A stretch of DNA of 64,000 nt, from NCBI GenBank assembly GCA_000165425.1, contig CT868263.1, positions 62,001-126,000 of the forward strand, in the 5' to 3' direction. The position numbers were made by a program, and so were the translations under genes. The notes under the pieces were generated by a model. It had not been told where the DNA came from and made no database searches. It was given only the letters and a program-made list of their open reading frames with translations. This DNA comes from Paramecium tetraurelia. Its lineage: Eukaryota. How positions within the stretch are numbered: position 1 is the first letter of the stretch; each line of letters starts with the position of its first letter. Positions 1 to 64,000 of this stretch are shown piece after piece.

Positions 1-267
1 AATAATCTAAACAATATTGTAGTCAATATTTAGTATTTGAATAATATAATTTCTGATTTTTGTTCATTATTCCATATTTCAATTACTATTTCAAAATACA
101 TATTAAATTCTATTTTTGGACATGATCTCAGTCCAATTTAGGAATTTGGTAACTTAGATCCTAATCTTAATTAAGGGGAAAGAAAATAGAATAAAATTCA
201 GTTTAAGTTAACTATATTTGGAATAGATACAATTATTAATCAAAATGATGTTGTTAAAATATAATGA
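1..267 (+). CDS. 3' end of a hypothetical protein, truncated by the window edge
   Basis: Frame 1 has no TGA for 88 codons under code 6 (...GHDLSPIQEFGNLDPNLNQGERK...) and ends at TGA 265-267. Confidence 0.5.
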
Positions 268-295
268 AAGAAATTTATTAAATTAGTGATTTTTC

Positions 296-1015
296 TCAAG
301 TAAGTATTTTTGATAATTCGAATTCACCAAAAAAATTCAAATTATTAAGTTCTTAACTACCATAGACACTCCATGAACCAACGAATTTGTATTCCTCCTT
401 GTTATATTTGCCCTTAAACTATTGTAGTAAATATAAATGGTCACTTCTATCACTTTTTTCCAACAATTCAGAATCCAGGCTTGTTCTCAGGTGAATTTAA
501 ATATCTTGCTCTGAGTTTAAGGATATATGTCCTTCAGCTGACCAAGGGTCACGATCTTATTCAAGTTTGATTGAAAGTTCTAGTTTATTATAAGAAGTGA
601 GAAATGACTAGAATCTCAGTATTTTTAGAGTTGAGAAATTCTTAAAATTGAAGCTGGTTAACTTCCATAAAGAAAATTGCATCTAATCTTACATGCTATT
701 GAGTGTAATGAGGTTGGATTGAAGAGACAAACGTGTTTCCTATAGTAATTTCTATTTAATTTCTTTTTTAACTTTATTTCTTCGGCTGACCTCGACGATC
801 GTTCCACATACACATATTAGCAGAAAGAGACAAATTAATAGTACTATTAATACGTAACCATCACTGTCCTCTGAATTCTGTTCTGACGTAATTGTTTATG
901 TATTTTAAGAGCTCTAATCAACGTCTATTTCTGATAGAAACCTAACTTTTGTAGAAACTGATTTCTCTTGTTGTTCTTTAGTTCGAACGATTAGTTAAAC
1001 TAGTTGATGTAACAT
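296..1015 (-). CDS. Hypothetical single-pass membrane protein, 239 aa
   Basis: Uninterrupted code-6 ORF from ATG 1015 to TGA 296. Hydrophobic segment GYVLIVLLICLFLLICVCGTIV is followed by basic SRRNKVKK. Confidence 0.75.
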
Positions 1016-1244
1016 CTTATAAATTAAATCTTTATTATTGCAACACATCATATTTGTTTTAATGAGCATAATCCATATTATAATAAAACACAGATTCAGA
1101 TAATATTATCATTTAACATCTATTTAAAAATATTTTAATAAACAAAATTTCGAATATATATAGCAAGAGAAGGAAAGATCGCATCAAGATACACATAATA
1201 ATTTAATTTGACATTTATACTCTTTTATAACAAATACCCATATT

Positions 1245-2567
1245 TCAACTTAATTCTTTTTCTACTTCAGCTAAATCTTTGGGCATTTCATCAATTTTAG
1301 TGTTGTAATATTTTTCAACTTCTAACAAGAGATTTGCTTCTTGTTGTGCTACCATATTGATGGCAACTCCCTTTCTACCATATCTACCAGCTCTTCCAAC
1401 TCTAAAATAATATATTAACATAGTTTTACCTATGAATGTATTATTCCTTTAATCTTGGGAATTCGTAATTGATGACTAATGACAATTATTAAACATCAAT
1501 TCCTCTACCCATAAGATCTGTTGAAACAAGGATTCTGGCAGCTCCTTTTTTGAATTCTTGCATAACCTACTATAGCTACAATGTATATACTTATTCTCTC
1601 TCTTTTTGTTCCATCTGACTGTGTATTTTACTTACAGTAAAACCCTCAGCTGTCAATTTATCATACAAATCATCAACGGTTTTTTTGGAGTTGCAGAATA
1701 AGATTGATTAAGAAACTGTAAGATTCTTATACAATTCAACCAAAACTTTGAATTTTTAATCCTCTTGTTGGATTGCAATGTAGAATTATCTAATACCCTC
1801 CAATGTCAATTATTCTTTCTTAACCAAAATCTTAGCTGTTCCATCTCTCAAAAACTATTTACTTAATTCAATAATTTCTTGTGGGAAGGTAGCACTAAAT
1901 AATGCTAACAAAATTTTAAATGTCAGAAATACCAATTTAAATATCTCCTGGAACCATTTTTAGGATTTCTGCGAAGTTATCACTAAAACCTTAGTCTAAC
2001 ATTTAATCAGCCTCATCAACAACAAGCAATCTCATAAATGTGGCATCCAAATATTTATTTTTCATCATATCAATTAATCTGCCTGGAGTAGCAATGATGA
2101 TGTGGACTCCTTGTTTGCATTTTTCTCTGGTTTCCTGGGTTGAGGTACCACCAATGCAACAGAAAGCTTCTATGTTTAAGTATTGGCCTATTCCCTTAAC
2201 CACATCATAAATTTGTTTTGCCAATTCTCTAACTGGAGCTAAAATGATGACTTAAGTCTTCCTTTAGTTTGGGTCGATTCTTTGTAAAGCACCAATAGTG
2301 AATGTACCAGTTTTACCAGTTCCTATGAGAAACTTTAATGATAAAAACATACCTGATTATGCTTATGCCAAGACATCCTTTCCTAGAATGATTGGTTTGA
2401 TTGCTTTTTGTTAGATGGCTGATGGTCTTTCGAAACCATATGAAAAGATGCCTCTTAGTAAATCTTTGCTCAATGTTAAATCTTCAAATGTTTCGACTTG
2501 CTTTAAAAATACTTCATTTATTTACCTCTATCCAATTTTCTTGTAAATCTTGTGTTTGTTGATCCAT
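1245..2567 (-). CDS. eIF4A: DEAD-box RNA helicase, eIF4A family (several tiny introns)
   Basis: Motifs [53 protein letters not shown] and [19 protein letters not shown], joined across 20-26 nt GT-AG introns. Confidence 0.93.
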
Positions 2568-3344
2568 AATGTTTCTAATAAAATAATATTATTTTCTTAC
2601 TTAAGATGTTCCTTTTTATTTTAAATAAAAGATTTAAATTGTCCCCTATATAACAATGAATTTAATAATTCCCGAACTATTATAATACAGACCAATCCAT
2701 CCTATTTGAATGACTCTAAGACTTAGTATCAACAAATCTCATATGTTTATAAGTACCTAATTTAGAGAAAACAAACAAATCTTGGTTGATCATCTTTCAT
2801 TTTTTGTTCTCTAATTAGTTGATATTCAGCAATTATATATCTTATCAACTTAGTATGTATACAACGCTTAAATTTAATATATGATCTTAAAATTTGTATT
2901 TTAGAATACCTAATGCATTTAATTTATTACTAGATCATTTTAAAATATGATATAATTTTGAATGTAGAATAAAAAATTCATATATATTGTAGAATTAATT
3001 ACGTTTATGGTCATTTATAATGTCTTTAATATCTTTTATTTGATATTTGGTACAACATAACTTGCTTTTCTTTTGAAACATAAGTTATTGCTAGAATCGA
3101 AGATGATTTTTATAATTGTTTAATGTTGATTATACAACTCATAACATAATTGCCATTATTTTATTTAAATTTATATTACATCATTTAATTATTCTTTAAG
3201 AATATAGATTTAAAAATTAATCTTAATGAATTTCTTTCCTTAAATTAAATGGAAAGTGTGATTTTTGTAAAAGTTCTTCTATTTGACTAATGAAAAATGT
3301 AACAATTTGTGCTGGTAATGAAGAAGGGCAATTGTTGGTTTGAC

Positions 3345-3942
3345 ATGTTTAATTATAAACTAAATTATCTTCATTTTATTATTGATTAATAAATATAACA
3401 ACAGAAAAAAAACTAATAAATTAAAAGAACAAAGAATTTGAGAATGATTTAAATAGTTGAAGAGAGGAGTGGTATTCAATCTATTAATTTTAGAGTAATA
3501 ATAATAATAATAATATGAAATTGATGGAGTTTCACAAAGAATATGGGAAGAAGGTAATAAAGCTTTTAATTTTTAGTTGCTAATTAATATAGATAAGAAA
3601 TATAGGTATATAATACAAAATATAGTAAATGTAGTCGTTACAACTCTAATTGTGGCAGAATAGTGTTGATAAGATGTTTTAAAAGTCGAATGGAGTTCCG
3701 AAGAAATTTTTACAAAAATTAAAGATGATGAAAATGGGTAAATCAAACAGACAATGCAGTATATGCTGTAATTAATTCTAAAAAGGTATAAACTTTGTAT
3801 TTAAATAGATGAGCTAATTATATAGCTGCCATGCAAACATATATATCATAAATGTTGTGTTGATTCTTGGCTTCAAAGTAGTACGAAATGTCCTAATTGT
3901 CGATCAGACGTCTTAGAGGCCCTAAAGAATTAGGAGAAATGA
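3345..3942 (+). CDS. RING-H2 zinc finger protein, probable E3 ligase; start uncertain
   Basis: C-terminal [41 protein letters not shown]. Four short introns keep the frame. Confidence 0.8.
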
Positions 3943-4840
3943 TTTACATTTCTATGGACAAGATTATATAAAAACAAAAAAATTAATGCATACAAATACT
4001 GATTGCTTTGGAAAACTTTACAATATTCGCTTTGACTCTGTCCTCTAAAATAATTGGAAGCAACAAAGTAATTCTATACCATTACAAAAATTCAAATTAT
4101 TTTCTTTAAATGAGTTACTTCAAAATATTCAGTTTTTTTATATTAATTAATTTGGAGGGTGGATCTAAATATATTAATAAATCATTATTTTAATAATCAT
4201 TTTAGCTCTATGTTACTGGCCTAGATATAATTTATCTCCACTATTAAAATTATGTAGATTTATTGCAATATTTACAAAAAATTAAGAATTAATTTTGATT
4301 TATATGTGGTACACATGATTGTTCACTAAAATATTTGAATTAAATCAGATAACTGAAGGTTCCTTATGTGTTTTAATTTAGATGTTCTGGATACAACCAC
4401 GTAAGTTATTTTCCGAATAAATTAATTCTCCATATACTTTTAAATAATTTAAGATAAGGAATTAGATTCTAATTAATTATGCCCAAAAGTTAAAGTTTTC
4501 AGAATTATTTCTCCCCCCCTAAGGAATCTAATAATAACTATCTCTTTTTCTCAAATTACATAATAACGGAAAAAACAAGATATCTGCGTTTAGATCCAGG
4601 AACTTCATATTGCCTTAGTCAGTCTCCATCTTATTAATTATATTCGGCCCAACACTTAATCGAATAGAGCACTTGATAATTTATTTAAATAGCTTTATAA
4701 ATGAGTTGTGCATTTATAATTAAGTAGATGGGGTTTCTTTTATTATGTTATCATAATTGAATTTCTTTGTGATTATTAATTTCTGCATAAACTAAGGTCA
4801 AAGAAATAAATATTTTCATAAATTTTTTAATAATATCGTT

Positions 4841-7290
4841 ATGATGAATAATAACAATAAGAAACCTTAATCTTAGAAAGAGGTTAGAGCAAAAGTAGAT
4901 TCTGGATTAAATCGTAAAAACGATGTCCTACAAAAACGAGTTTAATCTGCAATATAGTTGGTATAGTATTATATTAATTTAGGTTGATAAATTAGCCGAT
5001 TCGAATGGAACATTGACAGATCAATTAAATAATATAGTTTAAGATTATCTGGTGAGAAGCAATTGTTTCAAATCATTGGAGTAGTTCAGAGTAGAATCTT
5101 AATTTGCAACAGAATAAAGTAATGAAACAGAAAATATAATTTTGGGTCATTTTGATAGAGGTGAAAGAGAGAAGTTTCTGGAATCGTGGAGTCGATACAT
5201 TCCAATTCAATAGAGACAAGATCATGAATCTTGGAAGCTAGAATTTTTTGTTTAAATTTATTTCCTTATATACCCGATTCACCCTGTCTTTAAGAAGAAA
5301 GGTGTGATGGATAAAAACTCGGTTAATCAATTCAAGCAATATCTCGATAGTAAAGGAGGTGATTTATCAAAGACAAATGAAGTGTTGCCTTTTTATGCCT
5401 TACCTTATGTCAAGAATCCTGAAATACATCCGAGCTTTTAGCATCTATTTACTCATGAATGGATAGGTGAGTTGAGATTCAGATTGAAGGAATTCATCCA
5501 ATCCATTTATGGCCAAGATTAAAATGGGAGCATTTTGAAAAGATTATTTTTGTCAAAGGAAGGATCACAAAACATCTAGTAATAAGAGTTCTAAAAAAAG
5601 ATTGCAGACAACATCAGGTAGTTGCAATTGGAGAATAACGAATTGAAGAAGAAAAATAATTAGCAAGCTTAGGCTCTATAGGATATTAATTAAACTGCAT
5701 AATAAAATCTATTTGAAGCCTAGAAAAAATGGTTTTAATTTACAGGGGAGATGTTGAAGATGGAGAAGGAGATGATCAAATATATAGAGAATAGCAAGAA
5801 GAATCCAGATTAATTATAATAATTTAAAAAGAAAATTGGTCAATGTGATAGATTCTTAAGTCAGAACTTAGATGAACTCATAAATAAATCATAGGATATC
5901 TCCTTGTTTGATAGAATCACTTAGCCAGATCATGATCTATCGGATCTCACCAATTAATAATGTATTTATAATTTAAATTATAGAAATGATGCCAATCCAA
6001 TAATCAATTGAAGAGTATATCCCATTGAATTATGAGAAGATCATATAGTTATTTACAAAAAATAATAATCCAGTTCTTGTTGCAACAGTTCTATAGGCTT
6101 TGCGATGGAGAATCACCAGGGCAAGGAGTGCATTGGAAAGAAGATCAGTAGTTGTTGCATATTAAACACATGATCTAATTGGAACTCATTAAAGAAACAT
6201 TGCCTTGGCTTAATATTTGATGATGAAATCTCCTTAAGTAATTTAATGCTAGACTTTGAAATTGATGAATGCTTTGGCATCTGATTATGATGGTAGAACA
6301 TATTTGACAGGCAATTCATAATTAATTAAACTGTTAATTGAATTGATCAAAAAGGATTAAACTGATTCAATCAAAAGAAAGAATGCAATTGGCACTTTAT
6401 AAAAATTGTCATTGAGAAGACAAAGCCAAATTTGGATGCTTGACAATGACATTATCTAGGTAGCCTTGAACATTCTAAAGAGAGTAATAATTTAATATTA
6501 AAGTATAGGAAAAATTTAATCTAAGTGAATACACCTATGAATACATCACAGCTTTGATTATGAATTTATCATTGAGTTCAAGAGGTCGAGATGCTCTATC
6601 CGTTCATAAAGAATTAGCATTTGAAGTGCTATTCGAATTAATTGAATTTCCTAATGATCAGATTAGAACATTTACCAATGGAACATTCTATTCCATGTTT
6701 AGTAGAAGAGATCTAAGAGAATATGCATATTAACTTAATATACCTCAAGAACTACCGAAACTACTGTCCATCAGTGATGAAAGATTCAAGAAATAAATTT
6801 AATATATGATAGAATAGTTAGAAAATGATGATGATGACTATGACCAATCTTAATTGGAAGAAGATAATGATGTGGATGACTTAGAAGATGATGAAGAATG
6901 TCCAGTTGATGACGAAGATGAAGATGATCTAGAGAATAATGATATGATTGTTGGAGAGGAATTATTAAAGAATGAATTTGCTTTAGACAGTGAGTAAGCA
7001 GAATAACAAAGATAGTTGATGGAATCAATCATGCAAAAAGAACTATAATAGAGAAGTGCATATTAAGAATAATTAAGAGAGTCTTAGTTGGAAAAAATGC
7101 CTGTTGGATGTAATTACATATATTATCAATAGAAGGACCATTCATAGCAGACAGTCTACTTCCAAATGTGAACATTAACAACAAACTTTCTAATGGAAAT
7201 CCAAAGAATCCTCAATAGTCAGCTTAAGCCTTTGCCTCTAGACCAAAGATTCCCAGAACTCCTCCGGTTTAATAAAATTACCAGCATTGA
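4841..7290 (+). CDS. ARMC9: LisH domain / armadillo protein, ARMC9 homolog (ciliary)
   Basis: LisH LNNIVQDYLVRSNCFKSLEQF; KLEFFVQIYFLIYP; LPFYALPYVKNPEIHPSF; LQALRWRIT; RTFTNGTFYSM; acidic tract at about 6826-6945; C-terminal FASRPKIPRTP. Confidence 0.88.
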
Positions 7291-7345
7291 TTAGTGATTT
7301 TATATTCATTAATCATTTACTATAAATTTTAAATAATAAGCATTT

Positions 7346-7747
7346 ATGAAAGCTGAAGAATAAGCAGAAGAGTTAATACTATGTCCTTAAGGTTGTGGAA
7401 GGAAATTCAATAAGGATAGTTTACTTAAACATTATAAAGTTTGCAAAGATGTCTTCTAATAAAAGCGAAGTGCATTCAATTCTTAATTAAAAAGAGTGGG
7501 ATTCGATTATTTTGTTGAAAATAAAAAGAATCTGCCTCAATTCTCTCCACCAAAAACTAATAAGTTAAAAACAGAGATTCTTCCTTACAGAAGTCCTTAA
7601 GTTCCATCAAAATATAATTAGGTTTTAAATGCAAAAAAATTCTGCAAAGGATGCTTGAGAGAATTCGATTCAAGAATAGCTGATGAACATATTTAAAAAT
7701 GTGTAAAGAAGAACTAATAGAACAATCCATTCGCAAAAATTATTTGA
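7346..7747 (+). CDS. Small C2HC-type zinc finger protein (ZC2HC1-like), 133 aa
   Basis: Two fingers: CPQGCGRKFNKDSLLKHYKVC and CKGCLREFDSRIADEHIQKC. Intronless code-6 ORF. Confidence 0.85.
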
Positions 7748-7814
7748 TAAAAATTAAATTTCCTAATATTATAAGATTAATTTATGTATTTTACAAAAAA
7801 TAGGTTAAAATGTT

Positions 7815-9612
7815 TCATTTCTTAAAGAAGTTAAAACTCTTCTAAGCCTTGCTATCAATTTTTGAAGGAACTTTGATTTTTGAACCTGAAAAATTTCTAT
7901 TTGACTCATCTGATTATTCTACTATGACATTTTATTAAGTTATGCATCTGTCTATATGCTTATTTAACACAGTATTATTTCCTTTGCAATCAATTTCTTT
8001 ATTACAAATTGGACAACGGAAGGACTTCGGCTACGCTTACTATTTTTACTAATATTATTATTGCTGTTATTGGGATTAATGACTTTTACTATTAACTCCA
8101 GATAAGATCTAATTACTAATACTACTAGCCTCATCGTCACTTAGGATATCAGGTTTAGATTGCTCCTGCTATTGAAGTGACATTTTATTGAATGAGTCAT
8201 TTTCCTCAGTAATTTGATGAGACTTTGAACCTTTAATGGACGGCACTAAATTTTCTTAGCCACTTGATTTATCAATTTGTCTTTTGAAATAGGTAGATAT
8301 GGATTATTTTTGAATTTATTTTTCATTTGCAAGTGAACTCATTTTTAACCCAAGTAATCTAATTGGTTCATCTAATTACATAATTTTGAGTAATTGTTTT
8401 CCATATATAGCAATTTATTTAGCTTGATTTGTATATTAATTAAGTTACAATGATTTACTCCGAATTTCAAATTTGGATGTTTTGATAATCAAAGTCAGAT
8501 GATTTCCTACTTTTTCTTCTGATTACATTTCTTCTGCTAGTTTTTCAGCAATATAATCAACTTTATCTTCGAATTCTCTTTAAGTACTTATGCTAGAAAA
8601 TGTTCGCTGACAACTTATACTATGTTAATCTTCAAATTCTACATGATAGTTCCTAGCCACTCCCCAACAAGAGTAAAAAATGTATTCAAATGTTTTAGGA
8701 GTAAAGATAACATAGAGTTCATCAGCTCTGTCCCTGACATCCTTACAAGTATTAAAGTTTAAGCCACTTAATATTTACTCAGTGATATTTCCAATTCCAG
8801 GAATCTTTCTTATAGGCAATTTTTCTAAGAAATTGAGAACTGCTGTAGCAGATTATTCAACAACATGCAACCCATTGGGTTTATTAATTTCAGAGGCAAG
8901 TTTAGCAATCATTTTATTTGGGCCAACTCCACAACTGGCTGTGAGTTGTGTTGCTAAGAGGATATCCTTTCTGATGTTTTCACATAATATTGCTGGATCT
9001 TCTTGGGAATTATTTATATATTCTGTAAGATCTAAATTAGCCTCATCCAACCCCATAGATTCTAGATTATCGTCATATTTTTTAAGGATAGTCATAAAAA
9101 TCTAGTGTAATGCAATTGAATACATTTGAAACACTCTTATATTTCTCGAAATGACAAGGAATGAAGATGATTTCAGGACATAGCTTCTTTGCAACAAAAC
9201 CTGGCATAGCAGATCTAACACCAAATTTTCTAGCCACATAATTTGCAGTGGAAACGATAGTTTAGCCTACAGCAACAGGTTTGTCTTTAAGTTCTGGCTT
9301 GTCCAATAGTTCACAAGCTACGTAAAACATATCCATATCAAAATGCGCCCAAATTCTATCTGTGTTAATTTAAAATTCTTTCACTTTATTCTAAATAATC
9401 TCTTTGGTTTCCTTGATTTTTTGTTCATTATTTTTATAGCTGTCCAATTCCATCTACATCTTATTCACTTTTTACAGAACTTATTATCGTTTCTCCTATT
9501 ATCTTTTGTAATATTCAGATCCTCGAGTGGCATCATCTATCACTTATTTAATTTAATCTGCTCCTTCCACACCTGCTTTGTTGCCATAGTAATGAAAAAT
9601 AGGTTCATTCAT
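7815..9612 (-). CDS. POLK: Y-family translesion DNA polymerase kappa (DinB family)
   Basis: N-clasp NKAGVEG..IKQVIDDATRGSEYY; HFDMDMFYVACE; STANYVARKFGVRSAMPGF; SMGLDEA; TASCGVGPNKMIAKLASEINKPNG; IRLLGLKMSSL; C-terminal UBZ CPIC...NKHIDRC. Confidence 0.95.
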
Positions 9613-9637
9613 AATAAATAAATATATTCATTATTAT

Positions 9638-11136
9638 TCAACATTCTGTTTTGACTATTTTAGATGAAATTCCATACCAATCAGGTATTAATTGAATCAT
9701 TTCTTATTACGTCATTCTACACATCTCTTCTAAAGAGCATTATCACAATAAGTACCATTAGAGAAGTTGAAAAGTTCTGGAATGCTAATCTTCATCTAAT
9801 TTTATAGGCTTTTTAACTAACCAATGTCTCTCAGTTCATCAAAATAAGGATGAGCTAAAGACTAAAATGGTGTAAGCCTAGTCTTTGGACAGAAAGTGAG
9901 TAATTTTGAAACTAAATCGATGGCCTTGGTATCTTTTGTTTTTAGGACCTGAATAAAACCAACTTTATACTTTATTCCATTTTCTTTGTTTGATTTTAGC
10001 AAACTAATTTGATAATACATCATAATCCCTATTCATACTTAGTATTTATTCTTTTGTGGGAGTTCCAAGTACCTTAACAATCTCAACCATTTAATCAACA
10101 GCAGAGTCTCCCAAAAAAAGTGGTTCTCCATTAATTAATTCTGCTATAACACAACCTACTGACCAAACATCAACCTGAGTGTCATAATCTGTTGCTCCGA
10201 AAATCAATTCAGGAGCTCTATAACATCGAGAGCATATATAAGCTATATTAGGTTCTCCTTTAATTAATTTTTTTGCACTTCCAAAATCGCATAACTATAA
10301 TTTATTGGACTCTGGGTTAACTAAAACATTATGTGGTTTGATATCTCGATGACATATACCCAATAATGAAATATATCTAAGAATATAAATTGATGTACGC
10401 AATCGATCTTAACAATTAGTAACTAAATAACTTGACTAGAACATCAGGCATCTTTTTAAAATCCTTTATAAACGATTTGTTGAAGGAGTAAAGAGTATCA
10501 GGAAAGTACTCCATTACAACATGAAGGTAGCTTTCATCTTTGTTTTCAGCAGGAGTGTAGAATGCATGTTTCATTTTGAGAACATTGACATGATCTAATT
10601 CTTACAATATCTGCAACTCCCTATTTTTATATCTTCGATCCTGTAAGACCTTTTTTATTGCCACAAATTCCCCTGTCTCATTTACTTTAGCCTTTTATTT
10701 ATTATTTATTTACTTTGTGTACAACACCAAAGGATCCGCTTCCAACAACTTTCAGATTTGTGTATGTGAAATTGGTATAATCATGTCTCTCAGTGGATGT
10801 TGGCATCAACACTGATTTAGCACTGTTCTTTTCAATCGAGAGTGGTTTGCGTATCTACTATTTGATAGTCTATTGTTGTATTTATTTTAGTTGATTCTCA
10901 AATTTTGCAACTTAAAAGGATGTAATAGGTTCATCTTTATTTTTCCTGAAGGGTTATTTCACAATCTGATTCATCTTCAAATGAGCTTTTAGATTTGAGA
11001 TGTCTTGCAAGGTTTTCATCTCTTGATCCATCTCCTCCATCTCTGTTACGACTCTTCGATTCATATCTTCCGACTTTTATTGATGAACTGACCCTACTTA
11101 TTTCTTCATTTGCTGATTTAACATTTTCTGAAACAT
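9638..11136 (-). CDS. GSK3: Glycogen synthase kinase 3 / shaggy-like kinase
   Basis: [95 protein letters not shown]. Confidence 0.95.
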
Positions 11137-11257
11137 TCCCTTTAACGTAATTTTTAATATATATAAATTATTCAACTGTTTGTCATGATTTTATTTATCA
11201 CCAATACACATATACTTTTAGGTATTTCTGCATGCAATAATAATATACATTATAATA

Positions 11258-11673
11258 TCAGTTCCATTTAATTCTTCTTATGAAATGTCTTTCTATTATT
11301 ATCTTCCCCTCTTTGTATTTCTCCGACTCTCGATATGCTTTAATCTAATTGAAGAATCAACACAATCCTTAATACATATTTCCATCCAATCACTTTATTA
11401 CAACCATTACAAATCACATCTTATACTGTGTGCTTTCCAGTCATCAAATCCTTAACTTCAGATTGCCCAACATGATAATTGATACTTATTATTTATAATC
11501 AAGTACCCTTTCTCAAATAAAAATGCTTGTCCAAATCCGCCCCTAAAATTCTAAAATCATCTTCTTATTCTTACCTTCGATATTCTACTCTTGTAATTTG
11601 AAATATGTATATGGCATTTTGAGCAGACATAAATTCGATCTCCATCAAAATACTCTAAAATTATTTTACCCAT
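11258..11673 (-). CDS. YPEL: Yippee/YPEL zinc-binding protein
   Basis: MGKIILEYFDGDRIYVCSKC..ISK|NFRGGFGQAFLF..LMTGKHTVQDVICNGCNKVIGWKY|IKAYRESEKYKEGKIIIE, with three tiny introns. Confidence 0.92.
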
Positions 11674-12643
11674 CTTTAAACTTACGATTATTTATTAAAT
11701 TATATTAAATTCATACTAAATAACTAATTAACAAATTCTCATAAATTAAAACTAAACTCTATCAATTTTCTCATTCTTCTATAATATTAAGATAATAAAA
11801 ATTACAAAATTCTACATATTTAGATATTCAATAGATTTGTATTTCTGAATTTATATTGAAAAAGAAATTAACCCTTACTTTTTAAATATTAGATGTTGAG
11901 GTGATGAAAAAAAATGCCAAACATATCTTAATGAAAATTATCATTTATCAAATCATTTTTACTTTTTACAAAAGATTTATTTTACATTAGTTGGATGACT
12001 TATTTATTGTATTTATTGTGAACAAAAATATTTAGAAACAGCTTATCATCTTGAAAATTCTTCAATTGATTTATTGATTCTAATTATATTAATTAAAAAT
12101 AAATTTATCAAAATGCTACTTTATTTATATATAAAACCGAATAATTGAATTTATTTCTTTCATATCCTATATTGTTTATTTAAATTTTGTTTTCCAATTA
12201 TGGAAGATTTAGAGCTTTAACACAAACTTGTCTTTACAAATTTGAAATTTTTCAATGATTGATAAAATAATTCCTTAATTTGCTCAACATTTTATTAATA
12301 AATGCAAATTTAGAACAAATAGGAGAGGAGGCCTGATAAACAGTAATAAACTTAAAAAACTAATTTAATGACTAATAATCCTTTATTAGTTTTAATTATT
12401 AAATTAACTTATGATTTCTAGCTTTATATATATAAAGAATAATTTGTTACTTTGGATTGTAAGTATTATTGGTGATATTATAATTATTTTTATAAAGATA
12501 GTATGATTGTAAATCACAACAGCCTTACTTTATTTAATCAATAGAGCATAGCTATAAAAACGAAAAGAATTGATAAAAATTCTAAAGGATGAGTTCAATA
12601 AACATCTAATACAAATTATATATTTATCAAAATATCTTGGGAA

Positions 12644-12879
12644 TCATAAACCTGGGGTCAGTTAATTACTTCTTCGTTTCATTATATTGCTTTTTGATGC
12701 AGGTACAAGAATTGGAACTTAGACAAGCTTTCCAAGGGTTGGATTATAAACTTCCAAACTTTATTTTTGATCAGGGGATACTATAAAAAATCAAAAAAGA
12801 AGATACAAATATTTGCATTTGTCGAATAACGCTTGCTGATTGTTTCGAATTTTTTTGTTTTTTATAATGAACACCCCAT
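12644..12879 (-). CDS. Small protein (69 aa) with N-terminal MGC acylation motif
   Basis: Starts MGCSLQKTKKF. One 26-nt intron (12781-12806) gives a clean frame to TGA 12644. Confidence 0.7.
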
Positions 12880-12995
12880 TTTATTTAAGTTTTTAATTAA
12901 TTTATATGAATTAAGGGAAAATTGGTAAGTATATATCCATTAAAGTCAAATCAGTACATTAATCAGTACATGTTTTAAAACATAAATAATTACAA

Positions 12996-14413
12996 TCATT
13001 ATTCTTCATCATTATCATCTGGATATTGTTCTTCATCTTAGAATTCCTCTTCGTTTTATTTGTTTTATTCTTAATTTTCATCTTGTTATTTACCTTAATC
13101 TTATGAAGGAGTCTAATTATCATCCTCATACTCATCATAATCCTAATCATTATTGTAGTTCTCTTATTCATCATCATCTTGCTATTGATTTTCTTTATAA
13201 GATTCTTCCATCTGCTATTGATCTTTAGGACTAGAGATGCTATCAGATTACTAATTTTATTATAGATCCTAATTTGTATTCAATTTACTGGAACTTTTCC
13301 TTTGAGTACCCAAATTAGTATTTTACTTTTTAATCTGTTAAAATTTATTTTTTTTGGTTTTACTAGCTTCTGTATCAAATTTAGATGAATTCTCTTTGGT
13401 ATATGTTCTATCAGAAAGTTAAGTATTGAAATGAGTTTAGTTATTTTTCTTGTTTAACCTTTCAGTTGTTTATTATTGATCTTTGAAAGAAGGCTTCAAT
13501 AATTTTTAAAGTAGATTCAATTTATCCACATTTCTAGCTAAATCACACATTAATATACTTTTGATTTAATATGGAGGGTATCTATGCATAAGGACTAGTG
13601 AAAATGACTTTTTTGATCTTGGATTAATCTAAAGGCTGTTTGATAAAAGCTTGATTTGATGCAGAATTAGTATAGTCTCGTATGGATATCTTTTGAGCTA
13701 AATCAAGATCATCTTTAAGTGCTTAGAATCTAAATTAAGAGAATGATAATTTTCTATATTCAAATGACTTCATACTTTAATAACTATTATTCTTCTTCGA
13801 TTTTTTACTAATACTCTTATTACTATAAATCAAATTTAGCTGAAAGTTCTGCTTTCTTTTTTATTTAAGAATTTCTAACATTTTCAATTTTTTCAATTCG
13901 TTGCATATCTAATTTTTATTTCATTCTAAATTTCTCCTCTTATATCTACAAGACTATGCAAGGCTTAAATTTACCTTTTAGAACCGCTACTATTTAAGTT
14001 AAAGCTCTTCATTTTAACTATGTTTATATTGCAATTGATAGAGCATTTATCGTTCTTTCATTACTTCTTATTCAAGTCGTTTTTCCTCATCTATGTCTCT
14101 TTTTCTTCTCATGGAATCTTCCTCTTGTAATTTTTTCAATAACTTAATTTTACTGTTCCTGTTTTCTTATTCTTCGTTCAGATTTTCAATTCTTCTACTA
14201 TGCTAGGTAAATAAATACAGATTATACATCAGACTAATCCTTGAATGTATTCTTTTTAGTTTCTAAAATTTTATTAACCTTGAATTCAATGATGTGATTG
14301 TTAGATTCTTATAATTATAATTACTATTTTAATTAAGAAATCCTAGAATCAATCAACCCTAACTCCTATTATTTCTAAATCAGAGATCTTGTCTATTATG
14401 ATATTGATTTCAT
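12996..14413 (-). CDS. Hypothetical coiled-coil protein with acidic C-terminal tail
   Basis: Long Q/E/K-rich code-6 frame from MKSISQQTRSL to a D/E-rich end (DDNDEEQ*), with short introns. Confidence 0.7.
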
Positions 14414-14830
14414 TGAAATAAAAAAAATATATTAATTATTATTTTTTCATCCTGTCAATAAAGTCAGAAAGTCTTAAATTAACATCAGTAAATGTTTTCG
14501 ATATTATCCTCTTAAATTGCCATCAATTGACTTCTTAAGTCTTAATTACTTTTTATTATAGCACTCATATAAATTTCACATTCCCTTAATATCTATGATT
14601 ATAATGCAATCTTCAGTCATAAAGTTAACTCAAATCTATCATTTATTTAAACTAGTTGTCTAACTTAAGAATACATCATCAAAATAATTGCAATTAGATT
14701 TGGTCATTTATCTCAACCAGAGAAATGCCTTTAAATTTTGGATTAAAACCTCTGAAATAATTAGTAAACTTAGTGCTTGACTATCTAATACTCTAAAAGC
14801 CATTCTTCATCTCAATAATATTAATTATAT

Positions 14831-14844
14831 TAAACCCATAAAAT
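14831..14844 (+). promoter_or_regulatory. Ciliate snRNA upstream sequence element (USE/PSE-like)
   Basis: TAAACCCATAAAAT lies about 50-63 nt upstream of the U1 5' end. It resembles the CCCATAAA-containing element upstream of Tetrahymena snRNA genes (recalled, not searched). Confidence 0.7.
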
Positions 14845-14893
14845 AACATTTTTATTATAAATATATAAGTAAATTTTTAACTTCCTTTAATTC

Positions 14894-15045
14894 ACTTACC
14901 TGGCGAGCACTGCTGATGATCATGCAGATTAGCAGTGTGGGGTTAAGCTGGCCATCGCACAACCGGCGTCAGTGAGGCTCCAAAACTTTCCGTTTGGAAA
15001 GGCTTTATCGCTCAATTTCTGCTAGTGAGGGGAAACCCTCGCACC
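14894..15045 (+). ncRNA. U1: U1 spliceosomal snRNA
   Basis: GC-rich island starting ACTTACCTGG. Stem I CACTGCTGAT/ATTAGCAGTG with 10-nt loop GATCATGCAG; stem II loop contains ATCGCAC; stem III CTTTCC-GTTT-GGAAAG; helix H GGCGA/TCGCT; Sm site AATTTCTG at 15014-15021; stem IV GTGAGGG-GAAA-CCCTCGC. Confidence 0.96.
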
Positions 15046-15243
15046 TTCCTTTTAAATTAAACAAACGAAATTATATATAAATATAACATAAAATGAATGA
15101 AGAATCTATTCTTAAATCTGTCATCTTAATATTTATTTGATCTGATATGCTTTGGGTTAATCAAATAATCTTATTGAGAACACTTTTTTTTTAATTGAAA
15201 AATATATGTCTTCAACTGAAATATAAATATTTATTTAATTTAA

Positions 15244-18200
15244 ATGGACCATTAAAGTATGATTAATGAAATTCAGCAATGCTTTTAATCTTCAGAAGCT
15301 TATGCAAAAGTAAAAAAATACAAAGACACATTCCGTGAATAACAAAGGTATTTTGTATTTTTATTTGAGTCAAATATCGCCAATTATTTGTGAGGCAATA
15401 TGTGCAACGATGACTGAAGGCACTCCAATGAGCAAATTACTAGCCTTGAGAGTATAACATTATCCTCTAATTCTAGCTTTGTAAAGAGATGATGGATTTA
15501 AAATCAGATACATTTAGCAAACAAGTCAATGATAAAATTCTTTCGAAAATGAAATAAATTGCAATATTTAAAAAACATGATCAAAGCGATATCAGAGGTA
15601 AATATTTATTCTCTGACAATCCATGTATATATTTATTAATAAGCAAGCCAAGGAAATAGCATCAATTGGAAATAGCTTAATGAAATTATGTCTAGATTGC
15701 ATTAAAGTTTGGGCATTTTGGTATCCTTAGAGCAATTTCAAAGTTGTCTATGATGATTTAATTACATAAGGAGTTGCATTTCCAGTAAAATACACTTACT
15801 TCAAAGAATACAATGACAATCCATCATCTTTGAATTAATCATTTATTCTATCTTCTCACTCATCTAAAGAATAGCCATTAAAATAATCAATACCTAATTA
15901 AAAAACCTATTAAGATGGACAATAATTGTTATAACAAATTAACGTTTAAATTGAAAATCTAGTTAAAATAGTATAAGATTAAGAATCGAATGAGACTATC
16001 AATAACCTAAATCAAATACTCAAAAATAATTTAGAACAATACAATGGATAAATAGAATAGGTTTTAATCCAGATTATTGATTCTGGTGAAGAGAATTTAA
16101 TTAATGATTTAATTTCTAAATAGGAAATGGTTCGTGAAATCAAACAAGATTACGATGATTATCTGATAAAAAAACTTGATTGGAATAAACTTAATTAAAA
16201 ATTCAGAAGATTCACTTAATCACCTATAACTCCTGAACCCGCTTAAGCAATCATACCTACATAATAAAAATAGCAATAGAATCAATAATAAATCTAATCT
16301 ATTAAATAACCTGTAACCACAAAAGCAGATCAAACTCTATCTGTCATTCGAGAAGAAACTGTTTAGGATGCCGATCAAATAGATAAATCAAATATTCTAT
16401 AGGAGGACAATAAAGTAATAATAATTCAGAATATTAGATATCAATGAAATATTAGTCTCTAGTATTAAATTAGACTGAAAATATTAAACCAGGTGCTTAA
16501 ACCCTTCAATCAGAATTACATAAAAAAGATAAATTACAATAAGATAATAAAAAATAGATCCATAAATCTTTATCTGTAGAAGTCAATGATGATATTAATT
16601 TAAATGAATTTTAAGCTAAAATAAATAAATAAACTGACTATGCTAGTACTAAATAAACGAAATAAACATCATAGCCCCTTACTAAAAGTATTGAATAATA
16701 GTCTCCAAAAGCAATAGTTAATTAAGTATTAAGTAACGTATAAGCAAACCAATAAAATTTAAATTCAACCCTACTCTATAGCACAATTAATAATCAGTTG
16801 TAAACCAATCAAAAAGAGCAATAATAAAATTAAGAAGAAAAAGAATTGAATAATTAAAAAAATAATTTTAATAATAAGGAATAATAAAAAGATCAAATAT
16901 AGTAAAATGAGAAGGAAATAATTGAATAATAATAAAAGTAGTAGTAATAGTAGTTAGAATAATAATAGTAGTAATAATAATAATAGTAATAATAACAATA
17001 ATAATAGTAATAGTAACAGTAATAATAACAACAATAATAACAGTAATAATAACAACAATAATAACAATAATAATAATAATAGTAATAATAACAACAATAA
17101 TAATTATAATAACAACAATAATAATAATAATAATAACAACAACAACAACAACCATAATAGTAATAATAACAACTATTGCAATAATAGTAATAGTAATAAT
17201 ATTTTAATTCGAATGCAAAAAAAAATAATTTTGATGAATAAGTTAGTCAGTTGAAATAAGGATTAAAAATAGAAGGATTTGATTAAATTTATAGCTTTTC
17301 TTAAAGATAATCAAACCTGAATGAAAAAAAAAATATGAATTTAAAGTAAATTGATACTTAAGTCAAATTAGAAGGTTAGATTAATTAAATTTAGGACACT
17401 TATATTAAGTAAAAGCAAATGTAAAATTTCAAATAGGACTAAGCAAATAACAGTTCAAGGATTTCTTAGCCTTCATTAAGTTTAAGTTAGGTATCGTAAA
17501 GAAAACTAGAACACTCTTAATAATAGCATCGAAGCTCATCATAAAAACGAGAAAATTATAGTGTGAATGACAAAATAGAGTTGGAACTTTTAAAGGAGGA
17601 AAATCAAAAATTGAAATAATAAGTGAATTAGATTATTGAAAAATATGAAATCAAATAACAATAATATTCCTAAGAATTATAAGACAAAATTAACGAGATT
17701 TCTAGCTTAAAATAGGTAGTCTATGCTAAGACTGATAAAATAGATAGTAATAATTAGTTGATGAAATAATTATAAGATTTCTAAAAACTTTAATTGGATT
17801 ACTAAACTCTTGACTACAAACACAACCAATTATAAAAACAATATGACAATCTGAATGAATAACATGAACAAATTTAGAAAGAAATGTAATTAAAATCAAA
17901 ATAAATTGCATTATAAAATAAAGAAATTTATGAATTAAAACAAATTAAATAATAAGAGTTGGAAATTAAGAAGAGAAGTGAATCTGTAGGTTAATACTCA
18001 AAAACTGCTTAGCAATTTCATCCATAGAATTCGATTCTTAGATAAAGTATCTGTGACGAGCCTATTTTGACAGAAAGCCAGAAAAGGATTATTTTTCCAT
18101 TCACAAATCCATTTGAATACTATAGGGACCGTTTGAAGAATAATTAGAAAGGTCAGGTCTCTTCAGCTTATTCTGAATGGAAAAACTTAAATTTAGACAA

Positions 18201-18918
18201 TTAAAATATCGAAAATTTAAAATAATCAATTTTATCTAATTAATCAATACTTTTTGCATGCAAATAATTAGAAATTGGATGTAAACTAGATAAATTGAAT
18301 GAAAGAAAAATGATATTGCATCTTTTTTTTTTGAATTCCAATAAGCTTTCTGGTTATAAAATGGATTTAAATTTTTAATTTGTTAATGAAATATCAACTG
18401 GAATTCTAAAGAGATAATCAATATAATTATATTAGGATTCTTCTGAAGATTTAGTAATTGAATTCAATATTAATTAATTGCCTTTTTCTATTTCTTCTGT
18501 AAACATAAAGCTTTAAACAACAAAGACAATCAATTATATATGTTATTTGCCAATTTCGTTGTTTAGTTGCTTTCAATTTTTTAATTTATCTTTAAAAGAA
18601 TATCAATCATATTGGCAAATAGCAAAAAACTGTGTGATCAGAAGCCAAGAATTCGAATACAATTTCAATTACGTAAGCAATGTGTTCAGAAAGAACATTG
18701 TAGTGATAGAATTAAATAGCCATAAAAAAAAGGAGTTTTTTGCTGGGATTGATGAAATAAAATATGGATCCATCATATAGTGTGAAAACTCAAATTATTT
18801 GGTAAGATACATATTATAGCCAAATAATAAAATGCTAATTTAGATATGCCACTTGAATGGAAGATAGAACATATCAGATTCTATCTTAAACATTTTAGTT
18901 TTTCTACTTTCTAGTTGA
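15244..18918 (+). CDS. VHS + GAT-like + polyQ hinge + alpha-adaptin-appendage-like protein, ~1190 aa
   Basis: Four introns (22, 25, 23, 23 nt) give a consistent frame to TGA 18916. VHS-like KLLALRLCKEMM...CLDCIKVWAFWYP..FKVVYDDLITQGVAFP; ear-like LKQSILSNQSILFACKQLEIGCK and LPISLFSCFQFFNLSLKEYQSYWQ. Confidence 0.8.
16927..17199 (+). repeat. Coding polyglutamine tract (TAA/TAG/CAA/CAG), ~90 codons
   Basis: In frame with the 15244-18918 gene. Nearly all codons are Gln under code 6. Confidence 0.9.
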
Positions 18919-18970
18919 AATAGATATCATAATATATTAATTCAAATTATAATTAATTCTTAATCTTAAA

Positions 18971-20002
18971 ATGCAAAAATATATATCAATAATCTCTAAG
19001 ACTCAAAAAGAAGATGATGATTTACAAAATTCCATAAATGAGGCATAATAGATCGTTTAGATAATCGTAATTTTCTAATCCATAGAGAAATCGCCTTAAA
19101 GAAATGAAGAGGGTGAATAATATGATATGTTGTAAACTTCAAAGTTTTGGATTAGTTAGGGAAACAGTATTAAAAGACTGTTTGGCTTATAGTAGTAAAA
19201 TCAATGCTACACAAAATAAACATTGCCCTCTAAATTTTGATAAAGCAATGATTTGAGGTTGCCAAATTTAATAAAAGAGAATATGAGAAGTTCTAAAAGG
19301 AGGAGGGAAAATGATGGGCTGTGCAATATTATGATTAAGAAGAATAGTATAAATTTTAAAAAGCTGAAAATGTAATTCTTAGACTTAAACAATTTCAGTA
19401 AATAAGTAAAGTTTCCATAGTTATGATTGGGAAATGGAAAAGATCACTACCTTGAAATGACTGATTATTAAGAGCAAATAAAACTGTTATCCAAACCTTA
19501 ATAACCATTGAGCAATTACTTGGTTATAAAATCAAAAATAATTTTGAAAACAATATAAAATTGAACAAAGAGTGTAAAAATACGTTATAAGGCTAATCAA
19601 ATCAAATTTTAAGACATAATTAAAATTAAGATTAAAGTTACCAATTCAGTCAATTATGATTTATTGTGAAGCTAGTAATCCAACCTATCCGTCTATAAAA
19701 TGTGTTTATTGCATAATTATGAAGATGTTAGAGCAGTTTAATCTAAAAGGGTTGATTATGAAATACATCTCTAATCTCTTTCAAATATTATTTTATAGAA
19801 AGATTAAATTATTAATGAGGAAGGAAGTGCAACTTCAAAAAAAGATGATGCTGCAGTTTTGATTTTCTATAATATTAAGAATTTGAGTATTAAAGAAGAT
19901 GTCAATAATTTTAACAAAAAGTAGAGTGATTAGTCACAAAAGTTATCGGTCGGATAAATTGTAAATTTGAAGGGTCTTCGAGAGTAAGGGTTTCTAAAAT
20001 GA
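18971..20002 (+). pseudogene. Possible decayed gene
   Basis: ATG 18971 and TGA 20000 are in the same frame, interrupted by TGA at 19238, 19424, 19562 and 19667. The last ~110 codons look coding. Confidence 0.35.
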
Positions 20003-20041
20003 TTATTAATTCTAATTATATTATTATCGTATTATATTATT

Positions 20042-21135
20042 ATGAGAGACACTGCATTTAGTTCATCACCATTTGAAAAACCAAACAAATTAACTAGTGG
20101 TTTATTTAGAGATTGTCAGAGGTTTATACCTAGACGTAAGTTTACTGAAGAAAATCAAGAAAATGCAACTGTATTTGCAAAATTAAGAAGGGCTGGTTTA
20201 GAAAAGAAAAAGGCTCTTAAATATTGTTAAGCCTAGCATTGCAAATTGGATGCTACTTAAGGTGACTTTGGCCCACCTGGTTTCAAAATATTCAAATAAA
20301 ATTATGATCCAATAAAACAATATAAAGGATGGTAATTAGATGGGAAAATCAAATTAAAAGATTAATGTGAATATGAAAGAATAAGTAAAGATATTAATTT
20401 AGGCTTGAGATAATAACCCAATGAAGATTTGTACTAATTGTATAATAGACTAGCAGAGACTCATCGTAACACAGAAGAAAGATGCAATTTTACTGATCTT
20501 TCAAGATAAGAGTTAATAATGAAATTGAGATCATTGACAAGAGATGACAATAGGAAATACAACACTCCAATTTACTAATTGAGAAGACATAATGAAATTT
20601 ATTATGAATTAGCAGATTATTTTGAAAAATAATAGCCTCCTTAAATTAAATCTTTAGTTACAGAATTAGAAGCGTTTGATGACATTGTTCCTAGAAAATA
20701 ATTAAAGTAATTTTATTTGGAATAAAAATCTACTGGAAACAAAAAAAAGAACTTAGGTCAAGAGGTTAGTGAGAAAATGTAACGACGTTCAAGAATTCTC
20801 ATGGAGTTGACTGCCTTATTTTCTCCTGTAAAGTCTGATAGTTTGGTATCAAATTAAATAATTTATATAAGAATAGAAGATCTTTCTTTACTAAATAGGA
20901 TTAAATGTGGTAAGTTCAGAATGATTCAGCAATTACGAGTCTATTAGATATGGATGAATGCAATATTAGTAGAAATGCTGAAAGAAATAGCATTTTCTTC
21001 TATCGTTTTGCCAAAGTCAAATAATCAGAGGAACAAGAAAAAATAAATCAATTCTAAGACTCTTTAAAGAAAGTAATTAAAAAAAATATTGAAAACATCA
21101 ATTACTCCAAAAAAAAAAATAGATTCTTCGATTGA
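20042..21135 (+). CDS. Hypothetical protein
   Basis: MRDTAFSSSPFEKPNK... continues under code 6. One intron at about 20846-20871; ends KKKNRFFD*. Confidence 0.75.
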
Positions 21136-21240
21136 CTTTTATATTTCATATAATGTTCTATTTAAATTTCAATCATCTGTATTTTAATCATTGCTTTCCA
21201 AATTAGAATGTAAGTATATTAAAATATTATATTATTTTTG

Positions 21241-23300
21241 ATGAATAAATATAGGGTAAGTACTCATCCTTTATTAAATTAATTTTAATGGAAAATATCA
21301 AAAAGACTTGAATAAAATATTGACTTATCCAAATATTCAAACTAGTTTTGTACATTATTGAGATGTAATAATGAGGAGCTGGATTTCAAAATTCCCTAAC
21401 TTATTGGAATTATCAAATTGGGCTAATTATCTCGATTGGCAGTATTAGAATTTAAACTTCTGATGCAATAATCTATTATTGAAGCTTAAATAAATGGATC
21501 ATTTTAAAATGATCTTGATTTCATTCGAGATATCATAATTTTTATTGAATTGAATTATTTGTAATCTGAGGATGAGAAATTCTTACCAGAGTCTATACCA
21601 TCTTCGCTCTCTCCTTTGAAAGCTAAACTAATGACAACTAAATGCTCATATTAAAAGGATGGTTGGAGAAAGATTAATATTTGATCTCGTATATATATAT
21701 AATACATTCCATATTAAAACAACTATTCTATTAATTAGCAATTTGGCTACTGAATCTGGATGCCTATATATCAATAATTAATCAAATGGGAAGCGGATAA
21801 TCTATTATATAAAGATCATTACTAAATTGTTGAAAATTTCTAATAGAAGACATTGAACTATATTCAGATATGAAATTGTTGAACACCTTAGGAGATTCTG
21901 ACATAAATTTTTATTGTGATGATGAAAAAGAGGGTAAATTGAGTATAGAATAGATTTTTAGATAGAAAATGATAAAAATTATTTGGAGATGTATTCCACT
22001 TTAAATTATATAATCTGAGGATGTCTTACTCAAAATATTGTCTACAAATCTAATAAAATATAGATAATTCGAAAATTATAAATTAGATTCAGATTTTGTC
22101 AGAAACTTTAGATTTAATGAATTTTAATAAGTTGAAGTTGAAATATGATTGATATGAATATTGATGCTGCAAATTTATAATGGATTGGAAGTAGTGGCTT
22201 TTAATTTTCAGATTAACTTAAAGATATTATCTAATTGATTAAAAAAGATTCATAAGAGTTAATGAATAATTACTATTTTTAATCAAATGGTGATTTATTA
22301 GAATTTTTTAAAATGGAAAAAGGATAACATTTTACTTAAATCTTCCATACCTTAATGGATTTGCGAAAATTATTTTTTTAGCCATTTCTTTGAATTTTAT
22401 GAAGAAAAATAAAAGAGAATTTCAAATTGCATTCGAAAGTTGAATAATAATTATAGAGAAATACTCCTATTAAGATACCAGGCCTGATGTAAATGTGTAT
22501 TGAACAAGATTATTAATTACCACTTAATTCAAACCATTTTTAATACGATGATTACTTATATTAAAATATGGAAAAAATCTTAAATAAAATGATAAATTGG
22601 TTAAAAGGAGAAAGTAGTTTAGTAATATAATTTTAATAAATGAAACCACTTAATAAGGAGGAAGTGCTGTAATTAATTATTAAGATACTCCTAATTTATA
22701 TATTTGAGGAAAATTAATAATAAGTTTAAGGAAAATGAAAAATTGAACTTTAAAGTATGTTTATTAGCATCCAGAATCAAATATTATGAGTGAATAAATA
22801 AGAGGATAGGATATTAAGAATATGTAAAAAATTAATTTAATCAAGAATTGAATTTTATCTAATATTGATTATTGATTATAGAGATCAAAATGTTTAATCT
22901 AGAAACAGGGGAATGAATTCTATCTCAAATAAGTTACTTGACTATTTCAGCTTTACTAAGCCAGTCTATGAAATTTTTGCATAGAAATCATTAATTTTCT
23001 CGAAAATTCAAAATTTAAAGATAAATCATTAGCAAATGGTGCTTTTTAAAATGCCAATATTATTAGAAATTCGTAGTCACAGTATTGCTATCTTTCAATA
23101 AATGAAAAAAAAAATAATATAACCTTTTTGTACTTCATTACAATTAACAATATATAGACAATATATAAAAATTTATTACTATTAAGTCTTTATTATTGAA
23201 ATTCATTTACATGAATTACAAATATATTATAAAAGAATGATGATAATTTAGAAATTTTAAATGATAAAATATAATGCTAACTATCACTATAAATATTATT
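21241..23300 (+). pseudogene. Possible decayed gene (boundaries approximate)
   Basis: Coding-like stretches of ~100 codons (LDFKIPQLIGIIKLGQLSRLAVLEF...) are broken by TGA codons and frame changes that I could not repair with GT-AG introns. Confidence 0.35.
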
Positions 23301-23422
23301 ACATGACTGCAAAATTCAAATTCTGATTTTATCTACAACGCTTGCGAAATATAATTATAAAGTTAAGGACTTTATGAAATTAAACACAAATTCTTTTTTT
23401 ATTTTATTATTAAAGAATAAAC

Positions 23423-26400
23423 ATGAAATAAAACATTCAAAAACCCAAGTTTAGTCAGGTCATAATGAATTAATATTTTAAAGAGAAAGCAGAGCTTGAT
23501 AATTCTTTTAAGTAAATTTAAAAAAGCATTCTTCAAAAATTTGAGGAAAAATTAAATGCCAAAAACATTTTTTTATTGTACTTTTAAACTTTAACTAATC
23601 TAAATGAATATCGATATATGGGATAAACATTACATGTAGAAGATGAAATAAGGGAGTATTTATAAAGTCTGCCTCTTCATACCTTTTTCCCTTAAAGGAT
23701 TTGGGATTTTAGTTTTACAAGTAAAATACGTTATTAATTTAGAATAATTTCTATAAAAGTTTTAATCTCTCAAAGAAGATGAAGTAATTAGAGTTGTTTT
23801 TTTAATTAGGAGCATACTTTAAGGAAGATTTAATAAATAAAATTATTAATGGATTAATGTGAATCAGATCTAGGTTGGTAGTATCAAATTTCCATTTTAA
23901 CATGACTTTGAATTAGACTTTGCTGTTGAAGGCCGAATTACAATGATGTTTTAAGTGTTTCCCAAAAAATATCCTCTTATGGATAATTCAGATCATCCAA
24001 CTTAATTTGATTTTGTTCATGAATTGATATTTGTCGAGTTGAATGAAGGTACGCATTAGAAAAACCCATAACCATATGAAAAATACCTTAAAGCTCAATA
24101 AAGCAAACCAAACTTTTTTACCGATATGAAATTTATTTAAGAAAATGGAGATAAAAAAAAAATTAAGTACTTAAGGGTTGGGGAAGCCAGTGAAAATCAA
24201 TGCTTATTGTTGGGACCAAGAATATTTAGACCGTTATTATGTTAGGGGAGATAATTTAATTATAATTATAAGTTAAACCTATGGATGACGATAGAAGATG
24301 AAGAAAAATATTATAAGAAATTAAAATAGATAGAAGAAATAAGATAAAATAATTAGATTATAAGAAATTATTGTTTTTTGCCTTCTTCATAATAATTATT
24401 AACAATCATAAAAAACATCCCAAATTTTAGAGTAAAATTAACTGAAGAGTAAAAAAATGTGATTTCATATGGAGGGGATGCTTTAGTAATTGGTAGAAGT
24501 GGAACAGGTAAGACAACATGTGCACTTTTAAAATTATTCTCTACAGACATTTTGTACAAATTGAGAATCAAATTAAATTAGATAAAATCATCATCTACAG
24601 ATATTATATTATCTTAATAAGATTAAAATTCTTAATTAAAGACAATCTTTGTAACTGCAAGTCCATTATTGGCCTGTTAAGTCAAAAGATTATATGATTA
24701 ATTAGTCAATAATATCCAAAATGCAATTAATACTAAAAGACAGAGGACAAAATAGGATTAATAAATGAATCCTTAATCCTAAAATATTGATTTAGAATAG
24801 AGTACTTTCTAAATAATTGAAGCACTTTAATAAAATGATGAAGATATTGATGGTAATAATCAATAAGAAACTTAGAACGATAATGAAATAGAAGATGAGG
24901 AGATCAATGAGTTTGAAAAAGAGATGGGAAAATTTAATAAATTTAGTGAAATTCAATAATTCCCAGTTTTCTTAACACTACGTAAATTATTGGCTCTTAT
25001 TGATTCCTCCCTTCTCCATTCTTTTTTTAAGGTCTTTGGGGGATATTAAAATAAATTATCTTAATGGCATAATGAATCTTCTGGTCTTATGACACTGGAT
25101 AAAAACTAAACTGCTTAGCCATTTAATGAAGATCTTCTATATAAACATATTAGTCTAATTGACAATCAAGAATTTATTGAAACCAATTTACAAGAAGTCA
25201 CATTGGAGGTTTTCGAGAGAGTGTTTTGGCCTAAGATAGTAAAAGATTTGAAGTAGGAATATTATGATGTATCAACTTTTGATCCAACTTTGGTTTGGAG
25301 TGAAATTTGCACAAAAATCAAGGGTCATGAAACCTCACATGAATATCCCGATAAATACATGAATTTTGAAAATTATTCTTATTATCATAGAGTATTATCA
25401 GAGGTATAGACAAAATTACTTTATAAAGCATTTGAGACTTATGAGAGATTAAGACAAAGTTATGGATATTATGATTTGTTAGATATAGTAAATCATATTA
25501 ACTATGAATTATCTTAAGGGAATGATGTGATTGAGAGTGTTCATTATTTAATGTTGGATGAACTTCAAGATGTTCCAAGAGCTGTTCTGGTTTTATTGGA
25601 TAGAATGGCAGAATTTGGTTTATTTTGTTGTGGGGACAATGCTTAGAACATAGCCAAAGGAATAGGGTTTAAGTTTTTTGAAGTATAAGATTGCATCCTA
25701 AATTACAGAGGTAATCAAAGGAGAAGATAATCAAATCTAACATTATTTGATTTAAATATTAATTTTAGATCGCACAATTAAATTCTTTAGATTGGCCAAC
25801 TCCGTTATCAGAGTCTTAGAGATTTGTTTCCCATACAAAATTGATAGATTAAAGAAGGAAACATCTGATTTAACTGGACCAAGACCTGTTGTCTTATAAA
25901 CAGACTCACCATAAGACCTGTTGTCTTACATTTAAGAATTTTTCACAAATGACCGCAAAACAGTTGAGTTTGGATGTAATTAAGCTATCATCGTTAAGGA
26001 TCAAGAATCAAAGGAAAAATTACCTTAAGAACTGTAAAATGCCTTGGTTCTTACTATTTATGAAGCAAAAGGATTAGAATTTGATGATGTAATTCTGTAT
26101 AACTTCTTTAATGATTGCACTACTTCTGTAGATGATTGGAAAATCTTGAATGAATTCGAGGTTAATTCAGTCTATATGTCTGAGGAAGGATTTAAAAATT
26201 TCTAAACAGGTATTCTATATTAAATATTTATAGTCCATCAATCTGAAATTGTAACATCTGATTACAATGCTTAGAACAAATTGATCGAAATTAAATAGCT
26301 TAAGTTAAAAGAAAGGGACTAAAAAAAAGCAAAATCCTAGGATGCCTTTTCGGAATATATTTCTTTATGTTAAGACTTGAAATAACTGTATGTGGCTATA

Positions 26401-29400
26401 ACCAGACCAAAGAAAAGGTTAATAATATTTGATTAGTCTATTAAAAAACGAATTATAATGCAATCTATCTGGGAGAAATTGGATGTGGTAAATATTGTTT
26501 AGAAAAAGGATATCTAGGTTTCTGACACTCAATTCATCCTTGAACATACTGTAGATAATTAAGCTAATTGGAAAAAATAAGGATACAAAATGTTTAGACT
26601 CAACAATTATGATTAAGCAGCGAAGTGCTTTAAGTTTTCTGGTGATGAGGAACTAGCGAAGAAATCCAAAGCCTATTTTTTGGCCACTTAAGGTAATATT
26701 TTTAACGAGAATAAGGAGAATTATATTGCAGCAGCAAAATTATTTGAACTAGATTAACTTCCCTTTAAGAGCAGCATAATGTTATTTTTCAGGTAAAGAA
26801 TATATCAAAGCTTATGAATAATATAAAAAAACAGATTGTAAAAGTGAAACAGCTGAGTCTGCATATTTTGCTGGCTATTTTGAAGAGGGTTGCAAACTTA
26901 TTTTTTTAAATTAATGATATTAGAAGAGCATTAGATTGCTATAAGAAAGCCAATAATTGGCAGAGAATTATTGAATTGTTAAATTTGCATAAAAATGAAT
27001 TTCCAATTGAAGAAAGAATGGCTTTCTTGAATAAATTCTTTCCTAGTTTTCTTTAAGAAATGACAGATTAGATTGAGTAATAAGAAAAAGAAATGGAGGA
27101 GTAGTTTTTAAACGAAGAGCCATGCATAATCTAAGAGGATGTTATAGATTAATCTTAAAGTTTCTAAATTGAGAATTCTTTGGTAAATGAATCGCAATAA
27201 GTGGAGAATGCTGAAAATAATCTTGAAACACCCTAAGTGAGCATAGTAAAATAAGACAAATAAGATCTAATCGAAATTGATGACTCAGAGTCTTTTTAAG
27301 TTCAAAATGAGGAATCCTTTGATCATCTCTCAATATTTGATCCAGAAGATGAATGGTTGAAAAATAACTAAAAATCCTTAATCAGATCCATTGCTACTTC
27401 AAGTGTTGAATCACAGTTTTCAAATGTTCTTTTATTGAATTAACCATCAAATGTTTCACTCTTAAAATCCAGATCTAATATCTTTATTAAGAATAATGTT
27501 TTACAATAATTGGTGTAAAAATTTTAATTCTTTTCTGATGAATTCAAGACTCACATTGAAAAGCAGACACATAAGGCTACTCTATTGTCAAACAGAACTG
27601 GGGATGAGAAAGAGTTTGATCATATGATCAATTTCCTATATGATTTAGATAATATAGATATTGATACCATCTACTTGATTCTAGATCTATTAGAATAATT
27701 CAAAAGTTATAAATTATGCATTTATGTTTGCAATTAATTCAAATTGGCCTAGTATATAGGTAGATACTTAGTATCATTGGCTTCACTCTACACTCCATTA
27801 ACAAGGACCCTCTTGAAAGATAACTATTAGATTATTATAAATAAACTCTATAGAAAACAAATATTATAGTAAGCAGCAGTTTCCTAATTGGCTATTAATA
27901 ATATATTAGAATCTATAAATCCTTTGTTCTTGTAATTTAAATTTGAAGAACAACTCAATTTATCAAATAGTTTCGGAATTACTTGTTACAAAGAATTGAT
28001 TGGCTTAGGCTATTGGAAGACTGTCATTTATCAACTAAATTATGAACACGCATTCAATTTGTGCAAATCATTTAATAGTTATTCAGATATTGTTAATGTA
28101 ATAGAGAAAGTCAAGGAAAATAGAAAAAATAAATTGCTTAGTGAATAGGAATAGTTTAACTAGAATAAATATTAATATTTTATAGACATTTAAGATGCTC
28201 TTTAAAAAAAACATTCAAATTTCAACCCAATATTTTCAACTTCTATTAAATATTTTGATAATAAACGATAATTAACCTAGGATATTATAGAAGATATTAT
28301 TAAAAATAGTCAACTATAAGATGGTTCAAATCTAAATTACACTTAATAATTGAAGTAAATAGAATCAATAATTCTATCTCATTTAATCTTAGAAATAAGT
28401 GCTACATAAGAGAAAAAAAAAGTAGATCTATCCTAACTTGTTGAAATTAAGATTTACTTTTTAAATCAGATCCAATTATTTTGTTAAAATTCAAATATTA
28501 TTGATTCTTTCTCATTCCTGTATCAGTTTTCATTACCTTAAGGAGAAATCATGGATCATTATTCTTAATATACCCTCGTATATTTAACTTCTGGTTTAAT
28601 TTCATTTTTACACTCATCATAAAAAGAAGTATAAAAGGATTAAATTTAAATATCATAATAGGAATTAAAATTTATTGATATTGGATTTGAATATGTTTTG
28701 ACTCCTTATCATGTGGTTCTGAAGGCTATTTATAAATCCTTTATACAGAGTCTCTCTGATCAATTCTTCCAATTATCGGAGTCAATTAAAACTTATTACC
28801 TTATTTATGAGAAAATTGGTGAAAAATAGTAATTCCCTTAAATTGTATATAGAAATCACTTTTTGCCAGTCTTTTAACAATTGTATCACTTAGAATAAAA
28901 ACAAAAAAATGTATTACCTATTATTTTTCTTCCTAAAACAGTCAACCCCTAAAAATTCAAAAATTTCAATGATTAACCAATTAGAAATTTGGAAATTGAA
29001 AGACATTCATCTTCAATTTTAAATTAAATAAAATCCCTTCATTTATTAGATTTTACTAAAATATTAATCAAGACTAATATTAGAAATCCAAATCTACCCT
29101 CTTAAATTAAATAATTCCTTATAAATGAAAGCATTGCACTACTTCAAAAGTCATAAGATAAATTGAGCCATCAGAAAGTAATTTTAGCTATAAATATGTT
29201 AAATTATGTCAACGAATTACCTTTGGCTATTTTTACGCTCTAATAAATGAAGAAGACTATCTTGACTAATCCTTATATTAAATATATGGAATTCCTAGAA
29301 TGCTAAGAATACAACATTACTGATGATCTGTTTAATTGCTTTGCAGAATTCAGTGCTGATCTTTAGAATTAATTATTCTTAGATGAATGGCTCTATCACT

Positions 29401-30507
29401 TAATAAGGGTTGGATTAACAATTCTGATTTCAATTCTAGAAGAGAAGAAGTTATAAATATATATACCTTATATCTACGTTGAATTTGTAAAAGAGGTTGA
29501 AGATCATAAAATTCAAGCTCCTATATTTAAGATTTAAAATGAAGAATTACTTGTAGAGTATTTATATCTTTTAGGATAATTCCTAGATAATTGCAATTCT
29601 GAACATTACGAATATCACGCTAATTTATTGCTTATCATTTTCATTATCAATTTACCTGTTTTAACAAATGAAGTTATCGAATAAATAGCTAAAATGATAG
29701 AATTTGATTCAAAATATAAGTTTTATTAAAGACTTAAGGTGATAATATTGAAAGACCTATAAGTGAGGTAAAATGAGTATATTAAACAAAACCACTCATT
29801 ATATATAAACCATTACTTAGACTTGCCAATTACTAATCTCTAGATAGTCAATAAGTATCAATAAAATTAGCTTGAATAACTTTATAATACTTGTTTATAA
29901 AATTGGGAACAATATTAAAATACATCTGAATCTATAAAATAGAATGGATAAAACTTAATTAGAAAATGGTTATAGCATAAATAATTTATAGCCAAATAAA
30001 AATTTTTACAGCAGTCTATCCCCAAATTTTAATTATAAACTTATATTGTTAAATTTTAACAGTTTTACTCATTGAATCTTAAATAACTTTATAAAAATTT
30101 GAATAACAAAGATATCAAAATAGAAAATAACATTAAAGAAGCTTTTGCCATTTAAGAGTAAGACTTATTTATATTTTAGGGACATCTTAAACCAAAGACA
30201 TGGAGCAGTTGATTCTATAGACCTTCATTTTTGTAATTCATTAATAGAAAAGCTTTCTTAATTGAATCTTTAAATTCTGAAGGGAGTTAATGTGAGTTAA
30301 TAATTAATTGAATTATCAAATGAATTAGTTGGTTGGAAAGAGAATATCAAATTGAATTAAGACCTATAAGATGAATTATTGGCTAGAAATAAAGAGTTAT
30401 TAGCAATAAAATGGAAAAACTTGAAATCAGGTATAAAATTAAAGAAGAGAGTTGTAAAAAAAGTAGAAATGCAAACTATTTAAGAAGAGGAAGAGGAATA
30501 ATAATGA
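23423..30507 (+). CDS. TRANK1/LBA1-like UvrD-type (SF1) helicase with TPR repeats; three apparent +1 frameshifts
   Basis: Walker A IGRSGTGKTT; YLMLDELQD; CGDNAQNIAKGIGFKF; NFRSHNQIL; EFGCNQAIIV; LTIYEAKGLEFDDVILYNFF; LKQLYVAITRPKKRL; TPR-like NWKKQGYKMFRLNNYDQAAKCFQFSGD. Confidence 0.85.
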
Positions 30508-30656
30508 GTTTATTAATATTTAAAATAAAATGATATTATTATTTCTTAAATTTAATGGTAGCAGAGTATGGTTTAATAATTAGTAATGACAAATAATTGA
30601 TAGTATGATTTTCGGCTATGATAATGTAATGATAATTCATTTTGTTTTAGATTTCT

Positions 30657-31580
30657 TCACTTCGCTTTTTTCTCATCTTCATTATTAGATAAGGTCTTAT
30701 GTAGATATTTTAAAGCGAGTATAGAAAATGTCTATTTATAAATTGATTAATACTGTTCCAACAATTGCTAAGAGTATTCCTACGAATTTTAAAAAGTATT
30801 AGTCAGCTTCAAAATATTCAATAATTTATTCCTTGCTGACACCAAAATATTTAGGAGCATTTATTATAAAAGTATTTTACACTTTATCCCAAACAACGTT
30901 GCCATAAACACAAATAAAAGTTCCTTCACATAAGATGTCTTCTTCAATAACAACTCCAATTTTTGAAATAGTTGTTAAAAACTTTTTTAACTTTCCTTCT
31001 TTAAATTCAGCCTTTTCTACATCTCTAATATTATTACATGTCTTACGTTTAAGGCTCTCTCGTTATTGTTCTAATTTCAGGAGGATTTAAAATTTGATCT
31101 GTTTATTGATGCTTTAACACTTTAGGCAAGACTATTGTGCCAGAAAAATTGTTTATCAGCAAGTTTTCATCCGTTTTTAGATGCGATTGTAAAATAAAAG
31201 AATCTGTTGTGTTTATTGTTTTGCTGGTTTATCTTCTTTATTATGATTTCCTTCCATTGTTTTCTACAGCCTCTAATTCATAGCTCGATCTCTGTATATA
31301 AACACCTGTATATTTGCTATTTGCACTTTTTAACATCTCTGTGTTTTAGGCAACTTCTCCTTCAACAAACAAACTTACTTAATTATCATCTGTTAACAAA
31401 AAGGAATTCCTTTAAAAATTAAATGTTATACTTTAGTAGGGAAACAGTAACACTCCTCTAATTTTTAAGAGTGTCTAATTCAATTTGATTTTTATTAACT
31501 TTTGCCTTATTTAATTTATATATGAGGCCTACAATAGCTCCACCTAAAGCGCATAGAACAAATTTAGTGAAATCTTTCAT
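30657..31580 (-). CDS. Two-TM GIDE-domain-like protein (MUL1/SP1-type), no RING seen
   Basis: N-terminal TM FVLCALGGAIVGLIY; SLFVEGEV; IEEDILCEGTFICVYGNV; second TM FLKFVGILLAIVGTVLI; two tiny introns. Confidence 0.6.
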
Positions 31581-32207
31581 TTTATATAAAATTATATTAT
31601 AATATAAATTAATATAAAAATAATGATCTATTATTGTAAGTCTCAAAATATTGATTTAATTGGAATACTTGATTACATTGATTGAAAAATTGATAAACAA
31701 TTGTTATTATTCAATTCATAGAACATTTTTAATACTATTATAAAAGTAATTAAACATCAAAATATGACTATAATAATGTTACATTACATAGTTTGCATAT
31801 GGCTATTTATTAATAATTTTGGATATTTAAATTAATAAAAAACATTTAAATTCCCTAAATTTGTAAGTTAATAAACATATCAAAATATTTTCGATCTCAA
31901 GCTGACCATGGCTGAACTATTTAGTAGAAAAAATATTCTAAAATACAAAAATTTTATAATTTCTATTATAAACCATAAAATATGACTTTTTTGTTCGCTT
32001 AATCCTTTTACTAAAATTCAGTAGAATGATATAATGATTATAATTATCAAAACCATTTTTATCTTTAGTAAAATATTACTAAAAGATTTATTTTTGATTG
32101 TTTTCAATTTGTATTTTGATAACAAAAATAGATTAGAAATAAAAATAATAATCCGTCTACTTTTAAAATTTTTAGAATCTTTACAATTTAAAATAGGTGA
32201 TCATTTT

Positions 32208-34655
32208 TCATTTCTTACTTAAAGGCAGCTTAATGGATACTGTGTTAGGGTAAGTCATGAGCTTAACTTTTCCTATTAAGGCCTCTCTTATTAAATCAGT
32301 AATTTATTATATTTTAGCAACATTATATTTCTGCAAGAGATTTAATTCAATATCTAAATTAATAGCAGGTTATCCTATAATGGATAGCCTAAATTTTATA
32401 TTAAATATTATACCAACTCTTTCCAAGAGGAGTGGGTACAAAACACAATCTAATCCTACTAGCAAAATTAGTAACTGTAATCTTGATTTCAATAGGCACT
32501 TAATATTCCTTAGGCCATGTAACGAGGAAAATTGTACTTAAGACAATTAAGACTTTCCCTCTAAAAGATAAGTCTAAGTCACATAGAAACTGAAATTTAT
32601 GAAAAAATAATACTTCATTAGCATCCTATCTTAGTGCTTATATATCAGATAATGATGGAGGATCACCAATAATCTTTAAATCAGATACATTAATCTCTGA
32701 TAGCATTGCAGCTCTCTTTTTATTTAAAGTCTTATGCAAAATCTTTTTAATCTTCCCTTTAAAAAATTGACTTTCCTTCCAGTCGTTGACTAATACTTTT
32801 AATAGTTTTTAAAGCAATAATGATGTTGTACTTACATAAACATCTTCTACCATTTCTTCATTTTGACAAATAGTCACTTCTTTTTCATTTTATATTACTT
32901 GCTCCTTACTTTCATTTTATAAGATTTCTCTTTATTACATAATCTAAATATTTTCAGTAGCTAAATTTAATAATAAGTTTACTTTCATCAACTATCATTC
33001 TTAGATTAGTAAATATTTAAATAGCAAATCTCCCCAAATCTTCAATTAATGTTTTTTTCATTTTAGCTACTTATTTATTGTGTTTATTGAGAATATCTTC
33101 AATTTTCTTTAAAGTATACCCTTACAATGAAATAAGAGTTTTTTTATCTTCTATTAATTTTACCTACTACTCTCTAAGATCATCCTCTTTCAAATTACTC
33201 ATCTTTTGAACTTTAGATACAGTTTAACCGATAGTTGCATAAAATTTACCGAAATTTAAGGATTTCACATCTGACATATTTTATTTCATCTCATTAAAAA
33301 AATGTTAAGCTGCCTTCTTTGTTTTGGATTTATCGACTTAATCATTTTGATACTATTCAAGTGCTTTTTCATCAGTGCTAAGACTTTGCAACTTTTTTAG
33401 ATCTCTTAATGCACAAGTTTCAAGTTCTTTGCCAATAGACATCTCTAATCTACATTTAGCAATATCTTATCTTTTTCTTTCTATTTAGTCAACAAGTTGT
33501 TTATTTGAATCTTTAATTATTTGAATAACACCCACTAAACTTGAAAATAGAACATTGAAAATATCTGCAACTTCTTGTTTTTCTAATTCAATTTGTAATT
33601 TCACTAATGTAAAATCTTTATCTATTAATTTTTGATTAAAAATTTATATAGTATCTCTGAAGAAGTACTCTAATTCTTCATTATACTTTTACACTATTTA
33701 CCATTATTAAAGTAAATAAGTAGTTTGTCTTTAACATTCCTTTATTTATTCATTGATATCAAATTCAGCTATTTAATTTTATTATTAATCCTCCTACACT
33801 TGCTTTTGAGGGGATTTTGGACTCCTGTGTTATCTCGAGGGGTATATTTAATCTAATATATAAATGGGAGATATCATTACAATAATCTTCATCCATAATT
33901 ACTATTAAAGTGGAGATCTAAGTCTAAAATTAACTGGCATAATTCTCAGATGTAATTAAAAATGCTTGGAAACCTTGTTTTACAAATACAACTCTCGACT
34001 CTTCATAATTAAGTTAGAATAGGTGCATCTTTTGATTAAATTCATTGATTTCTATTTAATTCTCTTTGATTTTATCTCTGGCATCTGTTAATTTCAATCT
34101 TATGGTATCAGATTGCTGCATTTGCAATTTGACTTTCATTTCGCTTTTAATGATTTAAGTTGGATCATCCTTTCTTTTTAGCATTTCTTGATGAGCCAAA
34201 GTAAAGGATTACAAATCTTTTTCAATTTAATTGAATTCATTTAGAATCTTATTATAATGTTGATAGCATTCGACCGTTTGATATTTTAATTTCTTTCTTT
34301 GTTTTCTGATTTCCTCCACTTCTTTCGTGTAGGTTCTCCTGAGTGATACTAATTGAATACTCACTTTGTTTATATCTGAGGCGATTTCAATATGGCTTTG
34401 ACTAATTTATTTTAACACTTTCTTAAAGTCTTTCCATTAAGGTAAGTACAAAAATAATTTAGAACTCAACTAGATTCCAGTAAGTTGTTGGATAATTTCG
34501 TTTCTTTCTTCAGAATATTTATCTATGCTATTAATTTCATTTTCAGAAAGTAATTTACTATCTAACTCGTTTAATTGTGATCCGAATTATTGTTCAGATT
34601 CCTTATATTTTGATAATTAATACCTTGATCCCTTCCAAAAAGTCCATATAGACAT
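32208..34655 (-). CDS. Helical/coiled-coil (BAR-like) protein with C-terminal Mmm1-like SMP domain
   Basis: C-terminus reads DWKESQFFKGKIKKILHKTLNKKRAAMLSEINVSDLKIIGDPPSL..DLDLSFRGKVLIVLSTIFLVTWPKEYQVPIEIKITVTNFASRIRL..QPAINLDIE..ITDLIREAL..MTYPNTVSIKLP. Confidence 0.78.
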
Positions 34656-35047
34656 CAAGTTTCTTTAAGAATTTTTTTCTATATAATTTTTAGACAGAAA
34701 TTTGTTAGGATATTTAAGTATCCTCTTATTTAGGTTATGGATTTTCAATTTGCAATTCGGTATTGAATTTATTTATATAATGTTTTCTCTTCTATTTAAC
34801 TGGATGCAAATATTCTTCGAAGTTTTATTTAACTTATAAATGACATGAATATTTTACAGCTGGTGATTGTAATCTTATAATTCTAATGCTGTTTTTTAAG
34901 ATAATCCATTATGTAGTTATATTGAACACCAAGGATAGTAAAACATCCAATTATAAAGCCAATAAAAAAGGAATAATTGTACCATTGAAGAAATGAAGCA
35001 ATAATTACTCCAAAAAGTATTTTATTTGTTAATTACATTAATTATTA

Positions 35048-36201
35048 ATGGAAGAAAAAATTGAATAACAAAAATAATTAATAATTAAAGCTAAATTAAC
35101 CATCGATAAGTTAAGAGCAGAATTAGCAGAGAAAATTCAATAATTATAGGAAGAAAAACAAAAAAACGAAAATCTAGAATAGATTGTCAATAAATATTTG
35201 GGAGATGAAAAGAAAATTGTGTGTGAAAGGGTTTTGGCCAAAGTCAAAGTAGAGGAGATAGAATGGATATGTATTAAAAATAATGGAATTGAATGGGTAA
35301 GGGAAAGCGAATTCAATAAACAACTAAACTCTTAATTACATGAAGATATTAAATTACTAGATTATTCTAAATCCAAAGACGATATTTTGGTTGTTGCGTA
35401 ATAATACGATTAGAGAATGAAAATATTGTAATAAGAATGTTTTTAGAGTGAGAAGAAAAAATAAGAAATTCTTACTTTATACAATGATTTGTAAAACGAA
35501 TTTGACAAATATAAATAGGAAATCATGCAAAATATTAACGAAGTAGTTAACTAATCAGAATAAATCAGAGAAACTACTTTAACCTTAGTCGATTAAAGTG
35601 CAGATTGTGAGGCAAAAATTAAATTGTTATTGTTGCAATTGCTGAAAGTAAATTAATATATAAGCTAAGTCTTGTAGTCCATAATTACATTTCCTTAAAT
35701 AACACTTAATTACCTTGAATTAAACAATTTATGAGTTGATCCAATAATAATAGGAGCAAAGTAATTTGATAGAGTAAGAAGGAAAGGAGCATAAATAAAG
35801 ATTACTTGAAATAGAGGAAGAACGAAAGATGGAGCGAGAACAAAGTATTTTTTATATAATTTAAAACAGAAATCTAGCATTTTGAAAATGGTAGATAGTA
35901 AATCTAATTATTAGAAAATACAATTGATTAAATTACAAAGGAATTGAGAGAAAAGAATATTAAAATTGATAGATTATGTCAAGAGAATTAAAAGAATGCA
36001 AATATTTAATATATTAAGAATGTTATCATACGATTTTTTACAGAGGAATATTCAGTAATTATATCAATTAATCATAAGGTGAAACAAAAAACAATTCCTG
36101 TGATTGCTACTGTATTATAATTTACAGAAGCAGAACATGCAATTGTTCAATAGGCATGGGAAAGAGATTCGAAGTCTTTTTTGAGTAGAATTTTCAAATG
36201 A
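35048..36201 (+). CDS. GRIP-domain golgin-like coiled-coil protein
   Basis: Coiled-coil body; C-terminal ANIQYIKNVIIRFF...KTIPVIATVLQFTEAE matches the GRIP pattern. Confidence 0.85.
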
Positions 36202-36260
36202 GAATAGTAATTAATTATTATCTATTTGTCTTATTATTATGATGAACAATAACATTAATT

Positions 36261-36929
36261 TCAGAAGAAATACTTTACATATGAATTTTTTAATTTTAGA
36301 GAAGTTAATTCAAAAAGTCTCTGAAAATTATCGCTCTTTTCTTTCTCATTTGCCATGAATCCTTTATATGTTGTTTATTATAATTTTTTAGCATCTTTTA
36401 ATTATTCTAATTCCTTGTGTATCCATTCCTATAACTTGAGATTAGACAGTTCAGTAATTCGAGGTTTGTTTATTTTTTTTGGCTCCTCCAATAATTATGG
36501 GTGAGGCATTTGAGGTTCTTAATCTATGCTTTTACTTTTGTATTATCTTATAGGTATTCGAGCAGTCGGTTGTTTACTCATGTCTACAACAGACTTATGT
36601 ACTAGAGAACTTTCATTAAGTTTGTAATAGCCTATTGGAGGTCGTTCTACTTTAATCAATTAATAGGGAATCAATCTTTTAGTTTTGCTTCTTTCGATAG
36701 ATTTGATTTATTGTTTAGGATTAAGTACGAAAAATTTCTGAAGTTTCTATTCTCTTCTCATTAATCTGGGCAATTTTTAATTACTATTCTTCTTGACTTC
36801 TGGCAATTCAACAGGTACATTGACAAGGATGCCTTTTTCAAAATCATATTGAGATGATACTCCTAAAGCTTAATTTACATTATGATTGATATTTGATAAA
36901 CTGGATTAACGAGACAAAATGCCTTTCAT
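36261..36929 (-). CDS. Hypothetical protein
   Basis: Open code-6 frame MKGILSRQSSLSNIN...NSYVKYFF*. Confidence 0.65.
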
Positions 36930-37897
36930 TAATTATTAGATTTTTATTATGTATAATAAAATTAACTATATATTTAATGCTCATTTTATGAGTTTAATAT
37001 TCAAATATCTGATATATTGAAAGTTTTAGGTTTGGATTATAAAAAAGAATATCCTAATTTAAAATTATAATCGATATAATTAATAATATTCTATGAATAA
37101 TATATGACAGCGTTTGAATTGAATTAAGTAGATAAAAGATGTCTATTGTTAATAATTTAAATCTTTCTATTCTCTTGCCAAAATGTACTCATTAAATTGT
37201 TTGTATCTGGCATTGACCTTGTCAAAATATCTGATGAAGATATTAAGATTACATTATAACAATGTTGCTTTTGTTTGTATGTATTAGTTAATGTTTTAAG
37301 GAATTAAAAAATATAGAAATGGACCTTAAGATTAAGATGATTATTTAAATGAAAATTGATGATAATCAACATTAAAAAGGTTCAACTATAGAGATTATCC
37401 AAGCTATTGCATTACATAAAAAAAGGAGTAGTCTAATTCTAGATCACGATATTTTTGATTTATTGATTGTATAGATATTGAGGATCAAAACCTAGGTCTC
37501 ATTCTTATTTATCAAATCATTTTCTGACTACAAGTAGTAAAGATTCTAAAAACTAAATAATCTAGTAGAAGAATTAGAAGTTATATTAGAGATTAGGAGA
37601 GTAAGAAAGTACCAGCCACAAGTGATGATTAATACAAATTCAAGGTCATGATCGTCAGTTAGTAGTATATTGAGATAATTACACAAATGATTAATCTTAC
37701 GAAGGAGAAAGTATAAAAATAAATAGAAGAAATTGATAATCTGATTTATATTCCCTTTGCCATGATCTTTGAAATTTATTTGTTAATTTATAAGAATAGA
37801 TTAATATGTTAAATTCTTAAGCAATCGAAATAATAAATAAATTTTGTATTTTAAATATATTTTTTCAGACATTTTACTATTATTAATTCATAGAAAA

Positions 37898-38461
37898 ATG
37901 AATGAAAAATTTGAGTAAAATCTATAGGAGATACTTTAGAAGGATTGTCTAACTCTAAACAAAAATCTACTGCTCAAAGGATAAATTGAGTTATTGAAAT
38001 TGCAGATCAGAGATCAAAGATTAATTAAACAATAGCAAGATTAAGAAATAAAAGAAATAGAAAAGAAATAAGTTATGCAAAATATAAAAGAAGAATAATA
38101 GAAGTAGATTGAGGAGAAAGAGACCTAATTGATCAAATAAAAAAAGGAGCTGCATCTAAGATAAGATGCATGTGAAGACTTATAATTTGAAATTGAATAA
38201 TAATATTAACATCTTAAAATACAATAGGAAAATCAAAGAATTTTAGATGAATCAATCAAAAGACTCATGGATTGTATATAAAAATCCAAAAAATCACCAC
38301 TCAAAAATCAGCAATTTCATAATAGAGTAGCTACTTCTCATTCATTCGATGATAGGCCCAATTCTTTTGGAATAATGGGAATGCTAAAGTCTAAAAATAA
38401 TGTCGATGATTATATATAGAAAGTGGAAAAAATTAATACTTCCAGACTATATGATCATTGA
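37898..38461 (+). CDS. Hypothetical coiled-coil protein, 187 aa
   Basis: Intronless 188-codon frame MNEKFEQNLQEILQ...SRLYDH*. Confidence 0.75.
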
Positions 38462-38659
38462 TTAAACAAACTATTATATGTATGTATATTTAATTTTCAT
38501 CTCTAATTAATATTTACTTAAAATAATAAAATCATCATTGAAAATATGTGCAAAAATATGTTTAGCATTTTCAAATAAGAATTCAAGTTTATAAAATTGG
38601 AGTATAAGATTATTAGATTAACAATTCTAATAATAAATTAGATTTAATTTTATTGAATA

Positions 38660-40550
38660 AAATGATAAAGGACTTATTTTTTATGAAGTTCCACTTTGGA
38701 TCTGCATTTTTAATAAATTTTAACCAGACTATTATTTTATTAGATCTGGATTATGATTTATATCTTTCTATATTATTAAATGTTTAGAATATGGTCGTTG
38801 ATAATTTTTGTACAAACTTTTGTCTACCTATTTGTTAGTATATTCTTAGAAGTTATTCACAGTACTATATCATGATCATATAAAATAACAAGGTAATATA
38901 GGTAAATTTATTAGGAGAAAAGACTTAAAAAATGGGATTGAATATTTTACATGATTATATTTTTTTCTTATGAAAAAATAAAAATAAAAAATTTCTTCTC
39001 TATCACTTGTTAAATCTTGAAATTATAATTTGATATCTTACAAACTTATTACGATTTACATGCATTCTTATTATAATGAAAAACAATAAAATAGTATCTT
39101 AATTTCGAATCGATTCAATTGTTTATATACAATATAAATAAAAATAATTTTATAGTGAGTATTAATAGTGAGATACAGTATTTATAATTACTAATCAGTT
39201 AAGCTTATGTCACTAAAATAGATAGCAATATTAAATAATACTTGGTTTAATTTGTTCAATTTAATCAAAGAATATATCGAATTTTTTGCAAGTATAAAAT
39301 GTTATGGAAAATAATTAAAAATAGCATTTTTATTAAACAAAACACATTGACTTATTCCTTAATCCAACTTACTTATTCAATTAATTATATAAACTCTAAT
39401 ATTATTGAGTTGGGTGATATAAAAATGAATTTAATAATTCTATTAAAATAAAATAGATAGTAATCTGGATATTAGGAACTAACAAAGAATACTTAATTAT
39501 ATTTTTAACTTATGATAGAATCGTTTTTGAATAATTGAAAACAACTCCTACACCTTTTTAACTCCACATATTTTAATGCCTGTTTATTTAATTTATAATT
39601 CACATGGAGCCATATCATTGTTATTTAAATTAGAAATAAAGGTAAATTAAGTAGGAAAAATAACGATTTATAATCAGGTGAAAGTTGTATTTAGGGAATA
39701 ACATTGTAGTTGGAGTTTTGAATAAGATACTTATGGCTTTAATTTTATAAATAAATCCATTTAATTTGTCAATCATCAAATATGATAATACTTAATAGTT
39801 CACCAAATCCAAATTTATAAGGTCAATATGGATTAGATCACAGCTCAAGGTTAGAGAAGTATATTAAATAATATTATGATAGAGCTGAACAGAACCAATT
39901 AAAATACTATGTGAATGCTTATGATTGTGAATACTTCATTTAATTGAGCATTATAAGCAATTTGGTTCCAGTCATTTTATAGAAACTTAAGGATGATAGC
40001 TGGAAAATCGAATTGATTCATATTGGATATATACCCCCTCCCTCTAAAGACTATGATCCAGACGCGCTCTTGCAATAGGTTTTATGTGAGATCCTAAATC
40101 CAAAGGAAGAGAGTAAGAAACTCGATATATCTCAGGAGATAACCATTACTTATTACTAAGAGGATTTGTGATATTATTTAAGGGGCATTTTGATTAAGAA
40201 TTGCTTATTTTTCTAATAATTGCTCCAATAAGTATTGGTTTGAGAGTCTTACGATTGAATTTAATATAAACCTATATCCATTAGAATGGATTAATGGGTA
40301 GCCTTGTTTTTAGTAAACTTATCTACCAAATTTTGTAGCCATTTGAAAAATTATATACAAGTTAAAATATTTGATATCCTCAGGTTTCTTTTGATCAATT
40401 CATTGAGTTATACGATAATATTAAATAGATAATTTAAACTAGATGTTAGATTATCTAGTCTAAGAATCAAATGTATAATAATTCCTTCCTCTGTATTAAA
40501 AAGATGAGAATGGCAATTCTCCCATAGCAGGCCCAGACGATTCATGATTA
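38660..40550 (+). pseudogene. Possible decayed gene(s) (boundaries approximate)
   Basis: Coding-like island at about 39880-40170 (SWKIELIHIGYIPPPSKDYDPDALLQ) after an intron-like GT..AG. Flanking frames are broken by TGA. Confidence 0.3.
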
Positions 40551-41611
40551 TATTTATCATAATGCATAAACTATCTTATTTAAAATTTTCATTGAATTAA
40601 TAATTTATATAATATATAAGATTATATTTTTAAGTTATTTATATATAGTCATAAATAGCTCTTTTTGGCTATTTAAAGTCAAAATTTAATTATCTTAACT
40701 TCAAGGTATATATTAAGATGAGTTTTTGATGTTTTAAGCAACCAACCTAAAAGGCTATAGAATATCAGTGAATTGACGCTTAATTTTATAAATAGATTTC
40801 TTATCATCAAACTTTTCATTTAATTTAAGAATTGAACCTTTGAGGTTATCTGTGATAACTTGAATTAAGTTGAAACTTAAAGGAATGTATATTTTAAGAT
40901 AAATTTACTAAAATAATCCAAATAATATGGTTGTATGTGTTCAATATTATCATATTAGTATATTTAATAATAGGAAATTTAAGTTAAATTTAATATTTTG
41001 GTTAATATATATCAAACATTCAAATAATAAATAATAATAAATGACATACTTTTACTATTTAATAATAGAAGCTAACTTGTAGAGATAAGACAAACAGAAT
41101 AACTTTCACACAAAATTTTGTAAAAAATAATTGCTTTAGAATAAAATTTAATTACAACATATTTTTAATGGTTTTAATTAACAATTTTTCAATAATAAAA
41201 TTTTTTGTAATTTGAGGAATAAAGAAGAAGTAATCATTAAATCTATTTTCTTCAATAATACCCAAACTCATTTCTTATTCAAAAATAATAATCTAAGGGT
41301 GTTAAATTTTTGAAACAATAAAAGGTAAAATCATAAGGAAGATTGAAATTGCTTTGTTTTTAATAAGTGTGATATTGAATACCTTCGGAGATTGAATCTT
41401 ATTATTTATATTTAATTATAATTTTTGAAGAGAAGTGGAAAAATTTCTAAAATAGAAAAACAAGTATATTGTTGATATTAGAGTAGTAGATTCTATTAGA
41501 AGGGCAATAAAAATAATAATAATAATAAGATCATCACATTTAGGTATATTTCAAATATGGATATGATTAATTAAAATATTCAAATAATTTTATAATATAA
41601 ATAATAATAAA

Positions 41612-44600
41612 TCATATTCTTCTTGATTGAATGACTTTAACAGCCTTTTTGACAACATCTAAAATTACTGTTAAGTTTAAGGATTTCAATTTCTCTTCTG
41701 CTGCTTATTTATTCAATCCCAATCCTCCAATCATAGGTAAGGCAGCATTAACAATTGCTGCAAAAGTACCTGGTATAGCAAATGCTTAAACTCCGATCAG
41801 TATGAATGCCAATACAATGACTAAGTATACTATTAAAACAATAAGTCCTTTGATTAACATTGGTTTAGAAATTCCTAAATATTCTAAGCTTAGGAACATA
41901 GTTTAGACTGAAATTTCTTGCATGATTTCTTTAAATTCATAGAAATCTATCATGCAAGTCGAGATGTTTACTTAATCACCCTTGATAGTAACTAACACCT
42001 CTCTAAATTTATGCTCTGTAATTTCTATGTTAATTCTTCTTAAAAATTCAATCACATCATTAGCTTTAACTTGTCTCTAACCATTCTTATCCAAAACTCT
42101 AAACATATCTTCATATTATAATTCTCGGTTGTCATTTAATTTACTCATAACTGAATTCATGTATTGCATAGTTCTAACTGTATTTGGATTGACTAAAGAG
42201 GCCATCTTCTCTTTAATCAATTATTGAGGTGATTACAAACCTACTTAAAAGTCTTTCATTAAGTTAATTAGAAGCTAACTATTTGACTGAGATATTTTCA
42301 TGACTTAAAAGAACTCTGATGTAACTTCATTGAATTTCTTATATTTAATGGCAATGATGGCTTCGATGCACTTAACCAATATTTGTAAATCCTTTTCTTA
42401 TTTTTGTCCAAACATAGGTTCTAAGACTGGCTTAACAGCTTTTAGCAATTCTCTCTCATTCATTTCTTTTGCATCATCCAATGACTTAATCATTTTTTAT
42501 GCATTGGATGCAATCAAAAACAATTAGGCCAATGGGATATTATCAAACTTCTTATCATATAACTGTTGATTGCTGAAACACCCTTTCTAGATTTACTATG
42601 GCAACTCTTTCAATTTTTCGATGTCTTCAGTTTAATAAAATAGGAATATCATTTTAATGATCTCTCCAATTTCTTTGTAATTAGACAATAAGGTGGATAT
42701 AGCTTTAAGGAACTTTTCTCCTTTAATATCTTTTGGATCTGATAAACCACTGAACATAATAATGGTACCCTCGATAACTTCTTTTTAATCTTTCAAAGCT
42801 TCAATCTTAGTGATTTCAGATATAAATTATTTCAAAATCTTTTGTTCTGGGTCTGCATGAATTTTGTTATTATATAATAATTCAAGTAAACTTTGAATTA
42901 TTATTTATTGAGGAGGTGGAAGTTATGAAATATCAAACACTTTCCCTTTTAAGAATTCAAAGAATTATTAGAGTTGACTTTCTTAATTTTGTCTGCACCA
43001 CGCCAAGAATGCCTCCTTATAAAAACCGATATTCTTTTCTGTAATGGCTGATTCGGAATTGTTATCTTTGCTGCTAACCTCATAAAATTTGTTTAACATA
43101 GATGAAAAGTCTTCTAGATTAGCTGCTTCAATAAAATTTGAAGAGAAATTAGTGAATTAAGTGAATGGTTCTTTGTTCTTTTCTATAATTGAACCTAGCC
43201 ATAATATTGGATACAATAACACATTCATAAGTTTGACATTATCAACATCGCTAATAGTAGGAAGATTTGATACATGAGCAATTGAACTCAAGGATACTAG
43301 AATGTTTGAGTATTTTGAGAATTATCCTAAGTTATTTTTCTCCATAATTTGATAAGATTTTGAAATTAAGACATTTATGTTTTTAGAATGATCTACTTCG
43401 ATGATAGCTTTGGCAAGATTCCATGCACTTTTATTTCTTTCATCTTATAAAACGTCAATTTTATCTTCAAATTTTGCAAAGTTAGCATTTGATTTATCAC
43501 CTTTAAATAACAATTACAAAATAAATTGGATAACAAATATTAATTATTCTTGTCCTTTTCTATCTATATTGAATACTTTAATTAATATTTCTAAGAATCC
43601 ACTTTATTAATTATCTGCTAATACTTCAGTCTTTCCTTCGAATACAAAATTTAGATATTGAATCAGTTTATTGGTACTCTCCTCTGGAAACTCTTCTTTA
43701 TCCTTGATGAAAGTATTCATGAGTGCAGTTTCAATAAACTTAATCAAGTTCTAATTCATCTAAGTCTTGAGTATTTATTGGAATGATTAAGATGATACTT
43801 GTTATCTGTCTAACAAAGGACTTCTTAATCCAAAGTTCTTGAATTAAAGCAATAGCTCAATAATAAAAGTGCTAATCATTCTTTCAGATAACAATCCAGT
43901 CTCTACACGTTCTTATTCTCTACTGAATGCAATCAGTGCGTACCATGCTTCCACATCACCCAAGAAGCATCTTATCATCAATTTTAATGGTGATTTAATT
44001 GATGACTAGATTTCATTACAACCTTATATTAATTCATCAATTCCTAAATTCAAGAGATGACTATTGTTTTTAAATTAAACTTGATCTTCCTAGCTTAAAT
44101 TTTCATATTAATCTCCTATTGAATAATACAAATAACATGCTGGTACTCTGGTAGCTAATGATGAGAATTTTCCAGAAGCTTTTGAGTTTTCTAATTGAAC
44201 TCTGACTAACATTAACATAACTGCATCCATTATTATAAAATCATTTCCCCAAGTTTTAGTAATAAATTAAGTGTTCATAGCTTTTGGATTATAAAATAGA
44301 TCTACTAAAGGCTTTAACTCTTTTCTCTCTGTTTCATTTAAAGTTAAACCCAATAAGTTATCGATCAACTAATTTAAATTTACAGGCATTTTTTGTTTAG
44401 TTCCTCTAAATTTAGGTTAAGCTCTTTATTTGCTATCAACAAGAGAAAGTGCATCAAAGAATTTAAAGGCTGTTTCTTTGTTTTATTAATTCTATTACTA
44501 TGGAGGGTTTTCATTTTCCTTTGAAGCAACAGTGTATTGTCCAGCATAGTATTGGATTAATGAAATCATGATTTGCTGAATTTATTCTGAAGATTAATCA

Positions 44601-47600
44601 CTCTCCAAAACTTCAATTTCACTTTGTTTAAATATTTACTTTTTAATCAATTCTAAAGATTTGTCCCAATATTTAGACCTTACGTATCCATATTGGGAGA
44701 TATTCAACTGGGTCAATTTATTAATCAAGGAATATTGCAGTTATAATTTCTATAATTCTTTTGGTAAGCTTTTAGCCATTTCTTCAAAGTATTCTTTTTG
44801 ATTAGTTTTGTTGGATTTGCTATTGATATAGATCATTGAAATTGCTGGAATAATTCCTCTTTCATCATTTTTAAACAATGAAGTCCAAAACTAATTGTAA
44901 TTTTCGAATTCAAGTTTATTGTCTATTTATCCATTATTATCTGGTAAAACTCTGTAAAATACTTAGCAATATTCTTCATATTATTTGTTGAAGTATTCAG
45001 AAAGATCATTAAAACTATCACTTTTTTAATTAGTGTAATTAGACTTTGTACCTCTTATTTCTAATAGAGGATCACTGATTCCAGGATATAATATTCCTTC
45101 CATTTTAACAAAGTCAATTTGTTTTTGAGATCTTAATTTTGTAGTATCGAATATTCCTAAAGTTAATAATTTCACCAGTGCTGGTTTGTTCAAATTAGCA
45201 AGATTTTTGTTATCATAAAAGTATAAATATTTTTCAAAGACAGTAAAGGCCATATTGATGCAAAATTAACCTTTTACATATTAAGATAGAGCTGAATCCT
45301 TTCTCTTTTTTATTTATCTCATTTATTTTAATTAATAAATCAGAATAATTGATGATAACGGGAAATAGTATTGCACTTTACCTTTTGCACTTCCTTTTAT
45401 AAAGGCTTCAATCACATTATACTAACTCAAAGTTAATTTAAGGTTATTCAGTAAACTTTCAATCAATTCAGGAGTCAGTCTTTCATTTTATGAATTCTTT
45501 AAAGTTTCAAATTCAATTATTTTTATTAAACTTAATGCATCATATTCAAAATTATTGAATTTATTCATGAAATCCTTGATCACCTATTAGTTACGAGTTG
45601 ACTCTGATTACAGTATCTATTATAAGCATGGATTAGAATTTTGATTCTCATTAAATATTGCAGTAACTAATACTGGATTAATGCCAGCTGCCAATTATAA
45701 TAGACTGAAAGCTTCTTAAACATCTTAGTCGCTAGTTTAAGCTACTTAAAGTAAGGCTTTTTCAACAGATTTTTAAGATAATCTCTCGAGAGTGTCGGAT
45801 CTATTTCTAATTTATTCTGGTTATTTGTCTTTATACCAATCAAATTTATCATATTTACCAATTCCTGCAATAGCTGCTGCAAATATTGCTGCTGGTTCTT
45901 ATTGATCAAGTATTTGAATTCTGTTTAATAAATATAAGAAATTGGTTGGTCTAGGATGAGAGAACCAATGTAAGACTTCTAGAACTTCTGTTTGTCCAAG
46001 ATCATTTTATTATCCTTATTGTTTCTTATTCTCTTTATCTTGTTTGAATACTTCCGCTCTTTACTCAGCCAAAGAATTAAAATTATCTTACAATTCTTTC
46101 CAAGATTCTCTTTTTACTAGCTGTCTCTTAAATGCAAAGAAGACTTTGAATAATCTTGAAGCAGTGGGATTTTGTTCCATTTTTAATTTGATTGTCAATG
46201 ACTTCGAATCCATAGAATTTGACTCTAGAATACCAGACAAATCAATCAAAGGACTTACTTCCTTGATTCCGAATTTCTTTTCTATTAATTAATGAACTTT
46301 TGGATCTGATAACAATTTTTATTTATTTTCTGACACTAAGGCAGATACTAAAAATTATGCAAATTTGATTGCTTCTTCATCTAAGTCAAAGATATTCACC
46401 AAGACATCATAATCTGGTTTTGGAGTCATCAAACTGAATAATCCTTAGATAGCATTTTGATTGGGTTTCTCCGAACTCAAAACAGTACTAAAATAGGTTT
46501 AAAGGAGTTCCATGAAACAATCCAAATCTGAGCTAATGAAATATTTCAATTATTAAGTCGCCCAAATTAATTATTTGTAAGAACTATCATTTTCATTGAC
46601 TGCTTATTGAGTAACAAAGCCTCTAACAATAGCCAATACTTTCTTGAAAAACTTTCTAAATTTATTTTCTTTGATGAAATCGCAATATTTAGTTAAGAAG
46701 GCCAACACATTTTCATAATTCTTATCCATTAATCCAGATATGAATTTCTAGAGATCATCGGTCTAGTTTTGATATCGATCAGCAAATTAAGTTCCTTAGG
46801 GTTTTGGATATAATTAAAATAAGATATCTTTAATTGCTTTATCTCTAATTGAAGTATTCTGATTAAACATCATTTTAACAAACTTCTCAGAAAATGGTAT
46901 TAAATCTTAAAGACTTTTCACCTATTCATAGTTCAATTTTGAATTTTAGTTAACTACAACTGGAGAAAACTCAAACTTTTTTTTGTCACTATTCTCTATT
47001 TTAAATTTATCTAATTCGTATTTAATGTAATTGAATATGTCGCTATATAGAGAGGTGCTTATTGCTTGTCTTGTTTGGAAAATTTAGTTAATAAATAAGT
47101 TCTGCAATTTCTAGAATTAGTAGGGTATAGTATTAGGCAATTGGAAGGATGCAATATTTTATTCAACATCGATTACTTTTTGAAGTTCTATTTATATTTT
47201 GTTAAGATCAATGCTCTCATATGATTTGGGATGATAACTAATAAAGTATTTAATAGCTTTTGATATGCTAGATGCATCCTTGAATGAAAGAAGTACTAGC
47301 AAATTCTTGAATGGCTCAACCTTCAATCCATTAAGTAAAGGGGAATTTAAAGTGTTATTAGATAGAACACCTTACTACTATTCTAAAATCATGTATAAGT
47401 ATTCTAATTTCAGAGGTATTTGGTTGGATAATTCAGCTAAGAAATCTGCCTTTTATTGTTTATTTGATTTTTCATCTCTTAGGGATTTCTTGAGGAAAGT
47501 AAAGAATGTAACTTTTTCAGTTTTATAGTAATTTACTAATTGATCCTCATTATCATCTGGTTATTGATTAACATAAAGTTGAAGCTTCTAATCATTATCC

Positions 47601-50600
47601 CATATTTTATTAATTTCCTCCTTCAATCCTTTTGGATCTCTATTCATTTCATCATAGAATTATTTACCAAACATTTACTTTTTTGCCATTGCCAAATAGA
47701 GTTTAAATTTTGAGTCATCAGTAACATAGTCCTTCAAACTTTTATCTAATATTTTTTCAATTGCTAAAAATCCATTGAATACTCTAAACATTCCTTTGGA
47801 AGAAAAGATTATTTCCAATAGTTTATCAACTAATCCTTTGTACACGTATTTATATTAGCATAAGAATATCAAGATATCTTCGAAATTAGTTTTTGAAAGC
47901 AATTCAAAAATGAATTTGACTTGGAACATATGGCTCTCTAAACTTTTTGATGTAATTTTAACTAATTCATAGTAAATAGCATCATGATAAATGGTATCTT
48001 AAATTTCATTTCTTATGGTTAAAATTAATCCGATCACAGCATTTTCAGAGATCTAGAATGCTAATGAGATTAATTCAATTATGTCTCTATTATTTAATTT
48101 GTCTTTTCTTTATATAATCTAGGTGGCAGGTTTAGAGAAGATCTAATCACTCCATGCGTCCGCCTAATTTTAAGCAGATTTACTTTCACTTTCACTATTA
48201 TTTTTGTCTAAAATGCTTGATGACCATAAAAATCTACTGGATACAAACAAGATGTCAAATATTAATTCATGAGACTTACCTTGTAAATTGATAGGTAACT
48301 CTTATTTCCAATTTTTAGTACATAATTACAAAGCCGAAAATCCAACATTTAATAAACCATTATGTTATTCCAATAATTTCTCGAAATACTCTTCATTTTC
48401 TCCATCATCTCCTGGATAAATTTATGAAAATAGTTTCACTAAATCTGAAAGAGGTGGTTTATCATTCTTTAGGAATTTGACAGCAAAGAGTATGAATATT
48501 TCAAATTTGGTTTTTAGTGTTTGATCCATATTGTCCTTTAAGAAATATTTATCACATAGTCTAATAATGACTCCTGCTTATTCAGTGGGAGTCAATTACA
48601 TCTCTTTATCAATAAATAAGGATTATTGCTTAGAAAATAGGAGTTGATAAACTGCAGCTAAATCTTGATCAATGTTAAATAAGGATAGTAATTATTTAAT
48701 TAATCCTTATTTTGCTTCTTCAACATTGTTATTTTCACTTAAGGATTGAGCATATTAAAATATCATTTCTAAAGCTTACAAAGGAATTGGAGAAATGGCA
48801 ACAAAGTCTTTGAGGTTTTCAAATAGTTTTTTAACCTAAACTAATATATTTTTAGGTGTGCTATCCATCATTAAATTAAATAGGGAAAGCATTACACTTT
48901 TGAATGCCTATTGACTTGCTCCTTTGTCTTCTATCTATGTTTATAACATCATGCCATCAACAACAGCATCAAGTAAAAACACACTAATCATAGGTAAGTG
49001 AACTTGTAATTCCCTTCTCTACTCTTCTGGAGTCTTTTTAGAAAATACCCGACTCAATTTAACAGATGTTGCATAAATCCATTTAACAATTCCAGCTGGT
49101 ATTTTGTTTTAACTTTAAATTTATATTTGATTCGCCAATGGGTCGATAATTTCCTCAAACTTTACAAAGTTAACCTTAACTAATTATTCAGCTATGATTT
49201 CAGGTACTTCGAATTAATCCTTTGCGATTCTTATAAACTTCTCACAAGCCTTTTGAATAAATTTATCCTTAATTTGTTTGAAATTGATTTAATCCTAATT
49301 TAAATCAGTAGATCCCGCATTATCGATCATCCCTTAAGTTAGAATACACAATTCATTGAGTTCTTCACCAAAACCTAGGTTTTCAGCCATCTCTTTAGCT
49401 GAATCCATATTGGTTGAATTAATGATAGTAGTTGATAAATCTGATAACTTTTAGATTTCTTTTATTATAGCTGCAGCCAACGATCCAAAAGTCCTCAAGT
49501 AGATATCATTAATTATTTTCTTGATTTCATTGCAAGCTTATTCATAGGTTGACTTGATCTAAGATATCTAAGCAGCAACAAAAGCAACTAAGGACAAGGC
49601 AGATGATGAGTACACGAGATAAAAATTAGGATTGATTATTGCTCCCAACAGTAACCATACGATAATTAATCCAAAATAAAAGAATACACTGAATGCCAAT
49701 ATTAAGAATTGTATCCATTAAAACCAATTGAAATATTTCATTAATTTGTTCTAGTACAACTTAAACTCCCACATATAACCAACTTCATCTGGGAAATATG
49801 ATAATAAGTATTTAACACTCTAGAATAAGAATGTAATGATCGCATAATAAGCCAATAACACACCTAAGGCTAAGACCCAATAATCCAAAATGCCGAAGTA
49901 GTTAGTTATAGTCCATGGTCTACTTAAAGCATCATCCATGAATAGTAAATTCTTTGGATCATAAATGGAGAAGGGTGAGTAGGATGTGTTGATGATGATG
50001 ATGAAATAAAGCAATGGGACAATTGTAATTGCAGTAACCAAAAAGTTGCCTAACACCACAGTTATGTCTGATAATATCCAACCATTCATGTAAAGGGCAT
50101 CAAAATAATCCATCAAGACATTTTCATCTACTTCTTCTCTATATGAATACTCTCTATTGAAGATTCTGGTTTTGTAGTTAAAAATCAAGCTTTGAATAAA
50201 CATGAAGGGATAGTTGTAATAAAATACGTTATTATTTAATTTTCTAGAACCCATAGTTTTAATTGGGTTTTATTAGAATCTATTTATTTCTGTGCTTCTT
50301 CTCAATAGAAATACTGGTTATTCAAGATAATAATCTTCAATAAATGGAATGTAATGAGTGCATCTACCCAAAAACCTAATGTACCATGATTATCTTTATT
50401 GGATTCCAGTTTTGACTTTCCTTAATTCAAATGCCTTGAGATCTGAAATCAAGAGACCATAATCATTTGAGATATCTTTAATATTGAATTGTTCAACCCT
50501 TAAAGTCTTTCCGCAGAATTTAATATATGCCTTTTCAAGTTTATCAGATGGAACAATATCTGCAGGAATTCCTGTTAATAAACATTAGGTAGCCATAAAG

Positions 50601-53028
50601 AGTTCTAATGAATTTCCAGATGTTTTTTCTTCATCACTAAGTTCTTAATAAGATTTAGCATTAGGATTCAATTTGATTTTCGACAATATAAGCACATCCT
50701 CTTTCTCTGCAAATTCGAAGCCATATTATTCCAACAACTGTTCTTATTAAGATAATGGTTCAATTGTAAGTTTGTTAAGGAAACAGAATTGTTCATATTG
50801 TTCTTTAACTTCTTCCTCATCTATATATAAATAGGATTTGTCCAAAGTTTGTTTATAATATTATTCTGTTTATAATTAATTACTCTTTTTGAATAAAGTC
50901 TTGCAAAACATTTTTGGAGCACTTTTGAAGGATGATTATCCAAAGACATAAAATACGTATGATAATACACCTAATAAAATAGGTGGATCCTTTTTAGAAG
51001 CGAGTTAATCTAATTTTTAGATCATTCTTTTTGCAATAGCTGCTAAATTATCTTTTGTACTTTGAGTGGTTGTTGCGCTATAATTTTAAAACTATGAAGA
51101 GGTTTCCAAAACATAAGTTTCTAGTCCTTGTAATGAAACAATCAATACAAATATACAAACAATACCAAATATTAATGAGGACAACAATGATAAGGCGATT
51201 GCTGCTATGAAAAATGGATCATAGCTTAATGGTTAATAAACAATGTTATTAGCAATATTTTGAATAGTTGACCAATTCTCATACTTTCCTCTTTGCTTTT
51301 CTTCCAATGGATCAAAACCAGGATAAGTAAGATTTTCATTTAGTGTTTCATTTTACTTGACAAAATTATCTTTTTAAATGAATATAGCCTCTCCATAAGT
51401 AGTATTAAAAGTTCTCTTGATTAATTCTTAAATTTTTAATGTTTATCTTGCATTCAAAGCTGGATTCCAGGGACACATTCCTGGATCTGTGCTTACTTAG
51501 AAATGAGTAAATGTAGGATTCAAGAAAGTAGCTGAAAATGCAGATAACCACCATGGTTAAGAGGCTGCATATGATGGGTTACTGAAAAAGGACCAAAATG
51601 TACTATAAGTGTGTTGTAGTAAGTAGTGACCACCAACATCAAGTCTTACGGCAACATCTGCAGATCCACTATTATTCATAAATTGTTGTATTTTAAGGTG
51701 GGATTCTTAATCAAAATTTAAATTTCCAGACTTAAAAGGATAAGTCTCAAACCATTCAAACTCATCAACTCCATCGATTAAGGGTTTACCTATACCAAAG
51801 AGGATGTTGGCATATATTGAACTTGAATTACCAATTACATTAATCTTTTGTTATGTATTGCAGGAGTCTTTTTCGCATAAATCCATTTAGCCAACACATG
51901 TCTTGGTAAGCATTTCCTGTTAATTTGCTTCTAAATAACAATTTTCTTAGGCCGTGTTTAAAATTTAATATGCGGTTGTACAAATAGCTTGTGATTATGA
52001 TGAATAATTCAAAAAGTATGATTTAGTTGATTAAATGATGATATCTCCACTTAGCATTCTGATGTTAGCCTCTGTGACTATGAAATGATTCAAAAACAAA
52101 TTTCCTGTTGATTCTGAATGAAATATAAAATTTTGTGTTTTTATATTTCTCATATTGATCTGCATTTTTGCCTTGGGCTCTGATGTCGCGTTGAACAATG
52201 TATTAACTGCTAATTCATCTTATCCAAATGCCATTACACATTCCGTTTCATATTTGCACAGTATTTTTAAATTATCAATTTATTTTGGCAGTTACAAATC
52301 AATTATACAAGTCCTTTGCTAAACGTATTTAAATATAGATACATCAGGATTTGGATCATAAAATGTGAGATTAGCAACACCTGTGTCTAATATTTCACCC
52401 ATAATTCGGAAATCATCTGAGCCATTCACTTACTGGCTCATACTTCCTTTTGCTTTAAATGAAAACTAACATATGTTTTTGTTAATATACCTTTAAATAG
52501 TCATCAGACTGGCTCACATTCAAAAAACAATTTCCAACATAGATATCAATATTGCTAGTATCCTTCAATGCACTCCAAGATGAGTTTTTCACTGTTACAA
52601 AATATCCCCATGCAAAAAATCCTACAACAAGACCTATAAATAAAATTTATAGTATCAGTCTTGTCAATCTTCGAAGTAAAATCATTCCAGAATATATACT
52701 AGAATAGTGATCAATTTATACCTTTCTAAGCGACTCTCATTCTCTGCTTTGTTTGTTTTATTGCCTTCGCCTTATTTTTGTTGCTTGAATTGAATCATCC
52801 ATTAATTCAATTAATTCTTGCTGCCTACAAGTTAGGCTTTTATTTTTTAATCGTCTTTCTATAAGTATATATTAAATCTCTTACTCCTATTTCCCCATAA
52901 TTTATAAGTTCAAGGTCTTCTCTAGGGGTTGGCTTTTCTTTGTAACTTAATAATTCGTATTCAGCATATCCGCTTGGATATACCTTTACGGAAGTACCAG
53001 GAGTCTAGTTTTGTTCTGTGTTATTCAT
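41612..53028 (-). CDS. Giant (~3780 aa) multipass membrane protein with C-terminal EF-hand-like motifs
   Basis: Three 5' introns (52859-52884, 52699-52721, 52466-52490), then apparently one frame from 52465 to TGA 41612; both minus-strand ORF-track fragments inside it share this frame. Hydrophobic segments near 52630, 51170, 50050-49580 and 41850-41720. EF-like DMFRVLDKNGQRQVKANDVIEFL. Confidence 0.85.
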
Positions 53029-54533
53029 ATCTTGTCTAATATTTATTAAAATAATTGAAAAAGAAGGGTTAATGATGGTTGGTTATATAATATAAATAAT
53101 TTTTAGCGTTACAAACTTCTTATTTTATATTAATTAAATTATGTATAATTAAAGCTGTTGAATTATAATTATATAAATGGTCATAATTTTGATATTTTTG
53201 ATCAACACTTACTTAAGTATTATAAGGGTAACAAATCTTATGACCTCATACCACAAATAATAATATATTACACTAATTAATGAAATTCCATTTTAATTCC
53301 ACTTCTTAGGTCAATCATACATACCTTTGATCAAACCGATCATTATTAGAATTAAAATATATAGCTCAATATCATAAAGGATTTCATGATTTTTTTTAAT
53401 TTGAATAATGGCCTCTCCATTATTGATAAATGTTGATTGCTATTAAGTCAAAAGTTTTTTGAACTAATCCTTAATATCTTCGGAAAACAATAAAATATTC
53501 TATTATTACTATATTATTTATCATTGATTGGCGAATTAGAATAAAATTTTGACTCAATACTTAGTATAATTTTCATAAAATGGATTTTGTTATTATTTCT
53601 CAAAATAGCTTTCAGATTATATCTGTATATCATTTCTAATTAATTTAGATCAGTTGCTTGTTAACTATGTAATAAAATTATAAAAAATAATTATTAGTTA
53701 AAAAATATTATTAGGATCGTTAAGCATAAGTTATACTGTCTATGCTCATTTCTATTTCATACATTGATTAGATCGATTATTCAGCATAAACAATCACTTA
53801 GTGGTAAATTTAAGAGCATTCATTTATTTTTATTGAAATCAAAAAATTTTTGCTACACTTTATTACCTAAATATATTTAAATATCATTCAATTACTTACA
53901 ACAATACTCAAACTAATGTATTCAATAATAGACCACTTTGATGTACATTTCTAATTTATTATAATTATAATGGAAAAGTACGAATATTATATAATACGGT
54001 TTCATAATAATTTATATACTTTATTCTTAAAATTTATCCTTTTTTCCATAGCCAAAAATTAGAATTCGAAACTCGTATAATTAGTTCTGAAAAAAAAACT
54101 ACTTAAATGTGAGTTTACATTCTTTTATATTGTTATATGTCATCAAAAATTAATAATAAATTATATACTTTCCGTTATTTAAAAAATAATGTATTTATAA
54201 AAGTTGTCTTATCTACTTTTAAATAGCTTGAAATCAATGTTTTTGCATTCATTTTATGTAAAATTAGAGAATGTATACATATAATATTGGTATATATATA
54301 TTTTATTTCATTTAAATAATTTTTATGGATGCTATATATATTATAATTCAAATATATTAGTAACACCCACCTGATGATGATTAGGTATCTGTATATCATA
54401 TATATATAATTAAATGAATATTAATTGTTTCTTTAATATTAATTATTAACGATGTTTACCTTTAATATATAGATATAAATTTTAAATAAATTACATTATA
54501 TGTCATTTATTATTAGTTTAAATAAAATTAAAA

Positions 54534-55793
54534 ATGCTACAATTTGATTAAGAAAAACCAATAGGGAATTTATATAAAATTACTAATAAGCTTGGAAGTG
54601 GATCATTTGGTGAAGTGTTCAAAGGAGTCAACATGGAGACTAATGAGCTGGTGGCTATTAAATTGGTAAAATTTGAATTTGATTAACCTTAAATAGGAAA
54701 GTTAAGAAGCTCAGATGCCTCAAATTAAACATGAATTTTAAATATTATCTGCAATTTAAGGAAATGGTATATTATATTTTCTTTTCTTAGGTATTCCTAA
54801 AGTACATTGGTTTGGGCAATGGGAAGATAAAACTGTGATGGTTATGGAATTACTAGGCTACAACTTAGAGTAACTCTTCAATTTAGTGAACAGAAGATTC
54901 GAATTAAAGACGATGTTAATGCTTATAGATTAAATGGTATACTAATGAAAAAGATCAATTAGTTTTTAGATAGATATCATATCTCTCCTCCATTCAAGAG
55001 GATATTTATATCGTGATATAAAGCCAGAAAATTTCCTGATGGGAATCAACAAAAAATATAGCATAATCTACATAATTGATTTTGGTTTATCAAAGAAATA
55101 CAAGGATAAAAAAACTGGTGAACACATTCCTTACAAAGAAAACAAAGGGTTGATTGGAACTGCCAGATATGTTAGTCTCAACACTCATCTTGGAATAGGT
55201 ATGCTAATTCATTTAAACGAAGAATAAAGCAGAAGAGATGATATGGAATCTCTGGGGTATTTGTGGTTATACTGCCTAAAGGGATCACTGCCTTGGCAAG
55301 GACTGGATGTAAATAATAGAGAAGAGAAATATGAATTAATTAAGACAATCAAACAAACTATTTCAATTGAAGATCTATGTCATGGATTACCGAATGAATT
55401 TGTTAAATACTTTCAACATTGTAGACAGCTCAAATTCGATGAAGAACCTGATTACAAGAGGTTTAAAATGTTATTTAGGGACTTATTTTTTAAATTAGAT
55501 TTCATTTGGGATTATTAATTCGACTGGATAGAATCACTCTAGCAAGAATAAATCTAATCTATCATGCACACAAAATATAGTAAGAACTCGTTATCCAGTC
55601 TTAAAGGAGGAAGTAATTAATTATCAACTATTCAGGTTAAATTCTGAAGACTGATGAGGAAGATGAGGTCTAAGAAAAAATTGAATTCAAAATTGGAGGG
55701 GATTCTTAAATAAATTAAAAGAATGTTAAACCGATGTTAAATTTAGATAAACTAATAAGCAAGCCGAATTTATTTGAAAGTATCTTCAAATGA
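54534..55793 (+). CDS. CK1: Casein kinase 1 family kinase
   Basis: [90 protein letters not shown]. Confidence 0.95.
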
Positions 55794-56374
55794 TTATAAT
55801 ATTAAATTGATAAGTTATATGTTAAAGACAAAGGATAAGTAATATAAATCTATTTTTAAATTTCTATATTTCATTATTTTAATTCAATAAACAAAAGTGT
55901 TCCTTGAATTATGAAACATAAAACATTCAATAAAATGTATTTCTTAAAATTCCTCATTAATGTAATCAGTATCATAATGATATAAAAGCTAAATGATATT
56001 TTGATAATAAGTTAATTGACTATAATAACTTTTTTATTTTTACTATATTTTTACAACTTTCAGCTTAAAGAAGCGAAATAATTTGATATTATTCCAATTT
56101 TATAACAATATCAAGTACACCTTTAATTTCTTTAGATAATTGTTATTAATTAAGTTAATTTGTATTCATACACAAGACTTAAAGTTATCTTATTAAACAA
56201 TAAACCTTACAATTTTAATAACTACAATCAAAATATTTATTGAACAATCTATATAAAAAAAGGATCATTTTAGAAATAATATCTGTTGTTCAACAAAATA
56301 ATAAGTTTAGTTTTTATTTATAGAATACAAGGGTTTATTAATTTGCATTTTATATATTAATATACTAATAAACT

Positions 56375-56514
56375 TCATTATTATTTTTTTGGACTCTATT
56401 AAATATTATTTTTATTATTTAATTATTTCTTTTGTTAAAATTTATTGTTTTGATGATTTTAAGTCTGGGGCCTATTGTAATTAGAAGTTTGATAAAAACC
56501 AGGATTGTTTAAAG

Positions 56515-56547
<33 letters not shown>

Positions 56548-57530
56548 GTTATTATTATTATTATTATTATTATTGTTATTATTGTTATTATTGTTATTAT
56601 TGTTATTATTATTATTATTACTAGTATTGTTATTATATGGGCTATTATTAGAGTTGCTGTTATTAATTCCAAAATGAAGGTTAGGCTATAATTATAGTAA
56701 AATATACCAACTCCAAACCAAGGGCTTTAGTAATAATATTAATATTATTAATAACATTGATTTTGTATCTATTGCTATTTTCTTCTTTAATAAGAAGCTA
56801 CGGAAAAAGTAAATGGCATAGATTCAAAGACACTTATATATTCTTAAAACTAGATTGCGAAATTTGGATTGGAATCTCTTTCATTTCTCTTTCTTTTCTA
56901 AGATAATATAAATTAATAATTACCTCTGAATTGTCCAATTCCTTAAAGGTCTTCAACATGCAGCTTTTCTATGGTTAATTTTAGAAGGCAGAATAGATCA
57001 AATCGCCATTTTCAATTTAAGTGCAATCAATTAATTCATGAATGCATTTTCCTCCAGATTATTAAATTGAACTTAATTCGCTATATGGTAAATCTCTTAC
57101 AAAGACCTTTTGTTTATAGGATTATTACCCATTCAATCTGGAAAGACCCAAACCATTTATTCTCCTCTGCCCAATACATAAAATGCATGTTTTCTCTGAA
57201 ATTACTGACAATTTTAGCCAATCCAATAAAGTGGGATGTCTGGGTAACATTAAATAATAGGTAAACTGGACGTGTGGCATCATTTAATTTCTAATTATTA
57301 CGACTCGAACTAAAGATTTTATAGTATAGCTACCTAGTCCAGATGCCGTATTTAATAGCCCGATGAACATTATCTTTAGTTGGAGCACGTATCAAAAAAT
57401 AAGTTGCTTCTTGTTCAAGAGGTTAATGAATTTTTTGGAGACAATTAAATGTTGTGGTTACTTCTTCGAAATTTTCATAATTATCTAAATATTTTGCCTC
57501 AGGTTATTGGCATGGAGGACTTGTTTGCAT
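56375..57530 (-). CDS. YTH-domain (m6A reader) protein with C-terminal polyQ/QN-rich tail
   Basis: ATYFLIRAPTKDNVHRAIKYGIWTSSSRNNQKL; VYLLFNVTQTSHFIGLAKI; YWAEENKWFGSFQIEWVFVRDLP; DCTQI. The aromatic-cage Trp residues are present. Confidence 0.92.
56516..56665 (-). repeat. Coding polyglutamine tract of the YTH protein
   Basis: TAA/CAA/TAG/CAG triplet run on the minus strand, in frame with the YTH gene. Confidence 0.85.
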
Positions 57531-57561
57531 ATTAATATATTTTTTATTTAAATATTAATTC

Positions 57562-57887
57562 ATGGATGTATATATATCATTTTATTTCGTTTAGACTGTT
57601 TCAGATATCAATCCAAGACCATTTCTTGAGGAAATCACAAGAAAACAGATCATAGTCAGATTAAAATGGGGATGGGAATTACGAGGTAATAATAATAATA
57701 ATCTAATTGTAGGGGTTTTAAAAAGTTCTGACTAATACATGAACTTGCATGTAAGTTTATTAATATGAATCTATAGATGTTGAATACAGAAGAGTATGTC
57801 GATGGAAAGAGCAGAGGAATATTAGGAGAAGTGTTGGTTAGATGTAATAATGTTTTGTACATCAGACAATGTCCTGACGAAAAATGA
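57562..57887 (+). CDS. SmF: Small nuclear ribonucleoprotein SmF
   Basis: [67 protein letters not shown], with three tiny introns. Confidence 0.95.
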
Positions 57888-58119
57888 TCCTAAATTTATA
57901 TAAAAATGCATTAAATTTTAGATATCACAGGCATTTTGATGTAGGTTTTTTCATTTAAAATATTTGATTTTTTCGAAGTTCTGTGAGGTTTATAGAAGCA
58001 AAATTAAATAATAATCACCAAATAATCTATCCTGAGGATAACCTAGAGATCAACTCAGTATTTATACCTATTGTTTGATACAATATAATATTTTATAAAT
58101 ATTATAATTCTGACTTGCG

Positions 58120-60092
58120 ATGAGCAAACCAATTTTGATCATCTCTAAAATTGATTCTCATTCTGGAGAATTTTATCTAATGGAAGAAAAATAATATGAG
58201 ACCACTGAATAGTATTTTGCTCTTTTTTTATCAAACAACTATAAAAAGGAATATTTGCTGGATGAGAGAGAATAAAAAGATAATATCTAAAAGGTTAGGT
58301 AGATTCGGCATTTTTTAAAGATGATTGAAATCAACTAATAGTATTATTATCTTTTTAGATACGTTAAAGGAGAGAGAATATAGGATTTTATAGTTAAAAT
58401 GAGGTGTCAACTAAAAACAATAAACTAAGATATTATTGATTCATTTGTTATTTAAATATTAGAAGCATTATTTTAACTACATAAACTAAACATACTAGGT
58501 AGAATATTTTCAGCTGAAAATATAATAAATAATTATGGGACTTTAGTTTTAATGGATTTTGGTTTTGGACCTGACATAAAATAGGATCACCTAGATATTT
58601 TAGCATCACCAGAATAAATAAGAGAATTACTTGACTAAAATTCTCAAATATAAAAAATTAATTATAGTGCCCTTAAAATTGATTCATGGTTATTAGGTGC
58701 ATTTTTATATCATCTTGTGAAATTGAGACCTATCAATTCTGTCTAAAATAAAAATGTTCCTAATAAAATGCAAATCTTTAAATACACAGATCTCGTCTAC
58801 TATAACAGCTACATTTAAGAGCAATGTAAAAGCAGTGATTACATAAATGCTTAGACTAATAGATATAAATAAACTCTGATAGATTTTATTCATGGTTTAT
58901 TGACTTATAATACTTAGAAAAGATTGTCGTTCTTAGAGATACATCAAAGTGAATACATCAAAAGCTTAAAATTAAATAAATCGGACGAATACATAAATTT
59001 CTATACAAATTTTTAAGAAGTAGAGATAATTGAAAAACTAATTATTAGAGGAGGAATTTCTTAATCTTTCGTATTGAACTCAGGTCTTTTGCAAGGATAA
59101 TATGATCTTTTAATAAGTTCACCAGTCAAAATTAATGGTAAGTAAGACACACCGAATGAAAAGGAATTAGAATCGTTACATATCACACTTCCTTATACCG
59201 CCTCCTTCATATAAGTAGATTCATTTAATAATAATAGGACTCCAAATATTATGATATCTGGAAATAAATCAACTTGGAATAGTTTCGTTATTTTATACTG
59301 AATGATACAGCTGATTAAATTAAAGCTGAATATCCGGAAGGGTGTTATAAACTTTCATTAGTAGCTTAATATGCTTTAAGAAAGCAAAGTTATATTATAT
59401 TATAAGATCTCATTTAAAAAATACAATCATCTGATTATCCTTGGTAAGGAAGCTTAGTGACTAACTGGCAAAATTTCAAATAGGAAAATAAGTTTTAATT
59501 TTTAAAACATGCCTTATTAAACGCTAGTACTATTACTATTTAGAGCATGGCTTAATTATAAGAAGAATTACATAAAAATCCTAAACTAATTGAGAATTTT
59601 ATTGTTACACAAAAATCTAATGAATTAAATGAGGTTTTTAATAATATTCTCAATGAGAAAATTATTATTGCTTAAGCTAAAGAGCAAACTTCATTGGATA
59701 TATACTCAATTTATTAAAGTGTAAGTACTCGAGAGTGTTCTTAAAATCCCGCTGAAAATTTGAAGTAGTCAGTTCGAGATACTTAATAAGCTGAATGGTT
59801 TAAAGGTTTTAAGGAAGTTATCAATCATCTTTTCAAATATTTCAATGAAAATGTTACTGATCCAAACTTTAGATAAAAGTACAGTCAAATACTGTTAAAG
59901 ATTTTGTATTGCAGGCTTATCAATATTATATTTTCTTTTGAAGGTGTAAAAAATCATTTTAAAAACATCAATCGTCTTGAAAAAGAAGCAGTTACTCCAG
60001 ATGAGATTTATTGCTATATAGAATCTAAAGATAACTATGAATTAAAATATATAGAAATTTAAGACCTTCTGAATAAATATTTTAGACAGTGA
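58120..60092 (+). CDS. Protein kinase-like protein, probable pseudokinase, with helical C-terminal region
   Basis: QILEALFQLHKLNILGRIFSAENI (no HRD), MDFGFG, ASPE, IDSWLLGAFLY, RLSFLEI. A 23-nt intron at about 59215-59237 keeps the frame. Confidence 0.75.
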
Positions 60093-60895
60093 GCAGTAGT
60101 ATTCATTATTGATATATCTATCTACATAATTATAATTAATTTGTCTTAGTTAAACAACAATATAAAAATTAAAAGCTGTGCTCTTTTTAGATGCTCTAAA
60201 TATTCAGGAAAAGGGATAATCATATTTTTAGAACGCTCATTTCGTGAAGATATTATATCTTTAAATAGTGCAATAACCACTAATCCAAAGTAGATATTTG
60301 AGTCTCTATAGCTTTGAAATTGGAAAAGTGCAAATATCAATACATTCACTTAATTCTCGTCAACTCAACGATTTCAAAGAGCAATATAATTAAAAACCTA
60401 AATATAGAGAAAAACTGAATATTTAATTAGCTAGTATTTAATATTCTTAATGAAATTTAATGCATAATAGCAATGCATTCTGATAAGAAAACACATATGG
60501 TTATTATAATTCAGACCTAATGAAATAAATGAATATGTTTATAATTATAATGTGAATTATCGTTCTTTTATTAACAAATGTTATTAGGGATAGTTTAGTA
60601 AGGAGTCTATGTTACTGAACGATGAAAAACATCATACTAGATATTTTGAACTTGCTTTGAGGAATACAATTTCTTTATAAATATGTTTTCATTTTATAGA
60701 ATCTTAATAATAAAGAATAAAAGCATTGAAAATATAAATAGAAATTTTGTGATTGAGGAGAAATAATATAAGAATCAAAGTAAATGTATGAGGAGAGCAG
60801 AGGAATATAATATATTTTTATTACTCTAAGAAGAGTTTAAGATTTATATATTATATAATCAGATGAGATTTCAGTAAATCTCATTGGGGGGATGT

Positions 60896-61114
60896 TCAAT
60901 CTAAAGAGTTCAAGAACTCTTCAAGGTCTTGTTGATATTCAACTGGAGAATCAACTTAATCGAAATTCTTTATCATAGGGTTTTAAGCTTCTGCCCTTAT
61001 GGATTCAATAAAGCAAACATCCTCTTCAACCGAACTCTCTGATTTAGCGAATTCATTTTTTTAGCATATTGGGTATATCATTTTAACCAGTGTGGGTCTT
61101 AAGAGGGATGACAT
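60896..61114 (-). CDS. Small hypothetical protein, 72 aa
   Basis: Clean ORF MSSLLRPTLVKMIYPICQ...QDLEEFLNSLD*, with higher GC than its flanks. Confidence 0.55.
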
Positions 61115-61226
61115 AAATAATTAATTATTTTAATATTTTATTACAACTTATTCATTAGATAAGAGTGCAAGAATAATGAATTCGTTTCATCTCTACAAAT
61201 AATATAATAATGATTTTATTTATTGA

Positions 61227-62140
<914 letters not shown>

Positions 62141-62203
62141 CTAATATATATTATTTATTATTTAAATCAAGTTAATAGCATAAATATTACATGATAATAC
62201 AAT

Positions 62204-63898
62204 TCAAATATTACATTAACAGAGATTAAAAGATATCTATGGATTTGTTTGTAATACTATCATTTATTGATTTTGAGCATTCTAAATATATTTTTGGTTA
62301 TGCAATTATTCAATACTTATTTTTTTATTCAATTGAGGAACGGTTTATATTTTCTCATCCGTTTCCAGAATCATTTTTTTACTTGAATTAATTGTGAATA
62401 ATTCATCATTGTGGATCATTTACAAACATTTTTTGAATTCTTCAAACTAAATTTCACCATCATCATTTTCATCAAACACACTTATTATAGTTTCAATGTC
62501 TTCTAATTATAATTGATTATTTAGGTCTATTTTCTTTAATAATGCAAATAACTCTTGCTTATCTAATGCATTGTTGTTTGAAGTATCATATTTTCGAAAT
62601 AATTACCTTGGACTCATATTGTACTATTATATTAAATTTGATAACTCTTATAATATTATCATATGTTTTTTTTGCAAAGACCTTTAAAGCTTTGCTTTTT
62701 TTGGTGGTGAAGGATATAAATATTGTTTGAATTCTTCGAAATCAACATATCCATTTCCATCTTTATCAAATTCATCAAAAATGTATTTCACATCATCATC
62801 ATTGAAGCTATTGTCAAGATATTAGATGAAGCACTTGAATTCATCCAAATTTAACTATTGATCTCCAGATGTATCTACCTTCTAAAATATTTGAGTCAAA
62901 GTATCAACATTTGGAATTTTCTATTTCAGATAATTTTAAATGTAAAATAATTTCTTTTAACAATTGGTTCGTTGCATCTAGAATTTTATAAAATATTCGC
63001 TTATATATGGATGACGATATAACGTATCCCAAGAAAACCTGTTTTCTTCCTTTATTTATAGACAATTCAAAATAAAGTCCTTACATAACTCATTCACAAT
63101 AGGCTAATCCGGGAACTTCAAGTTTTAATGAACTATATTGTAAAGGAGTTCACTTTCAGACCTACCTAACCATGGAGCTTAAACATACTAGATAGTACTT
63201 ACTTTTTTGATATATTATTTGATATAACATTAATCCTATACTCCAAATATCACTTTTGCTCGTGTATTATTGACCATTCAATATTTGAGGACTCATATAA
63301 TATGGAGTTCCAACTTTACTCTCCATTATTTGGTTTTTATAATTACTGATCTGTCTAGCAAAACCAAAATCGCCTAATTTAAATATTTTCCTATTGTTCT
63401 CTATATGAACCAATATATTCGCTGGTTTAAGATCTCGATGCATGATTCCTTACTTTATTAGTGTAGTGAACGCAGTCAAAATGTCGATTAAAAATTGAAA
63501 ATGGTCCTCATGTGTTATCTAATGAGTTTTATAAATTAATGATTCCAAATCACCATGATTGCAATATTCTAAAATTATATAATAATTATTCTCTGTTTGT
63601 AGAACGTCAATGATCTCAATTATATTCGGATTCTTTAGACTCTTTAAAATTTAAATTTCATTTAAAAGTTATTTTTCATCATCTACATTTGATTACATAC
63701 ATTACCCACATCCTTCATATCACTTTTTCTAACGAGCTTTATGGCTACATTTTATCGAGTGTGAATGTTCATTCCTTTATAGACAGTTCCATAAGCGCCT
63801 TTGCCTAATTTTCCTTTTTTAAAATTGTATCTATATGATTCAATTTATTTTTCATCAGTCTTGAGTTTACCCAAAGGAGGCTAATTCATTATTTGCAT
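62204..63898 (-). CDS. Ser/Thr kinase (ULK-like catalytic domain) with C-terminal EF-hands
   Basis: LGKGAYGTVYKG; VAIK; LEYCNHGDL; HRDLKPANIL; DFGFA; VGTPYYMSPQIL; EF loops DTSGDQQLNLDEF, DKDGNGYVDFEEF and DENDDGEIQFEEF. Confidence 0.9.
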
Positions 63899-64000
63899 GC
63901 TTATTAATTATAAAATAATGTAATTAATAATAGGTAACAAAAATCAAAAATATATATTATAATTTATGATATTATTGTTCATCATAATCCCTGTTAATTC

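Follow-up and report, generated by a model that had tools for sequence, protein, structure and literature searches.

A candidate GGA-like adaptor with a predicted AP-2 alpha-type ear in Paramecium tetraurelia

Gene structure and features of the locus

The window analysed here is a stretch of 64,000 nucleotides of Paramecium tetraurelia DNA. Translated with the ciliate code (table 6), positions 15244-18918 of its plus strand hold a single frame of 1193 aa, made of five exons joined across four introns and limited by ATG 15244 and TGA 18916-18918 in the table 6 open reading frames. The introns measure 22, 25, 23 and 23 nt in order; all are GT..AG and the frame is restored across each. The features discussed below are the following, all on the plus strand.

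15244..15347, plus strand: exon 1, with the ATG at 15244 and the start of the VHS-like head
15348..15369, plus strand: intron 1, 22 nt, GT..AG, with three RNA reads
15370..15451, plus strand: exon 2, QISPIICEAICATMTEGTPMSKLLALR, whose alignment keeps register with P0004 and the P0018, P0019 and P0020 repeats
15452..15476, plus strand: intron 2, 25 nt, GT..AG, placed by frame restoration
15477..15624, plus strand: exon 3, aligning with the middle part of the N-terminal domain in the homologues, the ..RG..F..NP block included
15625..15647, plus strand: intron 3, 23 nt, GT..AG, placed by frame restoration
15648..16414, plus strand: exon 4, with the end of the VHS-like domain (to 15784), then the GAT-like region (about 15911-16183), then the first part of the linker
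16415..16437, plus strand: predicted intron 4, 23 nt, GT..AG, connecting both long open reading frames
16438..18918, plus strand: exon 5, with the Q-rich linker, polyQ, coiled coil, ear and TGA stop, in an open frame of 16237-18918
16925..17201, plus strand: polyQ tract, about 90 codons, mixed TAA/TAG/CAA/CAG
17566..17943, plus strand: probable coiled coil, residues 744-869, with heptad periodicity
18088..18123, plus strand: conserved block IIFPFTNPFEYY, containing a single NPF at 18106-18114
18232..18558, plus strand: predicted beta-sandwich subdomain of the ear, residues 78-186 of the modelled fragment (strands E81-E182, pLDDT about 80-91)
18559..18915, plus strand: predicted alpha/beta platform subdomain of the ear, fragment residues 187-305 (H187-H303, pLDDT about 77-94)

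The start codon is the first ATG downstream of an in-frame stop, and because the upstream U1 snRNA gene ends at 15041 there is little room upstream for exon 1; the homologue P0004 from P. bursaria likewise starts with 'MD'. Splicing of intron 1 is recorded by three RNA reads of run X21 in which GTGAATAACAA stands immediately before 15368, which is the spliced junction given the shared AG. At exactly the site of intron 2, P0004 carries a 9-residue insertion that is absent from all other homologues, and this insertion would most simply be a retained 27-nt intron in the P0004 annotation. The peptide joined over intron 3, ...FSDNP-S-KEIASIGN..., is colinear with ...FSKNPSNDQSKIGHN... of P0018, and the homologue alignment as a whole is colinear over the exon junctions. 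RNA cover of the gene is sparse (18/30, 14/30 and 13/30 bins in runs X21, X22 and X23), and at a depth of about 1 these runs are too shallow to show introns 2-4. First mates of the reads lie on the minus strand, which is where most stranded libraries would put them for a plus-strand RNA. We read the locus as a single nuclear gene, expressed at a low level, of a Paramecium-type ciliate.

The C-terminal ear

A preliminary description, made from the letters of the DNA, had likened the C-terminus to both subdomains of the AP-2 alpha appendage. The AlphaFold2 model of this region, built on an 11-row alignment, has a mean pLDDT of 77.7, and about 88 over residues 58-305. When the model was submitted to Foldseek the best 8 of 30 matches (E<=0.001) were all AP-2 alpha appendages, with E values of 1.6e-11 to 4.8e-9 and TMt of 0.69-0.73, and beta2 came next with a TMt of 0.47. 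With VIA the ear matched alpha-adaptin 696-938 at Z 20.4 and an rmsd of 2.9 Å over 224 residues, the range against alpha 692-938 being Z 19.6-20.4, rmsd 2.8-3.2 Å and 218-227 residues. Other appendages followed at Z 14.4 and 12.4 (COPI) and Z 13.5 (beta2), while the sandwich subdomain aligned with GAE and the gamma-ears at Z 10-11 (GAE chains covering residues 78-192 only, at Z 9-11), and the AP-4 beta platform matched the platform subdomain of the ear at Z 11.1.

Profile searches gave the same assignment. A 9-sequence ear profile with the P. tetraurelia protein as its first row returned nine PDB matches at E<=1, seven of them AP-2 alpha (1.3e-14 to 1.7e-13) and the other two unrelated (E 0.076 and 0.27); this profile, like the model, leans on the more alpha-like relatives in the alignment. 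The whole-protein profile A7 found AP-2 alpha in 7 of its 19 PDB matches (5.8e-11 to 4.1e-10). HMMER, when aligning the profile with AP-2 alpha ears, pairs the very columns that make up the two C-terminal stretches set against alpha-adaptin in the preliminary description. Of the 14 homologues scanned with Pfam, 8 passed the gathering score of Alpha_adaptinC2 (3/8, 2/2 and 3/4); the platform family Alpha_adaptin_C matched none of the family members scanned, single-sequence phmmer with the ear gave no match in the PDB, and the Adaptin_N trunk had no Pfam match in any open reading frame piece or homologue.

Identity between the ear and alpha-adaptin is 12-13%. The platform tryptophan of the 'FFQRW' segment of alpha-adaptin is kept in all seven rows of alignment A5 that reach the column, and where alpha-adaptin has the second F of 'FF', the P. 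tetraurelia ear has Q. In the alpha ear, arginines are also part of the motif pocket. Taken together, the model and the profiles show a resemblance far outside what chance would give. They lend good support to the prediction that the last ~240 aa fold, as had been proposed, into both subdomains of an AP-2 alpha-type appendage and are homologous to the alpha-adaptin ear.

The helical head and the linker

The preliminary description also placed a VHS-like region and a GAT-like segment at the N-terminus, and both peptides that it quoted are present: VYDDLITQGVAFP ends at residue 157 (15782-15784), the last of a 157-residue N-terminal VHS-like domain, and IIDSGEENLINDL... lies at residues 254-283. 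For the head, domain tests were run on exon pieces, with BLAST, or on the homologue P0004. The top PDB match of the A6 family profile is the VHS domain of TOM1 at E 0.021, a value near noise since a comparable small profile (A8) gave its best unrelated matches at 0.07-0.09; the alignment is in register, pairing DY with DW and P..KLLAL with P.VQLLAL. A language model applied to residues 1-160 of P0004, and so describing this homologue and not the P. tetraurelia protein, gave 30 nearest named clusters in the Atlas, 26 of them VHS, with a top score of 0.92 and 179 of 256 features shared. Against this, Pfam returned no match to the VHS, GAT or adaptin families at E<=1 in the window's own six raw open reading frame pieces or in P0004, and no VHS match at E<=10 in any of the seven A6 members. 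Searches of the PDB by phmmer with exon 4 or P0004 yielded nothing relevant, and the 3-row profile A3 found no match there. The AlphaFold2 model of P0004 1-265, from a 3-row alignment, has a pLDDT of 52.9 (<50 over residues 1-168) and is too poor to weigh VHS or GAT; it had no Foldseek match at E<=0.001, and VIA gave generic helical hairpins only. On these comparisons we regard the head as a probable, not a proven, VHS domain.

In TOM1 and GGA, VHS is followed by GAT, a three-helix bundle that binds Arf and ubiquitin. GAT clusters were the nearest named ones for residues 161-265 of P0004, again a language-model result on the homologue, at a score of 0.82 that is weak because shuffled proteins reach 0.8 in a third of cases according to the tool's note. 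In this region the low-confidence model of P0004 1-265 has only two long helices. The PDB profile searches with A7 and A8 brought up no GAT chains, and A8, which covers the GAT-like region, gave unrelated matches only, at E 0.07 and above. The proposed GAT segment therefore stands as a weak lead only, on the cluster score and in the face of these profile searches and of Pfam.

The Q-rich hinge with its tract of some 90 glutamine codons, part of the same proposal, is real. TRF reads it as an imperfect array of period 3 with 91.3 copies and 77% matches; since the Logan contigs break at 16921/17211 the length is without independent confirmation. The coiled coil bears out as well in a crude, home-made test that compared P/G-free windows of 35 residues with shuffles: only at residues 744-869 does the heptad a/d hydrophobic contrast rise above the shuffles' 99th percentile.

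The single NPF had been read as a ligand of EH domains. Such ligands carry conserved and usually multiple NPF motifs in disordered regions. The motif is present at 18106-18114, but it is not conserved even though the block around it is (LIYPFDTAVEYY in P0001, MIFPYSTPADYY in P0006): it is replaced in 'PFDTAVEYY' of P0001 and 'PYSTPADYY' of P0006 and missing from P0004. The block falls in a low-confidence part of the ear model. As a single copy that P0004, P0001 and P0006 do not conserve, NPF was rejected as an EH-domain ligand, and from the alignment it is probably not a working motif. A regular-expression scan for the clathrin box L[ILMFV].[ILMFV][DE] found none in the gene model or in P0004, other modes of clathrin binding being possible, and a motif scan of the linker found no DLL, DPF/DPW, FxDxF or WxxF.

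Head and ear recur together in relatives. By BLASTP the two ends of the spliced model both align with P0004 (7e-18 and 4e-15), with hits covering residues 18-165 (E 7e-18) and 36-275 (E 2e-9); the model also finds the VHS-like repeats in P0018, P0019 and P0020, at 1e-3 to 4e-8, and the P0019 ear at 9e-10. These last three proteins are 1368-1498 aa long and bear two or three VHS-like repeats, so that with P0004 there are four other proteins in which a head is followed by an ear in the same order. A word-indexed protein search with the C-terminus for longer proteins found none, the same kind of search with P0004 1-270 returned P0004 itself only, and a metagenome locus scan with alignment A4 gave 600 pattern matches of which 0 were confirmed. 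A ciliate origin holds for the P. tetraurelia protein and for P. bursaria P0004. Because head and ear co-occur in several distant relatives, the head-ear protein is to be read, from its homologues, as a member of a family and not as a chance fusion. In the literature searched, no VHS protein that ends in an alpha-adaptin ear is described, and on that footing the family seems to be a new one.

Interpretation and comparison with known systems

The reading that we favour, with a probability of roughly 0.6, is that the locus is one gene encoding a 1193-aa member of this family, in which a VHS-like domain, a GAT-like region, a disordered Q-rich linker, a coiled coil and an alpha-type ear make up a GGA-like adaptor that was assembled independently. 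Of the layout first proposed, a helical head, the Q-rich linker, the coiled coil and the bipartite alpha ear hold up, VHS is probable, GAT is a lead only and the function given to NPF falls away. We infer that the protein would work like a GGA, as a monomeric adaptor for sorting or as a scaffold. Its head would dock on membrane, cargo or ubiquitin, the coiled coil would probably allow dimerisation, and the ear could serve as a hub for accessory proteins with short motifs, the conserved platform tryptophan being a likely contact.

The main competitor, to which we give a minor though real share of belief, is a coiled-coil scaffold with an alpha-ear, in which the helical head merely resembles VHS and the ear does the work, for instance by competing for or regulating partners of the AP-2 ear, so that the protein would not be a cargo adaptor. 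Its appeal lies in the low confidence of the N-terminal model, in the missing HMM-level match to VHS or GAT, in the presence of UVSSA_N among the look-alike clusters of P0004 1-160, and in P0006, P0008 and P0013, which consist of coiled coil and ear with no VHS-like head detected. It accounts less well for a family profile whose top PDB match is VHS and in register, for look-alike clusters that are VHS in 26 of 30 cases with a next region pointing to GAT, and for a head that is conserved, even duplicated, in P0018-P0020.

Much less probable is that two adjacent genes have been wrongly joined, the first a TOM1-like gene for VHS and GAT that stops at TGA 16445-16447, the second a gene for the coiled coil and ear whose start is ATG 16444. 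The two long frames do overlap as ATGA, ear proteins lacking the head exist, and among the reads listed for X21, X22 and X23, at a depth of about 1, none spans the junction of intron 4, which we picked by hand among the GT..AG intervals in a scan that was not exhaustive. The frames are nevertheless joined exactly by this GT..AG interval, which at 23 nt has a typical size and moves frame 2 into frame 1 ahead of TGA 16445-16447. Moreover, the frame-1 translation upstream of 16438 is not coding-like, and RNA reads on either side of the intron are of the same strand and similar depth. The expectation of one unsplit gene is thus upheld by four introns that restore the frame and by the occurrence of head and ear within one protein in P0004, P0018, P0019 and P0020.

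The single-gene, independently assembled adaptor also has to be set against an ancient eukaryotic VHS-GAT-ear adaptor ancestral to the opisthokont GGAs, the least probable account of all, for although the layout is common to divergent organisms whose ears are 18-22% identical to the P. tetraurelia ear, that ear is of the bipartite alpha type, its profile finds AP-2 alpha and no GGA or gamma ear at E<=1, GAE matches nothing beyond the sandwich, at Z about 11, and passages of a 2012 survey describe GAE as a late acquisition of the opisthokont GGAs (PMC3473312). Passages of that survey also report no VHS subfamily in Chromista, a group that includes its one Tetrahymena entry (PMC3473312). In the independent assembly that we favour, the ear would have been recruited from an alpha-adaptin gene, and the GGA-like layout would therefore have arisen apart from opisthokont GGAs; the two-subdomain alpha type of the ear and, so far as those passages go, the late arrival of GAE are the grounds for this, and the convergence first suggested fits both, as well as the lack of VHS reported there for Chromista.

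We raise more tentatively, at somewhat under even odds, the wider proposal of an unrecognised family of eukaryotic monomeric adaptors in which one, two or three VHS-like domains are combined with a GAT-like region, a coiled coil and an alpha ear; it would be spread over ciliates and other protists and form a second, independent GGA design. If this is true, evolution arrived at the combination of cargo reader and ear hub on more than one occasion, appendage domains moved from one protein to another, and the sorting machinery of ciliates includes divergent members that standard domain searches miss. Lineages thought to be without VHS adaptors would then have a protein that sorts ubiquitin or cargo and is connected to the network of AP-2 accessory proteins, and those who study Paramecium would have a specific candidate to examine in sorting at parasomal sacs, endosomes or the Golgi.

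Three known systems bear comparison. TOM1 and TOM1-like proteins supply the VHS domain that best matches the head profile (E 0.021) and the order of VHS then GAT that is suggested here; the similarity is marginal, and they are without the appendage that the Paramecium protein has. The AP-2 alpha-adaptin ear is homologous, on the predicted fold, in both sandwich and platform, with the platform tryptophan kept, but alpha-adaptin has an adaptin trunk whereas the Paramecium ear sits on a different protein, one without a trunk. GGAs, with their VHS, GAT and adaptin ear, are regarded as an opisthokont speciality. These monomeric clathrin adaptors of fungi and animals have the same order of parts (VHS-GAT-hinge-GAE), with VHS probable and GAT a lead only in Paramecium, and they share the long disordered linker and the C-terminal appendage derived from an adaptin. 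The GGA hinge has a clathrin-box motif, which the Paramecium linker lacks, while the latter is far longer and holds polyQ and a coiled coil; relatives of the Paramecium protein, unlike GGA, bear two to three head repeats. The clearest difference lies in the ear itself, a single-sandwich GAE in GGA and the two-subdomain AP-2 alpha type in Paramecium (Z 20.4 against about 11).

Gene structure and expression

The region is AT-rich (GC 0.15–0.34), and the open frame at 15244–18918 (+) requires that TAA and TAG be read as glutamine (table 6). We joined the ORF pieces by reading the DNA for short GT..AG intervals, four of which put all pieces in one frame, giving a spliced coding sequence of 3582 nt that encodes 1193 aa followed by TGA.

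Introns of the gene
15348–15369, +, intron 1, 22 nt, GT..AG; spliced junction in RNA reads
15452–15476, +, intron 2, 25 nt, GT..AG; from frame and colinearity with homologues
15625–15647, +, intron 3, 23 nt, GT..AG; from frame and colinearity with homologues
16415–16437, +, intron 4, 23 nt, GT..AG; from frame and colinearity with homologues

Removal of intron 1 is seen in three reads of RNA-seq run X21, in which the end of exon 1 abuts 15368. The gene has an RNA depth of about 1, and each of the three raw RNA-seq runs places the first mate on the minus strand, which fits a weakly expressed plus-strand mRNA. The small size of the introns, the genetic code and the nearest named relative, Paramecium bursaria, suggest a Paramecium-type ciliate.

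Two long ORFs overlap at an ATGA, which could suggest two separate genes, one for the N-terminal head and one for the C-terminal ear. However, the 23-nt intron 4 fits between these ORFs, the frame-1 text upstream looks non-coding, a single protein holds head and ear in Paramecium bursaria and in three other relatives, and the P. bursaria homologue (P0004, pb186bvf_002781) carries a nine-residue insertion exactly at the position of intron 2. These observations uphold the single gene of the preliminary description, with a VHS-like head and an ear. The insertion itself (residues 57–65, VFTISKATK) is missing in all other homologues and is probably an unspliced 27-nt intron retained in the deposited annotation.

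Other features of the window
9839–10751, −, ORF pieces split by small introns, with protein-kinase motifs, GSK3/CDK-like by eye
14892–15041, +, gene for the U1 spliceosomal snRNA, matching Rfam RF00003 at 73.3 bits (E 3e-16) and lying some 200 nt before the start codon
23469–25844, +, open frame of 791 aa containing a P-loop (GRSGTGKTT), helicase-like by eye

RNA-seq covers U1 to a depth of about 80–95, and this coverage is sharply bounded at 14907 and 15021. Two sites, 14924 (G>A) and 14979 (T>C), vary in approximately half of its reads, suggesting that U1 variants or paralogues are expressed.

The C-terminal ear

Searched as a single sequence, the last 305 residues had no match in Pfam or PDB. 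When the ear was searched exhaustively with HMMER against 1.84 billion representatives, 10 proteins came back at E<=0.001, two of them at E<=1e-10. Alpha_adaptinC2 scored above the Pfam gathering score in three of eight proteins scanned, in both cluster mates and in three of four long relatives; it fell below that score in homologues P0001 and P0021, and the Pfam scan of P0004, P0006, P0009 and P0010 gave no Alpha_adaptinC2 match. A profile of nine ear sequences, window first, matched seven AP-2 alpha chains in PDB (1.3e-14 to 1.7e-13) and nothing else under 0.07, evidence that is independent of folding; a whole-protein profile likewise found AP-2 alpha (about 6e-11). The profile alignment places both alpha-adaptin stretches cited in the preliminary description on the window stretches it had paired with them. 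The tryptophan of alpha-adaptin 'FFQRW', the key residue of the platform pocket binding DPF/DPW and FxDxF motifs, aligns to a tryptophan present in every family row reaching that column.

The window's own C-terminus, modelled by AlphaFold2 with homologue rows, reaches a pLDDT of about 88 from residue 58 onwards and shows a beta-sandwich with an alpha/beta platform after it. The best eight Foldseek matches were all AP-2 alpha appendage (E 1.6e-11 to 4.8e-9, TMt 0.69–0.73), with beta2 appendage next (TMt 0.47) and COPI after. Structure alignment with VIA ranked alpha first (Z 19.6–20.4, rmsd 2.8–3.2 Å over 218–227 residues, chain 692–938), ahead of COPI appendages (Z 14.4 and 12.4), beta2 (Z 13.5), and GAE and gamma-ears (Z about 11, covering the sandwich alone). 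The proposed likeness to both subdomains of the AP-2 alpha appendage is supported by model, structure searches and profile.

The N-terminal head and the linker

Pfam and PDB searches with window pieces, P0004 and a three-row profile found no VHS domain, and structure searches with the sole N-terminal model obtained (P0004 residues 1–265, pLDDT 52.9, unreliable) gave no match. A protein search identified four ear-bearing proteins of 1302–1498 aa, three of which carry an N-terminal domain of ~175 residues in two or three copies. Exons 2, 3 and 4 align to this domain in order and across splice junctions, and BLASTP of the spliced model against the copies gave E values of 1e-3 to 4e-8. The best PDB match of a head-alignment profile was the TOM1 VHS domain, in correct register, at E 0.021, where a comparable small profile gave unrelated matches at 0.07–0.09. 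Of the 30 named ESM-Atlas clusters closest to P0004 residues 1–160, 26 are VHS (top 0.92, 179/256 features common). Because of the repeat-domain alignment, the TOM1 match and these neighbours, we consider the head a probable VHS-type domain (probability roughly 0.7). The nearest named clusters to residues 161–265 are GAT at 0.82, which the tool grades as a lead only, so the GAT half of the proposed VHS-GAT head is possible, at somewhat less than even odds.

The three repeat-bearing relatives (P0018, P0019 and P0020, 1368–1498 aa) run from tandem VHS-like copies through a GAT-like region and coiled coil to the ear, and each nearly fills a transcript-like contig of 4.4–4.7 kb.

The polyQ tract of the Q-rich hinge is real, with mixed glutamine codons, and a crude heptad test marks residues 744–869 as probable coiled coil. 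Logan DNA contigs of run X1 end at 16921 and 17211, flanking the repeat (16922–17210) and leaving its assembled length unconfirmed by them; this length may vary between strains. The reported NPF is present within a conserved block, yet other residues replace it in P0001 and P0006 and P0004 has none. A motif scan found no clathrin box, DPF/W, FxDxF or WxxF.

Comparison with known adaptors

Homologues P0006, P0008 and P0013 have a coiled coil and ear with no head detected (possibly truncated), which suggests modular assembly. In the likeliest mechanism, two chains would pair through the coiled coil, the head would recognise membrane, cargo or ubiquitin, and the ear would gather accessory proteins bearing motifs. 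Full-text searches of openly accessible papers returned no description of this layout. PMC3473312 states that GGA, Hrs and STAM had been regarded as opisthokont-specific, reports only the ENTHA subfamily in Chromista, and treats GAE as a late acquisition in opisthokonts. The window protein is not an alpha-adaptin, since it has no trunk, and falls outside TOM1 because it bears an ear. Its overall design resembles that of a GGA, but it fails as a member on two counts, lacking a clathrin box and carrying an appendage of the alpha-adaptin type.

Follow-up and report, generated by a model that had tools for sequence, protein, structure and literature searches.

The window analysed, a 64,000-nucleotide stretch of a Paramecium tetraurelia contig, carries on its minus strand the gene GSPATT00012622001, whose product bears the UniRef name 'SMP-LTD domain-containing protein'. 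Read in the ciliate code (table 6), the gene has seven exons and six introns of 22–28 nt and spans the interval 32208..34655, in which the bacterial code gives no long open reading frame. The database protein of 851 residues (P0001) matches the window letter for letter over the seven exons, from an ATG at 34909 to position 32208. The coding sequence very probably starts further upstream, at an ATG at 35038.

32208..35038, minus strand: coding region in the preferred reading, 894 codons plus a TGA stop at 32210-32208; P0001 covers 34909-32208; drawn from the exact mapping together with the evidence for the extension
34833..34857, minus strand: intron 1, 25 nt, GT..AG, implied by the exact mapping of P0001, outside the coverage of the RNA records
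34602..34623, minus strand: intron 2, 22 nt, from the P0001 mapping, spliced out in RNA-derived contig X5
33853..33880, minus strand: intron 3, 28 nt, from the P0001 mapping, spliced out in RNA-derived contig X5
32961..32982, minus strand: intron 4, 22 nt, from the P0001 mapping, spliced out in RNA-derived contig X3
32590..32613, minus strand: intron 5, 24 nt, from the P0001 mapping, spliced out in RNA-derived contig X3
32389..32413, minus strand: intron 6, 25 nt, from the P0001 mapping, spliced out in RNA-derived contig X3

The RNA sample comprised two raw-read runs and two contig runs, with a coverage that excludes positions 34850-35070 and intron 1. Over the full length of the gene the raw stranded reads, 37 in one run and 50 in the other, share one orientation. 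The position of intron 6 is ambiguous by one base, as a G flanks both of its ends. Intron 5 is stop-free and its length is a multiple of three; its retention would add eight residues to the SMP domain.

An earlier note on this DNA had placed the gene at 32208..34655. Its 3′ end was right, 32208 being the last base of the TGA, while 34655 turned out to be an out-of-frame ATG within exon 2; a start there omits 87 annotated residues and 43 more, which contain hydrophobic segments, and misreads the frame of about 18 residues. A gene model built from this ATG with a 31-nt intron was rejected in favour of the letter-for-letter match to P0001. Both protein segments that the note had quoted, LSTIFLVTWPKEYQVPIEIKITVTNFASRIRL and MTYPN.VSIKLP, are found in the ciliate-code translation. 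Its proposal that an SMP domain and a helical region belong to one protein also held: the exons form a frame-consistent chain with five introns spliced in the RNA contigs, and the same architecture is seen in 11 of 11 non-Paramecium clusters of relatives with full-length models. The modules of the protein are as follows.

34910..35038, minus strand: N-terminal extension, 43 codons from the ATG at 35038, hydrophobic in two stretches (about residues 7-19 and 24-38)
33782..34728, minus strand: block 1, predicted F-BAR domain, residues 53-351 of P0001 (96-394 of the 894-residue protein), split by introns 2 and 3
32878..33781, minus strand: block 2, acidic long-helix region, residues 352-645 of P0001, with a transitive link to F-BAR
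32211..32835, minus strand: predicted Mmm1-like SMP (TULIP) lipid-transfer domain, residues 660-851 of P0001, split by introns 5 and 6, from profile and fold

We analysed the C-terminal domain by profile comparison and structure prediction, both of which predict that it is an Mmm1-like SMP lipid-transfer domain. The SMP-focused family profile (A6, 36 sequences, with the P0001 C-terminus as first row) matched the solved structure of Mmm1 (5yk6) over the whole domain with an E-value of 6e-18, followed by Mdm12 (1.7e-8) and E-Syt2 (3e-5), and all nine chains matched at E<=10 were SMP proteins. The AF2 model of the region has a pLDDT of about 90 over residues 660-851 and shows an N-terminal helix (657-697), long, strongly curved antiparallel strands (708-809) and a C-terminal helix (819-834), the succession of elements by which we defined the TULIP fold. 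Foldseek returned Mmm1 as the best match to this model (2.5e-10, target TM 0.62), with Mdm12, E-Syt2 and TMEM24 next, and VIA aligned 200 residues with Mmm1 at Z 15.9 and rmsd 4.5, against Z 13.4 for the SMP domain of E-Syt2. The Mmm1-like SMP fold claimed for this end of the protein is thus borne out at the place where it was claimed, and the HMM alignment pairs precisely the Mmm1 segments that the note had named with those it had quoted from the sequence. In each of the 16 sequences compared the domain is basic, with a net charge between +5 and +16.

The SMP assignment rests on family profiles and predicted fold because Pfam stays below its cutoff on the single spliced sequence: the spliced C-terminus alone gave just an SMP_MUG190-like match (E 0.011, below cutoff), and the full-length protein alone gave no SMP or FCH match at threshold. 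Among the 24 relatives scanned, 9 pass the cutoff of Pfam MMM1. A match to Pfam MMM1 above cutoff (28.6 bits) was also obtained for the P. tetraurelia protein with intron 5 read as coding, and was set aside as evidence.

Block 1, the first of the two helical regions, is an F-BAR domain by family profile and predicted fold. Its profile (A2) matched the solved structures of GAS7 (5.6e-6), syndapin (5.7e-6) and CIP4 (2.6e-5), with PACSIN and Fes at up to 1e-3; F-BAR domains make up 20 of the 58 solved chains matched at E<=1 and 10 of the 12 best, aligned over profile positions 110-333 (about 220 positions). The predicted fold was aligned by VIA to PSTPIP1 (7aam_B; Z 14.6, rmsd 5.7, 269 of 287 residues, model range 53-351) and to FBP17 (Z 12.9, rmsd 4.9, 266 of 281 residues). 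Many F-BARs, at Z 14.6 to 12 with some 260-269 residues aligned, ranked above classical BARs at Z of about 11, on a scale where values below about 13 are common for long helices. Foldseek matched FCHO2, Hof1, PSTPIP1, Imp2 and GAS7. Pfam FCH was found above its cutoff of 27.8 bits in two of 24 relatives, P0009 (55 bits) and P0019 (31.2 bits), with a third just below.

Block 2 is probably a divergent second F-BAR-like repeat, to judge from sequence comparisons that link it to F-BAR only transitively. Both profiles match residues 512-749 of the relative P0009, that of block 2 at 2.8e-5 and that of block 1, through its positions 14-239, at 4.6e-5; P0009 was left out when the two profiles were built, and the search was made over 13 sequences. 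The Pfam FCH match of P0009 (residues 501-570) falls in the region matched by block 2, and a weak FCH match is found there also in P0030. Direct comparison of the two blocks by hhalign was weak (P 0.006, with a probability of just 6%). Modelled alone, block 2 reached a pLDDT of 66 and gave no Foldseek match; in a VIA-wide search it matched only generic coiled coils, with Z <=7.7. Across the family its net charge ranges from -2 to -16, and the Paramecium version exceeds that of the other relatives by about 110 residues. Of the two F-BAR-like blocks suspected in the earlier note, the first is therefore well founded on profile, fold and the FCH matches of relatives, and the second moderately supported, by way of P0009.

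It could be argued that the helical region is no more than a long coiled coil, a spacer or a rod for oligomerisation that fixes the length of a tether, its likeness to F-BAR being ancestral or structural and entailing no curvature sensing. Such a rod would fit the net charge of block 1, which is about zero in Paramecium, the acidity of block 2 in every family member, the purely generic coiled-coil matches of block 2 alone, the lack of a Pfam FCH match for the P. tetraurelia sequence by itself, and the ease with which long helices reach the lower VIA scores. We nevertheless regard it as unlikely: block 1 matches F-BAR across the full domain by profile, its best fold score exceeds those of classical BARs and of unrelated helical proteins, FCH passes the Pfam cutoff in two relatives, and block 1 carries a net charge of +4 to +11 in 9 of 13 non-Paramecium rows.

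The 43 codons between the ATG at 35038 and that at 34909 are, in our judgement, likely to be translated. The extension is identical at 41 of 43 positions to that of P. octaurelia P0112 and at 34 of 43 (79%) to that of P0116, which belongs to the other ohnologue lineage; this is comparable to the 695 of 851 positions (82%) conserved in the rest of the protein between the two lineages, and both the ATG and the frame are kept. It is included in both P. octaurelia gene models. The ohnologue of the gene within P. tetraurelia is GSPATT00013371001. In length, two-segment layout and end motif the extension also aligns with the hydrophobic N-termini of relatives, a feature of all but one of the 11 non-Paramecium clusters. 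From this alignment and its two hydrophobic segments, the extension is a probable membrane anchor or hairpin. The earlier note had seen no hydrophobic anchor and had deduced a soluble shuttle from its absence; the conserved in-frame extension speaks against the former and leaves the latter unsupported. The alveolar sac, the ER and the mitochondria, which the note had proposed, are candidate locations. With an anchor and a second membrane-binding module, the protein would thus follow the usual plan of SMP proteins.

Several measurements of the extension are less distinctive. Its GC content is 0.24, compared with 0.27 in the exons and 0.16 in the introns. Over 19 residues its hydrophobicity peaks at 1.63, a level reached by 13.7% of random 43-residue pieces from this AT-rich window and lower than the 1.7-2.9 of relatives. 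An HMM of the relatives' N-termini, run against the 982 ORFs of the window, gave the extension a non-significant 2.3 bits with the HMMER composition correction; in a scan with the same HMM but no such correction it came fifth of 933, behind other hydrophobic ORFs. The first 60 residues gave no match in a word-index search, the likely reason being that no extended model serves as a cluster representative. The ATG at 35038 lies just 9 nt from the ATG at 35048 of a divergent GRIP-domain gene, a gap that is awkward for transcription starts. In P. tetraurelia the start of transcription is typically 11-26 nt upstream of the ATG, according to the preprint 10.64898/2026.09.19.752804.

The methionine at 34909 is conserved in all ten Paramecium models, while relatives carry Y, F or V at that column. 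It is conceivable that the gene produces two isoforms, an anchored protein of 894 residues from the ATG at 35038 and a soluble one of 851 residues from the internal methionine, through alternative transcription starts or leaky scanning, so that a single gene would supply its lipid carrier in a tethered and in a diffusible form. The conservation of this methionine in Paramecium alone would agree with such an arrangement, as would the difference in annotated starts between species and the cramped head-to-head promoter, which makes transcription starts within 34910-35037 plausible. Yet a conserved methionine can be a plain structural residue, and the RNA coverage excludes both 5′ ends; we consider two isoforms quite unlikely. 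The least likely of the alternatives is that translation begins only at 34909 to give an anchor-less F-BAR and SMP shuttle drawn to membranes solely by the surfaces of its F-BAR and its basic SMP domain. In favour of this, 8 of the 10 Paramecium models start at this conserved methionine, the gap to the neighbouring ATG is shorter than the typical distance of a transcription start given in the same preprint, and neither the hydrophobicity nor the HMM test sets the extension apart. Against it, the extension retains its ATG and frame at nearly the identity of the rest of the protein, aligns with the N-termini of relatives and is carried by both P. octaurelia models. The 8 database models without the extension appear to be N-terminally truncated and to lack the anchor.

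The plan of an anchor, two helical blocks and an SMP domain is present in distant ciliates such as Blepharisma. Because it is conserved from Paramecium to Blepharisma, the family that joins F-BAR to SMP is probably old in ciliates. In a tree of the SMP domain (52 rows) the Paramecium proteins form a clade with support of 100/99, and the long SMP-only proteins P0077, P0083 and P0087 group apart from them in a starred clade. Since its deep forks are open and short models of unknown architecture lie scattered through it, we do not take the tree as evidence on whether the F-BAR fusion arose once. Full-text literature searches gave no description of the combination of SMP with F-BAR. Ciliates, alveolates and BAR appear in PMC6069729 nowhere but among the references, and PMC11532953 has SMP in its references only. 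A protein atlas gave no usable match for the P. tetraurelia protein. The pairing is unusual and undescribed in the literature searched, while SMP proteins that combine an anchor with a further module are a kind already known.

We compared the protein with known SMP and F-BAR systems. According to PMC11320393, SMP proteins are in general anchored in the ER by a transmembrane segment or a U-shaped hydrophobic loop, carry a further module for binding membrane and have an SMP domain that dimerises. By profile and fold the closest SMP domain is that of Mmm1, a member of the Pfam PF10296 'MMM1' group, which also takes in TEX2/Nvj2 and PDZD8. With this group the P. tetraurelia protein shares an N-terminal membrane anchor, here putative, and a cytosolic SMP domain, and with TEX2/Nvj2 and PDZD8 also an added module that binds a second membrane or a partner (PMC11320393). 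It differs in that their SMP domain is close to the anchor and their extra modules are PH, PDZ or C1-coiled-coil, whereas in the P. tetraurelia protein the SMP is C-terminal and lies beyond some 600 residues of F-BAR-type helices that follow the putative anchor. The architecture of ERMES Mmm1, in which the anchor is followed directly by SMP and nothing else, is not that of the P. tetraurelia protein, and orthology to Mmm1 is not claimed. The E-Syts and tricalbins likewise have an N-terminal hydrophobic ER hairpin, an SMP domain and separate modules for the other membrane (PMC11320393). Their C2 domains, however, are C-terminal to SMP, while the F-BAR of the P. tetraurelia protein is N-terminal to it, and the SMP of E-Syt2 is a weaker sequence match than that of Mmm1.

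Block 1 corresponds to the whole F-BAR domain of PSTPIP1/Cdc15/Hof1/Imp2, CIP4/FBP17, PACSIN/syndapin, GAS7, FCHo2 and Fes. These proteins are soluble and pair their F-BAR with SH3, RhoGAP, kinase or muHD modules; among the matched F-BAR chains we know of none described with an SMP domain or a transmembrane anchor. A ciliate protein that can be set beside ours, by description only, is GFU1 of Tetrahymena, which has an F-BAR-like structure predicted by AlphaFold and interacts with lipid bilayers in ESR assays. In PMC11187246, the source of these statements, GFU1 is described with a role in gamete fusion and without a transmembrane segment or SMP domain.

On balance we favour the reading that the product is an SMP-class lipid-transfer protein of 894 residues, anchored in a membrane, in which F-BAR serves as the second membrane module. 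From the N-terminus the modules would be the hydrophobic pair, a complete F-BAR, the acidic, divergent F-BAR-like block and, at the C-terminal end, the basic Mmm1-like SMP. The mechanism is modelled on E-Syt/tricalbin, TEX2/Nvj2, PDZD8, TMEM24 and Mmm1, with their N-terminal ER anchor and module for a second membrane, and builds on what the analysis established, namely how the gene is built, that its product has SMP and F-BAR domains, that the extension is conserved and that distant ciliates share the four-module plan. By this analogy, the hydrophobic N-terminus would probably tether the protein to the ER. The F-BAR region, which is probably a dimer, may recognise or stabilise a curved, acidic partner membrane or, in cis, a curved ER tubule, and the SMP domain, some 600 residues from the anchor, would shuttle or channel glycerolipids between the two bilayers. 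F-BAR would here stand in place of the C2, PH or C1 domains of other SMP proteins, so that lipid transfer would be directed to sites of defined curvature. The distance of SMP from the anchor gives an order unlike that of every characterised SMP protein, and the analogy may not carry over.

It is also possible, if improbable, that there is a ciliate-wide family of ER-anchored SMP proteins steered by a tandem F-BAR. A basic first copy and an acidic second copy would form a single-chain BAR 'pseudo-dimer', transfer would be confined by curvature to places such as parasomal sacs, the rims of alveolar sacs and contractile-vacuole tubules, and the internal methionine would supply a soluble isoform in Paramecium. 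If true, curvature recognition would for the first time be seen coupled directly to an SMP lipid conduit.

At membrane contact sites SMP proteins play a central part as carriers of lipids, and where each of them acts is decided by its second-membrane module (C2, PH, C1 or an adaptor). Ciliates have elaborate cortical membrane systems, and Paramecium and Tetrahymena offer good genetics, which makes the idea testable. In the favoured reading of an anchored SMP protein, F-BAR as the second module would, if true, tie SMP lipid transfer directly to membrane curvature.

The window has a GC content of 22-31%, and with the bacterial code no long ORF was seen. With the ciliate code (TAA/TAG = Gln), the interval 32208..34655, where the earlier note had placed its gene, is filled by a minus-strand gene that changes frame along its length. 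A word-index search with one exon matched six Paramecium proteins of 850-851 aa, named 'SMP-LTD domain-containing protein' in UniRef. The best of the six, P0001 (the annotated product of P. tetraurelia GSPATT00012622001), maps to the window letter for letter as 7 exons and six introns, with its annotated ATG at 34909. The window is accordingly macronuclear DNA of P. tetraurelia, or DNA that cannot be told apart from it. The earlier note's 3' end (32208) was correct and its quoted peptides are found in the translation, but its start at 34655 was an out-of-frame ATG, so that the true N-terminus was lost.

Features of the SMP gene and of its divergent neighbour
32210-32208, minus strand: stop codon of the SMP gene (P0001 mapping)
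32389-32413, minus strand: intron 6, 25 nt (P0001 mapping; absent from X3 contig)
32590-32613, minus strand: intron 5, 24 nt (P0001 mapping; absent from X3 contig)
32961-32982, minus strand: intron 4, 22 nt (P0001 mapping; absent from X3 contig)
33853-33880, minus strand: intron 3, 28 nt (P0001 mapping; absent from X5 contig)
34602-34623, minus strand: intron 2, 22 nt (P0001 mapping; absent from X5 contig)
34833-34857, minus strand: intron 1, 25 nt (P0001 mapping; outside RNA coverage in every run)
35038-35036, minus strand: ATG of the extended SMP gene (open frame upstream of 34909)
35048-36201, plus strand: GRIP-domain golgin-like gene (ATG 35048-35050)

We compared four RNA runs over 32000-35400, where coverage excludes intron 1 and 34850-35070. 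Introns 4, 5 and 6 are spliced out in the X3 contig (32168-33729), and introns 2 and 3 in the X5 contig (33729-34826). Of the raw reads in two stranded oligo-dT runs (37 and 50 reads), all those from the SMP gene had one orientation and all those from the neighbouring gene the opposite one. The SMP gene is real. The X3 contig ends and the X5 contig starts at the same base, 33729, within exon 4. It does not argue for two transcripts, since the open frame of exon 4 runs uninterrupted across that base; k-mers common to the SMP gene and its ohnologue GSPATT00013371001 probably broke the unitig at this point. Intron 5 is stop-free and a multiple of three in length; its retention would escape nonsense-mediated decay and add 8 residues to the SMP domain.

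We analysed the C-terminus, which had been read as an Mmm1-like SMP domain. A Pfam MMM1 match (28.6 bits, cutoff 21.9) was obtained only for a reading that retained intron 5, and was rejected, as this intron is spliced out in the one RNA contig covering it. The correctly spliced C-terminus had no MMM1 match in Pfam (best SMP_MUG190-like, E 0.011), and the full-length protein matched no Pfam family. Exhaustive phmmer searching returned 97 relatives (E<=1e-3), the majority of which matched residues about 660-851. A profile built from 36 of them and headed by the C-terminus of this protein matched solved structures of Mmm1 (E 6e-18, whole domain), Mdm12 (1.7e-8) and E-Syt2 (3e-5); all 9 solved chains matched at E<=10 were SMP proteins. 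In the profile alignment, '...LLLNYPK...LPINVTVSIIRFQACL' and '...IKLP' of Mmm1 are paired with exactly the segments that the earlier note had singled out. An AlphaFold2 model from a 70-sequence alignment had an overall pLDDT of 64.6, and about 90 over 660-851. With this model Foldseek found Mmm1 (2.5e-10, target TM 0.62), then Mdm12, E-Syt2, TMEM24 and remoter TULIP proteins, and VIA structural comparison likewise gave Mmm1 (Z 15.9, rmsd 4.5, 200 aligned residues). The domain, with a net charge of +5 to +16 in every member, falls within the Mmm1/TEX2/PDZD8-type group (Pfam PF10296) and not with the E-Syt type.

Searched alone against Pfam, the protein gave nothing in its N-terminal 650 residues. 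Among 24 relatives scanned, FCH exceeded its cutoff in two, P0009 (55 bits) and P0019 from Blepharisma stoltei (31.2 bits), and fell slightly below it in a third, P0030 (26.6 bits). The profile of family alignment A2 (18 members) matched 58 solved chains at E<=1; F-BAR domains were 20 of these and 10 of the top 12, the best being GAS7 (5.6e-6), syndapin (5.7e-6) and CIP4 (2.6e-5), with PACSIN2 and Fes also matched, over about 220 positions. Model residues 53-351 (block 1) resembled PSTPIP1 most closely in VIA (Z 14.6, rmsd 5.7, 269/287 aligned), followed by Hof1, Imp2, Cdc15, CIP4, srGAP2, FBP17 (Z 12.9, rmsd 4.9, 266/281 aligned) and GAS7; classical BAR domains ranked below F-BARs, at Z about 11. 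Because sequence profile and modelled fold agree across the whole domain, block 1 is assigned as an F-BAR domain; it resembles those of the PSTPIP/Cdc15, CIP4 and PACSIN families.

The earlier note had suggested that there were possibly two F-BAR-like blocks; the first is borne out, and the second (block 2, about 352-645) is probably a divergent F-BAR-like repeat, the best evidence being transitive, via P0009. The model of block 2 was poor, whether taken from the full-length prediction or made for the block by itself (the latter with pLDDT 66, pTM 0.24); Foldseek found no match to the model, and an all-against-all structural search returned generic coiled coils only (Z<=7.7). Profile-profile comparison aligned only the first 32 columns of the two blocks (P 0.006, 6% probability). 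P0009 was left out of both block profiles, and in a 13-sequence search its second block (512-749) matched the block-2 profile at 2.8e-5 and the block-1 profile, over nearly its whole length, at 4.6e-5; it also contains a Pfam FCH match (501-570). Every member has an acidic block 2 (net charge -2 to -16), which is 296 residues long in Paramecium versus about 180 in other relatives.

The 851-aa protein as annotated lacks a hydrophobic segment, its sole 19-residue peak (1.96) lying inside a block-2 helix. In 10 of 11 non-Paramecium clusters with full-length models, the protein starts with one or two hydrophobic segments ahead of block 1 (hydrophobicity over 19 residues 1.69-2.91); the model of the exception, P0016, begins inside block 1. 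The frame of the annotated ATG is open upstream as far as the ATG at 35038, adding 43 residues with two hydrophobic segments that can be aligned with the N-termini of relatives, the annotated 'MDYLKK' falling at the end of their second segment ('YYYVLTK'). An HMM of the relatives' N-termini did not single out the extension ORF among 982 window ORFs with composition correction (2.3 bits); without it, the ORF ranked 5 of 933. Several overlapping, strongly hydrophobic ORFs at 16586-17362 top the uncorrected ranking and may reflect either a gene for a multi-pass membrane protein or simple T-richness. A second negative is that 13.7% of 43-residue pieces taken at random from the window match the hydrophobicity of the extension. 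In its favour, the extension has a GC content (0.24) closer to that of exons (0.27) than to that of introns (0.16) or of the 3' flank (0.19). In P. octaurelia each ohnologue lineage has a gene model of 894 aa, and both models include the extension. Its identity is 41/43 to the P. octaurelia orthologue and 34/43 (79%) to the other ohnologue lineage, versus 695/851 (82%) over the remaining residues, with the ATG kept and zero indels. At the level of sequence, these models and this conservation are the decisive positive test, and the extension is very likely translated. Both domain calls of the earlier note stand; its 5' end does not, and its inference of a soluble protein with no anchor very probably fails, given a conserved hydrophobic extension that aligns with relatives' N-termini and is present in both P. 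octaurelia models.

What still speaks against the extended start is its position, since only 9 nt separate the start codons of the extended SMP gene and of the divergent GRIP gene. The latter encodes a 352-360-aa coiled coil that ends in a GRIP domain (Pfam PF01465, precomputed for orthologues); its orthologues from three species (P0117-P0119) all begin MEEKIEQQKQ, and the protein is 94-99% identical across aurelia species. The GRIP gene was expressed more highly than the SMP gene in the RNA runs examined, and the two genes apparently lie on one contig in three other species too. A preprint places the usual transcription start in P. tetraurelia 11-26 nt before the ATG (10.64898/2026.09.19.752804); therefore the 5' ends of both mRNAs would have to overlap, reaching each other's first codons. 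Alternatively, some transcripts may begin within the extension, so that translation from the internal Met would give a soluble isoform; this Met is kept in 10 of 10 Paramecium models, and relatives have Y, F or V in its place.

Of 116 proteins fetched, 33 are at least 600 aa long, and 27 of these have the order block 1, block 2, SMP; 16 of the 27 had served in the training alignment and the others are mostly near-copies of its members, leaving P0009 as the only truly independent case. The sources are Paramecium (six aurelia species) and Blepharisma stoltei, fragmentary models from Ichthyophthirius and Pseudocohnilembus, and otherwise metagenomes or transcriptomes. Four long relatives (P0018, P0077, P0083, P0087) have the SMP domain without helical blocks; three of these group in a supported clade of their own in the SMP-domain tree, whose deep forks are without resolution. 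P. tetraurelia has kept both ohnologues; module by module their identity is 77-85%, and it is 64% over the short 14-residue linker preceding the SMP domain. Seven non-Paramecium relatives (P0014, P0019, P0023, P0025, P0030, P0053, P0063) carry a C-x-C motif directly before block 1 (columns about 115-125 of family alignment A4) and H-x3-C-P-[YC] directly before the SMP domain (about 615-625); both motifs, which might mark a metal site or palmitoylation, are absent in Paramecium proteins.

The SMP call is not new, as automatic annotation already carries the label ('SMP-LTD domain-containing'); existing annotation names do not cover the F-BAR part, its tandem layout or the probable anchor. Full-text literature searches found no description of an SMP plus F-BAR protein, nothing on this protein for 'SMP domain' with Paramecium, and no paper that brings SMP and F-BAR together with 'lipid transfer' and 'membrane contact'; broader searches likewise gave nothing relevant among the papers they listed. 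The nearest published ciliate F-BAR-like protein, Tetrahymena GFU1, is described without SMP or TM (PMC11187246). The modules, their order and their conservation are observed here directly. Characterised SMP proteins, as outlined in PMC11320393, are ER-resident via an N-terminal TM or hydrophobic loop and reach the second membrane by another module, with frequent SMP dimerisation. By analogy, the hydrophobic N-terminus would anchor the Paramecium protein in a membrane, probably the ER, the F-BAR region may bind or sense curved membrane, and the basic SMP domain may move glycerolipids. In contrast to every described SMP protein, the second module here is an F-BAR and the SMP domain lies at the far C-terminus, where elsewhere it adjoins the anchor; on architecture the protein does not qualify as an Mmm1 orthologue. 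It probably belongs with the anchored SMP proteins of contact sites.
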